Source: a virus. Taken from it: a stretch of 64,000 nt of DNA. Positions 1-64,000 of this stretch are shown in pieces. A program made the position numbers and the translations under genes. The stretch's first letter is position 1. Each line of letters starts with the position of its first letter. Location of the stretch: positions 1 to 64,000 of IMG/VR virus record IMGVR_UViG_3300020048_000073; one strand, written 5' to 3'. The notes under the pieces are model-generated. The model worked only from the letters and a program-made list of their open reading frames with translations. It ran no database searches and was not told the DNA's origin.

Positions 1-31
1 TGTCAACATATGGTGGTGGGGTTTGTGCCAT
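1..31 (-). CDS. 5' end of a hypothetical late gene (MAQTPPPYVD...), truncated by the window edge
   Basis: ATG at 31-29 preceded by an AAGGA RBS and a TAAATA late-promoter box at 62-57; only 10 codons visible. Confidence 0.55.
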   Translation of the reverse strand, partial: MAQTPPPYVD

Positions 32-90
32 CTTAATATCCTTTTATTTAATAGTGTATTTATTAATAGTTGATTCAAAATTTAACCAAC

Positions 91-113
91 AAAAAAGCCC
101 CTTGCGGGGCTTT
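91..113 (-). terminator. Rho-independent terminator
   Basis: Minus strand AAAGCCCC-GCAA-GGGGCTTTTTT: GC stem, GNRA loop, U-tract; overlaps the stop codon of 112..675. Confidence 0.9.
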
Positions 114-675
114 ATTTAATTTGCCATGAATAATCTTCGGTAATCCAATTTTTACCTTCTGTCCAGTGGGGCATATCAGAAAAATCACCGTCGTTTTCTA
201 ACACCGGCTTCCAGCCGGTGGGGCTCGAGTACGAATAATATTTGTCAACCGTGTCTATGTCAAAAGGTTCAACTTGCCCCTGATTATTTTGCCATGTTTT
301 TCTAAATCTCGATAACCCACCAGTTTTAATAACACGATACAAGTCATCAGAGTGATATTGATTAAGTATTAATTTATTTCTACCTTGCCGTGTTTTAAAG
401 TTCCATAATAGCTTAGACAAAATTTTGCGTCTACGATATTTTTTATCAACATGCATTAAATTAACCTCAGAACTGTCGGTTAGTTCAGCAGAAGCAACAT
501 ACTGATCTTTATCCCATAACGAATACATATTGTTTAATTTTTTTAAATCATAGTCTTCAATTTGGCCAATAGTTTTACCGTTTGTGTACCAATCACTGAT
601 ATTTTTGTCAACAAAATTCTGAGAAATTTTAGAATTTAAGGATCCTACGTTCATTGATAATTCGGATATCTTCAT
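112..675 (-). CDS. Hypothetical protein with GNAT-like acetyltransferase motif, possible head-internal protein
   Basis: VNLMHVDKKYRRRKILSKLL resembles GNAT motif A (V.p.yRr.Gi...Ll); MKISEL N-terminus; TAAGTA box 5 nt upstream of ATG. Confidence 0.55.
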   Translation of the reverse strand: MKISELSMNVGSLNSKISQNFVDKNISDWYTNGKTIGQIEDYDLKKLNNMYSLWDKDQYVASAELTDSSEVNLMHVDKKYRRRKILSKLLWNFKTRQGRNKLILNQYHSDDLYRVIKTGGLSRFRKTWQNNQGQVEPFDIDTVDKYYSYSSPTGWKPVLENDGDFSDMPHWTEGKNWITEDYSWQIK

Positions 676-679
676 AGTT

Positions 680-841
680 TTACTTATCTGACCTCTGACT
701 GTATTCGTTTGTTAATAAAAGATATTGTTGATAAAGCTGGGGCCGTAGATGCGGAGGCGCTGACAGAGTTTTCTCGTTGACTTCAAGGATTCTCTGCCAG
801 ATTTGTTCAGTGGACACGTCTTTGAAGTTGTTTTCAAACAT
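680..841 (-). CDS. Small hypothetical protein, 53 aa (MFENNFKDVSTEQIWQRILEVNEK...), below the ORF-track cutoff
   Basis: Hand-translated ATG 841 to TAA 680; fills the gap between two same-strand genes. Confidence 0.5.
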   Translation of the reverse strand: MFENNFKDVSTEQIWQRILEVNEKTLSAPPHLRPQLYQQYLLLTNEYSQRSDK

Positions 842-852
842 GGGGGTTTTGT

Positions 853-1635
853 TTACAGTTGATACCGTGCCAGCTCGAGCGTATTAGGCCGCTTGCACTT
901 ACACTTGTTGCCGTGGTATCGTGTGTATGGGCCTTTGCTTGCAACTATTCCACAATGTGGACAAGTCTTTTTTTGTTGGCTATAATGCGTACCTTCGGCT
1001 AACTGTTTGGCAAGTGTTGCCATTCGCTTTTCAGTATGCCCAGGAGGTTTGGGTTTGCCTAGTAGAGCTTTTGATCTTTTGTCTTTTTCTTTTTGGCTCA
1101 TAGGACCTTTTTTAATACCTCGCATGCTTTCTGACATTTTGGCTTTTTGTTCGTTTGTGCGTTTTTGTCCTCGAGTTTTTTGTGCTTGTTTTTCTCTTGA
1201 TTCCTTAGACTGCGGTTTACGTTTAAGTGCCGCTTGTTTTACATTTTTTAATACTTCTGGTCTATCTTCTTTATATCCTCTATTCCAAGGATCTCGACCT
1301 TTCATTACGGCCGCGTGTATGACTGAAAATTCTTTTTTAAGATTTTCGTAAACTCTGCTGGTTATTTTGGTTTCATACCTCTCGTTAAATTTGCCATTTC
1401 GTTTCATGCCATTTAGGGCATAAATCATCTTGGATCGTGATTCGCCAGTGTGCATTTTGGTCAATAGCCAGTGGCATATAAAGTGTTCTCTTGCTGTGAG
1501 ATTTACTAAGTTTTCTTTATCATTAGATCCTCCTAAACTACGCGGAATGATATGATGTCGTTCCGTGTATCCACTCAACATACGATTTTTTGCATTTTCC
1601 GTTATGTTATTATACCAAGTTTTGTATTTGTTCAT
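853..1635 (-). CDS. Free-standing HNH homing endonuclease with NUMOD3-like repeats and C-terminal Cys/His zinc motif
   Basis: ERHHIIPRSLGGSNDKENLVNLTAREHFICHWLL HNH core; basic repeats (RTNEQKAKMSESMRG, MSQKEKDKRSKALLG); CPHCG...HGNKC; start re-called to ATG 1635, 5 nt after a TAAATA box. Confidence 0.9.
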   Translation of the reverse strand: MNKYKTWYNNITENAKNRMLSGYTERHHIIPRSLGGSNDKENLVNLTAREHFICHWLLTKMHTGESRSKMIYALNGMKRNGKFNERYETKITSRVYENLKKEFSVIHAAVMKGRDPWNRGYKEDRPEVLKNVKQAALKRKPQSKESREKQAQKTRGQKRTNEQKAKMSESMRGIKKGPMSQKEKDKRSKALLGKPKPPGHTEKRMATLAKQLAEGTHYSQQKKTCPHCGIVASKGPYTRYHGNKCKCKRPNTLELARYQL

Positions 1636-1696
1636 ACTTTTATTTATCAAAGTTTGTCATTTACTTAAATAATATACAACAGAAATTTCACTCAAC

Positions 1697-1719
1697 AAAA
1701 AACCACCTTTCGGTGGTTT
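1697..1719 (-). terminator. Rho-independent terminator after the major capsid gene
   Basis: Minus strand AAACCACC-GAAA-GGTGGTTTTTT. Confidence 0.9.
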
Positions 1720-1771
1720 CTTGTAACTTCCCATCCCTGGGTTGTTTATTACTATCTTTGATACCTTTGAA

Positions 1772-2968
1772 TCATGAGAAACTAAGGTTCTGGACAGCGA
1801 TTTCTCCCACGTAGTCGGCAGCATTACCAAAACTGCTCGCAGTATTTGTTAATTCCACGAATCCGTAGCGAGTCATGAATGATACGACTGGTTCGAAAGT
1901 TGTTGGATCCAATACAACGCCAGAGCTCATCAAAGGAATGTATGGGCAGTAGAACGCAGCGGCATCAGCCTCTGAAGAACCTTTGTAACCTACCAATACG
2001 CTTTGTGTATCTGGAGCGTAGCTGTTTACAAACACACGCATAGCGCCGTTCAATGTACCAACAAACTTGGTGTTTGTAGGTGCTTCGAAAGTGCCTTCTG
2101 TTGTGCGAGCAAAAGCTGAAGTTGTTGCTGACTGGAGTACAGTCAATGCTGCTGAAGATACAACAGCCCAGTTACCTGCGCCACGACGTGTACGTTGGGC
2201 GATCAAGTTAGCAACACGGTTGATCAGAACTGCCAATGCGGCATGCTCGTCACCAACGAATGTAGCTGTACCTGATACAGTAGCTTGGTTGTATGTAAAC
2301 TCTGTAGCAGCCAATGTTGACAAAGACAAGAGGATCTCTTGATCGATTTCAGCAGTGATTTCTTGTGCCAGAGCAGCCATAATTTCAGCTTCAACGTCAA
2401 TACCATGCATGGCTTGTGCGTCTTGTGCTGATTCAAATGTCCAACGAGCTTGTAACTTACGTGTCTTAGCTTCAACAGCTTGTTTCAAGATCTGGATGGA
2501 AATTTGCTTACCGCCTGTACCTTCCATTGTTGCTGTGTTGTTACCTGTGTAACCTGTGGCAGTTGTAGTGTCCTTAGGTACAGTAGAGTAAGCAGTAGCA
2601 ATAGTGAATGGGCTCAACGCTTCTTGACCAGCTGTAACGCTTGTAGCGGCAGCAGAATTGTCTGTCAAGTTCTGGGCATAACGCACACGCAATGTGTGAA
2701 TTTGACCAACAGGACCTGTCATAGGTTGAACACCAACCAACTCGTTAGCAATAACAGTTGGCATCACACGACGGATAACTGGCAGAATTACACGGTTAAG
2801 TGTAGCGATATTGCCGGAACCAGTAGAACCAGAACTTGCGTTCTCTTTCAAGTACTTACGTGTGTTTTCGAGGATTACATTCATAGAATTGCGCTTGGTG
2901 CCGTTTAGGCCCTCGAGCAACGCTTCTTTAGTTTCACCCCAACGATTTTCTAATAATTCTTGTGACAT
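1772..2968 (-). CDS. gp23: Major capsid protein, T4 gp23-like
   Basis: VIRRVMPTVIANELVGVQPMTGPVGQI, AKTRKLQARWT, EAAAF-type FYCPYIPL, DPTTFEPVVSFMTRYG gp23 motifs; follows gp21/gp22. Confidence 0.97.
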   Translation of the reverse strand: MSQELLENRWGETKEALLEGLNGTKRNSMNVILENTRKYLKENASSGSTGSGNIATLNRVILPVIRRVMPTVIANELVGVQPMTGPVGQIHTLRVRYAQNLTDNSAAATSVTAGQEALSPFTIATAYSTVPKDTTTATGYTGNNTATMEGTGGKQISIQILKQAVEAKTRKLQARWTFESAQDAQAMHGIDVEAEIMAALAQEITAEIDQEILLSLSTLAATEFTYNQATVSGTATFVGDEHAALAVLINRVANLIAQRTRRGAGNWAVVSSAALTVLQSATTSAFARTTEGTFEAPTNTKFVGTLNGAMRVFVNSYAPDTQSVLVGYKGSSEADAAAFYCPYIPLMSSGVVLDPTTFEPVVSFMTRYGFVELTNTASSFGNAADYVGEIAVQNLSFS

Positions 2969-2994
2969 AGTAGTTTCCCTTTTTAATGTCTAAA

Positions 2995-4089
2995 TTACAG
3001 TCCTGCCAAACGCTTCAAGTCAATAACATTGCTGTCATCTTCTTCCACGTGCTGAACAGGAACAGATTTATCACCGGTAGCAACAGAAACGCTTTCATTG
3101 ATTACCTTTTTCTCGGTTTTCAGTGAACGGTTTTCCAATACTGCTGGTAGATACTTCTCAAAAGCTGATTTCAAACGGGGTGTCTGAACGCTTTCCAGTA
3201 AATTACGCATGATTTCTGCTTTCTCTTCGTTTAGAGGAGACAACAGGTCATCCATTGTGCGGGTGCGCTCATTGGATTCTTTTAACACACGTACTTCACG
3301 TTCTTTTGATTCAACCAAAACTTTTGCCTTCTGGGTGAATTTGATGGCTTCAGATAGTTTCTGATCTTTCTGAGCGATAACATCATGCAGTTTACGTACT
3401 TCTGCTTTCTCATTTAAGTGAGTAGCACCGAATTCTGCGGAGTATGCTTCAAAAATTCTACGTCCAAAATTGTTCTCGCGAGCAATTTGAATGTCTTCCT
3501 TCAACTGACTGAGTTCTGCCTTTAGATGCTTGGACACAGCTTGACTCATCTTGTCTGCGCTTTCTTTTACAAAGCGTGATTTAAGTTGATTCAATTTACC
3601 ACGTGCTTCTGCTACTAGACGAACTTTTGTTTCAACAACATCTCGTTTGTCTTGAGCAAATTCTTGAATCTCACGTGCCAAAGCGTGTACAACAAAGCCT
3701 TCTAATTTTGTTAGAGACTCATTGTGTGCTTTGCGGTCTCGACGTAGTTCACCAATCTCTTCAGCAAGTTTAGTAACCATAAAGTCGTTAAACTTAGTGG
3801 CACTTTCTTTCATTTTAGATTGGAACTTAACGCGATCTTCAGCAAGAGCTTGTTTCTCTGCTTTCAGTTCTGCGATTTCTACGTTTAAACCTTCTGATAC
3901 CATGCGATCTAAGGCTTCTACCATCACTTGCTTGTCATGTTCATAGCGTTGTGCAAACTCTTCGCGGAGTTCCACACGTACTTGTTCACGAGCTTCGTTC
4001 AACTTGGCTTCCCATGCTTCTGAGATTTGTTGTTGAGCTTCCTCGTTGATCAAGTCGCTATCTAGTAACGGTTTAATAGCATCTAGCAT
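2995..4089 (-). CDS. gp22: Prohead core scaffold protein, T4 gp22-like
   Basis: Long E/K-rich coiled coil between protease and capsid genes; start re-called to MLDAIK (4089), just after the gp21 stop. Confidence 0.85.
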   Translation of the reverse strand: MLDAIKPLLDSDLINEEAQQQISEAWEAKLNEAREQVRVELREEFAQRYEHDKQVMVEALDRMVSEGLNVEIAELKAEKQALAEDRVKFQSKMKESATKFNDFMVTKLAEEIGELRRDRKAHNESLTKLEGFVVHALAREIQEFAQDKRDVVETKVRLVAEARGKLNQLKSRFVKESADKMSQAVSKHLKAELSQLKEDIQIARENNFGRRIFEAYSAEFGATHLNEKAEVRKLHDVIAQKDQKLSEAIKFTQKAKVLVESKEREVRVLKESNERTRTMDDLLSPLNEEKAEIMRNLLESVQTPRLKSAFEKYLPAVLENRSLKTEKKVINESVSVATGDKSVPVQHVEEDDSNVIDLKRLAGL

Positions 4090-4090
4090 A

Positions 4091-4738
4091 TTATTTCCCT
4101 TCGATCTTGAGACCACGTATTAGTCGAACTAATTCGTCTTTGACGTATCTCTGTGCTTTGTTGCTTTTAGCCGGATCTTTAAACATATCCAACAATCGTT
4201 GACCGCCTCTGTGATTTAAGAGACCTTCGTAAATTGCTTGGGGATATGCGTTTGGAGCACTTGGCTGAGCAACCACATCGACAGTGACTATTTCAAATTC
4301 ACTGACATGTCCGTTTGCGTCGTCGACATTTCCTGATCCACGACTACTAACTCCCAATTTAACACCGCTGTCTAACATGGTTTTAACCAGCTGACCCATC
4401 GGTGTTGGTAATATCTTAAGTTTGCCGTAACCGCAAGGACCATCCATCCACATTTTTTCAATCATATGGCTGACACGATCCAAATTAATTTTCAAGTCAT
4501 CTGGGTGATCTACTTCACCTAACACAGAATGTCCTGTTTTAATTTGTTCGTTAATGGTATCTACTGCTTTGGCTATTTCATTAACCGGATACACTCGCTC
4601 GTTGGCGTTTCTAACGCCGCCCTCAATACAAATGCCTTTCATGTAAAGACTTTTGCCGGAGCCATCTGCGGCTTCCTCAGTCAAGAGTTCAACCCTTGCC
4701 TGAGTGAAGCTTAGATGTTCTTTTAGATATCGAGCCAT
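4091..4738 (-). CDS. gp21: Prohead protease, T4 gp21-like
   Basis: NANERVYP, LGEVDHP, LDRVSH, ILPTPMG, GVSSRGSG, DVVAQPSAPNA motifs. Confidence 0.96.
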   Translation of the reverse strand: MARYLKEHLSFTQARVELLTEEAADGSGKSLYMKGICIEGGVRNANERVYPVNEIAKAVDTINEQIKTGHSVLGEVDHPDDLKINLDRVSHMIEKMWMDGPCGYGKLKILPTPMGQLVKTMLDSGVKLGVSSRGSGNVDDANGHVSEFEIVTVDVVAQPSAPNAYPQAIYEGLLNHRGGQRLLDMFKDPAKSNKAQRYVKDELVRLIRGLKIEGK

Positions 4739-4747
4739 ATCTCGGAA

Positions 4748-5608
4748 TTACACCTTAGGAAATGGTGTTTTAGCATTTACGCCGGCAGCCTGTGTTGTAA
4801 CTGGCTTGGGTGCTGGTGCTAATTTACTGCCGTCTTTACCTGGGACGTTTTTAAAGTTGCCTGCGTCTGGTAAATTACCTGCTTTAACTGGTGTTCCGCC
4901 TTTGGCAATATCGCCAACCATTTTTACTGGTTGTGCCATTGCGCCACGGGCACCACTGTTATTTGCGTTAGGACTAGTTTTGTCTGTGCCTGCTGGTTCA
5001 GCTGTAACTGGCTTTGGAGCAGCTTTTAAACTGACATTTTCAGAAAACTGTTCAACATCAACAAATTCTTCTGTGTCGTCGTCGGCCATTGCATCGCCAC
5101 CAACTTCATCACTGTCTGCATCCATTTCAAATTCGTCGTCTTCGGACTCAGAACCTTCATCACCCATCATAGCTTCAAATTCAGCCATTAGTTCATCAAG
5201 TTTATCTTCAAGATCAACAACGCGGTCTTCTAACTCTTCATTGCCACCAACGTCATCATGATGATCGCCCATGTCTTCTTCAGCTTCGTCATCAAATTCA
5301 GCATCTAATTCTTCGTCTTCTGACATGCCTTCTTCGTCAACTTCAACGTCAGCCATCAAATCATCAGCGGCATCGCCACCCATAGATTCGTCCATCTTGT
5401 CGTGTTTTTCATCGTATTCGATATCTTTAGCAACTCGTTTACCGGCTTTTTCAGCATGATCATCACGTTCAGCATCATCTTCTTCTTCCATGATGTCTTC
5501 ATAGATTTCACGACTTTTTTCAACAACGATATCGTGGAAAAGCGCCTTGGCTTTGTCTTGTTCATCGTTAATCACGTATTCAATTAACTGTTCAAATTTA
5601 GTAGTCAT
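4748..5608 (-). CDS. Highly acidic putative prohead core/internal scaffold protein
   Basis: D/E-rich central region, position between portal and protease where T4 has gp67/gp68; AGGAG RBS and TAAATA box upstream. Confidence 0.6.
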   Translation of the reverse strand: MTTKFEQLIEYVINDEQDKAKALFHDIVVEKSREIYEDIMEEEDDAERDDHAEKAGKRVAKDIEYDEKHDKMDESMGGDAADDLMADVEVDEEGMSEDEELDAEFDDEAEEDMGDHHDDVGGNEELEDRVVDLEDKLDELMAEFEAMMGDEGSESEDDEFEMDADSDEVGGDAMADDDTEEFVDVEQFSENVSLKAAPKPVTAEPAGTDKTSPNANNSGARGAMAQPVKMVGDIAKGGTPVKAGNLPDAGNFKNVPGKDGSKLAPAPKPVTTQAAGVNAKTPFPKV

Positions 5609-5708
5609 AGTTTCTCCTTAGGTTATGGCTCGTTGTAATATTTACACATAATGTATAATATTAGCGTATTAAGGGGGTAAAAACTACTACTTTTTGATTT
5701 TTATTGTA

Positions 5709-5930
5709 TTATAAGGCTGGCATTTCAGGAGCAGGAGCGTATTGTTTTTTAATCAAATCTAATTTTTGTTTATATTCAACGGTCCTAATGTCATTTAATT
5801 GACGTAATTGACGTAATTGTCTTAGAGTAAGACGTGTTTTTCTCAAGTCTTTGAGTGTGGTTTGACTATTGTCTTGCGACAAATCTTGATAAGCTGACGG
5901 GGTAGATGAATAAATTTCTGTTAAGAACAT
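5709..5930 (-). CDS. Small conserved-looking head-module protein
   Basis: 73 aa, RKTRLTLRQLRQLRQL; TAAATA 5 nt before ATG; directly after portal. Confidence 0.7.
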   Translation of the reverse strand: MFLTEIYSSTPSAYQDLSQDNSQTTLKDLRKTRLTLRQLRQLRQLNDIRTVEYKQKLDLIKKQYAPAPEMPAL

Positions 5931-5941
5931 AATACTATTTA

Positions 5942-7735
5942 TTACAATCCACCAGAAGCCGGAGGTGCCCCGGTGCCGGCAGGTGCATTACTTACAGGGA
6001 CTGACCCTGGCGCTCCTACTGTTTCAGTGCCGCCTTCAATTTCACCGGAGCCCAAGTCAGCAGCAGTGTCAAGATCGCCTTGAATTCCACCCGGAGTGAT
6101 TCCCACAGAACGTAAATCTTGTCCTTGTGTAGTCGACAACTCAGGTTGATCACGTTCTTCACGCCACATCTCTTCATTTTCCATAATTTCTTCTTTGGAT
6201 AATCCTAAGAAGCGTTCTAACATAAAGCGTTTGCTTAGATATGGCAATTGTTCTATCTGCATAAATGCCGCAATACGTGTGTTGTCTAATTCAACTTGAC
6301 GATATGACGCAAAATTTTGTGGATTAGTTAGTGAAATATCAAAAATACCGCTGTCAATATTAAACCCTCTCCAACGCATAAACAGTTTAAATTCATCGTT
6401 TAATTTCTGCATAATCAGCTTTTGTAGCCGCATACAATATTGATTAAATCGGAATTCTTGAATTAATGCTGTTCCTACTTTACCGTCATTCATAGCACGA
6501 TCTGAGTCGTCCGGGCCGGTTGGCAAATAGCTACTTGGCACACGTAATCCGCGTGCCATTTTGTTATTAAAATACTTTAAATCGTCAATTTCTCCAAGTG
6601 CGTGTCCGCCTGGCAGGGTATCTACACTAGATCCGCGACCATCTGCTGTTACTGGAAAGAAGAAATCTTCGTTGATTGATAGTGGATTGTAACTGGCATC
6701 CATCATATTTGCGCCACCACCTGTTACTGTGGGAATTCTACGCTGGTGCATTTCATTTTTAACACGCTCAACAAATTGCATAGCCATGTGACTGGGCATA
6801 TTGCCCACGTCAATTTTAAATACACGACGCTCTGGGGCACGCTGTACACGATAAATTAATACTGCATCTTCCAACAGTTCTTTTTGTTTGTAAACTTTAA
6901 AAATGTTCTCTAAAATACTTTGTCCAAAAGGCCAAAAATAATCCAATCCTTCGTTTAAACCCAAGTGTATGACATGTTTTGCGTCAATACAAGTTTCATT
7001 CATGGCCTGTGTAAATCGACTATTTCCTACGCCGCCACCTCCGCCACCACCTGCTCCGCCATTGGGCGCATTGTAATTTGATCCTGACGATACACTACCA
7101 GTAGCACGACTGACATAGTAGTCACTCGTTGTTTTGGCTGCCATACTTAAATTTTGGAAATTAGGATTAATATCTCGAATAATATACTGTTCAGGGCGCT
7201 TGCCTTCTGACTCGTTGACAATTACACGGGCAACTTTGACCATGTCTATCCAGTACATTTCAAAAGTTTCTGGATCACGTACAAAAACTTGATCGCCATA
7301 TTTGATCGTATTGCGGAACAATTTAAAAATGCGTTGATCGAGTTGATTTAATTTACACCATTGTTGTAGTTGTTTTTTAATTAAATCTATTTCGTGATCC
7401 GTAGGTTGTTCAGAAAAATGTATATCAAACGGAGTTTTATTGTCTTGGTTTAGTTGAGTAGAAAATTCAGAAATAATGTCTAAACATGCGTTGACTTCTG
7501 AATCACAATCCATATTTTCGTATTGATTGTACCGTTCAATTCGATTGGGATGACCTGAGTAAACTTCAGGAAGTCTACTGGCATAGTTGCGAAATGCGAA
7601 ACTGTTACCAGTTCCATCACCAGATCCGCCGCCAGTATTTCGTGCGTAGCCCGGTAATCCCAGATTATTTTTACCTGAAATAGGACTCAGTTGACCGTTG
7701 ACATCTGCGACTTTAAAGAATTTTTTCCAACTCAT
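5942..7735 (-). CDS. gp20: Portal vertex protein, T4 gp20-like
   Basis: LLEDAVLIYRVQRAPERRVFKIDVGNMP, EDFFFP, VDTLPGG..LGEIDD..YF...LRVPSSYL signature motifs. Confidence 0.96.
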   Translation of the reverse strand: MSWKKFFKVADVNGQLSPISGKNNLGLPGYARNTGGGSGDGTGNSFAFRNYASRLPEVYSGHPNRIERYNQYENMDCDSEVNACLDIISEFSTQLNQDNKTPFDIHFSEQPTDHEIDLIKKQLQQWCKLNQLDQRIFKLFRNTIKYGDQVFVRDPETFEMYWIDMVKVARVIVNESEGKRPEQYIIRDINPNFQNLSMAAKTTSDYYVSRATGSVSSGSNYNAPNGGAGGGGGGGVGNSRFTQAMNETCIDAKHVIHLGLNEGLDYFWPFGQSILENIFKVYKQKELLEDAVLIYRVQRAPERRVFKIDVGNMPSHMAMQFVERVKNEMHQRRIPTVTGGGANMMDASYNPLSINEDFFFPVTADGRGSSVDTLPGGHALGEIDDLKYFNNKMARGLRVPSSYLPTGPDDSDRAMNDGKVGTALIQEFRFNQYCMRLQKLIMQKLNDEFKLFMRWRGFNIDSGIFDISLTNPQNFASYRQVELDNTRIAAFMQIEQLPYLSKRFMLERFLGLSKEEIMENEEMWREERDQPELSTTQGQDLRSVGITPGGIQGDLDTAADLGSGEIEGGTETVGAPGSVPVSNAPAGTGAPPASGGL

Positions 7736-7753
7736 AGTGTATTATTTACCTGA

Positions 7754-10009
7754 TTAGTGGGTGTACTGAAGTATTTTATTGCTTACTGAAATTTGATCTT
7801 TAATTACATTTGATAATACAATCAATCTTGTCAACTGTTCTGACATTTTACCGTTGTTATTGTCTATTAAATCAATGTGATTGCTAGATTTAATTTTGAT
7901 TGAATCGCCTTTGCCTGTGGGAATCACTGCCTCAGTTCCGTGAAGCGTTGCTTCATACCCACTTGTAGGTCCAGATATCACTCCTCCGGTAGCCGCACTG
8001 GGTTTGGCTGTTACCATTTCTAATGCTCGACTTTGTTCATCAATAAATCTATTTTGAACACTGGCTCGAACCCCAGGAGTGCTACTGGTGAACTTAGTAG
8101 CTCGTTCAGCATAAATGGCTTTTATTAAATCTTTTTCAGACATACCTGGTCGATAAACAGATTCAAATATTTTTCTTGCCCCTGCCGCACCGTGCTGAAC
8201 AGATGTACTCCACATTACTTCTTGTAAGGCACCGCTGTTAGAAATCATTTGTTGCAGTGGCACATTTGTCAACTGTGTAATTGCTTTGTCATAATGAGTC
8301 GATTTAATAAATTTATGTTCAGAATCTCCCAGTACACCTTCAGAGGCTAGAGCTTGCCATTCTTGAGCAAATTTTCCAGTTTTACCTGAATCTGCTGGTC
8401 CGGCATTTTTTAATCTTTCATAGGCTTTTGGATTATCTTGTTTTAGAAAATCCATAAATTTATCCATAGTACCTGTTTTAGTGGCAATTTGATATTTGCC
8501 ATAGCTGGTTCCACCTGTTGAGTCATACCCAATGGCTTGACTTCCCCTACTACCTGATTCATATTTGGCTGCTAAACTTCCCAATCCAGATACACCAGCA
8601 ATGGGTTTTGTAATGGCTTTTTCCCCGGGAGCGGCTATTGGTTTGGCACCAGGTATTATTTTTATCAATAATTCATTTAGTGCCACAAACGCAGTTAATG
8701 CCGGTGCTATCCCAGCCGCAACAATATTATCTTTGGTCAACGCAAGTTTTCTGTTGGCTGCTGCTATTTCTGCCGCATTTTTTGTACCTTTGTCAGTTAC
8801 TGTTAATTCGGTTTTGCTAGTCTGTTGCCGTTGATCAAATGTTTTGTCAGCCATTATTTTATTGTAAGTGGCTATGTCCAAATACATACTTGCAGTTTCA
8901 CTTTGATAAAGATTTAATCCTCTAACTAATCCGGCTGTGCGTTTGGCATCTCTCTGTAATGCATCTGTAATTTGCTTTTCATCTTTTACACCGCCTAAAA
9001 TTAACTCAGCGGCTTCGGGAAAACTTTTTTGAAATTTAGAAGCTTCTTCAGAATTGCCTACAATGCCAACAGATAAATCTCTAAACCCACGAGCCATGTC
9101 TTCACCGTACAGTCCGGTAAATTTTTGATTGATAGCAGTTAATTTTGTTACTGCTTCGGGATCACGTTTACCTAACTCAGTGAGATAACTACCAAATCTA
9201 GCTTCGTTTTGTGCTGCAAACGCAATTTGTTCTAGTGCTTTGGTATTCAACCCGGTTATTTTAGTCAAATTACGTTGAGTTTTTATCCATTCACGAGTGC
9301 CTTTGGTTCTATCATCGTGATTAAGTTTAGTTGATCTACCAAGTAGGGCTTGATGTCTAGTGTAGGCCATTAGGCCTTCATTGACTGCCTCAGTAGACAT
9401 ACCCATTTCATAAAATTCTGTGTCAGATCCGCCAGCCAACAATTCTTCTGACACTTTTCCTAGTTCTTTTAGTCCTTTATTAGTGGTTCCGCCTACTCTA
9501 GCCAAGATGTCTGAATTGGCCTTGACCATGTTACTGTAGGAATCCATTTCATCTAAAGAAAAACTAAATTCATGTAAATTAGCCAGTAAACCTTTCATGC
9601 CTTCAGATCCAGTAGCGCCCACAGTGGACAAATCTTGATAGTTTTTAAATAAGGTATCAGATGCTGCTAAGGATGCTTTGCCTAATCCCGCCAGTGCCAA
9701 TGCACCGTTAGAAGCAAGCCTACCCCATCCTTTTGATTTTTTAGATAATGCACCAACAACGCCGGCGCCTGCATCTAGTACAGATCCGTATTTTTTTGCG
9801 CCCCGCTCAGAAGAAATGGTTGCTGTAAGTATTGAACTACCCAAACGTTTAAAACTTTGTTCAATAGCATCAGTATGATTTTTAACACCGCTAGCTATGT
9901 CTGAATACGCTTTGGCTAAATGTTCAGGTATGGGTTTACCTTCTTGTTGCAAGCGTGCTATTTCAGACTGTACTTCTAATATTTCTTCAGCAGTGTATTC
10001 ATCAGCCAT
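7754..10009 (-). CDS. Tape-measure-like virion protein carrying a lysozyme-fold peptidoglycan hydrolase domain (VgrG3 C-terminal-like)
   Basis: Helical A/G-rich N-terminal two thirds; LGSLAAKYESG...GGTSYGKYQI...LQEVMWSTSVQHG...V.NRF..E muramidase-like domain; C-terminal GGVISGP.SGY.ATLHGTEAVIP. Confidence 0.7.
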   Translation of the reverse strand: MADEYTAEEILEVQSEIARLQQEGKPIPEHLAKAYSDIASGVKNHTDAIEQSFKRLGSSILTATISSERGAKKYGSVLDAGAGVVGALSKKSKGWGRLASNGALALAGLGKASLAASDTLFKNYQDLSTVGATGSEGMKGLLANLHEFSFSLDEMDSYSNMVKANSDILARVGGTTNKGLKELGKVSEELLAGGSDTEFYEMGMSTEAVNEGLMAYTRHQALLGRSTKLNHDDRTKGTREWIKTQRNLTKITGLNTKALEQIAFAAQNEARFGSYLTELGKRDPEAVTKLTAINQKFTGLYGEDMARGFRDLSVGIVGNSEEASKFQKSFPEAAELILGGVKDEKQITDALQRDAKRTAGLVRGLNLYQSETASMYLDIATYNKIMADKTFDQRQQTSKTELTVTDKGTKNAAEIAAANRKLALTKDNIVAAGIAPALTAFVALNELLIKIIPGAKPIAAPGEKAITKPIAGVSGLGSLAAKYESGSRGSQAIGYDSTGGTSYGKYQIATKTGTMDKFMDFLKQDNPKAYERLKNAGPADSGKTGKFAQEWQALASEGVLGDSEHKFIKSTHYDKAITQLTNVPLQQMISNSGALQEVMWSTSVQHGAAGARKIFESVYRPGMSEKDLIKAIYAERATKFTSSTPGVRASVQNRFIDEQSRALEMVTAKPSAATGGVISGPTSGYEATLHGTEAVIPTGKGDSIKIKSSNHIDLIDNNNGKMSEQLTRLIVLSNVIKDQISVSNKILQYTH

Positions 10010-10017
10010 AGTTTACT

Positions 10018-12048
10018 TTACATTTGTCTCTGTAATATTTTTTTAGAAACAGACACTTGTGCTTCCATGTTTTTAACAATATCATCTAAGGTAGATAATA
10101 CACCTGACAGCAATTCTGATTGATCGTTTAATACCCCACTTAAATCAGGCATGTCAACGGGAATAGTTTTACCGTCAGGTAACGGCACTACGGCTTCTGT
10201 GCCGTGCAGGGTAGCTGTGTATCCACTTCTTGGCCCTGACACAACTCCCCCATTTGCGTACCCACGTTGTTTATCGGGAGTTTTGGGACCTGCTACGTCT
10301 GTGGCTGCAGTAGTTGTCGGAGATTTTGGCGCTGTACTAGACGGTGCTTCAGGCAACGGAGCTGGATTGGACATTGGTTCTTTTTTTGATCCAGTTGTTT
10401 TATCTGAAGATGGTGTTTCTGGACTACCTGCTGGTACTTCTTTTTGTGAGTTTGTTTTAGTAGTTTCAGGTTTAGGCACAGTAACAGGTTTGGGTGGGGT
10501 CGACGCTCTGGGGGTTCCATCAGCATTGACATTACCTGCTTCTTGTTCTTTTTTAGTTAACTCCCCAGCTGCCCCGGCATTAATTGACTCTGCAGTGGAT
10601 CCTTGACTGGCAGCTACGTTTTGCTTATCAGCTTCAGCAGCCCCACCGCGGCGATTTCGCCCAAACGGATTCAATAAAAAATCTATAGCATTGGCAAATC
10701 CAGCCAGTGTGGCTGTGACAGGCATAATTCCTAAATTTGTCAAACTGTCAAATGCCTGTGTGATATTTTGTTGTGATATGTCTAACTCAACAGCCGATTT
10801 GGTTGCTTTGTCTGTGGCATTTAATTCTTTATCGGCTGCTTTTTCGCTGTCGCTGGCATTTTTACGATCTACTGCTGAGTTACTTGACTGTACTCCCAAG
10901 AAGGCTTTATTTTCGCCTGTTACCTGTCTAATTGTATTAATTGATGTGCCATATTCCTGTACATCTCGCTTTAATATATCTGCTATTTCATTTTGACTAG
11001 CCCCTCTAGCAATAGCAGCCGCCGCATTGGGCACTGTTCTCAATGCCGCTAGAGCTTTTTCGTTAAGTGTTCCTCCGGCACGCAATGATCGGTACGCTTC
11101 GCCTAATTCTTTACTGCGACTTTCCATCATTCTGTTTTCGCCCAGAATACGAGTCTTGCGCTCTTCATAATCGTCCATTGCTTCTTTTGTACCAACGTTT
11201 AGAGCTTTTTCATATTCTAAATTTAAATAAGATCCCAGTTGTGCGTCAGTCACCGCACGCTGGTCAGCATCCATTAAATCCTTTTGACTCATGCCAGTCA
11301 ACTTGCTGGCTTTCAATAACTCTTCAGCATACGCAATGCCGCCGTCTATCAAATCTTGGTCGGTCATTTTTTGACTTTGACCCAGTGTGGCCTGCAGTTT
11401 GGCATAACTTAGTGTAGAGTTAGCAATGGCTTCTGAACTCATGCCCAGCAAACGTAAATTTTTACCAGCGCCACTGTCACGAATAGTTTTGGTAATGTCA
11501 CCCATCCTAGCAGCACCTTCATTGGCAGTGTTGCCAAAACGCACAAGTGTGTCTGAGTTGGACTGTAACAATGATGTGTATTCACCTATCTTGTCAACTG
11601 TAAATCCAAAATCTTGTAGATTTTCAAACACACCACGCATGCCTTTGGCACCAGTAATACCAGTTTGACTTAGATCTTGATAAGTTTTAAAAAGTGCGTC
11701 AGATTGTTTTGCCACTGCTGTTACAAATAAAGTAAGACCTTTTGTGGCTAAACCAGCTGCCATACCCAACGGGCCAAATTTCATTGCAAAATCACTAAAC
11801 GCATCAGCACCTGCTGTCAATGCTCCGTTGTATTTGGAAGCACCGCGTTCGTTACTCAGTACAGAGGTCAACAGAGATGATCCAAACTGTTTCAACGATC
11901 CTTCTAATTGTCTTGAGTAATTTTTTATGCCAACAGTAGCATCTTTGTAGCGTTGCGCCAATTCTTTAGATATTGGTATACCTTCAGCTTGAGCTCGAGT
12001 GTATTCAGCTTGGATGTCTTTTAATTCTTGTAGTGAAAAGTTAGCCAT
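10018..12048 (-). CDS. Tape-measure-like virion protein, paralogue of 7754..10009
   Basis: Similar N-terminus (SDALFKTYQDLS vs SDTLFKNYQDLS) and C-terminus (GGVVSGPRSGYTATLHGTEAVVP; QVSVSKKILQ vs QISVSNKILQ). Confidence 0.65.
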   Translation of the reverse strand: MANFSLQELKDIQAEYTRAQAEGIPISKELAQRYKDATVGIKNYSRQLEGSLKQFGSSLLTSVLSNERGASKYNGALTAGADAFSDFAMKFGPLGMAAGLATKGLTLFVTAVAKQSDALFKTYQDLSQTGITGAKGMRGVFENLQDFGFTVDKIGEYTSLLQSNSDTLVRFGNTANEGAARMGDITKTIRDSGAGKNLRLLGMSSEAIANSTLSYAKLQATLGQSQKMTDQDLIDGGIAYAEELLKASKLTGMSQKDLMDADQRAVTDAQLGSYLNLEYEKALNVGTKEAMDDYEERKTRILGENRMMESRSKELGEAYRSLRAGGTLNEKALAALRTVPNAAAAIARGASQNEIADILKRDVQEYGTSINTIRQVTGENKAFLGVQSSNSAVDRKNASDSEKAADKELNATDKATKSAVELDISQQNITQAFDSLTNLGIMPVTATLAGFANAIDFLLNPFGRNRRGGAAEADKQNVAASQGSTAESINAGAAGELTKKEQEAGNVNADGTPRASTPPKPVTVPKPETTKTNSQKEVPAGSPETPSSDKTTGSKKEPMSNPAPLPEAPSSTAPKSPTTTAATDVAGPKTPDKQRGYANGGVVSGPRSGYTATLHGTEAVVPLPDGKTIPVDMPDLSGVLNDQSELLSGVLSTLDDIVKNMEAQVSVSKKILQRQM

Positions 12049-12078
12049 AAGTATATTACTATTTATTAAAGGTAAATC

Positions 12079-12918
12079 ATGGCTATTAACAACCCACTAA
12101 ATCAATATTTTCGACACCCTACTATCTACATTAGATTGCCCTCTCAAGGCAATTATTATGAGCCTGGCAGCATAGAAATGACAGAATCACGCGAATTTCC
12201 TGTTTTACCCATGACAGCCATTGATGAAATCACGTACAGAACGCCAGATGCCTTGTTTAACGGTGAAGCAGTCGCTACAGTTATTCAAAGCTGTATGCCC
12301 AATATCAAAAACGCTTGGGCAGTTCCATCGATAGATTTTGAAACTATTTTGGTGGGAATTAGAATAGCCAGTTACGGGCCAGAAATGAACTTTGACAGTA
12401 CTTGCCCATCATGTTTGACCTCAACAGAACACGCAATTGATTTGCGATTAATTTTAGATCAAATTGGCTCCGCTGATTATTCTAAAGAACTGCAACACGA
12501 CGACCTAACACTGTATTTTAAACCGTTGACATATCGAGATCTCAACGATAACAATAAATTTCAATTTGAAAATCAAAAAACAGCAGAATATCTACAAGGT
12601 AAAGACGTAACTGATGAGAAAAAAATGGAAGTTATCAGTCAAACCATTATGAAAATAACTCAATTGACAGTAAAAGCATTGACTAATAGTATCAAAGCTA
12701 TTAAAACGCCTACTACATTAGTCAGCGAAAGCAATTACATTGAGGATTTTTTAAACAACTGTGATAGAAAACTGTTTAAACGTGTAGAAGAAACAGTAAC
12801 TGATCTCAAATCAGCAACAGAAATAAAACCTCTTAAAATTAAATGCCCGAGCTGTCAACACGAGTATCAGCAGTCGCTAACGTTGGACATGGCAAATTTT
12901 TTCGCGGACGCCTCTTAG
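12079..12918 (+). CDS. gp26: Baseplate hub assembly protein, T4 gp26-like
   Basis: NPL..YFR.P.IYI.LPSQG, PMTAIDEI, IRIASYG, two CxxC pairs (CPSC, CPSC), ends ...MANFF. Confidence 0.8.
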   Translation: MAINNPLNQYFRHPTIYIRLPSQGNYYEPGSIEMTESREFPVLPMTAIDEITYRTPDALFNGEAVATVIQSCMPNIKNAWAVPSIDFETILVGIRIASYGPEMNFDSTCPSCLTSTEHAIDLRLILDQIGSADYSKELQHDDLTLYFKPLTYRDLNDNNKFQFENQKTAEYLQGKDVTDEKKMEVISQTIMKITQLTVKALTNSIKAIKTPTTLVSESNYIEDFLNNCDRKLFKRVEETVTDLKSATEIKPLKIKCPSCQHEYQQSLTLDMANFFADAS

Positions 12919-13133
12919 CTCTAGCACCTGAAGAAATAGAAAAACTGCTTGAGCAGTTTGACACCGAAGTAAGGACTATTAGCAAAGAGGCGACAGACAT
13001 CGCATGGTACAGTAGAGGATCCCTGATGTGGTCTGATGCCTTTGCTCTGTCTCCAGATCAAAGAAAAATATGGAATGATATGATCAAAGATCATCTTGAA
13101 ACAACGAAGAAAAGTGGATTACCTTTCTTTTAA
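12894..13133 (+). CDS. gp51-like hub assembly chaperone, probably expressed as a -1 frameshift extension of gp26
   Basis: WYSRGSL.WSDAFALSPDQRK...LETTKKSGLPFF; ORF 12843..13133 is in the -1 frame relative to gp26 and spans the slippery run AAATTTTTTC (12894-12903). Confidence 0.65.
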   Translation, partial: KFFRGRLLALAPEEIEKLLEQFDTEVRTISKEATDIAWYSRGSLMWSDAFALSPDQRKIWNDMIKDHLETTKKSGLPFF

Positions 13134-13194
13134 AACTTTCAGTTAACACAATACAATTTTTTAAAAGAATTTAAATTTGATATATTTTTGTGTT

Positions 13195-13645
13195 ATTTCA
13201 AGACCTACTTCGTAAGTCTATTGTTTCGCTATCGCTCACAATATTTTTTTAATTGATTGCTTTTAAGATACTTCATCTAGACCTTTCAGTCATAGTTCAC
13301 CCGACAAACGGGTGAACGTAACGGGACTTCATCTGAGCCTCACAGTCATTTATTATAAAGAGATTCGTAATACACTTACGACGGAGGCGGTTGATCGGTA
13401 CCCCCTACTCTAGCTTCACATCTCAACGGAACCCTAGTGACCCAATAATAAATCCAAGTCCTATAAGCATGGGTCGTATCTTTTTCAACGGAGCCCAAAC
13501 CATTTGTTGCCTTAAGTTAGCTTTTTCCTTTGACACCCGAGTGAGCATTTGCTCCTTCTATCCGAATATGGTATCGCACATATCCTCAACGGGGATCGAG
13601 CATTCTCGATCAAACAGAGTCGTTTAGTTGCCTTACTGTGTTGTT
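13195..13645 (-). ncRNA. Candidate large structured non-coding RNA (or ssDNA-structured origin)
   Basis: Longest non-coding gap in the window, with many nested inverted repeats, three TCAACGG copies, two GTTGCCTTA copies and a 24-nt direct repeat; a G-U wobble at 13201-13219 favours minus-strand folding. Confidence 0.55.
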
Positions 13646-13649
13646 TGTA

Positions 13650-14084
13650 TTACTGTTTGATTTTATTTTTTATATGCGATCCATGTACACGAACGCTGAT
13701 CTGTCCGTTGTAATAATCGTCTGACTCTAGTACTCTATGATTAAATTGTTCTCGGGCTTCAACATAACTACATTCTGCCTTTGATTTACAATAAAATAAT
13801 ATTTCCCTTGTGAAGTTGTCAGCGCCTAGCGCCAGTATGTCTTGATTGAGTTGTTCGTTGCTGCCATAGTATTGTTGCCAGTCTGATTCTATTTTGCTTC
13901 GTATTTTTTTGCGCTTCTTGATGCCGTTCTTTTGTTTTACTATTCGATATGTTGTCTTACTAAATTTTGCTAGTTTTTTGCCTATGTATTTTCGGCCTGT
14001 TGCAAGATTTGTTATTAAATAAACAAACCCAACACAGTCCTCGGGTAATTCAATAATTGTAGTGTTTTCGTACAGCCATACCAT
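13650..14084 (-). CDS. Minimal GIY-YIG family endonuclease (Seg-like catalytic domain only)
   Basis: GFVYLITN...RKYIGKK, YYGS, FTREIL...E, YYNG motifs; 144 aa with a K/R-rich insertion; TAACTA box 7 nt upstream. Confidence 0.85.
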   Translation of the reverse strand: MVWLYENTTIIELPEDCVGFVYLITNLATGRKYIGKKLAKFSKTTYRIVKQKNGIKKRKKIRSKIESDWQQYYGSNEQLNQDILALGADNFTREILFYCKSKAECSYVEAREQFNHRVLESDDYYNGQISVRVHGSHIKNKIKQ

Positions 14085-14117
14085 AGACTAGTAGTTATGA
14101 CTGTACACCTACAATAG

Positions 14118-15617
14118 TTAATTTTTTTCTGCATTTAAATGATAAATTAGTTTTTTTGGTTTTGTATTGGTTATTTGATAATCATCTAGTAGATTTGACA
14201 TTTTTTTTAGTTCTGCTCGAGAATTAGGTTGACTGTATCCTAGATCAAAGCTGATCTCATGCAGTTCAACTCTTCTTCGAATTCGCTCAACTAAATTTAA
14301 ATCTGGATTGTCCAGTGATAGCCAGGCATACAAAGTGTCAGAATTGTTGTGATCTGCATCTTCAATTTGATATAATTGATCTCTGTATAACGGAGTATCT
14401 TTTATTATGTGCATAGTAGTGCCCCATCGTATCATAAAAATTGTTCCCATATCAGAATAAATTTTGTAACGATGCAACCGATCTATATTGATATAGTGGT
14501 CTTCTAAGGTTTCTTCTGGGTGTCCTACTATCATAAGAAAAATATTTGGAATAGCCCATCGACCGCATTGTTCCAAATGATAATCAATACTATGGTCATT
14601 AAATTTTTTCTTCATTGCGTTGCGTATTTTTTCACTGAAACTTTCTATGCCTACTGTAATTTGCCTTACACCTGCGTAATGCATCAGCTCGTACATGATC
14701 TTGGGTTGATTAACACTGTCTCGACAAATAAATTGTCCGCTATAACTAATATCTTGCAAGAATGAATCTTTTGCTTTTGCTTCGACCAACAAATGATTAA
14801 AACGAATCCAATTGGACACACTACCGTTTATTAAACTGTCAGTGAATTCAAATCTCTTGATATTGTATTCCTTGGCATGGGCAACCATCTCAGCTACCAA
14901 ACTCTCAGGAGATCGATATCGAAATTTAGGCCATATGGTTTCGATGTCACAAAACGTGCATTTTCGAACACATCCTCGACTACCAGTGATTAATAAACGA
15001 CTGTCTTGATATTGAGAAAAATCTACCGGACTGTAGTCAGGCAACGGCAACTGATCAAGGTCTTTGATTTGTACGACATTATTTTTATCTAAACCCGGAT
15101 GTGTTCGATCAGTTAACAATGCCTCTAGACTTTGTTCGCCTTCGCCAAATATAACATGATCTGCCCAATCTTGATCTAAAATCTGTTGACCAAACGTGGT
15201 ATAATCTGTAATTGCTTTTAACGAGCTACTAACTCCAGCACCCCCAACCAACAACATGCAATTGGGAATTTGTTCTCGAATCATGGGCAATAATAACTGT
15301 GCAAAAGTTATGCTATTAAAAGTAAACACACTAACTCCAATACAGTCGGGTTGTTGTAAAATCCAACCTTGAATTTTTTCTTGTAAAAAAGCAGTAATAG
15401 TAGTTTGCACCCGCGGCTCTAACGGTGCAATTAACTCACACCAGTTGTGCATATTTTCCAAATCTAAGTTGTTAAGAGCTTGGTGCAATTCTAAATTAAG
15501 ATCAGACACAGCAACATCAAATCCGTTGTTTTTAAAAATTGGAGTAATGGCGGCTATGCCCGCCGATGGATAAAGCGACTCAGCCAACGGAATACTAACT
15601 AATATTGCTTTTTTCAA
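14118..15617 (-). CDS. B12-binding radical SAM protein (class B methyltransferase-like)
   Basis: N-terminal cobalamin-binding-like region (P.AGIA.I, IGVSVF, VGGAG, FGEGE) and SRGCVRKCTFC CxxxCxxC; VGIES, IVGHPEET. Confidence 0.9.
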   Translation of the reverse strand: MKKAILVSIPLAESLYPSAGIAAITPIFKNNGFDVAVSDLNLELHQALNNLDLENMHNWCELIAPLEPRVQTTITAFLQEKIQGWILQQPDCIGVSVFTFNSITFAQLLLPMIREQIPNCMLLVGGAGVSSSLKAITDYTTFGQQILDQDWADHVIFGEGEQSLEALLTDRTHPGLDKNNVVQIKDLDQLPLPDYSPVDFSQYQDSRLLITGSRGCVRKCTFCDIETIWPKFRYRSPESLVAEMVAHAKEYNIKRFEFTDSLINGSVSNWIRFNHLLVEAKAKDSFLQDISYSGQFICRDSVNQPKIMYELMHYAGVRQITVGIESFSEKIRNAMKKKFNDHSIDYHLEQCGRWAIPNIFLMIVGHPEETLEDHYINIDRLHRYKIYSDMGTIFMIRWGTTMHIIKDTPLYRDQLYQIEDADHNNSDTLYAWLSLDNPDLNLVERIRRRVELHEISFDLGYSQPNSRAELKKMSNLLDDYQITNTKPKKLIYHLNAEKN

Positions 15618-16083
15618 GTATCTTTTCCTTTAACACAACAACAAGATCGCTATTGCTGGATCTTCCAACAACTCGGTCAATAGTTACATCTCTGTTGTTG
15701 GTTCCTAAACTGTCTAAGCGTCCCTGCAGGTCTTTTTCTCTGTAGTATTTAAAAAAATCTTGGGTAATTGAAAATTGTAAACAATGACTCTGCATTTCAA
15801 CATTGCCTAACCATTTATTAATCAAAAATCCGTTAATTCGTAATATAGGATCTATACCCCATGGCTCAAAAAACACACAGATCTTCTGCGACTCTTCTGA
15901 ATTTTTAATTACCCAATTGTGCGACGAGGTTTTGGCTATGTCGATCTCGTTTGCTGTTAGCCTACTATTGACCAACTGTTTGTGTTCCAACTCAATTTGA
16001 ATTTTATTCATGTTTTTTATTGAGTATAATTTGAAGAAAATGTTTAGGACCAGCGTTGCGTAAATAAAAATTATCTTTAACAA
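15595..16083 (-). CDS. Hypothetical protein (true start possibly ATG 16011)
   Basis: ORF between gp46 and the B12 radical SAM gene, overlapping the latter; no motif recognised. Confidence 0.55.
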   Translation of the reverse strand: MLKIIFIYATLVLNIFFKLYSIKNMNKIQIELEHKQLVNSRLTANEIDIAKTSSHNWVIKNSEESQKICVFFEPWGIDPILRINGFLINKWLGNVEMQSHCLQFSITQDFFKYYREKDLQGRLDSLGTNNRDVTIDRVVGRSSNSDLVVVLKEKILEKSNIS

Positions 16084-16116
16084 TAATGTCGTCCATAAAT
16101 TATTTCATCCTTGATT

Positions 16117-17880
16117 CTACGCAATTTCTACATCTGTGTTGTAGCTGGTAAAGCCATTTTCCTTGACCACTCTGAGTATGTTCTCTACTCGCCCGGCTAG
16201 TTCGTCTCTGTGGCTGACCAACCAAATTGATTTGTGTCGTTCACGACTCATCTGCTTTAACAATGCCAATGCTGATTCTACACCTTGGGTATCTAAACCG
16301 TTGTCGATCATTTCGTCTATAAACAACACGTTGATAGGCTGATACAAGGATTCAAACACGTCACGGAAGGCCCAGCTCATGCTGAGAATTAACCTATTAC
16401 GCTCACCACGACTCAAATTGTCAAAGTCTAATTCACGTCCCAGCTCTTCAATACTAACTGTTAAGTCATTTTGAAACACTACAGTATGCGGTAATCCAAT
16501 ACGATCCAAATAGTGTGTTAGTCTAGCATTTAAATAACTCAAATTCTGTTCTATAATTTTCTTGCGGATAAATGAGTCTTTACTTGTTAGAAGTTTAAGC
16601 AAAAATTCCTGATGTTCTTGTAGTCTAGTAAGCTCGTTGAGTGTGTCATAACTAACTGTCTGCAGAGCTTGCCCCTGCATGTCTTCAATTTGTTCATCAT
16701 ACGGATCAATCTCACACTGTTTTTCCTCTAACTGCTTTTGTAGAGAAGCTAGGCTACTACGATGATGAATAGCTTCCTCTTCATGATCATAAAACATTTT
16801 GGGCGGCTTGCCTAACACGCCCAAGGACGTGTGGGTAATCTCCATTTCTGCCAATAATTGGGCATGCCCTTGGCTTGCCGTTCGTGCCGTTGCCAAATCT
16901 TTCTGCTTATTTTCCATGACCAGTTGGTGCTTTTTGTCGTGGAAGGCCTGACCGCAAGTGTGACATGTGTGAGACTCAAGTGATTCAATTTCACTTTCAA
17001 GTTTCTTAATGCTCTTGTTTTCGCGATCATAGTCGAGCTTGGTCCGACTGATCTGCGTTGACAGATCGTTGATGTCTTTGCGTTTTTGGTCCCAAGCCTT
17101 ATGATCTTTGTGCGCAACAATTTCCGCGTCAATGTCAATCTTTTGTAATTCTTCAAGCGCAACCTCCAACTTTTTAATATCTTCCGCATGCTTATTAGCC
17201 CACATTGTTTGTCTACGTTTTAATGCTTCAATTTGTTCTTCAATACGTTTGTTTGCTTCTTGTACAGCACGAATCCTAAATTCTTCCTGCGTAACAGCAT
17301 CTTTAGTGCCGCGATTTTGTTCTTTTACTTTATCAGCACGCTCACTCAACAACGTAATGCCAAGTAACTGTTCAATAATTGTGCGCTGGTCATTAGCTTT
17401 TAAACTTAAAAACGGCTCTGTGTAAGTGTTGAGTGCTAGAATATGTTTGAACATGTCGTGTGTCATGCCCAATGTATGTTCGATAGCATCTTGGGTTTCG
17501 CGACTGTCTCCTTGCGAATTGTCCTCAGATTCTTGCTCTTTGTTATTAACATAAAACTTTAGAACATTAGGTTTACGCCCACGTTCTATTTTGTATTCTT
17601 GTCCATTTACCGCAAAATCCAAACTGACTACCATATTCTTACTGTTAGTCTTGTTTACAAGATTGTCCTTGCGTATGTTACTGAGCGCCACACCATACAT
17701 AGCGTACGATAACGCATTGATAATTGTAGTTTTTCCTGTACCGTTACGACTACCATCTCCGCCCAAGTCCATATTTTCGCCCAAGACTAGCGTTAAATCT
17801 TGCCGATCAAAATTAATGCCCTGAGTAGCGTTACCTACACTCATGAAATTTCGTACTGAAAGTTTTTTAATTTGTATCAT
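16117..17880 (-). CDS. gp46: Recombination endonuclease ATPase subunit, T4 gp46 / SbcC / Rad50-like
   Basis: Walker A NGTGKTT, zinc hook CHTCGQ, signature LSRGE, Walker B LFIDE, H-loop VSH. Confidence 0.96.
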   Translation of the reverse strand: MIQIKKLSVRNFMSVGNATQGINFDRQDLTLVLGENMDLGGDGSRNGTGKTTIINALSYAMYGVALSNIRKDNLVNKTNSKNMVVSLDFAVNGQEYKIERGRKPNVLKFYVNNKEQESEDNSQGDSRETQDAIEHTLGMTHDMFKHILALNTYTEPFLSLKANDQRTIIEQLLGITLLSERADKVKEQNRGTKDAVTQEEFRIRAVQEANKRIEEQIEALKRRQTMWANKHAEDIKKLEVALEELQKIDIDAEIVAHKDHKAWDQKRKDINDLSTQISRTKLDYDRENKSIKKLESEIESLESHTCHTCGQAFHDKKHQLVMENKQKDLATARTASQGHAQLLAEMEITHTSLGVLGKPPKMFYDHEEEAIHHRSSLASLQKQLEEKQCEIDPYDEQIEDMQGQALQTVSYDTLNELTRLQEHQEFLLKLLTSKDSFIRKKIIEQNLSYLNARLTHYLDRIGLPHTVVFQNDLTVSIEELGRELDFDNLSRGERNRLILSMSWAFRDVFESLYQPINVLFIDEMIDNGLDTQGVESALALLKQMSRERHKSIWLVSHRDELAGRVENILRVVKENGFTSYNTDVEIA

Positions 17881-19457
17881 ATTAGTAATAAGTCAGCATA
17901 CTGTGGAAATACCTCAACGAAAGATTCATTTCTGTGGTTGTCTAGTAACAATGTTTGCTCTTTAAACTGTGACAATAAGTAACTTTCATCACTAGCTAAC
18001 ATAAAATTATACACGTCTTGCCATTCATTAGCAAGCTCTTCGGCTAAATTAGCCTGACACCATTTTATGTGTGCTTGAATAATGACCGCTAGGCGATTTT
18101 TATGATGTTCGGGTAAAACTTGAATTGACATTGGGCTATTTTGTATTATTTGTCGAATGCTAAACTGTGATAGCTTGAGCTTGTTGTTGCTCCACGCTCG
18201 TTGAAATAATATTAAATTTTCTACGTTGACTATCCCTACGGTTGAGGCAACAAAAATTTTAACGTGCGGTGTTTCTAATTTAACACGCTCTAAGTTATCT
18301 TCTATGTCACCCCACACTGTACCATGACGCCAATATTCAGCAACGGCACCAAAACCATCTAAACTGATTGCCAACTCAACTGTTGTAAAATTTTTCCATA
18401 ATTCTAAAATGTTGGTGTCTTTAAACGTTAAATTAGTAAAATTGGTATTGTACAATAATCCAACGTCTGTATTGCCAATGTTAATAAGCTCTTTTGTCAT
18501 TGTGTACTGTTCCGACATAATAAGAGGTTCACCGCCACCAAAATAAATTGATTTAACTTTGGGCAAATAGGATAAAATTTCAGGTAAAACTTCTTTGCGT
18601 TGTTTATTACTCAATGAATCTTCATCTTTAATGCTGTAAATTTCTTGAAACTCCTGTGCTATCGCACTGCTGTAATACGGTCCGCAACTGCGACATTTTA
18701 AATTACAAATTTTATTAAGCCTAATGTCTAACGACAACGGTGTAAAATCTAACACAGTGCCGTTGTCATCGACTTCAATGTTTAATTCTTTAAAATCATT
18801 GTTTAATTTTTCTCGTAAACTGGGCAGATTTCTGTCTTCTTTGTAATAACAACTAGCACATTCTTTACATCTTTTACCAGTCATCATATTTTTTCGCAAC
18901 TTAATAGCATTATCGCTATTCATGATTTCTAAAATTGAAGTTTTGTTTACATTGCCCAATGGGTATTCTGGAGTACCAGCACAACAGGGTAATACGTTAC
19001 CGTCAGTACCAACATACAAGTGAACCCACGGTGCTACACAAAACGTGTCCGACTGTGGGAAAACAACAGGATCAAACGAAGGCCCAGGAACAAGATGAAA
19101 GTTAATATTATCAACTGACTTACAAAATAAATCGTTAGATTGTTTTAATTCTGCTTCAATGTTTTTATTTGGTGTGACCACTGTAATAAAGCAGTTAGAA
19201 ATATCTATTTTAGCGGCAAATTTTTGTAGTGTGGTATTGGCTAATCCTGGTAAATCATCATATTCATAAACTTCGTTTATGTCTTGAATAAACAAAAGCC
19301 GATCTTTAGGCTCAAATTTTTCTTGATAACAACTCTTTAACCAGTTGTGTAGATCTTTTTTGCCCGTGGGAGTAAAAAAGTTAGAAAAATAAAATTTTCC
19401 CAACACATTGTATTTTAATTCTAATTCTTTGACCGCTGTGTCTAACTCTAAATTCAT
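17877..19457 (-). CDS. Radical SAM protein with twitch/SPASM-like domain preceding the SAM core and an extra N-terminal domain
   Basis: FCVAPW...PCC...CKECASC, then ICNLKCRSC and GGGEP; 4-nt ATGA overlaps with gp47 and gp46. Confidence 0.9.
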   Translation of the reverse strand: MNLELDTAVKELELKYNVLGKFYFSNFFTPTGKKDLHNWLKSCYQEKFEPKDRLLFIQDINEVYEYDDLPGLANTTLQKFAAKIDISNCFITVVTPNKNIEAELKQSNDLFCKSVDNINFHLVPGPSFDPVVFPQSDTFCVAPWVHLYVGTDGNVLPCCAGTPEYPLGNVNKTSILEIMNSDNAIKLRKNMMTGKRCKECASCYYKEDRNLPSLREKLNNDFKELNIEVDDNGTVLDFTPLSLDIRLNKICNLKCRSCGPYYSSAIAQEFQEIYSIKDEDSLSNKQRKEVLPEILSYLPKVKSIYFGGGEPLIMSEQYTMTKELINIGNTDVGLLYNTNFTNLTFKDTNILELWKNFTTVELAISLDGFGAVAEYWRHGTVWGDIEDNLERVKLETPHVKIFVASTVGIVNVENLILFQRAWSNNKLKLSQFSIRQIIQNSPMSIQVLPEHHKNRLAVIIQAHIKWCQANLAEELANEWQDVYNFMLASDESYLLSQFKEQTLLLDNHRNESFVEVFPQYADLLLI

Positions 19458-20467
19458 AAAGTTTGGTAAATTTTTAATAACAGTTTGGGATCGTAAAAAT
19501 CGCTATCAATATTAGTAAGTTGATCTGTTACAATTTGATCTACGCTTTCAAATTTAATATCGCCCGGCGCAAGATCTAAAGTTACGTTGTTGTTTTTGAT
19601 AGGCATAAGAGCACATTCACGCAAATTGTAATCTTTGATAAATGTTTCTTTAATAAAATTAGCTTCTTCGTAGCTAATGTCAATATTTAACTCAATACGA
19701 ACATGCATATTGGGTTTAAAAATATCTTGAGCATGGTCAATAGCATCGCTCAGTTTGACAACACGATACAATGGTTGCCCTGGCCAGGCATAAAATTCAG
19801 GTTCTTTGTCCCATTCCAATACCATCATACCACGAGCCTCATCGCCGGCATCGGCAAAATTGTGTGGGAAACAGTTGCCTATGTATTGAATATTTTTACG
19901 ACGTTGTCTAAGATGAAAATGTCCGCTAAACACAGTGTCAAAACCGCCAAAGTGATCAATACTAACCTCACCGTGATCAGGCATTTCTACCATAGCATTC
20001 ATTTTAAAATGCGGAAGTTCTAAATGTCCAAACAGATATTTGCCTTTGAGTTTAGACAATCGTTTATGATCGTCACCCACAAGCCACGGTGCAATAACTA
20101 CCTCGCCCTCATTAAACCAATCGTTAACAATTTGAATATTGGGCAAATGCTCGGCCCACTCTACTCCATGGATATCTCGCTTATCACGATAGTACAAGTC
20201 ATGATTGCCAGGAATAAAATAAAATTTTTCAAATGCCGCTGAAAGTTTTTCCAACGCTCGCAAACTAAACTGTAGAGTTTGTAAATTAATACTGGCACGG
20301 TGATTATGCCAGTCACCTAAAAACATGCCAGTTTCGCAACCCTCTGCTTTGGCCTTTTCAATAAACCAGTCAATGAACTGTTCACAATCGCGATTATGAA
20401 TAATACTGTTGCTTTTAAGACCCCAGTGAATATCAGTACACACTGCTGTTTTTTTAAATAACCCCAT
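19454..20467 (-). CDS. gp47: Recombination endonuclease nuclease subunit, T4 gp47 / SbcD / Mre11-like
   Basis: Metallophosphoesterase motifs TDIHWG, LGDW, PGNHD, FGH, SGHFH. Confidence 0.95.
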   Translation of the reverse strand: MGLFKKTAVCTDIHWGLKSNSIIHNRDCEQFIDWFIEKAKAEGCETGMFLGDWHNHRASINLQTLQFSLRALEKLSAAFEKFYFIPGNHDLYYRDKRDIHGVEWAEHLPNIQIVNDWFNEGEVVIAPWLVGDDHKRLSKLKGKYLFGHLELPHFKMNAMVEMPDHGEVSIDHFGGFDTVFSGHFHLRQRRKNIQYIGNCFPHNFADAGDEARGMMVLEWDKEPEFYAWPGQPLYRVVKLSDAIDHAQDIFKPNMHVRIELNIDISYEEANFIKETFIKDYNLRECALMPIKNNNVTLDLAPGDIKFESVDQIVTDQLTNIDSDFYDPKLLLKIYQTL

Positions 20468-21365
20468 TGTCTGCCTTATAAATGATTGTTTGTAATACTA
20501 CACTATTTGTTGGGAACTTGTCAAGCCCATGGCATGCCAATTCTAACCCTGTTTCTCTTAATTGGTGTTGCACCCAACTTGAGCTCAAAAGTGAAAGTTC
20601 TGGACAGGTATAATCACCGCTATTGACCGCATTGGATAGCAGTTGCTTGCTATTGAAATCCTCTGCCATATGTTGCTGTAATGATAGCATTTTTTTATGT
20701 GCGGGTAACAAATCTTTTACAGGTCTTTTAAACGACAAATTACAAAATTTACCAATTCGTAAAATAGTATTTTCAAAGTCGTTTAATAAGTCTGAAACAG
20801 TGACATCACAACATCTAGGATGTTTAAAATTTTTAAATTGTGGCCATTCTAACTGACTGTCCCACATGCCCCAGTAATGTAAACTTAAAAATTCACGTTT
20901 AATCCAGTCAGGCACATTTTTCATAGGCGTATTTTTACCAACGGGCCAATTGTTGTAAATTCGATTGGGATCTAAGTCTATACCAAAGCTGTACTCCCAC
21001 CAATCATTGGCTACTTTAGTAAACTGATTATTTGCGGTTAACAAATAGGTTGATTCATCTGGAAACAAATGAATAATTTTGTCGTGTCTTGAAAGTAATG
21101 TTAACAAATTGTCAATCAAACTATTGTCGCCTACTGATTTAGGATGTAATCTTACAAAGTCGTGGGTAGCGCCGTTACTAATGTAGTTGCGCCATTCGCT
21201 TAGATCACTTAAATGATTTCCCAAAAATAAGTGACTATTTCCTATTTGTGTAAACGGCAGTTGAATAGGCTCTTGACTGGTCAAACTGGTCAACGCCCAT
21301 TCTAAATAAGTTCCATAACACCCTGCGTTAAATGCTATGGGTATAGTGTGTGATTTAATGCTCAA
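20454..21365 (-). CDS. Hypothetical protein, possible sulfotransferase-like P-loop fold
   Basis: N-terminal IAFNAGCYGTYLEWAL loop and VTVSDLLNDFENTILRIGKFCNL resemble sulfotransferase-fold motifs; weak. Confidence 0.4.
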   Translation of the reverse strand: MSIKSHTIPIAFNAGCYGTYLEWALTSLTSQEPIQLPFTQIGNSHLFLGNHLSDLSEWRNYISNGATHDFVRLHPKSVGDNSLIDNLLTLLSRHDKIIHLFPDESTYLLTANNQFTKVANDWWEYSFGIDLDPNRIYNNWPVGKNTPMKNVPDWIKREFLSLHYWGMWDSQLEWPQFKNFKHPRCCDVTVSDLLNDFENTILRIGKFCNLSFKRPVKDLLPAHKKMLSLQQHMAEDFNSKQLLSNAVNSGDYTCPELSLLSSSWVQHQLRETGLELACHGLDKFPTNSVVLQTIIYKADNGVI

Positions 21366-22271
21366 TTAATCGTCAGGATATGTAATTGTGACTACAGCAC
21401 CAAAGTTAGGATCTTTCTTGCCGGCATTCTGACGGGTCCAACTAGGATTAAGACCGTTCATTTCCAACATGTCGTCACGAATATTTTGATTTTTCTTTTC
21501 TAACAACAATATACGGGTAAACGAGTTGGTAATAGCGGCAGTGTAATAGGCAAACGGATTCTGTGATTTAAACTCGTCGAACTGTAGTCCAATCTGCGAC
21601 AGTTGAACCAATGCCGCTCCACGCATTTCTTCGTTGTAAGTGTACCCACGCCAGTTGGATCTAGTGGCATATTTCTCACACAATTTAATCAACATAGTGG
21701 CCAATGTGTTGGTCATTTTGCCATGATCTTTTGAAAACTCTCCATGCTCTAAATCACCCTTCCAGTGACTTTTACCCACTAGATATGGCTTTTTATCTGC
21801 CGCAATTCGATAGTGAAAAAATGGCGGGAACGGTATTTTGACATGCTTTAAATCAAGTACCGGATCAACTATAACGTCAGCCAGTGGATCATCTTCTTCG
21901 TCTACTTCAAAATCAAAAATATCTTCTACCTTGCGTTTTTTGCTTGCTGCTACCTGAGCTTTTGTGAGTTTTTTTGGAGCCATAGGAATATGTTCCCATG
22001 CAATGATGCGAAACACCAAGTCTGTATTGGGTATTTTTTTAGGATCCACTTCTACACCTGTTTCTCGTTTGATTCGATCAGCACGATTTCGCCTGGCTTC
22101 TGCCACAGTGCGGACATTGATCTTGGCCAAAGTGGGCAAAATAATGTCATATTGATGGTCATTAACTGGATCCAAAAAGCTACAATATGTGTTTTTGCTC
22201 AAGTGTATTTGTTTTAAAATGTCTCGATTATTTAAATAATTTTGCTTTGCGGGGGTTCGTTGAACAGCCAA
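21366..22271 (-). CDS. gp55: Late-transcription sigma factor, T4 gp55-like
   Basis: NYLNN, SNWRGYTYNEEM, QFDEFKSQNPFAYYT..I.NSF.R motifs; TTG start with AGGAG RBS; upstream of gp47/gp46. Confidence 0.9.
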   Translation of the reverse strand: MAVQRTPAKQNYLNNRDILKQIHLSKNTYCSFLDPVNDHQYDIILPTLAKINVRTVAEARRNRADRIKRETGVEVDPKKIPNTDLVFRIIAWEHIPMAPKKLTKAQVAASKKRKVEDIFDFEVDEEDDPLADVIVDPVLDLKHVKIPFPPFFHYRIAADKKPYLVGKSHWKGDLEHGEFSKDHGKMTNTLATMLIKLCEKYATRSNWRGYTYNEEMRGAALVQLSQIGLQFDEFKSQNPFAYYTAAITNSFTRILLLEKKNQNIRDDMLEMNGLNPSWTRQNAGKKDPNFGAVVTITYPDD

Positions 22272-22290
22272 TGTGTGTCTCCTAATAGTG

Positions 22291-22323
22291 TATTTATTTT
22301 AACATAATTACCCCCGTTGTCAA
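22291..22323 (-). promoter_or_regulatory. Host sigma70-type promoter overlapped by a late TAAATA box, driving the gp55 operon
   Basis: TTGACA(22323-18)-16 nt-TAAAAT(22301-296) with extended -10 TG; TAAATA at 22296-22291. Confidence 0.75.
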
Positions 22324-22366
22324 GCGTTCTGGCTAACCAAATAATGTTAGCACATAATTAAATTAA

Positions 22367-22372
22367 TAAATA
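22367..22372 (+). promoter_or_regulatory. Late promoter (TAAATA) for the baseplate operon
   Basis: T4-type late -10 box ahead of AAGGA RBS and ATG 22390. Confidence 0.7.
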
Positions 22373-22389
22373 TTAGATAAGGAAATCAT

Positions 22390-23487
22390 ATGGCAACTTT
22401 AAACCCAACCCCTGTACAACCTTTTGGCGGAGCATTTGACGAAGAAGGAAATTTATTACCGGGGTACCAACTCGACGAAAATAACGATCCTGTTTTTGTT
22501 CCAGATTTGACCGCATCTGAGCAGGCCGCACTTGATGGTACGCGGTTTACCTCACAGCCAGCCTCGCTGACTCCTGATCAACTCAATGCGATTTCTAGAG
22601 CACAAGGAGTAGACGCCGGCGACGTAGATATAGAAGTTGGCATAACAGAAGCACAGTTGTACGCCAATGAAACTGAGGCTTTTGCCCAACAGGCTAGACA
22701 ACAACAAACGTTTGCCCAACAACGCCGACAACCCAACAACGGAGATTGGCGAGTTAAACTTAGCCTTGCCCCTAATAGTGATTATTTGTACAAAGCGCCC
22801 GACGCTGGACTACTGGAACCACTCAAAATAACCAATGGGGTAATTTTTCCATACACCCCTGGCATTTCAACCAACTACAAAGCCAATTATGACTCGTATG
22901 ATTTAACACATAGTAATTATCGAGGATATTACTATAAAAACAGCTACACTGATGCTGTTAGTTTAACAGCACAATTTACAGCACAAGATACAGTACAGGC
23001 AAACTATTTACTGGCAGTAATTACATTTTTTAAATCAGTAACAAAAATGTTTTACGGACAAGATGCTCAAAGAGGTGCGCCCCCTCCCTTGGTATACATA
23101 ACAGGGTTAGGACAATATCAATTTAACGGACATCCTTGTGTAGTTTCAAATTTTTCTTACAATTTACCTGCAGATGTTGACTACATAAGAGCTGGTAGTC
23201 CCAACAACGTTGGTCTTAATCTTACCACACGACGAGACAGACAAGAAGTGGCCACTAACGCAATTTTTGGACAACTACAAAGATTGGCGTCGGCGTTTAC
23301 TACTAAAGGCGCACTACCATCAAGACCCGGTGTGCCTAACTTGGCAACCAATGAAGCCACATATGTGCCTACCAAAATGGAAATACAGTTGACACTGTTG
23401 CCAATACAAAGCAGATCACAAGTCAGTAAACAGTTTAGTCTTAAAAACTTTGCCAACGGTAATTTAATTAAAGGAGGATTTTGGTAA
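22390..23487 (+). CDS. Baseplate/tail-tube initiator-like protein (gp48/gp54-type)
   Basis: GVIFPYTP, FTAQ, GAPPP, PCVVSNFSYNLP.DVDY, VPTKMEI tube-fold motifs; immediately before gp53. Confidence 0.6.
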   Translation: MATLNPTPVQPFGGAFDEEGNLLPGYQLDENNDPVFVPDLTASEQAALDGTRFTSQPASLTPDQLNAISRAQGVDAGDVDIEVGITEAQLYANETEAFAQQARQQQTFAQQRRQPNNGDWRVKLSLAPNSDYLYKAPDAGLLEPLKITNGVIFPYTPGISTNYKANYDSYDLTHSNYRGYYYKNSYTDAVSLTAQFTAQDTVQANYLLAVITFFKSVTKMFYGQDAQRGAPPPLVYITGLGQYQFNGHPCVVSNFSYNLPADVDYIRAGSPNNVGLNLTTRRDRQEVATNAIFGQLQRLASAFTTKGALPSRPGVPNLATNEATYVPTKMEIQLTLLPIQSRSQVSKQFSLKNFANGNLIKGGFW

Positions 23488-23789
23488 TGACTACAAATTA
23501 CACTCCAACTAGCCCGTATTACCTATCTGGGTACAGTCAGTTTTTTCTAGACGTAATGGTTAACCGACCAATTCCCAAACTAGCCGATGACCAACTTTTT
23601 ACTATTAATACCACATATCAGTACAGACCAGATTTGTTAGCTTATGATTTGTACGACAATGCTGGCTTATGGTGGGTGTTTTATCAACGTAATCCCAACA
23701 CGTTGACTAAACCACCTGTTGATTTTACGTCACAAACACAAATATATTTGCCCACTATTACAACTCTAAAAGCCACGTTGGGATTCTAA
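23487..23789 (+). CDS. gp53: Baseplate wedge subunit, T4 gp53-like (LysM-like)
   Basis: YQYRPDLLAYDLYDNAGLWWVF..RNP motif; start re-called to ATG 23487 (AGGAGG RBS). Confidence 0.85.
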   Translation: MTTNYTPTSPYYLSGYSQFFLDVMVNRPIPKLADDQLFTINTTYQYRPDLLAYDLYDNAGLWWVFYQRNPNTLTKPPVDFTSQTQIYLPTITTLKATLGF

Positions 23790-23790
23790 T

Positions 23791-24906
23791 ATGACTCAAC
23801 CAACACCAACAATACTCGTTGACGAAACTGGGCAAGTAAGCAACTTTCGACGCAATCCAGAAACTGGAGATTTGTACGATGCTTCTGGGCTAGGTGACAA
23901 CGTTAGACAAATAACATCTACCCAAGCCACACCACCCGCTCCCGCTGGCGAAAGTGCGCACGCTTATCGTCAACCTGGAGCAGGTGCTACAAATGATGAT
24001 TCTGGCATCAATACTCCTGGCAAAAATTTTAGTGAAGCAAACTTTGCCTACAACAATTTAATACGACCACAACCCAACATATTAGATAATTATGCCAGCT
24101 ACACTTACAATCTAAGTCTCTGTATGTTGACTCCGGCACAAATTTCTAATTTATTTGCATTTGGTAAAGCCAACACAGCTTCTTGGAGTTTACTAATGTC
24201 TAGCGGCGGCGCCGGTGACAGTAAACGTGACCAAGCCCCCAATGGATCTCCGTCGGGTAGAAACAAGTATTTTAAAAATGATTTTTATTTAGACAATTTT
24301 ACAATTAAAACTGCATTGACCGGAGCTACCGGAATGACACACAATTTTACAGATATGTCATTTAGCATATTTGAACCCACAGGCATTACATTATTAGAAT
24401 GCATGGGCAATGCCTACAAAGATTTAATGAAAAATGCTGGATATCAAATGGGAGTTAACATGCCCAATCTGTCAGTGGCTCATTACTGTATGGTATTGAC
24501 ATTTTACGGGTATGATGACACCGGCAAATTAACTAAGGTAGGTTCTTCGGGAACCACCCCAACCAAAACAATAGGCAGCGACTCACAAGCGATAGTAGAA
24601 AAATATTTTCCTTTTATGATATCTGATTTCAAATTTAAAGTTGGCAGCAAAGGCACTGTAGAGTATCAAATCAAAGGTGGTGTTCTTGCAGGTATCCCAC
24701 TTAAAACAAACAGAGGCACTGTAAAAAATCCAGCTATTTTAATTGGAGAAACAATGGGTGATATTCTCAGCGGTCCAAAAGAAAAAGCATCTCCTACTAG
24801 TCCTGGTGAACGAATTGATAACCCGATAGTACCCACGGCGTCATCTAACGCTCCTGATCCTTCTGTAGCTAGAGAATCAGTTGCTGGCTACTCAAATTTA
24901 TTTTAG
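23791..24906 (+). CDS. Putative baseplate hub protein, N-terminal part
   Basis: NILDNYASYTYNLSL, FYLDNF, FSIFEPTGITLLE, LTFYGYD; located between gp53 and gp5. Confidence 0.55.
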   Translation: MTQPTPTILVDETGQVSNFRRNPETGDLYDASGLGDNVRQITSTQATPPAPAGESAHAYRQPGAGATNDDSGINTPGKNFSEANFAYNNLIRPQPNILDNYASYTYNLSLCMLTPAQISNLFAFGKANTASWSLLMSSGGAGDSKRDQAPNGSPSGRNKYFKNDFYLDNFTIKTALTGATGMTHNFTDMSFSIFEPTGITLLECMGNAYKDLMKNAGYQMGVNMPNLSVAHYCMVLTFYGYDDTGKLTKVGSSGTTPTKTIGSDSQAIVEKYFPFMISDFKFKVGSKGTVEYQIKGGVLAGIPLKTNRGTVKNPAILIGETMGDILSGPKEKASPTSPGERIDNPIVPTASSNAPDPSVARESVAGYSNLF

Positions 24907-24914
24907 GATACTAA

Positions 24915-26606
24915 ATGACAATTATTACTGACGCAGGTGGTTTAGTAGTTAGTTCTTCTGCCGCGGAACTTGGAGGAGACGACGCAATCAGTGATGCCAC
25001 AGGCGCTACTGTTCGTCAGCCGCCCAGTACAGCAGTGGCGGCACCAGATAAAACGTCAGCTCCGCCCAAAGCTGATGCGGCAGTGCGAGCATCAGCTGGA
25101 GAAACATTTGCCGGCCTAGCCGCATTGCTTAATAAAACTCAACAAGAATTAAGCACTGGAACTAATGCCGAACAAGATTTTCCTGACGAATACGAAATTG
25201 TTTTTACACCTGAGTCTTTAAAAAATGCCACATTGGCCAAATCTGGCACTACTGCGTACAATGCTGTGGCAATGGAAGACAAGACCAAAGCCAAATCATT
25301 AGACCCTGATACAAACAGCACCAATATGAAAAGCAGAACATGGACTATTGCGGCCGGAACTCAAATTATTCAAGTTATCAATGATGTTTTTAAAAATAGT
25401 TCTTATATTGTAGATCAACAAATTAAAACAACAGATGAAGTAACGCAAGAAACAAAAAGTAACGATACATTGACACAACAAAATGTCAGCTGGTTTAAAA
25501 TTAATACTGTTGCTACTCCCACTGATAAATTTGATAAAAAACGCAATGACTTTGCTTACAAAATTACCTACAATATTAGCAAATTTGATATTAATGCGAT
25601 GCTTAGTCCATATTTTCCTGGAGCAAAATACCGAGGAGCACAAAAAGCATACCAGTATTGGTTTACAGGAGAAAACACTGCGGTTCTTGATTTCTCAATT
25701 GATTACAATTCAACTTATTCAACCTACACAGTTGTTGGAAAAAAGGAAAACGGAGTATCTGGACTTAGAGCACAGCAAGAAGACTACACTAAACGTATTT
25801 ACGGAGATCAATTTTTTCAACCTACAGTGTCACCCCAATCTACGTCAGGCTCAAATGCACAAGGGGCTAAAGGGAAAGCCAATGAAGGTCCAGCCAGTGC
25901 TGAAGACTATTTGTTTGATCCAGGCGCACTTGCTATACTAAAAGTAAAAATTGTAGGTGATCCAGCTTATCTGCAGCAAGGTTGCGAGATCACCAGTAGT
26001 AGACCGCCAACCTATGCTCCATTTTTGCCAGACGGAACTATTAATTTTAACACAGCAGAGATAGTGTTTACTATGGCATGGAATAATCCAGCTGACTACA
26101 ATCTTGAAACTGGACTAATAGACATCAACCAAGTAGGAAAAAATCCTGACGGAACACCAAAAAATTTACCTCAGTATGCTCAAGCATACAAAGCCACAGA
26201 AATTACCAGTACGTTTAGCAGAGGCAAATTTGAACAAGAACTAACAGGTACACTAATTGGCAGTTTAAAACAACTAACAGCACCAAACGGAGTTACCGCG
26301 TCGGGACGAGAGAGTGTTACTGCGCAGAATGGTGCTAGAATTTCTAATAATAGTGTTGATAGAATTAGAGCAGGCGGCTCTACTGAACAAACAGAGCCGC
26401 CTCAGGCAGCCACAAACGGCGATGTGGGGTCAGCTGAAATCCGCAATGTTGTGCCTTCGGCGTTGCCCCAGCCGCCAACATCTGATGGAGAAATTTTTGA
26501 TGAAACTGGGCTACGCAGTAATATTAGAAGAAATACTGAAACCGGAGAGCTATTTGACGCCACTGGATTAAGAACTAACCCACAATTAATGAATAGAGAA
26601 TACTAA
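24915..26606 (+). CDS. Putative baseplate hub protein (gp27-like), C-terminal part
   Basis: GTQIIQVI, KAYQYWFTGENTAVLDF, KIVGDPAYL, YKATEITSTFSRGKFEQEL; directly upstream of gp5. Confidence 0.6.
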   Translation: MTIITDAGGLVVSSSAAELGGDDAISDATGATVRQPPSTAVAAPDKTSAPPKADAAVRASAGETFAGLAALLNKTQQELSTGTNAEQDFPDEYEIVFTPESLKNATLAKSGTTAYNAVAMEDKTKAKSLDPDTNSTNMKSRTWTIAAGTQIIQVINDVFKNSSYIVDQQIKTTDEVTQETKSNDTLTQQNVSWFKINTVATPTDKFDKKRNDFAYKITYNISKFDINAMLSPYFPGAKYRGAQKAYQYWFTGENTAVLDFSIDYNSTYSTYTVVGKKENGVSGLRAQQEDYTKRIYGDQFFQPTVSPQSTSGSNAQGAKGKANEGPASAEDYLFDPGALAILKVKIVGDPAYLQQGCEITSSRPPTYAPFLPDGTINFNTAEIVFTMAWNNPADYNLETGLIDINQVGKNPDGTPKNLPQYAQAYKATEITSTFSRGKFEQELTGTLIGSLKQLTAPNGVTASGRESVTAQNGARISNNSVDRIRAGGSTEQTEPPQAATNGDVGSAEIRNVVPSALPQPPTSDGEIFDETGLRSNIRRNTETGELFDATGLRTNPQLMNREY

Positions 26607-28111
26607 TGCCAACAGATAATGAACGTAGCCGAGGTAAAGCCGGTAATTACAAGATGGATAAAGGCGGTGCGCCTGTTGACGTGGGTGCTTTTATTGGTAC
26701 CGTAGTCAACAACATTGATCCATCAAGACAAGGTAGAATACAGGTTTTTATTGAACAGTTTTCTGGCAGCGACCCTGCCGACAAAAGTCAATGGAGAACA
26801 CTGAGTTACTGCCCCCCATTTTACGGAGCGACCCCAAAGTCAGGCACTAGCCAAGGAACAGGCACTTACCCTGGTAATCAATCGGCCTATGGAATGTGGT
26901 TTACGGCACCTGATCTTGGCACACAAGTTTTGTGTTTTTTCGTTAACGGTGATCCCAGTCAGGGATATTATTTAGGTTGTGTTCCTGAACAAGGACAAGT
27001 GCGCATGTTGCCTGCTATTGGTGCTGTAACTAATTATGTGCCACAAAACAAAAATCAAGAAACATATTTTACTGATGACCCTAGATTACCTGTCACTGAA
27101 ATTAATAACGCACCTACAAACGTAGAAAACGTAGAAAACCCCAAGTTTTTTGACGTTAATAAACCAGTTCACAGCTACTTAGCTAGTGTATTATTTCAAC
27201 AGGGGCTAAACAAAGACACTGTCAGGGGATCAATTGGCAGTTCGGCACAACGCGAAAGTCCCAGTGGAGTGTTTGGTTTTTCATCTCCCGGTAGAGCAAT
27301 TTTTCAAGGCGGCGCTGACGACACAAACGTCAAACAACAAGTAAAATCAGGAACAACTCAAATAGCTGATTTACAAGTGATAGGTCGTCGCGGCGGTCAT
27401 ACTTTTGTGATGGATGATGGTGATTTAGAAGGCAAAGATAATCTTGTTAGAATTCGTACTGCTAAAGGTCATCAACTTACTATGAGTGATGACGGTAACA
27501 GTTTTTATATAACACATGCCAATGGGCTAACTTGGATAGAGTTAGGTGAAGAAGGAACAATAGATTTTTTTGCTACAAATTCAGTAAACATTAGATCACA
27601 AGGTACTATTAACTTACATGCAGATGAAGACATTAATATGTTTGCTGGTAAAAAGATTAATTTAAAAAGTATGGATAATTTCACTCTACAAAGTGATAAA
27701 AATGTTAATATTGCCACTAAAACAGGCATTACGTTGTACAGTGATGCAGCAATAGGTATTAAATCCAACGGCAGTTTGGGATTAGTAAGTACTGGCGGTG
27801 CGTGGGACGGTGGCGGCAGTTTAAGTTTATCTGCTGGCGCAATCGATCTCAACGGCGGTCCCAAGATAGCAGTTCAAACACCACCAGGTTTAACAAAATA
27901 TTTGTTACCTGACACTACATTCAACAATAGCACCGGTTGGGAAATACTACCAACCGGTTTAGAAAGTATTGCAACACGAGCACCCACTCATGAACCGTAT
28001 CCATATCACGGTAAAGGAGTTCCGGTCAGTGTAAGTTTACAAAAGGGACAAACTTCAGCATCACCAGCAAGCCCTGCGGTCCCTAACAATTGGAGTATTA
28101 CTAGAAAATGA
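26606..28111 (+). CDS. gp5: Baseplate central spike, gp5/VgrG-like (OB fold plus beta-helix, no lysozyme domain)
   Basis: VVNNIDPSRQGRIQVFI, YGMWFTAPDLGTQVLCFF, GHTFVMDDG, RIRTAKGHQ, beta-helix repeats, PTHEPY..H tip. Confidence 0.8.
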   Translation: MPTDNERSRGKAGNYKMDKGGAPVDVGAFIGTVVNNIDPSRQGRIQVFIEQFSGSDPADKSQWRTLSYCPPFYGATPKSGTSQGTGTYPGNQSAYGMWFTAPDLGTQVLCFFVNGDPSQGYYLGCVPEQGQVRMLPAIGAVTNYVPQNKNQETYFTDDPRLPVTEINNAPTNVENVENPKFFDVNKPVHSYLASVLFQQGLNKDTVRGSIGSSAQRESPSGVFGFSSPGRAIFQGGADDTNVKQQVKSGTTQIADLQVIGRRGGHTFVMDDGDLEGKDNLVRIRTAKGHQLTMSDDGNSFYITHANGLTWIELGEEGTIDFFATNSVNIRSQGTINLHADEDINMFAGKKINLKSMDNFTLQSDKNVNIATKTGITLYSDAAIGIKSNGSLGLVSTGGAWDGGGSLSLSAGAIDLNGGPKIAVQTPPGLTKYLLPDTTFNNSTGWEILPTGLESIATRAPTHEPYPYHGKGVPVSVSLQKGQTSASPASPAVPNNWSITRK

Positions 28112-29466
28112 GCGTATTCAAATACATATTGCCTTCTGGAAAAACATTTGAAGTGTTGGGTCCTGCAGAAGCAACTCAGGAACAAGCCGATAAAATATTT
28201 TATGAACAAGTTGCGGCAGGATCTCTGGTTGATTACATTCCTGGGCAAACTTTAACCAGCGCCGAAGTAGAACTGGCCAAATTTAATTTAAGCAGATTAG
28301 ACCGTGGCACAGCAGCAGTAGAAGACACAGTTATTCTTTCTATTGTACGGGGGCTTCCTGTGGTTGCTCCTATTCCTGATTTGTTTAACATACCAATTGT
28401 CAATCCAATTACACAGTCTGATATTGCATTAATAGGACAAGACGCATTGGGACCACCTGCCGTTGGAATTTTAACACCTACAGAAGTTGCGGCGTGTATG
28501 GCACAGATAATTCGTTTGGTAGAACAACCGTTTACTGTTGCTACAAATGAAAAAGGTATTGGTAAGTATGGATTTTCTGCTCAACAACTTGAACGAGTGG
28601 GATACATTAAACCCAACACATATGAAATTTACATCAAGCCCGATCCATCTTTATTCCTTGACGTATTAAATTCGCCTAGTATTTGGAACGGGTTAAACGG
28701 AGTAACTGGATTAGACACTATTCTTACCGACGACCCAAGACAAAACGCTATTCAAATACAATTAATGGAAAACGGATATCAGGGACTGACGGCTGCCGGC
28801 ACTATTCAGCCTCCGGTGCAAGCAGGAGAAGCTGTGTTAACAGGAGAAGTGTACACCAACACATCAGCCACAGCACTAGCCGCGGCAAGCATTGTGGGAT
28901 TGGTAACACAAAACTCTGCCGCACTAATAAACATATCTACAAAATTTGGACCGCAGGTAGCAGATTTGTGGAGTAAAGGATTAACCTTGCCGTCGCTTAC
29001 TCCAACTCCAGATATCTTAGGTAAAGCAAGTCAATATGCTGCCAGCTTTGCCAAAGGGCAACTGGGTGCGATACAGGGTCAACTGGGTGCGATACAGGGT
29101 CAACTGGGTGCGATACCAGGACAACTGTCAGGACAATTAACCGCCTTACAGGGGCAATTTGGCAGTCTAATATCAGGAGTAAAACAAGGTGCCGGATATG
29201 TCAATACCGTGAACAGAGCCACAGTGGATGCGGCAGTTACTCGTATCATTGGCAACGCCAAAGTACCCACTCCAAATTACACACTACCTGGTTCCGCCAC
29301 AGCACTAAACAATTTAGACATAAAACAAGCACAAACAGCATTGACTACGGTGTTACGCCAAGGACAACAAGTGTTGACACTGGCACAAAATTTACAGGGA
29401 CAGGGTTCGGTGATAGCACAGAATTTACGGTCCCAAGGGTCAGCAATAACTCAACGGATTTTATAG
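28108..29466 (+). CDS. Baseplate-associated protein with lysozyme-like central domain and repeat-rich C-terminus
   Basis: IGKYGFSAQQLERVGYIKP...WNGLNG...Q motif; between gp5 and gp25. Confidence 0.5.
   Translation: MSVFKYILPSGKTFEVLGPAEATQEQADKIFYEQVAAGSLVDYIPGQTLTSAEVELAKFNLSRLDRGTAAVEDTVILSIVRGLPVVAPIPDLFNIPIVNPITQSDIALIGQDALGPPAVGILTPTEVAACMAQIIRLVEQPFTVATNEKGIGKYGFSAQQLERVGYIKPNTYEIYIKPDPSLFLDVLNSPSIWNGLNGVTGLDTILTDDPRQNAIQIQLMENGYQGLTAAGTIQPPVQAGEAVLTGEVYTNTSATALAAASIVGLVTQNSAALINISTKFGPQVADLWSKGLTLPSLTPTPDILGKASQYAASFAKGQLGAIQGQLGAIQGQLGAIPGQLSGQLTALQGQFGSLISGVKQGAGYVNTVNRATVDAAVTRIIGNAKVPTPNYTLPGSATALNNLDIKQAQTALTTVLRQGQQVLTLAQNLQGQGSVIAQNLRSQGSAITQRIL
29056..29118 (+). repeat. Three near-perfect 21-bp tandem repeats (GQLGAIQ x3)
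   Basis: gggcaactgggtgcgatacag / ggtcaactgggtgcgatacag / ggtcaactgggtgcgatacca. Confidence 0.95.
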
Positions 29467-29481
29467 ACGGTAAATACACTT

Positions 29482-29856
29482 ATGACTACATTTATTGGGT
29501 TTAGCACTATTGATCAATACAAAAAATTTACACTTGTGGATTTTGAGTTAATTAAACGCGATTTGCTTAATGCTTTTAGTATTCAGCAAGGACAACTGCC
29601 AGGCAAACCAGAATACGGCACATTGTTGTGGAATTACATATTTGAAAATCAAACTCAAGATACTGAGCGAGCTATCATAGCCGAAGTACAACGAGTAGCA
29701 GGAAACGATCCTAGAATTTATATTAACGAAATAGAAATTTTTCCGCAATTAAACGGCATTTTAATACAAATTGAAGTACTAGTTGTGCCCACCACAGATG
29801 CGCAACGATTAAGCCTTTTCTTTGATCAAGATTCAAGACGAGCATCATTCGTTTAA
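29482..29856 (+). CDS. gp25: Baseplate wedge subunit, T4 gp25-like
   Basis: LIKRDLLN.F....G...G.PEYGT.LW.YIFE, DPRI motif; TAAATA 5 nt upstream. Confidence 0.9.
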   Translation: MTTFIGFSTIDQYKKFTLVDFELIKRDLLNAFSIQQGQLPGKPEYGTLLWNYIFENQTQDTERAIIAEVQRVAGNDPRIYINEIEIFPQLNGILIQIEVLVVPTTDAQRLSLFFDQDSRRASFV

Positions 29857-29862
29857 AAACTA

Positions 29863-29886
29863 CGTACATTAAAAATTAAATAAATA
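29863..29886 (+). promoter_or_regulatory. Extended late promoter CGTACATT...TAAATA, copy 1
   Basis: 22/24 identical to 49389-49412. Confidence 0.7.
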
Positions 29887-29905
29887 TTAGAACATTGGGA
29901 ATAAC

Positions 29906-32900
29906 ATGGCACGCACCACAAGACAAACAGTCATATTTGGAGTAGAAGATTGGAAACGAATCTATCAAACATATCGCGAAGGTGACTTTCAATCCTACGA
30001 TTTTGAGACTCTGCGTAAAAGTTTTGTAGATTATCTGCGTCTGTATTATCCAGAAACATTTAACGACTACATTGAGTCATCAGAATTCATTGCCTTACTA
30101 GACGTAATGGCCTTTGAAGGGCAAGCACTGGCGTTCCGTACAGATTTAAATACACGTGAAAATTTCTTAGACACTGCAGAACGCAGAGACAGTGTTGTTA
30201 AACTGGCAAATTTAGTTGGTTACACTCCCAAGCGCAACACTCCGTCAAGCGGATATCTTAAAGTTTTTTCAGTACAGACTACTGAGAATGTTATTGATTA
30301 CAACGGAGTTAACTTAGCAAGCGTAACCGTAAATTGGGCCGATCCCAGTAATTTTGACTGGCAAGAACAATTCAGTGCCATTATCAATGCCAGCCTACTA
30401 GACACACAGCGAGTGGGCGTGCCTGCTAACCGCCAAGATATTCTAGGGGTAGAAACTGCCGAATACACAGTTAACCTTGTGCCTGGGTTTTTACCTATTG
30501 TGCCTTTTACCGCTACAATAGATGGTGTTAATATGCCGTTTGAAGCGGTCAATGCCTCATCAAGAGGAGCTGATTTTGTTTACGAACCTAGTCCATTGCC
30601 CAATGGCAGATTTAATGTGTTGTTCCGTAATGACACACTGGGTTTTCAAAGTGCCAATACAGGTTACTTTTTTTACTTTAAACAAGGTGTATTACAAAAT
30701 CAAGATTTTAACTTACCCGAACGAATTTCAAATCGAGTTGTAAACATAAACATTGAAGGATGTAACAATCAAGATCATTGGTTGTATCAATTAGACAATG
30801 TGGGTAACATATCTACAGAGTGGGTTTTTACACAGTCTGTTTACGGCGCTGCCGCCGAACAACTTAGTCCTAATATTCGAAACCTGTACTCAATCACATC
30901 ACGGGTTAACGATCAAATATCATTAAACTTTGGTGACGGGGTCTTTTCTCAAATTCCAGTAGGGACATTCCGCGCCTATGTGCGTGCTTCGAACGGATTA
31001 CAGTATATTATTAATCCAAGTGAAATGCAAAGCGTGTTAATTCCTATTAGCTATGTAAGTCGTACTGGACAAATTGAAACTATTACATTTACATGTGGCA
31101 TTACTAATCCAATCAGTAATGCGCAAGCTCGTGAAACAATTGAACAAATTAAACAACGTGCTCCTGCTCGTTATTACACACAAGACCGTATGGTCAACGG
31201 CGAAGACTACACTAATTTTCCGTTTACAACATACAATAGCATTTTAAAAAGCTCAGCGGTCAACAGAGCCAGTATAGGAACTAGTCGTTATTTAGATTTA
31301 GTTGACAACACAGGAAAATACAGCTCAACAAACAGTTTTGCATCTGACGGTGCGCTGTATGAAGATAATGATAATGCATCTTTTACGTTTGCGTGGCAAT
31401 CAGTTAACGATATTACCGATGCCATTGTTAATCAAGTTGAGCCACAACTAATTAGCACAGGATTACGTCAGTTCTATTACGCAAATTTTGATCGTCCACC
31501 TTTGGAATTTTTAAATGTAGGTTGGGTGCAGAGTACCACTTTAGTCAATGAAACCACTGGCTACTTTAAAAGTAACACCGGCGGCCCTATTCCTATTGGT
31601 CCCTTTACCAGTAACAATTTTAAATATGTTGTGGTAGGAGCCTTGGTTAAATTTGTTCCTCCGGCTGGATATTACTTTAACAAAGATAATAGGTTAGTAT
31701 TGGGAACACCATTATCTGACACTGACAAATTGGTTTTATGGGCTAGCCCCAGTGCCGTGGTCAACGAAGGAACCAATCAAGGTGCTGGAAATTTCCCTGA
31801 TGGGGTAGGTCCAGTGGTGCTTAATAATTTTATTCCAACAGGAGCCATTGCTTCACAAGTTATTCCTTTATTTGTTACAGATTTACCAGCCAGCGTTGAG
31901 GTATCTGTTGCAGAACAAATTAGTTTTAATCAAAATTTTGGACTTGGTTACAATAATTTAACACAAACTTGGTATGTAATAACTGCTTCTAACATTGATA
32001 TCAATGCCCCTTACAGTCAGGCCAATCAACAAAGCACCGCCGGAGTCAATAATGATGCCAGTTGGTTAATACAATTTGTGACCAACGGAACACAATACAC
32101 AGTTCAAGTTAGAAACTTGGTGTATTATTTTGGTAGTGTTTTACAAACTCGCTTTTTTTACTTTACTGATGACAAAATTTATGATCCACGAACTGGAGTT
32201 GTAATTTCAGACTTTATTAATGTATTAAAAACCAATAGTAGACCTGATAGTAATTCGCCTTTGTTGGGCGACACTGTGTTAAAGATTGTAGGCCAACCAA
32301 TACAAAGTGATGGATATGTAGATGACTACCAAGTTTTAGTCAGCTTTCAAGATAACAGCGGTGACGGCGTACCTGACAATCCAGATTTTTTCAACGACAT
32401 AGTTGCTCCCAATGTAAATCCTAATCAAAAATTAGTATTTTTTCAATCAACAGTTGACTTTGACGACCTACAAAGATATTTGTTATTGGAGCCAGGCATA
32501 GTTAATTCAAATTATCCTACACTTGACAGCATTGAGTTAGTAAAAACTGAATTTTCTCCCGGGCAAGTGTTTTATGCCTATTCAGCACAGTTATTTTACG
32601 TACTGACCTTAACAGTAGTGGGACAACTTATTCTTGTGCCATCAACAGAATACTTGGCAAAAACAGGAAGACAAGCACTGTTCTTTCAATACAGACATAA
32701 TGCCCCGTTGACGGCTAGGATTGATCCTGGTAGCACTAACATTATTGACTTGTACATCGTAACATTGGCTTACTACACTGCTTATCAAAATTGGATTAAA
32801 GATATTACTGGCACAGTATTGGAACCAAGTCCACCTACCATTGATGAACTAACAACTGAATACACTGGACTACAAAATTACAAAATGTTATCTGATAATT

Positions 32901-33310
32901 TAATTTTAAATTCTGTAGAATTCTTGCCTTTGTTTGGCAGCAAGGCGCCTGAAAATTTACGTGCTACAATTAAAGTAATTGCTGCCAGCAATACAACTGC
33001 CAGTATCAGTGAAATAAAAAATTCTGTAGTGCAGGCAATGGATGCTTACTTTAGTTTAGACAAGTGGGATTTTGGAGAAACATTTTATTTCTCAGAGTTG
33101 GCAGCATACATCCACAGCGAAATAGGTGGAATAGTGTCATCCGTTGTATTAGTTCCTTTAAACACACAAAAATCATTTGGCGACTTGTATGAAATAAGAT
33201 CAGCACCATATCAAATTTTTGTCAATGGTGCCACTGTAGATAACATTGAAGTTATTACAGCCCTTACCAGCAACAATTTACAAACTGCCCCAGGCAGCGG
33301 GGTTATCTAA
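29906..33310 (+). CDS. gp6: Baseplate wedge subunit, T4 gp6-like
   Basis: DFETLR, FNDYIESSE, ENFLDTAERRDSV..LA..VGY.P, FGDG.F, ETIEQIK.RAP..Y.TQDRMVNGEDY. Confidence 0.9.
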   Translation: MARTTRQTVIFGVEDWKRIYQTYREGDFQSYDFETLRKSFVDYLRLYYPETFNDYIESSEFIALLDVMAFEGQALAFRTDLNTRENFLDTAERRDSVVKLANLVGYTPKRNTPSSGYLKVFSVQTTENVIDYNGVNLASVTVNWADPSNFDWQEQFSAIINASLLDTQRVGVPANRQDILGVETAEYTVNLVPGFLPIVPFTATIDGVNMPFEAVNASSRGADFVYEPSPLPNGRFNVLFRNDTLGFQSANTGYFFYFKQGVLQNQDFNLPERISNRVVNINIEGCNNQDHWLYQLDNVGNISTEWVFTQSVYGAAAEQLSPNIRNLYSITSRVNDQISLNFGDGVFSQIPVGTFRAYVRASNGLQYIINPSEMQSVLIPISYVSRTGQIETITFTCGITNPISNAQARETIEQIKQRAPARYYTQDRMVNGEDYTNFPFTTYNSILKSSAVNRASIGTSRYLDLVDNTGKYSSTNSFASDGALYEDNDNASFTFAWQSVNDITDAIVNQVEPQLISTGLRQFYYANFDRPPLEFLNVGWVQSTTLVNETTGYFKSNTGGPIPIGPFTSNNFKYVVVGALVKFVPPAGYYFNKDNRLVLGTPLSDTDKLVLWASPSAVVNEGTNQGAGNFPDGVGPVVLNNFIPTGAIASQVIPLFVTDLPASVEVSVAEQISFNQNFGLGYNNLTQTWYVITASNIDINAPYSQANQQSTAGVNNDASWLIQFVTNGTQYTVQVRNLVYYFGSVLQTRFFYFTDDKIYDPRTGVVISDFINVLKTNSRPDSNSPLLGDTVLKIVGQPIQSDGYVDDYQVLVSFQDNSGDGVPDNPDFFNDIVAPNVNPNQKLVFFQSTVDFDDLQRYLLLEPGIVNSNYPTLDSIELVKTEFSPGQVFYAYSAQLFYVLTLTVVGQLILVPSTEYLAKTGRQALFFQYRHNAPLTARIDPGSTNIIDLYIVTLAYYTAYQNWIKDITGTVLEPSPPTIDELTTEYTGLQNYKMLSDNLILNSVEFLPLFGSKAPENLRATIKVIAASNTTASISEIKNSVVQAMDAYFSLDKWDFGETFYFSELAAYIHSEIGGIVSSVVLVPLNTQKSFGDLYEIRSAPYQIFVNGATVDNIEVITALTSNNLQTAPGSGVI

Positions 33311-36300
33311 TGGTTAATCGTGTAAGATCGGTAGATTTTTTACCGCCAATATTTCAAACTCCCACTAATAGACAGTTTTTAGGTGCAACATTTGATCAAC
33401 TGGTACAAGAACCAGGATTTAAAAAGACTGAAGGCTTTATTGGTCGTCAAGTAGGCCCCGGAGTAAATCCACGGGACAGCTACATATTAGAAACTACAAA
33501 GACACGTGCAGATTATCAATTGGAGCCAGGGGTAGTTAGTTTAAAACCAACTGACACTACAAAAATAACCAACACCATCACTTATCCAGGGATCAATGAT
33601 GCGTTGAATCTACAAGGTGCTTATGTTGATGATCCTGATCGACTGTACTCTTCAGAATATTATGCGTTTGACCCTTTTGTTGATTTAGACAAATTTATTA
33701 ACTACAGTCAATATTTCTGGATACCTGTGGGCCCGCAGGCCGTGGCAGTAAATGCTAGACAATACAATTTTACAGAAGATTTTACAGTTACACGAAATCC
33801 AGATACCAATGCCTACACATTTAGCGATACCACTGGCGCAATATTTGGCAACAACCCTACTATTACATTATTACGTACTGGTAACTACAATTTTACTGTT
33901 GAACAAAATTTAACACAAACAGAAACTGTACCAGTTAACGTGGTGGGCAGTAACGGATACACCATTAATAATGCTGTTAACCCCACTGTGCAGTTAGTGC
34001 GTGGCAACACCTATGTTTTTGATTTTACATATGGGTTTGGTGTTAATTCTTTCTATATAAAAACTGTTATCAGTGCCGGGACGATTGATCTTTGGACCGA
34101 TGGCATAACCAACAACGGTGGTACAGGTCCCACGGGCCAACTTATTTTTAAAGTTCCGCAAGATGCGCCCAATACATTGTTTTATTGTGACCTACTGGCA
34201 TCATCTAACTTTCAAGGGCAGTTTGATATTATTGATGCAGTATCTGGCACAGGTCCATTATTTTCTATTCAAACTCAACCAGGTGTAGAAGGCGAAATAT
34301 CGTGGAGTCCTAATATTAGTTCACGTGTGCCTACAATAGGCGGTGTAACTAACAACACTACTGATTTAGGCGTAATTAATTTTATACCGCCAACCACAAT
34401 AGCACAAAATTATTTTTACAATTTAACTAATATTGGCGGCTGTGATTTAATTAGCAACAATGTTCCGCTGGCGTATTTCCAAGGATCACCTACTGTCGCA
34501 AACTTTATTTCTACTTACGGAAATATTGATGGAATCAATAACTTAGACGGAAGAACTATTTTCTTCCCTAGTGAAAATGACAACACAATTTATTTGATTA
34601 CATATGTAGCCGGTAACATAACAATAACTGTGTCTACTGTAGTGAGTAACGACACAAAATTTACTATTTTGTTTGGCGCTCAATACATTAATACAACATG
34701 GTACAGAGGCACAACCGGTAATGTAATACAAATGCCGTTACTGACCGCCTTGGATTCTGAACTGTATTATCAAGATAGCGAAGATCCGTTAATGTTTGGT
34801 AAGATTAACTTAATAGATGCTACTAGTACAGCAATTTTAGACATCAATGAAATTTTAGGATCTAAGCAATACACTTCTCCTAATGGAGTTGCATTTACCT
34901 CTGGGTTAATTGTGTTTTTTGATGGATTAACTACGCCTGCTTCGTATCAAAATAGTTATTTTGTAGTAGAAGGAGTGGGTGAATCTATTACCCTTACACC
35001 ATTGGCCAATTTAGTAGTGCCTGAAACATATGCGAATAATTTAAGTATTCCCTACGATAGCACAAACTATGACATGTATCCCTATGACGGTGATTTGAAT
35101 GCTCCAATAGATCTTGACTACATTGTTATGAATCGGGCTAGTCCAGACAACAATGCGTGGAGCCGATGCAATCGCTGGTTCCACGTTGACACAATTACTG
35201 CCGCTGCTCAATACAACAATCAGGTACCAGATTTTTCTAATTTTGAACGGGCCCGCCGTCCCATTTTAGAATACAGAAGTGGAATTAAATTGTTTGACAG
35301 CGGAACATTAGGTGCGTCACCCATTACTGTAATTGATTTGACAACAACTAATGCATTGTTGACCGTTAACGGCCAACCTGAGTTTGTCATTGACCAATTT
35401 AGTTTGTTAGAAGGATCAACTGTAATATTTGCCGCAGACACTGATCCAAGAGTACGAAACAAAATTTGGCAAGTTAGTTTTGTCACACCAGATTCAACAC
35501 CCGCAACCAACGCAGGTGATTTTGTTGTGGGTAGAACCTATAGAATTGTAACGTTAGGAAATACTAATTTTACCGCCGTAGGTGCGACCAGCAACACAGT
35601 AGGAACTGAATTTACTGCCACTGGGGTGGGCACCGGCACCGGCACAGCAGAATTTATACAGCCGGTAATTAATTTAACTGCTATTTACACCATGCTGATT
35701 AATGACATGGTGGTGACATTAACAGGTGCAACAACCAAAGGCACTTCGTGGTATTGGGACGGAATTGAATATCTGCGAGCTCAACAGAAAACTTCTATTA
35801 ACCAAGCACCCTTCTTTGATGTGTTTGACGTAGATAATGTTAGTTTTGGCGATCAGATAAAATATCCCAGTACGTCATTTAGGGGCAACAAATTATTCAG
35901 TTATGCGGTAGGCACAGGTCAAGACGATCCAGTATTGGGCTTTCCTTTAAGATACCGCACTATTTCCAACATATTTGACATTATTTTTGATAATAATTTG
36001 TACACAGACACATTTACGTTTACTAAAGACCGTGTGGGCAGTACGCTGAATGTAAGTACAGGGTTTGTGCACGAATACACCAACCGAACTGATTACGCTC
36101 GATTATTAGGTTGGCAAACTGCTATTACTAGAAGTTTAGTAAGACAACAATTTAGATTTACCTACGACGGAACTCCTTTACAGTTTGATATTTTTATCAG
36201 TCCAAACTTTAGAGTCCCGTCTATTCAACTTTATCGAAATTCTAAATTTTTAGATCCTAGCAATTACACTGTAAGTCAAAACGACAAAGGATCTATTATT

Positions 36301-39300
36301 ACTATTGATTCTGGGGTCGCTGAAATAGATGATATCATCGAAGCAGCAGTGTTGTCTAGTCAAATTAGTACACAAGGATTTTATCAAGTACCTATTAATT
36401 TAAGCAATAATCCATTGAATGCCAATAGTGCCGAATTTACCTTGGGCACCGTGCGCACTCACTATCAAACTATTTGCGAAAACTTAATTGATCTGCAAGG
36501 GCCAGTTGACGGTGCCAACAATACTCGTGATCTTGGAAATATTTTACCTTACGGGTTAACAATTTTACAACAAAGTAGTCCTGTAACATTGGCCGGCTAC
36601 TTTATGCGTGAAGAACAGTATGATATTTTTAACGCATTAGACTACAACGGTCGAGAGTATATTAAATTCAAAGATAAATTGTTAGACAATGTTGTTACTA
36701 ATGACTACACTAACTTGACAATACCCGAAGTAGTTGATGCTGCTATTGCTGATATTAATCGCGGTAAAACTGACACATATCCGTTCTATTGGAGTGACAT
36801 GTTACCTGCCAGTGGCAGCTACACTACTACAACAATAGAAGTTACTCCTATTACAGGCGACACATTTACTACTGTTCAAACATACAACTTTAGCAGTGCT
36901 AACTTTTTGGGATTGTTGGTGTATCTTAACGGTGAACAATTAAATATTGGTCAACAATACACAGTGGCAACTGACGGTCCACGATTGACAATCTTAGTTC
37001 CCTTGACCGTAGGCGATATCCTTACTATTAACGAATACAATAATACCGCTGGTAATTTTGTGCCTAATACACCTAGTAAAATGGGCCTTTACCCAGCGTA
37101 TGCGCCTGAGCTTTACTATGACACTACTTACGCAGAACCTACTTTTGTTGTGTTGGGGCATGACGGTAGTAAGACTATTGCCTTCCCCGACTATAGAACA
37201 CAAGTATTGTTAGAATTTGAAAAACGAATTTACAACAACATTAAAATGCAGGGTAATCCTGTACCACTGTTTACTGAATCTGTTGTACCTGGATTCTTTA
37301 GTCCAATCAGCTATGTAGACAGTGTGGGCGTACTACCACCAGGGCTTGTAAATGTGTTACCTGGATATTTCCGAGGAATAGATTATTCCAGCCCTGAAGT
37401 CACTGCCATTCTAAGTAAAAGTTTTCTGTCATGGGTGGGTTGGAACAAATTAGACTACAAAACACAGGACTATATAGCACAAAATGCTTTCTCTTGGAAT
37501 TACAGTCAATCCGGAAACAAAATTACCAATGAACCACTACAAGGTGCTTGGCGCGGTATCTATCGTTATTTTTATGACACTGATACTCCTAATTTAACTC
37601 CATGGGAAATGTTGGGCTTTACAGTTGAACCAAGTTGGTGGTCTTTACGTTACGGCCCAGCACCTTACACAGCAGGTAACTTAGTCTTGTGGGACGATTT
37701 AGAAAACGGTATTGTTGCCGATCCTGCTGGTCCTTACATTTTACCTGAATATGTTCGTCCTGGACTTGATAAAGTAATCCCTGTAGATGAACAGGGTGAG
37801 TTATTATCACCTTTTGAATCAGTAGTAGGTAACTATGATGAAAATTCATTCCGAAGAAGCTGGCAAGTAGGTGATGGCGGCCCTGTAGAAGCATCGTGGA
37901 TTTACAGCAGTTCATATCCGTTTGCCTACATGCGATTGTTGATACTGTCGCGACCAGCAGAATTTTTTGCTTTGTTTGCTGACAGAGATCTATACAAATA
38001 CAGTCAAGAATTTGGACAATACTTGTACAACGGTCGATATCGATTAGACGCCAACGGTGTAGAAGTTTATGGTAACGGAGTAAGCAAAGCATCCTACATC
38101 AACTGGATAGTAGACTACAATAAACAAATAGGACTTAATTCTACTAAAGATTTAACTGAAGCGTTGCAGAATTTAGACGTGCGGTTGTGCTATCGTTTAG
38201 GCGGGTACAGTAGCAAAGATTATTTGTCTTTCTTTTGTGAACGCAGCAGCCCCAACAGCTCCAATACCAGCCTATTGATTCCTGATGTCAGCTACAATTT
38301 GTCATTGTACAAAAATGTTCCATTCTCAAATATTGAATACAGTGCGTGTATTGTTGAAGTAGTGGAGGGTGGCTATCAAATTTTTGGATACAGTAATAGT
38401 TTGCCTTACTTTACTATTCAAGTAAGCAATCCCAACGGATTTCAACAAACTATTGAAGCCGGTGGAAAAGTGGTTCAAGTCCCTGCCACCTACACACAAC
38501 AAGTGGCACAAATACCTTACGGTACAACATTTACAAATGATGCGGCAGTGGTAGATTTCTTACTAGGTTACGGAAAATACTTAGAAGACAACGGCATTAT
38601 CTACGAAACGCAGGAAAACGGTTACACAATGAACTGGCGACAAATGGCCGCTGAGTTTGTTTACTTTGCGCAACAAGGTTGGTCGCCTGGTACTATGATT
38701 AACTTAAATCCCAGTGCAATCACACTGGCTGCGGTAAAAGCCGGTGCTGTTGTTGACACAATAGATAGTATTAGTCCTGAAAACATGGTGTTGGATCAGA
38801 ATCGTGCTGTGTTACCTACTAAAGATTTAATTATAGAACGTTATGGTAATGAATTTACTATTAATTCACCTACCAACCAAACTATTTCATATGCCAATCT
38901 CAAGTTTACATCTTATGAGCAAATAGTTGTATTTGATAATGCAGATACATTTGGCGATTTAATTTATGATCCAGTTACAGGTGCCAGACAAAACCGTCTT
39001 AAGGTTGTGGGTTCAATTACGTCCGAGTGGGATGGCACCTTTGACACTCGTGGATTTATTTTAAATGAAAACAATATTCAAGAGTGGCAACCAAATCGTA
39101 AATATACTAAAGGTGAGATTGTGCTGTACAAAAACACCTATTGGTCAGCTCAGACTATTGTTCAACCCAAAGAATTATTTGATTTTAATGACTGGGTAAA
39201 GAGCGATTACACTAGGATTCAACAAGGCTTGTTGCCCAACATAGCAACTAAAGCAGATGAATTAACAGATGTGTATGATGTTCGAACTGTAAATTTACAA

Positions 39301-42300
39301 AGTGATGCCAATTTATTTGCTTATGGACTAATTGGGTTTAGACCTCGTGAGTACATGGCAGCACTTAATTTAGATGACTCTACACAGGTACAGGTGTATC
39401 AACAATTTTTAAAGTCTAAAGGCACAAGATTATCCACAGACATTTTTACTCGAGCACAGTTTGGCCGATTGTCAGGCGAATACACTATCTACGAAAACTG
39501 GGCAACATTAGCTGGCGTTTATGGTGCACAGGCCAATAAATCGTTTATTGAATTGCGATTAAATGAAGCATTACTGCGCAGTGATCCATCTACAATTCAA
39601 ATACTGCAACCGCCCAACTCCGGCATTGCTAACCAAACAATCTTTTTACAAGATGTGTGGCGAGAAAGTTACAAACTTACCAGTCCAAACGTATTCAAAA
39701 CTTTTTACCCGCAAGTCAATGACTCTACCCTGCCCACAGCCGGATATGTAAATTTTGACGACGCAGACATTACTGTGTTTAATATCAATGACCCCAAGTC
39801 AATAGAAGCAAATATTGAAATAGTGGGCACTGGCACTACCATTTGGATAGCTAAAACTAATAGTTACGACTGGGGCATTTTTAGATGTGAGGTTGAAGGT
39901 GCAAGAATTACACAAATATCTGACAATTTAAACAGAACATCGTTGGCTACATTTGATCAACCACACGATTTAGCTGTGGGTGATTTAATTATTATTCGTT
40001 ATTTTAATGAAGCTGTTAACGGTGTGTACCGTGTGTTAAGTGTGCCTGCTATTAACTCTATTACTATTGCCTACACGTTTACTCCTTCAGATCAAACAAC
40101 AATTTTTGGTACTGGCTTAGTATTTTATCTACAGTCAATGCGTGTTAGTCAAGCCAGCAACATAGCAGATTTGCCCTATGCTGATAGCTTTTTACCTGGC
40201 GCCAAAGTTTATGTTGACAACGACGGTTTTGGTCATTGGGTAGTGTTAGAAAAAACAGATTCATTTAGCACATCGGAAGTTATTTACAGTACAGGCATTG
40301 ATCCTTCGTTTAATGTGCGTTATGGCGCTAGTGTGTCACAATCGTACGACCAAGTGTCGGCATTGGTTGGGGTTCCAGGATTGGATACTGACCAAGGAAT
40401 AGTTGTAGCTTATCGCAGAAATAACAATAACAACTATGTTTTTACTGCTCCGTTAAAATTAGACACAATTGGTACTCGAGGATTTGGGCAGAGTAGTTGT
40501 TACGGTGACAGTAACTGGTCAGTCATTGGTGCTCCAAGAAGTTTAAATAATTTGGGTTATGCCGCAATATTATTTCAAAGTACTGGCATTGGCGATTACA
40601 GATTTACCCAACTGTTATTGCCTCCTGATTATTTGATTAATCCTGTTCAGTCTTTTGGTGAATATGTGTGGATGACTGATGATGATCGTTGGTGTTACGT
40701 AGGTGCTCCTGCGGCCAACAAAGTTTACGCATACGGCCTACAAAATGTTCAAGTACAAACTGTTTCGTACACTGGTGATGGCACAACTGATACATTTAAA
40801 TATTCTGATAATATTATCATTGACAATACTAAACCCACACAATTATTTGTTAACGTAAATGGAGCCGAACAAATAGCTGGCGTAGATTACACTATTGTTT
40901 CTGTAGGATCAGGATTTGGTGTAGAATTTGTCACAGTACCGCCTGATAATGCTATTATTGGAATATCACGTCGCGAATATCGTCTTTATGGTAGTGAAAG
41001 TTACAATAACGTGCCCAGCACTGCCGTAACTGGGTCTGGCACTGGTGCTACTTTTATTATTACCAACCTTCGAGGTCAATATTCAGTATCCATTGATAAC
41101 ATTGGAACAAATTACGCTATTGGTGACACCCTTACAATTTTAGGAACTGCCGTGGGTGGAACAACACCTGCTAATAATATTACTGTTACTGTAACTGCTG
41201 TGTCATTTACCGGAATCACTGAATTTACATTTGCCGGTACTGGAAATTTTAACACTATTGTAAATGTTGGTGATTATTTCTACACAGCCACAAGTATTGA
41301 AACATTTAATCTCAAAATAAACAACGTATTACAGAGACCTGAAATAGACTACACTTACAACGTTGGTACTGGCCTTATTGTATTTGCTGTAATCCCAGCT
41401 ATTGGCGCAGAAATTGTTGTTAATGCTGGCTCTTACTGGAAATACGCAGGTGAAATAACCCCAGCTGGCATACCAGTTGACGCTGAATTTGGTGCCAGCG
41501 TTTCGGCAACTTCCACAGGCGATCAAGTGGGCATTGGTGCCCCACGTGACGACGGAGCTCAATTAAATTCAGGTGCAGTTTATGTTTACGGAAAAAGCAG
41601 TTACACATATATTGTATCTGATCCCACACAATTGGCCTATGCTATTCCTGGTAATGTTATTAACGGACCTGTAGCAGTTACTCTCAATAATAACTATTTA
41701 CAAAATTCATATCAGTCTATCAATGGTCAATTCACTGTGCCTGTCGGTAACACACAAATTGAGTTGACTACAACCGCGTACGGTAATGCCAACATAGTCA
41801 GCGCAACAGGCACATCTGTAACGTATTCTTTTAATGGGCCAGCTTCCCCTTCGTTTATTGCTGGACAAACTGTAACTGTAACTGACATTAGCCCTGTTAA
41901 CTACAACGGCACTTTTGTAATTTCTTCTGTATCAGGCAACACGATTACCGTTTCGTCTACTGTAATGGCCGGTAATGTTATTACTCTAGGTAATATTGTT
42001 CAGTACCAAGCCCAGGTTGGTGATGAAATTACCATTGAAAATAATCAGTTTCAGTTAATACAAAGAATTTTAAGTCATTCCGCAATAGATGAGGAAGATT
42101 TTGGTCGTGCTGTGGAAATTTGTAGTAATGATTGTTCGATTGTAATAGGTGCTCCCAACGACAGCACACAGTTAACACAATCGGGCTCTGTTGATAGAAA
42201 TGTTTCGCAACCAGCAATTTATGGAACAATAACCACTACTATTGCTAATCCTGTTCTGTCAGCTGGTGACACTATCAAGATTAACAACATATTAGTAGCA

Positions 42301-45300
42301 GTCCCTGTAGCTAATACTACTGTGGCTGGATTAATTTCTGCTATTAATGCGTCAGGCATACCCAACGTTATTGCCACCCCAACCCCTGATGCTACATTTA
42401 TTGGTAACAATTCAACACAAATATTTGGAATTGGGCCAATTTACACGGCTGCGGCTTCCTACACAACTGTGGTTTATGTTAATAATGTGCTGTTAACAGA
42501 AAATATAGATTACACATACAACGCTACGACCGAAGAAATTATCTTTGTTACACCACCAGCTAATAGAGCTGTAATTGTTGTGGTGTCCGGAAGAATGACA
42601 CTCAGCGTTAAAAACGTTGAAGCATCCAAATTGTACAGCATGCTTAGTGTACTGCCTGGCGTGACCAGCACTGTGTTCAATGCTTTGGGAGTGACTCCAT
42701 ATGCGTGGACACAAACAATTTATCCGCCTGAACCAACATACTTTGGCAAATTTGGATCATCGTTGGCATTATCTTTAGATGCTGAATTATTATTAGTGGG
42801 TTCACCAAACGGAAATATTTATCAAGCAACAACATTTGACAACGGACAAACATTTTTTGATGATCGAGCCACTACGTTCTTTAATCCTATATTTAATTCC
42901 GGAGTTGTGTACAGTTATGATTATCTATTAAGTGCCAGTGACACAGTCGAAACACCTGGCAAATTTATCTTTGGCCAACAAATTTACAATACGGTTGAAC
43001 AGCCAAACGATCAATTTGGGTCTGCGTTAAGTTATGTTGATGGAAAACTATTAGTAGGCGCACCCAACGGCAACAACGGAGCCAACGGATATGTGGCTAC
43101 CTTTAATAATCCTCGTGATATTCCAGCATGGCAAGTTGTTTATGCTCAACAACCAGTGGTAGATACAAAATTAATTAACAATGCTTATTTGTTTAATAGA
43201 CTATTGAGCCAAGAACAGGATTATTTAGATTTCTTTGATCCGCTTCAAGGTAAAATTTTATCTGTAGCACAAAGAAATATTGATTATGTGGGAGCAGTTG
43301 ACCCAGCTACTTACAATGTTGGACCAGTACGTAATAACGGTACAATGTGGGCCAACGAACGAGTAGGAGAAATTTGGTGGGATACAGATTCAGTTAGATT
43401 TATCGACCCCAACCAGGATAACATCATTTATCAAAGTAGACGTTGGGGCCAAGTGTTCCCTGGATCAAGAATAGACATTTACCAGTGGACGTCAAGCCCA
43501 GTGCCACCCTCAGAGTACACGGGTGAAGGTACACCCCTGTCTATCGAAAGCTACACGGTTAAAAGTTTTCTAACTGCTGATAATATTTTTGACACTGCAT
43601 ATTTCTTCTGGGTACGCGGTATCACCAGTGTAGCAACCGGCGCTGGCAAAAATTTAAGTACTACTGCCATTGCGTCTTACATTGAAAGTCCTCGTTCCAG
43701 CGGCATACCCTACCTAGCATTTTTAAATGCCAGCACCGTGGCAATATACAACAGCGGATCTTTATTATCAGCGTTCGACACAATTCTTCATATTAACTAT
43801 GACAGAAATTTCAACGACGATAACATACATTTACAGTATGATTTAGTTCCTGAAGGCAAACCTGATGGATTTTTGACACCAAAACTTTATTTAAAACTAA
43901 TTGATAGTTTTAGTGGTATTGACAGTAACGGCAACAATGTTCCTGATCCTACATTAAGTCCAGCTGAACGCTATGGTGTACAGTTCCGCCCAAGACAAAG
44001 CATGTTTTCTAACAGATTTGCGGCGTTAGAAAATTATCTGGGTTATGTAAATAATGTTTTATTAAAATTCCCTATTCGTGAAACACGTAGTTTTAATTTG
44101 TTAAACAGTAGTCAACCTATTCCTAGTGTTGCAAGCGGACAATGGAATCTACAAGTGCCGACTATCGAAGTCCTGTCGTATCAGGACATTTATGCCGTAC
44201 CTTTGGGTTACAAATATTTGGTAACATCAGATTCAACCTTTCAAGGCAAGTGGACAATTTATGAAGTCAAATTAATAAGCAGTACCAGCGCAATTCGAGA
44301 ACTGTCACTGACAACAATAGAAAATTTTAACACAAAATTGTTTTGGAGTTACGTCGATTGGTATGAACCCGGATACAATTCTTCAGTGCAAATTGTGATA
44401 GAAGTGCCTAACAAAACAGCATTAGATGGCCTGACACTAAGTCAGTACCCAATAGGAACCAGTGCCAAAATAACCGCTAACGGCCAAGGATTGTTTGAAA
44501 TTTATTTAAGAACTGATCTAGGCTGGAGACGGGTAGGTTTAGAGAGCGGGACCATTCAATTTTCTGAAACATTATGGAATTATGCCCTTGGCAAATTTGG
44601 CTATGATGCCGACGTATTTGATAATCAAGGGTTTGATCAGGAACCTGTAATTGAAACTAGAAGAATTATTGAAGCTATTAATCAAGAATTGTTAATAGAT
44701 GAATTATTAATAGATCGCAACTCAGCTCTGGTGCTTATGTTTAGTTTTGTCTACAGTGAATTTGTAGCTCCAGACTGGTTGTTTAAAACTAGTTTAATTG
44801 ATGTAAATCATAAAATAAGCACGCTAGACCAGACTCAAATTTATCAACAAAATAATCAAGAATTTGTATTGGATTACATACAAGAAGTCAAACCATATCA
44901 CGTGCAGATTCGTGAATTTAACCTCGGTTATTCTACTACAGACTTGAATGCTTTGAGTGTAACAGATTTTGATGTGCCGGCCTATTATGACAACTCACTT
45001 GATGTGCCTCAGTATGTCAGTCCGGTGCTGTTGCCATACGAGCATGCCAACACCACAGTAAGATCAACGGTCAGTGATCGTGATTTTAACGCACAGATAT
45101 GGAAAGAAGAACCTTGGAATCAATGGTTTAATAATTTTGGTTTAGAAATAGACAGCATTACTATCGTCAACGGCGGCGCCGGCTACACAGAAATACCAGA
45201 CATTGTTGTAGCAACGTCAAGCGGAGTATTGGAAGATGCTATTATTGTGCCTACCCTCAATAATTTGGGTACAATTACCAGCGTGGCCATTATTAATCCA

Positions 45301-48300
45301 GGTCAATATTATGGCGAAATTTCTTTGATTGTATCTGGGGCCAATGCGGTGCCTGCCAATTTACAACCCACATTGAGTCCTGGTCCAGTACGTGATTTCA
45401 TTATCAATATCAAATACGACCGATATCAGTATGAGTCTAATATTGTGTCTTGGACTGCCAACGTTACATATCCATTCGGCACACAAGTTCGATTTGCCAA
45501 CACAGTATTTTCAGCAAACGTAGAGCCCAGTGTGACCAGCAGTGATTTTAACCCGTTCCAGTGGACATTAGTTCAAGCCAACGCACTAAGCGGTGTTGAT
45601 AGAACCATGGGTTATTATGTGGCTGGAAACAACATGCCAGGCCTAAGCCTGCCGTTATTGATTACCGGAGTTGAATACCCTGGCGTGCAAGTTTACGGTG
45701 ATGGCTATGTCTACGGCAACGTGACATTGGACGCAATTTATGAAAGCAACTATTTAGATACATATCTGGGCACACGCCCATTTGATGTTAATGTAAATGG
45801 TGGTGCCTACATTGGCACCTACAGCAGCCATGCTCCTGAGGAACTTGTTCCAGGTGCAGAATTTGACACAATGGATTTGAAAGTGTACACGTCAGGTGGA
45901 TTTGATCAAGAAAACGACGGACATGGATTTCCATTGTTTAGTAAATCCTACACAGTTGAAGATTGGACGGTCAACACCCTTGATTTTGCTGGCTTGGTTG
46001 CGAATCCCACAACAATAGTAGTTACTAATCAGTCTGCTGGAGTAGTTTATGTTGAAAATATTCAATATGCTGTAAATTGGGCAACACAAACTGTGTCTTT
46101 ACTAACTCCAGTAAGTTCCGGTACGGTCATTAACATTACTGTCTATGAGTTGGGTGGCGGGAACCAGTTATTTGTTACAACTGCTACCACCGGCAACGTA
46201 GACACCGTTACAATTAAGTTACCTATATCTAATTCGATAGTGACAGAATATGTGCCGTTTGTCAATGGACAATATTCCAATAGTTTTGTTGTGTCAAACA
46301 CAACGTCACAAACTACTGATCTTACATTTACGTTTGGCAATACTGCTAATAGGTTAATTACCACAGTTGCACTGGGTGCTGGCAATGCCGTGCCTAACTA
46401 CAGTTGGTCTAATCCAGTACCGCAAATTATTACTGTAACGGACCCATCTGTATCATCTTACACATTAACCAATAACATAGATTATTTAAATCCTGTTACT
46501 TGTGTCGTTAATCGTAACGGCGAAAGATTGCGCACAGCTGCAGGTGTAGAATATGCCAATATTCAAAGTTCAACTCAATTAGTTTATGCTTTGCCACGTA
46601 GATTAAGTGACGAACCCAGTGATTTTGCGGTTAGTGCGTACACAGTAACAGGTACAGGTCCTTTCCTAGTTGAATTTAATGTAGGTTTAGTACAAGATAT
46701 TTCTTCAGCTGGATCTGAGGTAGACGTAAGAAGCGACAGCAATCCGTTATTAGAAACAGGCACTACTCCGTTACCTGTAGTATCAAACACTTCAACTACA
46801 ATTACAGTAGAGTATCCTATTGATCCAGGCAACACCACTGTGGGCAACACCACTGTCACTACTGTGTCTTACAGCAACACTACGCAAGTTTACATTGACA
46901 ACATTTTACAATCTGCTAATAGTGGAAATTACCAATATTCTACACCTTACTATTCGCCCACAGGTAAAACGCCTATTACAACACAAGGTAATATCACTGT
47001 AAACGGCGCCAATGTAACTTTTGATCTGTCTGCACCTGTAAGTTATCCTGCGTTGGTGCCTAGTGCTTGGGAAGTGTTTGATTTAGAGGGTAATAATTCC
47101 AGTTTAAACGGCACATACCTTTGTGTGGCAGCAAACGCCACGTCTATTACATTAGAATATCCTTCAGCACCAGGTAACATTGTAGACCCAGGCAACACTA
47201 TTTTGTCCAGCACGCGAGTAATACAATTTGCCAATACTACACCAGACTTAGGCAGTGATTTGTATGTAGCGACTAATCTAAATGTTGATGCTTTTGTGGC
47301 CAATGGAAATATTGTAATTAATACTGCGCAAATAGGAAATTTAGTCACTGGTGATGTGCTTGAGGTTATCACTTGGAACGATACTCGAGAACAAAATTTG
47401 TTGAATCAAGTTTGGGTTGGGCCCACTCAATCTGTATTCACAGTGTCACAGGGATACGATACGACACCTTACGACACCGGCACTGTAGATTTTGCACCAG
47501 GCTCGTTTGATTATGGATTTACTTTAGATGTTCCTAGAAATAATTTCATATTACAGCGCCCTGCCCCTAATTTAAGCAGATTGTGGGTGACATTAAATGG
47601 GGAACGATTATTCCCCGGAACCGGATTTACTGTTCGGGGAACCGAGCTTGTGTTGGCAGTAGGCACCGTTAATTCAGGTGACGTGGTAATGGCACTGGAA
47701 GTTTCTAATGATGTAGTAATTACCCCATATGTCTATAGAATATTCCAAGACATGAGAGGTCTACAATTAAATTACAAAATTACTACACAAACAACCACTG
47801 AGTTGACTGAGCCTTTATTGGCACCAGATGATCAAAACTACAACGATACAATTTATGTTGCTGATATTGATGCGTTGTCTGAACCTGATTTAGATAATAA
47901 TACTTGGGGAGTATTGAGTATTAACGGTGAGCGAATTATGTATCGTGTGCGTGATGTATCAACAAGTTCAGTAAGCAGTTTGCTTCGTGGCACTTCAGGA
48001 ACTGCCGCCGCTGCTCATGAAGTAGACGCAGTGGTTACTAATTTTGGATTGATTAACCTATTACCGGCACAATATCAAAATTATGTAAATGTGTATTCTG
48101 AAATAGCCAACGGAACTGACACCGTCTTTACTGCTCCAGATATTACGGCACCGTTTGGATCAGCCCCTACTGTTAGTTCAGTGGCTGCTACGGTGTTTGA
48201 GTTGTCACAGGCAGTTCAAGTAACAGTGGGTGGCGCGACCCCTGCTCAACGGTTTAATGGTGACGGATCAGCAAATCAGTTTACTCTTGACATTACAGTG

Positions 48301-48579
48301 CCTAACAATGAAGCTATTTTGGCATTTAATAACGGGGTAATTTTGCCCTATAATGCTTACACTGCCAACGGAACATTATTAGTAATAAATGATACCCCCC
48401 AAGAAGGTGATGTAATAGAAGTTAGATATTACAAAATTGTAACGCCAACTATTCCACCCGCACCTGTTCCAGCGGTGTTTGCAGTAGAAATAGAATTTGT
48501 GGTACCTCCGCCCGAGGGACTTGAAGTTACTTCATCTATTAAACAAGCAAAAACAATAGATTTTGGCGAACTAGCGTAA
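33310..48579 (+). CDS. Giant 5089-aa virion structural protein (gp7-like wedge/receptor-binding platform)
   Basis: Follows gp6; FG-GAP-like propeller repeats (FG.S....VGAP), repeated (Y/F)xGDGxxxxF domains, YIQEVKPYH near the C-terminal quarter; uninterrupted 15.3-kb ORF. Confidence 0.75.
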   Translation: MVNRVRSVDFLPPIFQTPTNRQFLGATFDQLVQEPGFKKTEGFIGRQVGPGVNPRDSYILETTKTRADYQLEPGVVSLKPTDTTKITNTITYPGINDALNLQGAYVDDPDRLYSSEYYAFDPFVDLDKFINYSQYFWIPVGPQAVAVNARQYNFTEDFTVTRNPDTNAYTFSDTTGAIFGNNPTITLLRTGNYNFTVEQNLTQTETVPVNVVGSNGYTINNAVNPTVQLVRGNTYVFDFTYGFGVNSFYIKTVISAGTIDLWTDGITNNGGTGPTGQLIFKVPQDAPNTLFYCDLLASSNFQGQFDIIDAVSGTGPLFSIQTQPGVEGEISWSPNISSRVPTIGGVTNNTTDLGVINFIPPTTIAQNYFYNLTNIGGCDLISNNVPLAYFQGSPTVANFISTYGNIDGINNLDGRTIFFPSENDNTIYLITYVAGNITITVSTVVSNDTKFTILFGAQYINTTWYRGTTGNVIQMPLLTALDSELYYQDSEDPLMFGKINLIDATSTAILDINEILGSKQYTSPNGVAFTSGLIVFFDGLTTPASYQNSYFVVEGVGESITLTPLANLVVPETYANNLSIPYDSTNYDMYPYDGDLNAPIDLDYIVMNRASPDNNAWSRCNRWFHVDTITAAAQYNNQVPDFSNFERARRPILEYRSGIKLFDSGTLGASPITVIDLTTTNALLTVNGQPEFVIDQFSLLEGSTVIFAADTDPRVRNKIWQVSFVTPDSTPATNAGDFVVGRTYRIVTLGNTNFTAVGATSNTVGTEFTATGVGTGTGTAEFIQPVINLTAIYTMLINDMVVTLTGATTKGTSWYWDGIEYLRAQQKTSINQAPFFDVFDVDNVSFGDQIKYPSTSFRGNKLFSYAVGTGQDDPVLGFPLRYRTISNIFDIIFDNNLYTDTFTFTKDRVGSTLNVSTGFVHEYTNRTDYARLLGWQTAITRSLVRQQFRFTYDGTPLQFDIFISPNFRVPSIQLYRNSKFLDPSNYTVSQNDKGSIITIDSGVAEIDDIIEAAVLSSQISTQGFYQVPINLSNNPLNANSAEFTLGTVRTHYQTICENLIDLQGPVDGANNTRDLGNILPYGLTILQQSSPVTLAGYFMREEQYDIFNALDYNGREYIKFKDKLLDNVVTNDYTNLTIPEVVDAAIADINRGKTDTYPFYWSDMLPASGSYTTTTIEVTPITGDTFTTVQTYNFSSANFLGLLVYLNGEQLNIGQQYTVATDGPRLTILVPLTVGDILTINEYNNTAGNFVPNTPSKMGLYPAYAPELYYDTTYAEPTFVVLGHDGSKTIAFPDYRTQVLLEFEKRIYNNIKMQGNPVPLFTESVVPGFFSPISYVDSVGVLPPGLVNVLPGYFRGIDYSSPEVTAILSKSFLSWVGWNKLDYKTQDYIAQNAFSWNYSQSGNKITNEPLQGAWRGIYRYFYDTDTPNLTPWEMLGFTVEPSWWSLRYGPAPYTAGNLVLWDDLENGIVADPAGPYILPEYVRPGLDKVIPVDEQGELLSPFESVVGNYDENSFRRSWQVGDGGPVEASWIYSSSYPFAYMRLLILSRPAEFFALFADRDLYKYSQEFGQYLYNGRYRLDANGVEVYGNGVSKASYINWIVDYNKQIGLNSTKDLTEALQNLDVRLCYRLGGYSSKDYLSFFCERSSPNSSNTSLLIPDVSYNLSLYKNVPFSNIEYSACIVEVVEGGYQIFGYSNSLPYFTIQVSNPNGFQQTIEAGGKVVQVPATYTQQVAQIPYGTTFTNDAAVVDFLLGYGKYLEDNGIIYETQENGYTMNWRQMAAEFVYFAQQGWSPGTMINLNPSAITLAAVKAGAVVDTIDSISPENMVLDQNRAVLPTKDLIIERYGNEFTINSPTNQTISYANLKFTSYEQIVVFDNADTFGDLIYDPVTGARQNRLKVVGSITSEWDGTFDTRGFILNENNIQEWQPNRKYTKGEIVLYKNTYWSAQTIVQPKELFDFNDWVKSDYTRIQQGLLPNIATKADELTDVYDVRTVNLQSDANLFAYGLIGFRPREYMAALNLDDSTQVQVYQQFLKSKGTRLSTDIFTRAQFGRLSGEYTIYENWATLAGVYGAQANKSFIELRLNEALLRSDPSTIQILQPPNSGIANQTIFLQDVWRESYKLTSPNVFKTFYPQVNDSTLPTAGYVNFDDADITVFNINDPKSIEANIEIVGTGTTIWIAKTNSYDWGIFRCEVEGARITQISDNLNRTSLATFDQPHDLAVGDLIIIRYFNEAVNGVYRVLSVPAINSITIAYTFTPSDQTTIFGTGLVFYLQSMRVSQASNIADLPYADSFLPGAKVYVDNDGFGHWVVLEKTDSFSTSEVIYSTGIDPSFNVRYGASVSQSYDQVSALVGVPGLDTDQGIVVAYRRNNNNNYVFTAPLKLDTIGTRGFGQSSCYGDSNWSVIGAPRSLNNLGYAAILFQSTGIGDYRFTQLLLPPDYLINPVQSFGEYVWMTDDDRWCYVGAPAANKVYAYGLQNVQVQTVSYTGDGTTDTFKYSDNIIIDNTKPTQLFVNVNGAEQIAGVDYTIVSVGSGFGVEFVTVPPDNAIIGISRREYRLYGSESYNNVPSTAVTGSGTGATFIITNLRGQYSVSIDNIGTNYAIGDTLTILGTAVGGTTPANNITVTVTAVSFTGITEFTFAGTGNFNTIVNVGDYFYTATSIETFNLKINNVLQRPEIDYTYNVGTGLIVFAVIPAIGAEIVVNAGSYWKYAGEITPAGIPVDAEFGASVSATSTGDQVGIGAPRDDGAQLNSGAVYVYGKSSYTYIVSDPTQLAYAIPGNVINGPVAVTLNNNYLQNSYQSINGQFTVPVGNTQIELTTTAYGNANIVSATGTSVTYSFNGPASPSFIAGQTVTVTDISPVNYNGTFVISSVSGNTITVSSTVMAGNVITLGNIVQYQAQVGDEITIENNQFQLIQRILSHSAIDEEDFGRAVEICSNDCSIVIGAPNDSTQLTQSGSVDRNVSQPAIYGTITTTIANPVLSAGDTIKINNILVAVPVANTTVAGLISAINASGIPNVIATPTPDATFIGNNSTQIFGIGPIYTAAASYTTVVYVNNVLLTENIDYTYNATTEEIIFVTPPANRAVIVVVSGRMTLSVKNVEASKLYSMLSVLPGVTSTVFNALGVTPYAWTQTIYPPEPTYFGKFGSSLALSLDAELLLVGSPNGNIYQATTFDNGQTFFDDRATTFFNPIFNSGVVYSYDYLLSASDTVETPGKFIFGQQIYNTVEQPNDQFGSALSYVDGKLLVGAPNGNNGANGYVATFNNPRDIPAWQVVYAQQPVVDTKLINNAYLFNRLLSQEQDYLDFFDPLQGKILSVAQRNIDYVGAVDPATYNVGPVRNNGTMWANERVGEIWWDTDSVRFIDPNQDNIIYQSRRWGQVFPGSRIDIYQWTSSPVPPSEYTGEGTPLSIESYTVKSFLTADNIFDTAYFFWVRGITSVATGAGKNLSTTAIASYIESPRSSGIPYLAFLNASTVAIYNSGSLLSAFDTILHINYDRNFNDDNIHLQYDLVPEGKPDGFLTPKLYLKLIDSFSGIDSNGNNVPDPTLSPAERYGVQFRPRQSMFSNRFAALENYLGYVNNVLLKFPIRETRSFNLLNSSQPIPSVASGQWNLQVPTIEVLSYQDIYAVPLGYKYLVTSDSTFQGKWTIYEVKLISSTSAIRELSLTTIENFNTKLFWSYVDWYEPGYNSSVQIVIEVPNKTALDGLTLSQYPIGTSAKITANGQGLFEIYLRTDLGWRRVGLESGTIQFSETLWNYALGKFGYDADVFDNQGFDQEPVIETRRIIEAINQELLIDELLIDRNSALVLMFSFVYSEFVAPDWLFKTSLIDVNHKISTLDQTQIYQQNNQEFVLDYIQEVKPYHVQIREFNLGYSTTDLNALSVTDFDVPAYYDNSLDVPQYVSPVLLPYEHANTTVRSTVSDRDFNAQIWKEEPWNQWFNNFGLEIDSITIVNGGAGYTEIPDIVVATSSGVLEDAIIVPTLNNLGTITSVAIINPGQYYGEISLIVSGANAVPANLQPTLSPGPVRDFIINIKYDRYQYESNIVSWTANVTYPFGTQVRFANTVFSANVEPSVTSSDFNPFQWTLVQANALSGVDRTMGYYVAGNNMPGLSLPLLITGVEYPGVQVYGDGYVYGNVTLDAIYESNYLDTYLGTRPFDVNVNGGAYIGTYSSHAPEELVPGAEFDTMDLKVYTSGGFDQENDGHGFPLFSKSYTVEDWTVNTLDFAGLVANPTTIVVTNQSAGVVYVENIQYAVNWATQTVSLLTPVSSGTVINITVYELGGGNQLFVTTATTGNVDTVTIKLPISNSIVTEYVPFVNGQYSNSFVVSNTTSQTTDLTFTFGNTANRLITTVALGAGNAVPNYSWSNPVPQIITVTDPSVSSYTLTNNIDYLNPVTCVVNRNGERLRTAAGVEYANIQSSTQLVYALPRRLSDEPSDFAVSAYTVTGTGPFLVEFNVGLVQDISSAGSEVDVRSDSNPLLETGTTPLPVVSNTSTTITVEYPIDPGNTTVGNTTVTTVSYSNTTQVYIDNILQSANSGNYQYSTPYYSPTGKTPITTQGNITVNGANVTFDLSAPVSYPALVPSAWEVFDLEGNNSSLNGTYLCVAANATSITLEYPSAPGNIVDPGNTILSSTRVIQFANTTPDLGSDLYVATNLNVDAFVANGNIVINTAQIGNLVTGDVLEVITWNDTREQNLLNQVWVGPTQSVFTVSQGYDTTPYDTGTVDFAPGSFDYGFTLDVPRNNFILQRPAPNLSRLWVTLNGERLFPGTGFTVRGTELVLAVGTVNSGDVVMALEVSNDVVITPYVYRIFQDMRGLQLNYKITTQTTTELTEPLLAPDDQNYNDTIYVADIDALSEPDLDNNTWGVLSINGERIMYRVRDVSTSSVSSLLRGTSGTAAAAHEVDAVVTNFGLINLLPAQYQNYVNVYSEIANGTDTVFTAPDITAPFGSAPTVSSVAATVFELSQAVQVTVGGATPAQRFNGDGSANQFTLDITVPNNEAILAFNNGVILPYNAYTANGTLLVINDTPQEGDVIEVRYYKIVTPTIPPAPVPAVFAVEIEFVVPPPEGLEVTSSIKQAKTIDFGELA

Positions 48580-48620
48580 CAGAAGGTTTTTGAGGATAAT
48601 TTTTTAGGTAAATAAGTAAT

Positions 48621-48779
48621 ATGCAAAACACCAGTAAACACAATTTAGAACAGGAATTTCCGCCCAGTAGCCCCAAAAGGCCAAATGAAAAGGGCGGCAT
48701 TGCTGTTACAGAATCGTTACTTATTTTTGACCCTAAAACAGCAGAAAAATTAGTAGAAAAGGATAGAAATGCTCATTAA
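48621..48779 (+). CDS. Small protein, 52 aa (MQNTSKH...GGIAVTESLLIFDPKTAEKLVEKDRNAH), not in the ORF track
   Basis: Hand translation; TAAATA 6 nt upstream; C-terminal half resembles the N-terminus of the next gene. Confidence 0.7.
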   Translation: MQNTSKHNLEQEFPPSSPKRPNEKGGIAVTESLLIFDPKTAEKLVEKDRNAH

Positions 48780-49383
48780 CACGTTAGGCCCCATTGTCAA
48801 AGGGCACATTAAAATACACAACCCTTCAACCGGTGAAATATTTGTGGACAAAGACAACGCTATTAATTATGAAAATATGAGTATTTCCATGGCACAAACA
48901 TTATCTAATGGGCAACAGGGCTGGATTTATGCCATGGCATTTGGTAATGGTGGTGCCAGCGTTGACGCCACAGGTGTCATCACTTATTTGCCCCCTAACA
49001 CTACCGGGCAAAATGCTGATTTGTACAATCAAACCTATTACAAAGTTGTAGATCAATACGCTACTGCTAATCAAGATCCTGCGGTAAACAAAATGACAGT
49101 GTTGCACACCGCCGGTACTGTTTACAGTGATATTTTAGTGACATGCTTGCTAGACTATGGCGAGCCACCTGGGCAACAAGCATTTGATAATAGTACTAAT
49201 TTTAATGGTGAGTTTGTGTTTGATGAATTAGGTTTAAAAGCCTACAATCCAAGCACTCCAAATAATCTAGGTAGATTATTGACTCACGTGATTTTTCACC
49301 CGGTAGAAAAAAGTTTAAATCGTCAGATACAAATAGATTACACACTTCGTATTCAGACGTTGACGAATTTGAGTGCGACATAA
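48769..49383 (+). CDS. Baseplate/tail-fibre attachment protein (putative)
   Basis: GHIKI...KDNAI, MAFGNGG, FDELGL, LLTHVIFHPVEKSLNR; lies between the giant protein and the fibre gene. Confidence 0.6.
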   Translation: MLINTLGPIVKGHIKIHNPSTGEIFVDKDNAINYENMSISMAQTLSNGQQGWIYAMAFGNGGASVDATGVITYLPPNTTGQNADLYNQTYYKVVDQYATANQDPAVNKMTVLHTAGTVYSDILVTCLLDYGEPPGQQAFDNSTNFNGEFVFDELGLKAYNPSTPNNLGRLLTHVIFHPVEKSLNRQIQIDYTLRIQTLTNLSAT

Positions 49384-49388
49384 ATGTG

Positions 49389-49412
49389 CGTACATTAAAT
49401 ATTTAATAAATA
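49389..49412 (+). promoter_or_regulatory. Extended late promoter CGTACATT...TAAATA, copy 2
   Basis: 22/24 identical to 29863-29886. Confidence 0.7.
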
Positions 49413-49432
49413 ATAAAATACGGAGTTTGTAA

Positions 49433-50923
49433 ATGGCATACACAATTAATCAATTCAACGGCAACGTTTTAACAACATTGACCGACGGGACTATTAATCA
49501 GTCCTTCACAGTGACCTTAGTAGGTAAAAACTACTCGGGATATGGCGCTTTCTTAGATGAAAACTTCATATGGTTAATGGAAAATTTTGCTGATGTCACT
49601 GCTCCCGCTAATCCATTGGTTGGTCAGTTGTGGTATGACTCAGGTGAAAAAACATTAAAAGTTTACGACGGCACTAATTGGAAAAACATTAGTAGTTCTG
49701 CCCCAGGACCAAACCCTCCTCCGAATCCCATTGTTGGTGACTTATGGTTTAATACAACGTTGCAACAATTATTTGCTTGGAACGGCGCAGCATGGTTATT
49801 GATTGGGCCACCCAACAGTTCGGGCGAAGGCCGTACTGGTGCGTTCCCAGCTACTATTCGTGACACTGCCAGCAATGACCACATTGTACTAGAATTAATA
49901 GTTGGCGCCAATGTGGGCAACGGGTCGCCTAACTCACAGTCTGTAGCAATAGTAAGTAGAGATGCTACATTTACTCCTAATAATGTCGTACCTGGTTACT
50001 CAACAATTAATCCAGGTATTAATCTGCCAAGCACAGTGTTGCCTTTTGTGGGCTCCAACTTGGCAGTACAAAGTCCTACTTTCTTTGGTAATGCGTTGCA
50101 GGCACTATCGTTAGGTGTGACCAGCGGTAATACAACGGTATTTGTCAACGGCAACGCATTTATGCGTGCTGATTCTAATACATCAACTACTGGAACTGTA
50201 AGTATTCTAAACAATTCTGGCTTAAACATTGGTGCCAATGGGCAATTAAATATTTCTGCTGAAACATCTTTACCAGGAAATATTATTTTCTCAGCAGAAA
50301 CAGCCAATACTGGAATGATATTCAGTGTGTCCCCTAGTGGCGCACCTTTTTCAGCTATTGTAATTGACGCCAACGGCAACGTTAACATTCCCAATTTGTC
50401 CTCAGGTGGCAACGTTGGACTTGGAAACATCACTGTCAATAATATTTTCAACGGCAATCCGCCCTCAGGTGCTGGTAACATTGGTTCTTCGGCAAATCCT
50501 TTCAACACTATTTTTGCCAAAGCAACATCAGCTCAATATGCTGACGTAGCAGAACGCTTTGCGGCAGATGATCATTATCCATGCGGTACAGTTGTTGAAT
50601 TGGGTGGCGAACACGAGATTACATTGGCAAAAACAGAACTAAGCGACATGGTATTTGGTGTTATCAGTACTGCGCCAGCTTACTTGTTAAACTCAACCGC
50701 TGGTACTGATATAACTCACCCAGCAGTGGCTATGACAGGTCGTGTTCCAGTTCGTGTAATTGGATCAGTTAAAAAAGGAGACCGACTGGTATCAGCTGGT
50801 AACGGAATTGCTAGAGCTGCCAAACAAGGCGAAGCCACTCCGTTTAACACAATAGGACGTGCGTTGGTAGACAAACTTGATTCAGCTGAAGGTGAAGTTG
50901 AAGCTATTGTGGCAACAAAATAA
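49433..50923 (+). CDS. Tail fibre-like protein with C-terminal intramolecular chaperone/autocleavage domain (peptidase G2-like)
   Basis: N-terminal LVGKNYSGYG...ENF, P.NP.VGQLWYD/GDLWF repeats; C-terminal AQYADVAERF...GVIST.PAYLLN...VAMTGRVPVRV.G.V.KGD.LVS. Confidence 0.75.
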   Translation: MAYTINQFNGNVLTTLTDGTINQSFTVTLVGKNYSGYGAFLDENFIWLMENFADVTAPANPLVGQLWYDSGEKTLKVYDGTNWKNISSSAPGPNPPPNPIVGDLWFNTTLQQLFAWNGAAWLLIGPPNSSGEGRTGAFPATIRDTASNDHIVLELIVGANVGNGSPNSQSVAIVSRDATFTPNNVVPGYSTINPGINLPSTVLPFVGSNLAVQSPTFFGNALQALSLGVTSGNTTVFVNGNAFMRADSNTSTTGTVSILNNSGLNIGANGQLNISAETSLPGNIIFSAETANTGMIFSVSPSGAPFSAIVIDANGNVNIPNLSSGGNVGLGNITVNNIFNGNPPSGAGNIGSSANPFNTIFAKATSAQYADVAERFAADDHYPCGTVVELGGEHEITLAKTELSDMVFGVISTAPAYLLNSTAGTDITHPAVAMTGRVPVRVIGSVKKGDRLVSAGNGIARAAKQGEATPFNTIGRALVDKLDSAEGEVEAIVATK

Positions 50924-50937
50924 TTGAGTAAAAATAA

Positions 50938-51957
50938 ATGACATACACATCAGGCGGACTAATACAAGCATCTGACTACAATGATTTTGCAGGTCAAGGC
51001 GCAACACTATTAAACACCAACAACGTGAATCGTGTTTGGGGCAACGGTACAGCCACATTTGGCTACGGACAAGGCGGATCAACACCTATTCCGGCTGTAG
51101 TCGGTGGAAACACTGTTGTCACTGCCTCGCAATGGTCCACTTTAAATAATATTATTACTTCTATTGCTAGTCATCAAGGTACCGCAATTACTTCAAGAGC
51201 AAATCCAGTTGTTGGTGATACAATTAGCGTACTGGCAGCCCTGCAGAATGACATTACTAATATTAATCTTGCTCGAGGCAATTCAGCCACACTGGGGTCA
51301 CAATACGCAATATGGACTGGCCCAGCATCACAAACATCAGGCACTGGCTCTGGAAGTAGTGCATGGAGTCTTACTTGGACTCAACGGATTAATTTCCCAA
51401 CGGCAGCACAAGCCAATTGGTTTTTTAACTCTGGCGGATTAATTAAATGGCAGGTCAATAAAACATCTACTGGTACAGTAGCTGATCTTGCGTGGAATAC
51501 GTTTATCAATAATGGTATTAGTGATATTTTTATCACAGCAGGTAATCAAACTCAAAATATTGCTGGCATAAACTACACCGGAGTAACCAGAGTGGGCGGA
51601 ACTATTGCTCCAACAACCTTTTTACCCACTGCTGGATATTACAATTTGACCTCCACACCTCAGATTATCTATCAAGTGTTTAACAACATTAGTCCCTATG
51701 GTGGCAATAATCTGCGTTTGATTGCCTCCATGAACGGCCCAGTTCAAATGTTATTAACTACAGTTTGGAGTAGTTCGGGTGGATCTGGACCAGGATCAAC
51801 CAGTGCCATTACAGGTGGTAGTGATACTCCCAGCCCGTTTGTTGGTTTTGGCACGGCACCAACTACCCTAGTAACATACATTAATCCAGAAACTGTTAAT
51901 TTGACAAACAGCTGGGGCACGCCAACTATTGCTTACGACCCAATCAGCGTTGCGTAA
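50938..51957 (+). CDS. Virion structural protein (G/S/T-rich)
   Basis: MTYTSGGLIQASDYN, FGYGQ, VTASQW, A..FFNSGG; last gene of the tail block. Confidence 0.6.
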   Translation: MTYTSGGLIQASDYNDFAGQGATLLNTNNVNRVWGNGTATFGYGQGGSTPIPAVVGGNTVVTASQWSTLNNIITSIASHQGTAITSRANPVVGDTISVLAALQNDITNINLARGNSATLGSQYAIWTGPASQTSGTGSGSSAWSLTWTQRINFPTAAQANWFFNSGGLIKWQVNKTSTGTVADLAWNTFINNGISDIFITAGNQTQNIAGINYTGVTRVGGTIAPTTFLPTAGYYNLTSTPQIIYQVFNNISPYGGNNLRLIASMNGPVQMLLTTVWSSSGGSGPGSTSAITGGSDTPSPFVGFGTAPTTLVTYINPETVNLTNSWGTPTIAYDPISVA

Positions 51958-51981
51958 TATCACTAAACGGTAAGATAGATC

Positions 51982-52010
51982 TTTACATCTAGTAGCAATT
52001 CTGTTAAAAT
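51982..52010 (+). promoter_or_regulatory. sigma70-type promoter for the glycosyltransferase/radical SAM operon
   Basis: TTTACA-17 nt-TAAAAT with extended -10 TG; ATG 6 nt downstream. Confidence 0.7.
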
Positions 52011-52016
52011 AGTAGC

Positions 52017-52325
52017 ATGACAACTGAATCACTAATAGCCACAGCACGAGCTAGATTCGATCACGAATCAGCTCGCAGAGTTTTAAAAGAAAAATACCAA
52101 GCCAAACTAATATTTGCTCATGCAGGCGGAATGTGGCATGCTGGACCTGAACTATTGGCAACACTAAAATGTTGCTCCATAGATAAAGAAGTAGTCATTA
52201 TGGATCTGTACGAAAACCCGGTTAAAATCAATACAAAAGAATTATGGAACCTAACCGCGCAACGATGGCAAGAACAAATGAATGCTTGGTTAGTAGAATA
52301 TGAATTGTTAAACAAACAACGATGA
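52017..52325 (+). CDS. Hypothetical protein
   Basis: 102-aa ORF heading a chain of overlapping genes. Confidence 0.75.
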   Translation: MTTESLIATARARFDHESARRVLKEKYQAKLIFAHAGGMWHAGPELLATLKCCSIDKEVVIMDLYENPVKINTKELWNLTAQRWQEQMNAWLVEYELLNKQR

Positions 52326-53107
52326 CTGGAGCCTTAATATTTGCCTTTAACAATGAGCAAATAGATTATCTCGGAATGGCACGTTGGTCAGCTAAAAATA
52401 TTTTTAGACATTTGGGAATACCCACTGCTATCGTAACCAACCAAAGTCAAACTCCGTACGATTACGAACATTTTATCTTAATTGATCCAACTGAAACCTC
52501 GGGTAGATATTTTAGCGACTATGCCGACACACTAACGTGGTACAACGGCGATAGAATTAACGCCTATGAGTTAAGCCCGTGGGAAAAAACATTAGTGCTT
52601 GATGCTGATTATGTTGTGGCCAGCGATCAACTACTGTCAATTTTAGCATCCAATGAAGATTTTTTAGCATACAAAACAGCATATGATATTACTGGGACAC
52701 AAGATTTTAAACAATTGAACTCTTTTGGTGATTACAATATGCCCATGTATTGGGCCACAGTAATGATGTTTAATCGTAGTGTGTATGCTCAACAAGTGTT
52801 TGAAATGATGGCTATGATTAAGCATAATTGGGATCATTACAGAAGCATTTACAAGTTTGCCAACGCAACATATCGAAATGATTACGCACTTAGTATTGCG
52901 TTAAACACACTTAACGGGCATACTCAGCAAATTAAAAATATTCCTTGGTCAATGCCCAGCTTGACTTTAGAACATAAACTTAGCAAAGTTGATACAGATG
53001 TTTATAGAGTTGATTATGTCAAAGATTCTAATGCACGCTACATCACAGTTAATACTGATTTTCATGCCATGTGCAAACAACAATTAGGAGGGGTAATTGA
53101 ACATTAA
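52322..53107 (+). CDS. GT-A fold glycosyltransferase-like protein (GT8-like)
   Basis: YELSPWEKTLVLDADY DxD motif, WATVMMF, RNDYA. Confidence 0.7.
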   Translation: MTGALIFAFNNEQIDYLGMARWSAKNIFRHLGIPTAIVTNQSQTPYDYEHFILIDPTETSGRYFSDYADTLTWYNGDRINAYELSPWEKTLVLDADYVVASDQLLSILASNEDFLAYKTAYDITGTQDFKQLNSFGDYNMPMYWATVMMFNRSVYAQQVFEMMAMIKHNWDHYRSIYKFANATYRNDYALSIALNTLNGHTQQIKNIPWSMPSLTLEHKLSKVDTDVYRVDYVKDSNARYITVNTDFHAMCKQQLGGVIEH

Positions 53108-53837
53108 AGCAGAAAGAGGATATTTGATACCTGCGTTTAACACCACTGACGTTGATTATGTTACTTGTGCTGAAAAACTACGTGATAGTATTTTAAAATT
53201 TCATCCCACCGCTGATGTAACAATATTACAAACACATGACTTGCCTTTTGGTGATTTAGGTGGATTTAAAAATGATTGGCAAGTGTTTTATGCAAGTCCT
53301 TACAGACAAACTATTAAACTAGAAGCGGACATGATAGCAACTTCACCTATTGATCATTGGTGGACATTATTTGAAAATAAAGATGTGGTTGTAAGTCAAG
53401 GTTGTCGAGACATGTACAATCAACCAGCTACATCAAGAGCGTACAGAAAAATTTTTGACAATAACAAGTTACCAGACGTGTACAATGCTATTACATATTG
53501 GCGATTGAGTACAACAGCACAAACATTTTTTGACACAGTGCATTCAATATTCGAGTACTGGGATGATTACAAAAAAATACTTAAAATGTCAGATGATACA
53601 CCTACTACTGATGTTGTTTATGCTATGGCTGTAAATATTGTTGGGTTTGATTTAGTAACCTTACCTAAAGGATTGGGGCCTACTATTGTACACATGAAAC
53701 AACATATCAATGGATTAATGACTGACAACTGGGTCAAAGAATTAATATGCGAGGATACTAATTGGGGTTTTAGAATTCACACTGTGGCACAGAATGGCCT
53801 TGTGCATTATCACATAAAGGATTTTGTGTGTGAGTAA
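53097..53837 (+). CDS. GT-A fold glycosyltransferase-like protein, paralogue of the upstream gene
   Basis: FYASPYRQTIKLEADM (ExD variant of DxD), TDVVYA, IVHMK, HYH. Confidence 0.6.
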   Translation: MNIKAERGYLIPAFNTTDVDYVTCAEKLRDSILKFHPTADVTILQTHDLPFGDLGGFKNDWQVFYASPYRQTIKLEADMIATSPIDHWWTLFENKDVVVSQGCRDMYNQPATSRAYRKIFDNNKLPDVYNAITYWRLSTTAQTFFDTVHSIFEYWDDYKKILKMSDDTPTTDVVYAMAVNIVGFDLVTLPKGLGPTIVHMKQHINGLMTDNWVKELICEDTNWGFRIHTVAQNGLVHYHIKDFVCE

Positions 53838-54192
53838 TAAAATTGTACACAACGAACAAATGATGAATGAACAAGAATTTTGGGCTGCTCTAACGCCCAT
53901 TCCGCCAAACAAAACTCAGTATCGACTGTACTACGATCAAAACGGGTTGCCGTTAAAATACAGTGTTGACGAAGAACCTGGAAACTACATCGAAGTAACT
54001 GCTTTTGAATATTTAAAAGCATCGTTTAAACTCAAAGTAAAAGATGAAGTTATTGTTTACCTTAAAGAACCAGCGGTACCAAAATTAGTAATAAGTACAC
54101 ACGGCACAGCAACACATTTAGATGACATTACAGTGCTTTCAGATAGTGTTGTTAATAACAAATGGAGTTTAAAGATTTATGAAGAAGATTGA
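53824..54192 (+). CDS. Hypothetical protein (start may be ATG 53860/53863)
   Basis: YRLYYD..G motif; overlaps neighbours. Confidence 0.65.
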   Translation: MCVSNKIVHNEQMMNEQEFWAALTPIPPNKTQYRLYYDQNGLPLKYSVDEEPGNYIEVTAFEYLKASFKLKVKDEVIVYLKEPAVPKLVISTHGTATHLDDITVLSDSVVNNKWSLKIYEED

Positions 54193-55105
54193 TATTGCTG
54201 ATTTAGATTGTATTTTTTTAACATATGACGAACCCAACAAAGATGAGTCGTGGGTTCGTATTAAAAATTTAATACCATGGGCTCGCCGTGTTGACGGAGT
54301 TAAAGGTAGTGATGCCGCACACAAAGCAGCAGCCGAAGCCAGCGACACAGAAAGATTTGTATTAATCGACGGTGACAATATTCCTTATCCTAGCTTTTTT
54401 AATTTAACATTAGCGTTGCCTGATGAAGAATATGAGCAAGCAGTTTTTAGATGGCGCAGTAAAAATGTCATTAATGGGCTTATGTATGGTAACGGTGGAC
54501 TAAGTTGTTGGACTAAAGAATTTGTGCGCAATATGAAAACTCATGAGGCTACAGATGGCAGAGAAGAAACAAAAGTTGAGTTTTGTTTTGATCCATTGTA
54601 TTGGCCCATGTATGATTGCTACAGTGTAACGGCTCCAAACGCTAGCCCGTTTCAAGCATGGCGTGCTGGATTCCGCGAAGGTGTCAAAATGTGTCTTAAC
54701 AAAGGAGTAAAACCGTCTCTGTCAGAATTCAAAGATGTGGCACATTTTAGAAATCTTGATAATTTAACAGTGTGGCACAATATAGGTCGCGATGTTGAAA
54801 ATGGCATATGGGCTATTACCGGCGCAAGAATGGGCACATACATGACCATGTTAACAGATTGGGATTACACTCTTGTACAAGACTTTTCTGCTCTGGCAGA
54901 TTTATGGACTACTATTGAATCAGATGATCCTGAAATTATTGCAGGTCGGGTATCAGAAGAATTGGTTAGCCAGTTAGACATACCTATTTCAATGTTTGGT
55001 GCCAACGAAAGTGAATTTTTTAAACACCATATGAATAAAAATTGGACGAATAAGGGAGTTATGATTAGAGAAATAGATGTAATAAGGCAACAAGAAGGAT
55101 GGTAA
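54179..55105 (+). CDS. GT-A fold glycosyltransferase-like protein (GT2-like)
   Basis: IFLTYDEPN, RVDGVKG..AAHKAAA, FVLIDGDN DxD motif, QAWRAGFREG. Confidence 0.7.
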   Translation: MKKIDIADLDCIFLTYDEPNKDESWVRIKNLIPWARRVDGVKGSDAAHKAAAEASDTERFVLIDGDNIPYPSFFNLTLALPDEEYEQAVFRWRSKNVINGLMYGNGGLSCWTKEFVRNMKTHEATDGREETKVEFCFDPLYWPMYDCYSVTAPNASPFQAWRAGFREGVKMCLNKGVKPSLSEFKDVAHFRNLDNLTVWHNIGRDVENGIWAITGARMGTYMTMLTDWDYTLVQDFSALADLWTTIESDDPEIIAGRVSEELVSQLDIPISMFGANESEFFKHHMNKNWTNKGVMIREIDVIRQQEGW

Positions 55106-55758
55106 AACAATTAGTTGTCCTTGGAGATAGTTTTTGCCACGGTGTCGGTACTGTTTCCCCGTTTAAAAATCCTGAGAATACACAGTATGCTTTTGGCAAA
55201 TACATTGCCGAAGCATTAAATTTAGAATATGTGAATTTAGCTGAACCAGGTACAAGCATCACACGTGCCGTGGAAGTAGGATACAACTATCTTAGTAAAA
55301 ACAAAGACAATATTGAACTTGTTATTATTGGGTGGACTCATCCGAGTAGGATAGGGTTTTACTCTGATACAGCAATGTTACAAATTTTACCGCAATATGT
55401 TTTACTTGGTGATTCTGCTGATGATGATGTTTTTGTTAGCACAGACGCAAACGTTAAATTTATTACAGATAAAAACAACCAAGCACATTTGTCTATGTTA
55501 CCTCAAATACATAAAATAATGGTAGGAAATAACTTTTTAGAATCACAGTTAAGTGTAAGTCAAGTGTCAGCTGAGTGTTTTAGGTCTTGGCTGCGTGAAA
55601 ATAATATTAAATATTGTGACTTTAACGTGTTTCCAGGAGGAGTAACTGGAGCCAACTGTTCGGTGACATTTGAGGATATTATGAAACCAACTAGGCACCC
55701 TACCAAGGAAGAACAACAAAAATTTGCTAACTTATTATTGAGTAAAATAAATGACTAA
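55099..55758 (+). CDS. SGNH/GDSL-like hydrolase or acyltransferase
   Basis: Block I LGDSF..G, block II NLA.PG, C-terminal HPT. Confidence 0.75.
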   Translation: MVKQLVVLGDSFCHGVGTVSPFKNPENTQYAFGKYIAEALNLEYVNLAEPGTSITRAVEVGYNYLSKNKDNIELVIIGWTHPSRIGFYSDTAMLQILPQYVLLGDSADDDVFVSTDANVKFITDKNNQAHLSMLPQIHKIMVGNNFLESQLSVSQVSAECFRSWLRENNIKYCDFNVFPGGVTGANCSVTFEDIMKPTRHPTKEEQQKFANLLLSKIND

Positions 55759-57121
55759 AAGTGTTTTTATGACTGGCGCAGAACACATGAAGGAACAATT
55801 AGGGCATGCGATGTGTTTGGCTAAATGGAAGCAAGTGAGTCTACATTTGCCCACAGGGCTTAATAACTCCTGCTATCATCCTCCTTTACATCCTATTCCT
55901 GTTGACAACTTAATAGATAATCCAGGATCACTACACAATACTCCTTACAAAAAAGAACAAAGAAAAATAATGTTACGTCAAGAACGGCCACAGGAGTGCA
56001 GTTATTGTTGGAACATGGAAGACACGGGTAATCTCAGCGATAGACATTATCGTAGCGGTGAACCTTGGGCAGCTAAAGATTTTGAAACAATCACACATTC
56101 TACTGGAGATGAAGATGTTGTTCCTAGTTACGTTGAAGTTAATTTTAATCATGTTTGTAATCTTGCTTGTAGTTATTGTAGCCCTCAGTTTAGTAGCACT
56201 TGGCAACAGGAGGTTGATACGCATGGCGGTTACCCCACTAGCACTACTCATAATGACCCTGATCATTTTAGAGGTCGCAATAGGCCTATACCTGTTAGGG
56301 AGCATAACCCCTACGTAGAAGCCTTTTGGGCCTGGTGGCCAACTCTATATCCTGAACTAAAACATTTTCGAATGACTGGCGGTGAACCTTTGTTGGATAA
56401 AAATACCTACCGCGTATTTGACTATGTACTAGCCAATCCTAAATCTGACTTACATTTAAATGTTACAAGTAATTTTAGTGTAGATGAAAAATCTTGGCAA
56501 AAGTATTTAAATTATTGTAAGCAACTGTGTGAAGGTGAAAAAATAGAACATTTTATGCAGTATGTCAGTTTAGATACAGTAGGTGCTCAGGCAGAATACA
56601 TACGTCATGGATTAAATTACGATTTATTGTGGAAACGTGTAGAGCAGTTTTTAACTGAAGTACCATACCGCAATAGCTTGACATTTATTATTACAATGAA
56701 TAATTTAAGTGTATCGGGTCTGCGTGAACTGTTGACTAACATTTTAGAATTGCGCAAACAACACAGCACAACATACCAGCGGGTGTGGTTTGACACTCCT
56801 GTCTTACGGCAGCCCGCATGGCAAAGTTTACAGATACTACCTAAGAGTTATGTTTACAAATTAGAAGATACATTGACATGGATGAGAAATAATCCAGATA
56901 CCGGCGACTTTTGTGGATTTAAAGATTATGAATCACAGCGATTAGAACGTGATATATCTTGGATGTCACAACAACTGCCTGCTGACGTAGCCAACTTAAA
57001 CAAAGCTGACTTTTACAAATTTTTTAGTGAAGCTGATAGGAGACACAACACTGATTTTTTAAAAGTATTTCCTGAAATGGGAGAATTTTGGAAAGAATGC
57101 AAATATTATGCTGAAAGATAA
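55751..57121 (+). CDS. Radical SAM protein with N-terminal twitch-like domain (subtype CxAKW/CYH)
   Basis: CLAKW..SCYHP..CSYCW; CNLACSYC; TGGEP. Confidence 0.92.
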   Translation: MTKSVFMTGAEHMKEQLGHAMCLAKWKQVSLHLPTGLNNSCYHPPLHPIPVDNLIDNPGSLHNTPYKKEQRKIMLRQERPQECSYCWNMEDTGNLSDRHYRSGEPWAAKDFETITHSTGDEDVVPSYVEVNFNHVCNLACSYCSPQFSSTWQQEVDTHGGYPTSTTHNDPDHFRGRNRPIPVREHNPYVEAFWAWWPTLYPELKHFRMTGGEPLLDKNTYRVFDYVLANPKSDLHLNVTSNFSVDEKSWQKYLNYCKQLCEGEKIEHFMQYVSLDTVGAQAEYIRHGLNYDLLWKRVEQFLTEVPYRNSLTFIITMNNLSVSGLRELLTNILELRKQHSTTYQRVWFDTPVLRQPAWQSLQILPKSYVYKLEDTLTWMRNNPDTGDFCGFKDYESQRLERDISWMSQQLPADVANLNKADFYKFFSEADRRHNTDFLKVFPEMGEFWKECKYYAER

Positions 57122-58175
57122 TATTAATCTTGTAGTTGATATTGAATGTGAAATTTATCATTTAATACGACATTTCCCTCATAAGAAATTTTACGATTTT
57201 TCTACAGAAACTATTGTACCTGGCTCAGTTTACATAGTAAGTAGAGAACAATTTAAAAACAATGTAGCAAAAATTAGAGAACATATTGATCAGGCACATT
57301 TTGTGTTGAGTAATCCAGCTGAAGCATCTGAAACAATAAAACGTATGTGTGCAGAACTGTACGGTGTTGATGATTTATTTTTAAACAACAAACTAGCTAT
57401 GATAAGCGGCGGCGATATTGAAACCGGCTGGGCCAATTTAAAGTTTGAAAAATTTATTACCCTTATTAGGGAAGAACGCACAAATATAGAATCTGTTGGT
57501 AGAAGCAACGAAATTTATTCAAAAATAGTTAAGCCCTACAAATTTTTATTTTTAAATGGGCGGGCAAGATATCATAGAATAGAAATGATTAAACGATTAG
57601 CACCACTGTTGCAACAAGCACTGTGGACCAACCTAGACACAGCGGCTGGCCCTATACATTTCTTGCCTCAAGAATATGAAATTACATCTTGTCATAAACA
57701 CATGGTTGAATCTGGCGCAAGATTTGAAAAACCCAACTTGTTTCAAGGTAAAAACTGGGCTGACGGAATAATAAAAGCTGATCCCTACATTGACACATAC
57801 TTTAGTGTAGTAACTGAAACAGTTTTTGAATACCCTTACAGTTTTAGAACAGAAAAAATTTGGAAGCCGATAGCAATGGCACATCCTTGGATATGTTGCT
57901 CTAATTACGGCTTTTACAGAGATATTAAAAATTTAGGATTTAAAACGTTTGCACATCTTATTGACGAAAGTTTTGATACAATTTACAGTACACAAGATAG
58001 ATTAGCTAGGCTTGAACACGTAATAAAAGATTTATGCACACAGGATTTGCCTAGTTTTTTAGCAGCCGCGGAAGATACGTGTAAATACAATCAGTCCCAT
58101 ATGCGAGAACTAGTTCCAAAAATTATTTCTCAATTTCCGCAACAATTCACCGACTTTATTAATGAACGATACTGA
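57108..58175 (+). CDS. Hypothetical protein, possible GT-B-like (GT10 fucosyltransferase-like motif)
   Basis: FLFLNGR.R.HR, FSVVTET...FRTEKIWKPI...HP; GFKTF. Confidence 0.45.
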   Translation: MLKDNINLVVDIECEIYHLIRHFPHKKFYDFSTETIVPGSVYIVSREQFKNNVAKIREHIDQAHFVLSNPAEASETIKRMCAELYGVDDLFLNNKLAMISGGDIETGWANLKFEKFITLIREERTNIESVGRSNEIYSKIVKPYKFLFLNGRARYHRIEMIKRLAPLLQQALWTNLDTAAGPIHFLPQEYEITSCHKHMVESGARFEKPNLFQGKNWADGIIKADPYIDTYFSVVTETVFEYPYSFRTEKIWKPIAMAHPWICCSNYGFYRDIKNLGFKTFAHLIDESFDTIYSTQDRLARLEHVIKDLCTQDLPSFLAAAEDTCKYNQSHMRELVPKIISQFPQQFTDFINERY

Positions 58176-59502
58176 TTTTAAACAACAAGTATTAGATCCA
58201 AAAAGTGCCAGCTTCTGTGCGGCAAAATGGTACAACGCAACTATTTGGTTAGGTTCCGGACAAACCACAAGTTGTCATCATCCGCCGGCACACAGTATTG
58301 ATTTAGAAGCTATCAAAACCAACCCTAGAGCTATCCACAACACCGTACAAAAGAAAATGGACCGTAAACTTATGCAGGCTGGTGAACGTCCGGCAGGTTG
58401 CGAGTACTGCTGGAAGATTGAAGACATGGGAAAAGACGCAATTAGCGACCGTGTTTACAAAAGCAAAATCTATCCTGTTGAAGCACTAAATGAAGCGTAC
58501 AAAGAAGACTACCACAATGACATTAATCTTAAAACTCTTGAAATCGCATTTGACAGAACTTGCCAGTTTGCTTGCTCTTACTGTAATCCTGCTTTTAGTT
58601 CTACATGGGTCAGGGATATTAAAGTTAACGGTCCTTACACAAATCTTGTTAGTGATGGCAGGAACCATTTCACTCATACTCACGATGCCTCGCAACTCTA
58701 CACCTATGGAGAAACAAATCCCTACACAGAAGCTTTCTTCAAATGGTGGGATTCAGACTTACACAAGACGCTTCAAGAACTCCGCATTACAGGTGGAGAA
58801 CCGCTTATGTCGGGTGAAACGTGGAAGCTCATTGATTGGTTCAAAGCAAACAAAGGCAAATCGCAAACCAAATTAGCTATTAACAGCAACTTGGGCATGG
58901 ATCGTATTAAATTACAAGAATTTATTACTAAGGTCAAAGATATACCGCATTTAGAAGTGTACACCAGCAACGAGGCATATGGCAAGCAAGCAGAATACAT
59001 TCGTGATGGATTAGATTACGATCTGTGGATGCACAATGTACAAGAGTTATTAGAACACAATAGTATTAAAGCATTACACGTTATGTGCACAATTAACGCA
59101 CTTTGTTTAGATTCATTACCGCACTTTTTAACGCAGTTAATGCGACTTAAACAAGTGTATGGTAAAGAACGTGTAAGTTTTACGCTAAACATTTTACGGT
59201 TTCCTAGTTTTCAAAGTCCGTTGGTGTTACCTGATGATCTACGCACACAATTTAAATACAAACTGACTGAATGGTTGGGTGTAAACATCACTAATCCGTT
59301 GTTACATGAACATGAAATTAATCACACGCAACGATTAATAGATTATTTAGACGTGGTAAAAACACCGCATAGTGAAGCATTTGAAATGACTAAACTATTA
59401 TTAGATTTTAAAAATTTTTACAGTCAATATGATGTTAGACGTAATAAGAATTTTAAAAAAACATTTTCAACATTAACAGAATGGTATGAACAAATACAAT
59501 GA
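58162..59502 (+). CDS. Radical SAM protein with N-terminal twitch-like domain (subtype CxAKW/CHH)
   Basis: CAAKW..SCHHP..CEYCW; CQFACSYC; TGGEP. Confidence 0.92.
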   Translation: MNDTDFKQQVLDPKSASFCAAKWYNATIWLGSGQTTSCHHPPAHSIDLEAIKTNPRAIHNTVQKKMDRKLMQAGERPAGCEYCWKIEDMGKDAISDRVYKSKIYPVEALNEAYKEDYHNDINLKTLEIAFDRTCQFACSYCNPAFSSTWVRDIKVNGPYTNLVSDGRNHFTHTHDASQLYTYGETNPYTEAFFKWWDSDLHKTLQELRITGGEPLMSGETWKLIDWFKANKGKSQTKLAINSNLGMDRIKLQEFITKVKDIPHLEVYTSNEAYGKQAEYIRDGLDYDLWMHNVQELLEHNSIKALHVMCTINALCLDSLPHFLTQLMRLKQVYGKERVSFTLNILRFPSFQSPLVLPDDLRTQFKYKLTEWLGVNITNPLLHEHEINHTQRLIDYLDVVKTPHSEAFEMTKLLLDFKNFYSQYDVRRNKNFKKTFSTLTEWYEQIQ

Positions 59503-60815
59503 CAGATAACACTAAAAAATACAATTGGAAAGATCGAGTACCCATGTACATCGGACTTAATAAATTGAATGACACTCAAAAATATCAACTTATGGATTCA
59601 GACAGTTTCTGTATGCTACCGTGGATACACTTACACGCTTGGCCTGACGGCAAAGCATATCCGTGTTGTGTTGCAAAAGGTGAATATCCCGTAGGTAATT
59701 TCAAAGAAAAATCTATGAAGGAAATTTGGAATGACGACCCCATGCGACAACTTCGTGTTAATATGTTAGAAGATAAACCGTGTAAAGAATGCACTAATTG
59801 TTATGAGCAAGAAAACGCTGGGTTTTCAAGTAATCGTAACAGCATGAATAAACATTTTGGTCATCACATAGACTATATAGATCACACTTTACCTGATGGA
59901 ACTGCACCTGATATGAAAATACACTATTGGGATGTTCGATTCTCTAATATTTGTAATTTAAAATGTCGCAGTTGCGGTAGTATTTTTAGTAGTCGTTGGT
60001 ACGATGATGATGTTAAATTATGGGGCAAAGCATTACGTCCGCGGGTGCAGTTTGCTGGCAAACATGATGAAGATGTATGGGAACAAATGCAGGAGCACAT
60101 TCCTTACTTAGAACAAATTTACTTCGCTGGTGGCGAACCGTTAATAATGGAAGAACACAATCGTATTCTTAATTTGTTAATTGAGAAAGGCAATACAAAA
60201 GTTTTTTTAATTTACAATACAAATCTTACAGAATTTAAATTTAAAAAAGAAAGTGTATTGGAATTGTGGAAACATTTCCCCAAAGTGTGCGTGGGCGCAA
60301 GTTTAGATGATATGGGTGATAGAGCAGCAATTATTCGTAGCGGAACTAAATGGGATCAGATAGAACAAAACATTAGAGATTTGAAACGAGAGTGTCCGCA
60401 TGTTGATTTTATGATAAGCCCTACCTTGAGTATTTTGAACGTTTGGAATTTTACTAAATTTCATAGATATATGGTAGAACAAGGTTACATTAGGGCATGT
60501 GACATGAATGTGAACATTTTACAGGATCCTCAAGAATACAGAATAGACATTTTACCGCTGGACATTAAATTAAAACTTAAAGCAGAGTTTGAAGAACATT
60601 TAATATGGCTTAGGCAACACGATCATTTCCATCGTGCCACCGGTGGATTTGAGGCAGCCATTAATTTTATGATGGCGGATGACAAATCTGAATTACTACC
60701 TGATTTTTGGCGTACAACATCAGACTTAGACTGGTCACGTAATGAAAAACTAATTGATGCGGTTCCAGAATTAGCCCAGTTATTAAAATACAAGCCCGCT
60801 GACACAAGAGTATGA
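59499..60815 (+). CDS. Radical SAM protein with N-terminal twitch/SPASM-like domain
   Basis: CMLPW..PCC..CKECTNC; CNLKCRSC; AGGEP. Confidence 0.92.
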   Translation: MTDNTKKYNWKDRVPMYIGLNKLNDTQKYQLMDSDSFCMLPWIHLHAWPDGKAYPCCVAKGEYPVGNFKEKSMKEIWNDDPMRQLRVNMLEDKPCKECTNCYEQENAGFSSNRNSMNKHFGHHIDYIDHTLPDGTAPDMKIHYWDVRFSNICNLKCRSCGSIFSSRWYDDDVKLWGKALRPRVQFAGKHDEDVWEQMQEHIPYLEQIYFAGGEPLIMEEHNRILNLLIEKGNTKVFLIYNTNLTEFKFKKESVLELWKHFPKVCVGASLDDMGDRAAIIRSGTKWDQIEQNIRDLKRECPHVDFMISPTLSILNVWNFTKFHRYMVEQGYIRACDMNVNILQDPQEYRIDILPLDIKLKLKAEFEEHLIWLRQHDHFHRATGGFEAAINFMMADDKSELLPDFWRTTSDLDWSRNEKLIDAVPELAQLLKYKPADTRV

Positions 60816-62026
60816 ATTTGCCCCACAACAAATTTTGTGTGTTGCCTTGGATCAGTTTAGAAACTAGTCCTATTGGCACTGTACGGCCCTGTTGTTTAGC
60901 AGAAGACGAACTATTAGATAATGCGGGTGAAAAATTTGATCTAAATACTACATCACTCACCACGGTACAAAACAGTCATAGTATGCGCAAGTTACGGCAA
61001 CGGTTCATTGATAAAGAACAACCAGAAACTTGTAAGAAATGTTGGAATGAGGAACGTGCTGGTAGAGATAGTAAACGTATTCACACGCTTAATAGACTAA
61101 AGCACATTCTGCCTGAACAAGATTGGACATTAGATGCTAAACCCCTAATGTTTTTAGATTTAAAGTTGGGCAATATTTGTAATCTTAAATGCCGTATTTG
61201 TGGCAGTTGGAGTTCAAGCACCTTTGCTACAGAAGAACTTAAATTTTTACCTGCGAACAGCAACAAAAAAGAAAGTAATCACTACACTATGCTGTCTAAA
61301 GGAGCATGGCCACGTGAAAATAAAACGTTTTGGGACGAAATAGATCGCATTATTAATGAAGTACGTTACATAGAGTTTACCGGTGGCGAACCGTTTATGA
61401 TTAAAGAACATTTTGACTTGCTACGCTCCCTGGCAGAACGTGGCATGGCTAAGAATGTAGAAATACATTACAACACTAACGGAACACAGTTTCCTGAGTA
61501 TGCGGAAGAAATTTGGAAACACTTTAAGACAGTAGAGATAGCATTTAGTATTGACGACGTTGACAACCGTTTTGAATATCAACGTTCAGGTGCCAAATGG
61601 AACGAAGTATGCAACAACATAGCTAAGTTTAAAGAGATGAAACAACGTAACAAAAATATGCAGTTACAAGTATGTACTACTGTCAACGTTTTTAATGTGT
61701 ATTATTTAGAAGAAGTTGCTAATTGGATAGACAAGCAAGGATTTGATTTTGTTTATTGGAATATGATGCACGAAGCTAGACATTTTAGTATATCAAGTTT
61801 GCCACAACAGGCAAAAACAGCGATAACTTCTAAATTACAATCAGCGACGGTGTCAGATAGTACACACCAAGAGTTTAAACAAATAATAGATTTTATGAAC
61901 AATGGAATAGAGTTATCTGGTGATAAATTAATAGCTGAAATAGCAGAAGTTGACCGTAGGCGTAACGAAAACCTAAAAACTGTAGCACCAGAGTTTGCTA
62001 AATTGATCAATTATGAAAAAGCCTGA
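60812..62026 (+). CDS. Radical SAM protein with N-terminal twitch/SPASM-like domain
   Basis: CVLPW..PCC..CKKCW; CNLKCRIC; TGGEP. Confidence 0.92.
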   Translation: MNLPHNKFCVLPWISLETSPIGTVRPCCLAEDELLDNAGEKFDLNTTSLTTVQNSHSMRKLRQRFIDKEQPETCKKCWNEERAGRDSKRIHTLNRLKHILPEQDWTLDAKPLMFLDLKLGNICNLKCRICGSWSSSTFATEELKFLPANSNKKESNHYTMLSKGAWPRENKTFWDEIDRIINEVRYIEFTGGEPFMIKEHFDLLRSLAERGMAKNVEIHYNTNGTQFPEYAEEIWKHFKTVEIAFSIDDVDNRFEYQRSGAKWNEVCNNIAKFKEMKQRNKNMQLQVCTTVNVFNVYYLEEVANWIDKQGFDFVYWNMMHEARHFSISSLPQQAKTAITSKLQSATVSDSTHQEFKQIIDFMNNGIELSGDKLIAEIAEVDRRRNENLKTVAPEFAKLINYEKA

Positions 62027-63317
62027 CACAAGACCTGATACTCTGTGTATGGCGCCATGGACTCACACGTACCTTAGTCCACAAACAGAACGTAGACTAT
62101 GTTGCGCCTCACGTGAGCCAGCCCAAAATTTTGAACAATACATAGATACTGCATCTGGCACTGGCAAATACACTCCTATTACATTAGATGAACACTGGAA
62201 TAGTGAGCACATGAAATCAGTACGCCGACGTATGATGGCAGGCGAATCTCTACCTGAATGTAATGTGTGTGATAACAAATTACTCAACACCGACGTTTAC
62301 CGCACGTATTTTACTCATCTATTTGAACACAAATACGAAGAACTGTGGCAAACAACCGATGAAACAGGTTACACTACAATGAAACCTGTTAGTTGGGATT
62401 ATCGTTTTAGCAACCTATGCAATTTTAAATGTCGCATGTGTGGTGACATGCTGTCTAGTTCTTGGGAATCAGAACAACGTACTAATAATATGATTGACTG
62501 GAACAACAAAAAAAATAATTGGATGTTGCCTGCTATTCGGGAAGAGATAACTAAATTTCAAGATACACAAATAGAAAAAGAATTTAGTGAAGCAGTAGAA
62601 GAACACCGTGTAGAGGAAGTGTACTGGGTGGGTGGCGAACCTCTAATGTACGAACAACACTGGCGGTACATGAAACGTATTGTGGATTTAGGCGATGGTC
62701 CGCGGGTCTACGCAAGATACAATACTAATCTTAGTCGCATTGATTATCGCGGTGTAAATTTGTTCAGAGATATTCTTTCTCAAATACGAGATTGGCAAGT
62801 GTGTGCGTCACTTGATGGAACTGGTCAGGTAGGAGAATACATTCGCACTGGATTAAAATACAAAGAATTTGTAGAAAATTTTAAACAAGGCATGAGTTAT
62901 GCAAGACATCCTAGACAAATGCGTTTAGATTTTACACTTACGTTACCTGGGTTATTTGAGATAGAAAACATAGAGCAACTGGCACAAGAATTAAACACTT
63001 TGGTTCTTGCTAAGGTGGTGTTTGCCTTCACTCCAGACATTATTATGAGCCCGTTAGCATTACCCAAGCATATTCTACATCGTAAAATAGATGAACTTTT
63101 GCCTAGCACTACTGGCGCATTACATTCAACCTTAGTAAACCTCAAAAATCGTCCCACTTTTGAAGAACAATGGCCTGAAGAGTTTTCCAAAGGACTTGCT
63201 AAAGGCAAAGCTCGTGTGTTACAATTAGAAGACGTCCGCCACGATAACTACAAAATGGCAGACATATTAAAAAAAGATAAGGAAATTTATGAGTGGTGGC
63301 AAGCAATATCTGGATAG
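62013..63317 (+). CDS. Radical SAM protein with N-terminal twitch/SPASM-like domain
   Basis: CMAPW..LCC..CNVC; CNFKCRMC; VGGEP. Confidence 0.92.
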   Translation: MKKPDTRPDTLCMAPWTHTYLSPQTERRLCCASREPAQNFEQYIDTASGTGKYTPITLDEHWNSEHMKSVRRRMMAGESLPECNVCDNKLLNTDVYRTYFTHLFEHKYEELWQTTDETGYTTMKPVSWDYRFSNLCNFKCRMCGDMLSSSWESEQRTNNMIDWNNKKNNWMLPAIREEITKFQDTQIEKEFSEAVEEHRVEEVYWVGGEPLMYEQHWRYMKRIVDLGDGPRVYARYNTNLSRIDYRGVNLFRDILSQIRDWQVCASLDGTGQVGEYIRTGLKYKEFVENFKQGMSYARHPRQMRLDFTLTLPGLFEIENIEQLAQELNTLVLAKVVFAFTPDIIMSPLALPKHILHRKIDELLPSTTGALHSTLVNLKNRPTFEEQWPEEFSKGLAKGKARVLQLEDVRHDNYKMADILKKDKEIYEWWQAISG

Positions 63318-64000
63318 AATACAAATTGTCCTTAAAAATGATGATAAATTTGATCTACGTCCTATCTACATAGATGTGTTTGATAATTCGCTATCTCGAA
63401 AGTGGTTGTCTGCACTAAATCACCTAATTAAAAATAATTATCATTTAGAAAAAAATTATTGTTTTTTTGGCTTTACTGAAAATTCTCGAAACGCACATTA
63501 TCTTGTTTCGCAAATTAATGAATCTATTGCCAATATTAATCAGGCTCGGTTAGGCTACGTTATTGATGATGTTTTTACAGTAGATAACACAATAATAACC
63601 GAGCAAACAATAAGTCCTGGCGGATTGATAGAAAGTGCTTGTTGTTTGAATCACAAAAAAATGAATAGTCTACACAGATACTTTGAAGATTTACAAGGCA
63701 CAAGTGAATCAATAAGTAGCTTTTACAAAAAAGCAGATAGTACTACTCGATGGCATATTAGACAATTAAATTTGTTATGTCATGAATATGAATCGTTAGT
63801 GTTGAGTTTAAACAAAGAAGCAACGGCTCCTATGTGGAAACGTCCTAGTCAACTCATGTGTTGGCTTAAAAGTCCTAAATTTGTGTTAGATGAAGCAGAT
63901 TATGACCTATTTGGTGTTGATACAATACCCCGCTCATTAGGTGGAGTGTTTGTTGGTGTCAACAAAACTATCGGCAAACATCACTGGGAGGTTTTTAATG
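63289..64000 (+). CDS. Hypothetical protein, 3'-truncated by the window edge (MSGGKQYLDRIQIVLKN...HLEKNYCFFGF...)
   Basis: ATG 63289 with AAGGA RBS, frame appears open to the end of the window; continues the overlapping-gene chain. Confidence 0.75.
   Translation, partial: MSGGKQYLDRIQIVLKNDDKFDLRPIYIDVFDNSLSRKWLSALNHLIKNNYHLEKNYCFFGFTENSRNAHYLVSQINESIANINQARLGYVIDDVFTVDNTIITEQTISPGGLIESACCLNHKKMNSLHRYFEDLQGTSESISSFYKKADSTTRWHIRQLNLLCHEYESLVLSLNKEATAPMWKRPSQLMCWLKSPKFVLDEADYDLFGVDTIPRSLGGVFVGVNKTIGKHHWEVFN

What the first reader, a model, noticed from the sequence alone, without database searches (positions are those of the whole stretch)
13195..14097. Minimal GIY-YIG nuclease followed by a ~450-nt ornate structured non-coding element: candidate nuclease-RNA system or nick-primed origin
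Seen: in an otherwise gap-free genome, the only long non-coding tract starts right at the nuclease stop codon with no obvious terminator between. It holds perfect hairpins (GATCGAG/CTCGATC 13594-13611; GTTCACCCG/CGGGTGAAC 13295-13317), a long-range 9-bp stem (13348-56 with 13445-53) enclosing further hairpins, a competing GACCCA/TGGGTC pairing (possible pseudoknot) and several short repeats. A wobble pair favours the same (minus) strand as the nuclease. The nuclease has only the catalytic domain plus a KQKNGIKKRKKIRSK insertion and no DNA-recognition tail. Known: compact nucleases can get specificity from an adjacent structured RNA (HEARO/omegaRNA with IscB), and phages encode large ornate RNAs (GOLLD, ROOL). 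Inference: a co-transcribed ribonucleoprotein, possibly RNA-guided. The alternative is a replication or packaging origin folded as ssDNA and nicked by the enzyme. I do not recognise it as a named family.
Basis: partly seen in the sequence, partly recalled or inferred. Interest (0 to 1): 0.85.

Follow-up and report, generated by a model that had tools for sequence, protein, structure and literature searches.

The report
Knotted twin-box RNA beside phage nuclease
The gene-free stretch behind a small DNA-cutting-enzyme gene of this uncultured T4-like phage encodes a real, about 440-base, knotted non-coding RNA. It carries the same 7-letter word twice and always lies next to a nuclease gene, but nothing shows that it guides that nuclease, and its job is unknown.

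Summary
Window 13195-13635 (minus strand) is a conserved structured RNA. On 35 relatives, 96.6% of cells in a 99-pair model with a pseudoknot are paired, against 36-43% in slid controls, and 47 pairs show compensatory changes.

No Rfam family matches the window. A profile built only from sister RNAs whose front part is Rfam Polynucleobacter-1 finds the window's 3' module (E 4.8e-9). So this is a new front-domain variant of a larger, undescribed "twin-box" family. This scan has already met the family several times on other DNA.

Two 7-nt words (13270-13281 and 13326-13337) are identical in 99 of 100 relatives, although eight different words occur. No complementary partner was found.

All 157 distinct RNAs with enough flank have a nuclease gene upstream on the same strand: 154 GIY-YIG and 3 of a non-homologous PD-(D/E)XK type. 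The RNA-guide reading is not supported:
- Relatives of the nuclease (40-50% identity) lack the RNA.
- Other ORFs sit between nuclease and RNA in about 12% of loci.
- No guide-like segment exists.
- No nuclease residue tracks the words.

My best reading is a free-standing RNA kept beside a Seg-type nuclease, as T-even SegB sits beside tRNA genes. Its function is unknown.

The parts
13650..14084 (-). 144-aa stand-alone GIY-YIG nuclease gene (Pfam SegE_GIY-YIG; PHROG 447, mis-named 'NAD synthetase')
   Evidence: Pfam E 1.4e-33, residues 3-129. PHROG 447 E 2e-37. Y22, Y33, G35, E109 and N126 are invariant and R93 is nearly so. The model has pLDDT 90 and matches the I-TevI catalytic domain at Z 8.5.
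13195..13635 (-). Whole structured RNA, about 440 nt; the ends are inferred from conservation, not mapped
   Evidence: Conserved in about 100 distinct IMG/VR sequences. A 99-pair model is 96.6% paired, with 47 compensatory pairs.
13627..13633 (-). 5' AGGCAAC motif, found a few bases after the stop codon of whichever ORF lies upstream
   Evidence: Present after GIY-YIG and after inserted ORFs in most relatives, and after the PD-(D/E)XK gene of L222 only as AGGCA. It may mark the 5' end or a processing site (inferred).
13594..13611 (-).
   Evidence: 7 of 7 pairs form in the window; 5 of 7 pairs show compensatory changes.
13531..13622 (-). 5' domain: long-range helix H0 (13619-22 with 13531-34), which encloses H1, H2 (13590-93 with 13536-39) and hairpin H3 (13564-13585)
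   Evidence: MI pair 13621:13532 is GC in 83 sequences and CG in 14. H2 has 2 of 4 and H3 has 4 of 6 pairs with compensatory changes.
13507..13523 (-). Hairpin H4, carrying the second AAGGCAAC motif
   Evidence: Columns 118-122 with 130-134; pair 118:134 is UA, CG or AU. Only 3 of 5 pairs form in the window.
13466..13501 (-). Hairpin H5 with internal loops
   Evidence: 9 of 9 pairs form in the window; 4 pairs show compensatory changes.
13435..13463 (-). Hairpin H6; its loop (13445-13453) forms the pseudoknot
   Evidence: 9 of 9 pairs form in the window; cells are 99.7% paired.
13348..13356 (-).
   Evidence: 9 of 9 pairs form in the window; 6 of 9 pairs show compensatory changes.
13383..13434 (-). 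Near-invariant core: hairpin H7 (13412-13434, never varies), the 5' strand of H8 (13408-11, pairing with 13359-62) and hairpin H9 (13383-13405)
   Evidence: Column identity is about 90% or higher. Pair H8 230:285 is AU in 21 sequences and UA in 14.
13366..13380 (-). Hairpin H10
   Evidence: 4 of 4 pairs show compensatory changes.
13326..13349 (-). Repeat unit 1; the core of box 1 is CUC-AGAUGAA-GU at 13326-13337
   Evidence: The two boxes co-vary by identity at 3 positions, 97-99% identical. The words are identical in 99 of 100 loci, although 8 words occur.
13295..13317 (-).
   Evidence: Perfect 9-bp stem in the window. The inner pairs show compensatory changes. It is present in all family types.
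13270..13293 (-). Repeat unit 2; the core of box 2 is UCU-AGAUGAA-GU at 13270-13281
   Evidence: Same as box 1. A profile built without type-A sequences hits 13271-13356 at E 4.8e-9.
13220..13242 (-). Hairpin H12 with a GA / GAA internal loop and a 2-bp tip
   Evidence: 6 of 6 outer and 2 of 2 inner pairs show compensatory changes. Shared by all types.
13201..13219 (-). Terminal hairpin H13, terminator-like but with a weak U tract in the window
   Evidence: 7 of 7 pairs form in the window; 6 of 7 pairs show compensatory changes. The terminator scan does not call it.

Best explanation
Window 13195-13635 (minus strand) is the gene of a free-standing structured RNA of about 440 nt with at least one pseudoknot. 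It belongs to an undescribed 'twin-box' family of uncultured T4-like water phages and has a front domain of its own (type A). Sister RNAs have Rfam Polynucleobacter-1 as their front domain.

The RNA is probably made as the tail of the leftward gp46 ... radical-SAM ... GIY-YIG transcript and ends at a hairpin. I think it acts in trans as a rigid scaffold. It would hold two copies of one 7-nt word in unpaired stretches on either side of a clamp hairpin, and so engage one partner twice, or two copies of one partner. That partner is unknown.

The nuclease encoded upstream does not use the RNA as a guide. It is a conserved Seg-type DNA endonuclease kept next to a stable-RNA gene, as T-even SegB is kept in the tRNA cluster. 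There SegB cuts the DNA of the RNA genes and so promotes inheritance or amplification of that locus.

Shown: the RNA, its fold, its strand, the identity of the two boxes, the linkage to a nuclease gene, and the nuclease fold. Inferred: co-transcription, action in trans, the SegB-like role of the nuclease, and what the boxes bind.
For: RNA and fold:
- Stops and frameshifts break the only candidate ORF in relatives.
- The 99-pair model is 96.6% paired against 36-43% in slid controls. It has 47 compensatory pairs, and 0 of 500 shuffles reach the observed values.
- G-U pairs fix the strand.

Family:
- No Rfam hit in the window.
- Sister loci hit RF01718 at 87-120 bits directly after the GIY-YIG stop codon and share the 3' module.
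- Profile R1, built without type-A sequences, finds only 13271-13356 in the 64-kb window (E 4.8e-9).

Twin boxes:
- Words are identical in 99 of 100 loci, with 8 words in use.
- On a tree, the boxes change in step at least 20, 7 and 4 times at the three positions, and all four combinations of positions 1 and 5 occur.
- In a genome-wide pattern scan, the 9 true hits have identical boxes and the 14 chance hits do not.

The nuclease is not dedicated to the RNA:
- 494 cultured-phage records hold homologues at 40-50% identity; the three loci inspected lack the RNA.
- A PD-(D/E)XK nuclease takes the same position in L222, L238, L084 and L108.
- Inserted ORFs separate nuclease and RNA in 18 of 157 loci.
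- No GIY-YIG residue tracks the box letters.

SegB parallel:
- In cyanophage-type relatives, 30 of the 80 loci fetched (74 with at least 900 nt of downstream flank) have tRNA genes downstream on the same strand, usually with tRNA-Arg first, and none upstream.
- SegB lies in the T4 tRNA cluster and cuts tRNA-gene DNA (PMC2330249).
- SegB homologues are enriched near tRNA genes, are described as domesticated, and drive amplification of the neighbouring locus (PMC13096335).

The nuclease is a conserved, intact enzyme. It is 70-86% identical where gp46 is 50-87% and gp26 35-57%, and its catalytic residues are invariant.
Against: - Every RNA with enough flank has a nuclease gene upstream on the same strand (157 of 157). 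That is tighter than the SegB-tRNA association and would also fit a functional pair.
- No allele without a nuclease was seen, so there is no direct sign of homing.
- None of 224 loci carries two RNA copies, and 163 of 163 RNAs have exactly two boxes. So there is no trace of amplification.
- No partner of the boxes was found in the RNA, within 3 kb on either side, or in the 92-kb contig.
- There are no expression data.
- The nuclease lacks the DNA-binding tail of the T4 Seg proteins.
Confidence: 0.45

Rival explanations
1. Ribonucleoprotein. The RNA is a working partner of the nuclease encoded upstream, as guide, specificity scaffold or inhibitor. The two identical boxes might dock two subunits of a nuclease that has no DNA-binding domain of its own.
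For: - Strict linkage on the same strand (157 of 157).
- The RNA starts a few bases after the stop codon, with no terminator in between.
- The nuclease is a bare catalytic domain with a long basic beta-arm.
- When GIY-YIG is missing, another nuclease takes its place rather than nothing.
Against: - Homologues at 40-50% identity in 494 phage records; the three loci inspected lack the RNA.
- GIY-YIG and PD-(D/E)XK folds are unrelated, so one RNA would have to serve both.
- Inserted ORFs occur in 18 of 157 loci.
- Front domains A, B and others sit behind nearly the same nuclease.
- There is no hypervariable guide segment.
- No nuclease residue co-varies with the box letters; MI is at most 0.30 of 1 bit.
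- No complement of the boxes lies nearby.
Confidence: 0.18
2. Bivalent decoy against host immunity. The RNA mimics the substrate or antitoxin of a host endoribonuclease, in the manner of a phage pseudo-ToxI. Both boxes would then have to match the cleavage motif of the same host enzyme, so they change together from host to host.
For: - It explains identity without conservation of the two words.
- It explains exactly two copies.
- The RNA has a pseudoknotted scaffold, and type III antitoxin RNAs are pseudoknotted repeats (my own knowledge).
- There is a published link between a Seg nuclease and anti-defence loci, including one against ToxIN (PMC13096335).
Against: - Only about 12 nt plus UGAC are shared between the two units, not whole repeats.
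- Only 8 words were seen, differing at few positions.
- The large conserved front domain is left unexplained.
- No host or defence system is known for these phages.
Confidence: 0.1
3. Cis-acting 3' untranslated element. The fold protects the operon transcript from 3' exonucleases, or controls expression of the nuclease gene, and has no role of its own in trans.
For: - It lies at the very end of a long leftward transcription unit, facing the gp26/51 genes.
- No promoter of its own is evident; promoter-like sites are not above chance (6 against 4.0 +/- 1.9).
- It follows whichever ORF is upstream.
Against: - About 440 nt, a pseudoknot and an invariant 50-nt core are far more than a stabiliser needs.
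- The identity of the two boxes has no role in this model.
- The RNA is kept unchanged when the upstream gene is exchanged.
Confidence: 0.1
4. DNA-level element: a replication origin, an R-loop primer site, or the conserved recognition site of the nuclease, read as folded single-stranded DNA.
For: - It lies next to recombination genes (gp46) and a nuclease gene.
Against: - Cumulative GC skew runs straight through 13 kb and turns only near 25 kb.
- Many invariant G-U pairs exist on one strand only.
- Compensatory changes keep helices rather than sequence, which argues against a protein-read DNA site.
Confidence: 0.06

Closest known systems
Polynucleobacter-1 RNA motif (Rfam RF01718; Weinberg et al. 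2010, PMC2864571)
   Same: In sister phage loci, RF01718 sits directly after the same GIY-YIG gene. It is followed by the same 3' module as in the window: twin boxes, clamp hairpin, GA-loop hairpin and terminal hairpin.
   Different: The window's front 300 nt do not match RF01718 even at E up to 10, and they fold differently. The Rfam model covers 141 nt and none of the shared 3' module. The paper only lists the motif in a table and gives no function.
SegB and the tRNA gene cluster of T-even phages (PMC2330249; PMC13096335)
   Same: A free-standing GIY-YIG nuclease gene lies beside stable structured-RNA genes of a T4-like phage. SegB homologues are enriched near tRNA genes and are described as domesticated. 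Cyanophage relatives of the window's nuclease also precede tRNA genes.
   Different: The nuclease here is 144 aa with no DNA-binding tail. T4 and T6 were not among the tblastn hits at E 1e-5. The neighbour is a 440-nt RNA, not tRNAs. Neither cleavage of the RNA gene's DNA nor amplification has been shown, and no amplified locus was seen.
HEARO / omega RNA with IscB (OMEGA systems)
   Same: A compact nuclease gene with a large structured RNA next to it, on the same strand.
   Different: There is no RuvC or HNH nuclease, no variable guide at either end of the RNA, no transposon ends, and relatives of the nuclease do without the RNA.
Large ornate RNAs of unknown function (GOLLD, ROOL)
   Same: A large, intricately folded, phage-borne RNA with strong covariation and no known role.
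   Different: No match to their Rfam models. This RNA is smaller, has the twin boxes, and is strictly linked to a nuclease gene.
Type III antitoxin RNAs and phage pseudo-ToxI (my own knowledge)
   Same: Short direct repeats that present identical sites in a pseudoknotted RNA. Phages use such RNAs as mimics.
   Different: Only the box and UGAC are repeated, not whole units. The neighbouring gene is a DNA-nuclease fold, not a ToxN-type RNase, and it lies upstream rather than downstream.

Membership tests
Rfam RF01718 Polynucleobacter-1 | Match to the covariance model at or above the gathering score (37 bits) | tested here: not met
   No hit in the window at the gathering threshold, nor at E up to 10 on 12900-14200. 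Sister loci score 87-120 bits.
Twin-box RNA family (working name in this scan; includes the RNAs that start with RF01718) | Sequence profile of the twin-box module built from members other than type A | tested here: met
   R1, built from 45 non-type-A sequences, hits 13271-13356 (minus strand) at 32 bits, E 4.8e-9. It is the only hit in the 64-kb window.
Twin-box RNA family | Two identical 7-nt words about 55 nt apart, on either side of a conserved hairpin | tested here: met
   AGAUGAA occurs in both boxes, within 13326-13337 and 13270-13281, with the hairpin at 13295-13317 between them. Words are identical in 99 of 100 relatives.
Twin-box RNA family | GA-loop hairpin and terminal hairpin at the 3' end | tested here: met
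   Hairpins at 13220-13242 and 13201-13219. In the alignment, 8 of 8 and 6 of 7 pairs show compensatory changes.
Twin-box RNA family | A nuclease gene upstream on the same strand | tested here: met
   GIY-YIG gene at 13650-14084 (minus strand). The same holds for 157 of 157 relatives with enough flank.
SegE-type GIY-YIG nucleases (Pfam PF19835) | Pfam match above the curated cut-off, GIY-YIG fold, catalytic Tyr, Tyr, Arg, Glu and Asn | tested here: met
   116 bits against a cut-off of 25. I-TevI catalytic domain Z 8.5, rmsd 2.6 over 82 residues. Y22, Y33, E109 and N126 are invariant and R93 is at least 90% conserved.
T4 Seg homing endonucleases (SegA-G) | C-terminal DNA-binding domain behind the GIY-YIG domain | tested here: not met
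   The protein ends 15 residues after the Pfam domain. All close relatives have the same length.
T4 Seg homing endonucleases | Site-specific cleavage of alleles that lack the gene, and a patchy distribution | tested here: inconclusive
   Cleavage cannot be tested here. No nuclease-free allele was seen among 157 loci, and the gene is as conserved as gp46. That looks domesticated rather than patchy.
RNA-guided nucleases of the OMEGA/CRISPR kind | A scaffold RNA with a variable guide segment that matches a target | tested here: not met
   The only variable stretches are loops, an A-rich linker and short segments next to the boxes. No complement of the boxes was found within 3 kb or, beyond chance, in the contig.
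Replication origin | A turn of the cumulative GC skew at the site | tested here: not met
   The skew falls steadily through 13 kb; its minimum is near 25 kb.

The most novel reading that the evidence does not exclude
The RNA and the nuclease encoded in front of it (GIY-YIG, or PD-(D/E)XK where that has replaced it) form a ribonucleoprotein. In it, the two identical 7-nt words choose, by base pairing, the nucleic acid that is cut. That would be a programmable nuclease of a kind unrelated to Cas9, Cas12, IscB or TnpB.
Probability: 0.06. Interest if true: 0.95.

Novelty: new variant of a known kind. Interest (0 to 1): 0.6.

Why it matters
Large, knotted RNAs that are conserved across hundreds of phage genomes are rare, and each one studied so far has revealed new biology. 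This one is abundant in uncultured T4-like lake phages. It lies at a fixed place next to a nuclease gene, and only a different front part of its sister version is catalogued.

Its two boxes must stay identical, yet they may change. That rule points to a partner that is met twice, or to a pairing scheme not yet described, and it gives a clean mutational test. If the SegB parallel holds, the principle 'nuclease guards or amplifies a stable-RNA locus' would extend from tRNAs to a new class of phage RNA. If the RNA does work with the nuclease, it would be a new kind of RNA-dependent nuclease.

Tried and rejected
- Small protein: the 41-aa ORF with a good ribosome-binding site (13423-13548, minus strand) is broken by stops and frameshifts in relatives.
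- tRNA or tmRNA: none found.
- Rfam: nothing at the gathering threshold. The weak Glutamine-II, ES173 and CrcZ rows lie far below their cut-offs.
- Similar DNA in cultured phages: none for RNA types A, B or C.
- Hammerhead reading of the UGAUGAGCG...GCGAAA hairpin: covariation shows a simple hairpin with a GA internal loop. There is no three-way junction.
- Cis partner of the boxes: no column of the RNA shares more than 0.25-0.5 bit with the box columns. There is no reverse complement at a fixed place within 3 kb. The 7 other copies of the 8-mer in the 92-kb contig show no pattern.
- Concerted evolution by repeat expansion: 163 of 163 RNAs have exactly two boxes, and no locus has two RNAs.
- Mini-ORF, ribosome-hopping and CRISPR-like mini-array readings of the two 24-nt units with a 32-nt spacer: start and stop codons are not conserved, the 'spacer' is a conserved hairpin, and the inner parts of the repeats differ.
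- The two AGGCAAC motifs do not change in step.
- A mobile cassette spread by recent transfer: the nuclease is no more conserved relative to gp46 than a core gene would be.
- Bacterial homes: the 9 true hits in the prokaryote genome collection are all MAG contigs that look like binned phage DNA.
- Model R1 came out without base pairs, so it tests sequence only.
- Foldseek gave no hit at E of 0.001 or better, and the PDB sequence search gave only chance rows. VIA-align was needed to show the GIY-YIG fold.
- Pairing of the short variable segments next to the boxes: only 0.2-0.25 bp above permuted partners, too weak to draw.
Full report
**Setting.** The window is part of a 92-kb contig of an uncultured T4-like phage. 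Around the finding lie the following genes:
- a gp26-type baseplate hub gene (12079-12918, plus strand) and an overlapping ORF (12843-13133, plus strand);
- the gene-free tract 13134-13649;
- a 144-aa GIY-YIG gene (13650-14084), a B12 radical-SAM gene (14118-15617) and gp46 (16117-17880), all on the minus strand.

The tract therefore lies at the end of a long leftward gene string, facing the rightward baseplate genes.

The tract has homologues directly behind the same nuclease gene in dozens of IMG/VR contigs, at 72-90% nucleotide identity. A core at 13382-13529 reaches about 90% column identity. The one attractive small ORF, 41 aa with an AGGAG in front, is broken by stops and frameshifts in most relatives, so the conservation is not coding.

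On 35 sequences RNAalifold found 86 pairs, 38 of them with compensatory changes. The resulting 99-pair model performs as follows:
- 96.6% of cells are paired, against 36-43% when the partners are slid by 1-3 columns.
- 47 pairs show compensatory changes, against 7-15 in the slid controls.
- 0 of 500 shuffles reach any observed measure.
It crosses hairpin 13435-13463, so it is a true pseudoknot.

Invariant G-U pairs exist only on the minus strand, the strand of the nuclease gene.

**What family is it?** Rfam 15 has no match, either at the gathering threshold over the whole window or at E up to 10 over the tract. There is no tRNA or tmRNA.

About half of the closest GIY-YIG loci carry a different non-coding tract. 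In five of them its first 141 nt is Rfam RF01718, Polynucleobacter-1, at 87-120 bits, starting a few bases after the nuclease stop codon. The literature library mentions that motif in only one paper, as a table row with no function.

These sister RNAs share their 3' part with the window: two boxes, a hairpin between them, a hairpin with a GA internal loop, and a terminal hairpin. A profile built only from 45 such non-type-A modules finds one place in the 64-kb window, 13271-13356 on the minus strand, at E 4.8e-9.

So the window holds a member of a larger family with exchangeable front domains, and its own front domain ('type A') is not catalogued. Earlier notes of this scan reached the same family from other genomes and called it twin-box RNA. 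I re-tested those claims here.

**The twin boxes.**
- Position. Two 24-nt units (13326-13349 and 13270-13293) each end in the word AGAUGAA.
- Identity. Across 99 distinct type-A sequences, three box positions vary and are 97-99% identical between the two boxes. In 100 loci the words are identical 99 times, although eight different words occur.
- Independent changes. On a tree built from the rest of the RNA, the three positions change at least 20, 7 and 4 times, always in both boxes. All four combinations of positions 1 and 5 exist, so a single crossover cannot explain the pattern.
- Control. A loose pattern scan of 185,579 prokaryote genomes gave 23 hits. The 9 with identical boxes are true family members and the 14 with unequal boxes are chance.
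- No partner found. No RNA column shares more than background information with the boxes. No reverse complement sits at a fixed place within 3 kb. The other copies in the 92-kb contig show no pattern.
- Always two boxes. All 163 distinct RNAs have exactly two boxes, so repeat expansion and collapse is not visibly at work.

Why the words must be equal remains unexplained.

**Linkage to a nuclease.** I fetched loci in three ways: by the nuclease, by the gp26 neighbour, and by an invariant RNA motif. The last two are blind to the nuclease.

Of 157 distinct twin-box RNAs with enough upstream flank, 136 have the GIY-YIG gene directly upstream on the same strand, and 18 have it with one or more other ORFs in between. 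Three have instead a gene of Pfam PDDEXK_15 (PHROG 244), and none lacks a nuclease gene.

The RNA always begins a few bases after the stop codon of whichever ORF precedes it, in most cases with an AGGCAAC motif. No terminator lies before it and promoter-like sites are not above chance. Co-transcription is therefore likely, but no transcript data were available.

**The nuclease.**
- Family: it matches Pfam SegE_GIY-YIG over residues 3-129 and PHROG 447, which carries the wrong name 'NAD synthetase'.
- Residues: the catalytic Tyr, Tyr, Glu and Asn are invariant, and the Arg nearly so, in 31 relatives.
- Fold: the AlphaFold model (pLDDT 90) is a GIY-YIG core with a long basic beta-arm made by the Lys-rich segment. 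The best structural matches are the I-TevI catalytic domain (Z 8.5), the GIY-YIG restriction enzyme PD-T4-3 (Z 7.6), the UvrC N-domain (Z 5.8) and T4 EndoII (Z 5.5).
- Conservation: it is as conserved as gp46 and far more than gp26, and no nuclease-free allele was seen. It behaves like a fixed, useful gene, not like a patchy selfish one.

**Does the RNA guide it?** The evidence is against that reading.
- Homologues at 40-50% identity occur in 494 cultured-phage records (cyanophages, Melnitz, phiN3 and others). The three loci inspected have different neighbourhoods and lack this RNA.
- A nuclease of an unrelated fold can take the same place.
- Other ORFs can separate the two.
- Different RNA front domains follow nearly the same protein.
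- There is no variable guide-like segment.
- No residue of the nuclease follows the box letters; MI is at most 0.30 of 1 bit.

The origin idea also lacks support. The cumulative GC skew has no turn here, and the fold is strand-specific with many G-U pairs.

**A better parallel.** In cyanophage-type relatives of the nuclease, 30 of the 80 loci fetched (74 with at least 900 nt of downstream flank) have tRNA genes downstream on the same strand, nearly always with tRNA-Arg first, and none upstream. T4 SegB, also a free-standing GIY-YIG enzyme, lies inside the tRNA cluster and cuts tRNA-gene DNA of related phages (PMC2330249). A 2026 study shows three things (PMC13096335):
- SegB homologues are enriched next to tRNA genes.
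- They are described as repeatedly domesticated.
- They drive recombination-based amplification of the neighbouring anti-defence locus.

The simplest reading is that this nuclease family tends to live beside stable-RNA genes and acts on their DNA. In the lake-phage lineage that stable RNA would be the twin-box RNA.

This is an analogy, not a demonstration. No cleavage, homing or amplified locus was seen, and the linkage is tighter here than for SegB.

**Verdict.** The finding is real and interesting. It is a roughly 440-nt knotted RNA gene, the type-A variant of a widespread but undescribed family, with an unexplained rule that two 7-nt words stay equal. My odds are:
- about 0.45 that it is a free-standing RNA beside a Seg-type nuclease;
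- about 0.18 that it is a working partner of the nuclease;
- about 0.1 each that it is a decoy against a host RNase or a cis-acting 3' element;
- about 0.06 that it is a DNA-level element.

No cultured phage carries it, so transcript mapping in metatranscriptomes and in-vitro work are the next steps.

Noticed in passing
L222:2293-2805 (minus strand), L238:1011-1517 (minus strand); also L084, L108, L099, L107: In a few relatives a PDDEXK_15 nuclease gene (Pfam PF24608; PHROG 244, 'RusA-like resolvase') stands where the GIY-YIG gene normally is, directly upstream of the RNA. This is a replacement by a non-homologous nuclease.
   Followed up: partly
L307-L386 (IMG/VR relatives of cyanophage ACG-2014d gp171); L282:3474-4279: The cyanophage branch of this GIY-YIG family (annotated 'NAD synthetase' in GenBank and PHROG 447) often lies upstream of the phage tRNA cluster. 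30 of the 80 loci fetched (74 with at least 900 nt of downstream flank) have tRNA genes downstream on the same strand, usually with tRNA-Arg first, and none upstream.
   Followed up: partly
L017:3365-4435 (plus strand), and similar ORFs in L165, L174, L186, L217 and others: In about 12% of loci an ORF with no Pfam or PHROG match (356 aa in L017) is inserted between the GIY-YIG gene and the RNA. The RNA then starts right after that ORF's stop codon.
   Followed up: partly
window 12079-13133: The gp26-like ORF and the following 96-aa ORF overlap by 76 nt in different frames. Another note of the scan proposes a programmed frameshift here. I did not test it.
   Followed up: no
window 5609-5941: This is the only other stretch of the window of 200 nt or more without an ORF of 75 aa or more. 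It has no Rfam hit at the gathering threshold.
   Followed up: no
window 13650-14084; GenBank records such as NC_026923.1 gp171 and NC_028945.1 gp310: The product name 'NAD synthetase' given to this protein family in many phage records and in PHROG 447 is wrong. The family is a GIY-YIG nuclease by Pfam match, conserved residues and fold.
   Followed up: yes
L288, L293 (Haliscomenobacter MAG contigs of 148 and 183 kb), L301 ('Bifidobacterium' MAG contig of 56 kb): Contigs filed under bacterial MAGs carry the GIY-YIG gene plus the twin-box RNA. They look like T4-like phage genomes binned with bacteria.
   Followed up: no
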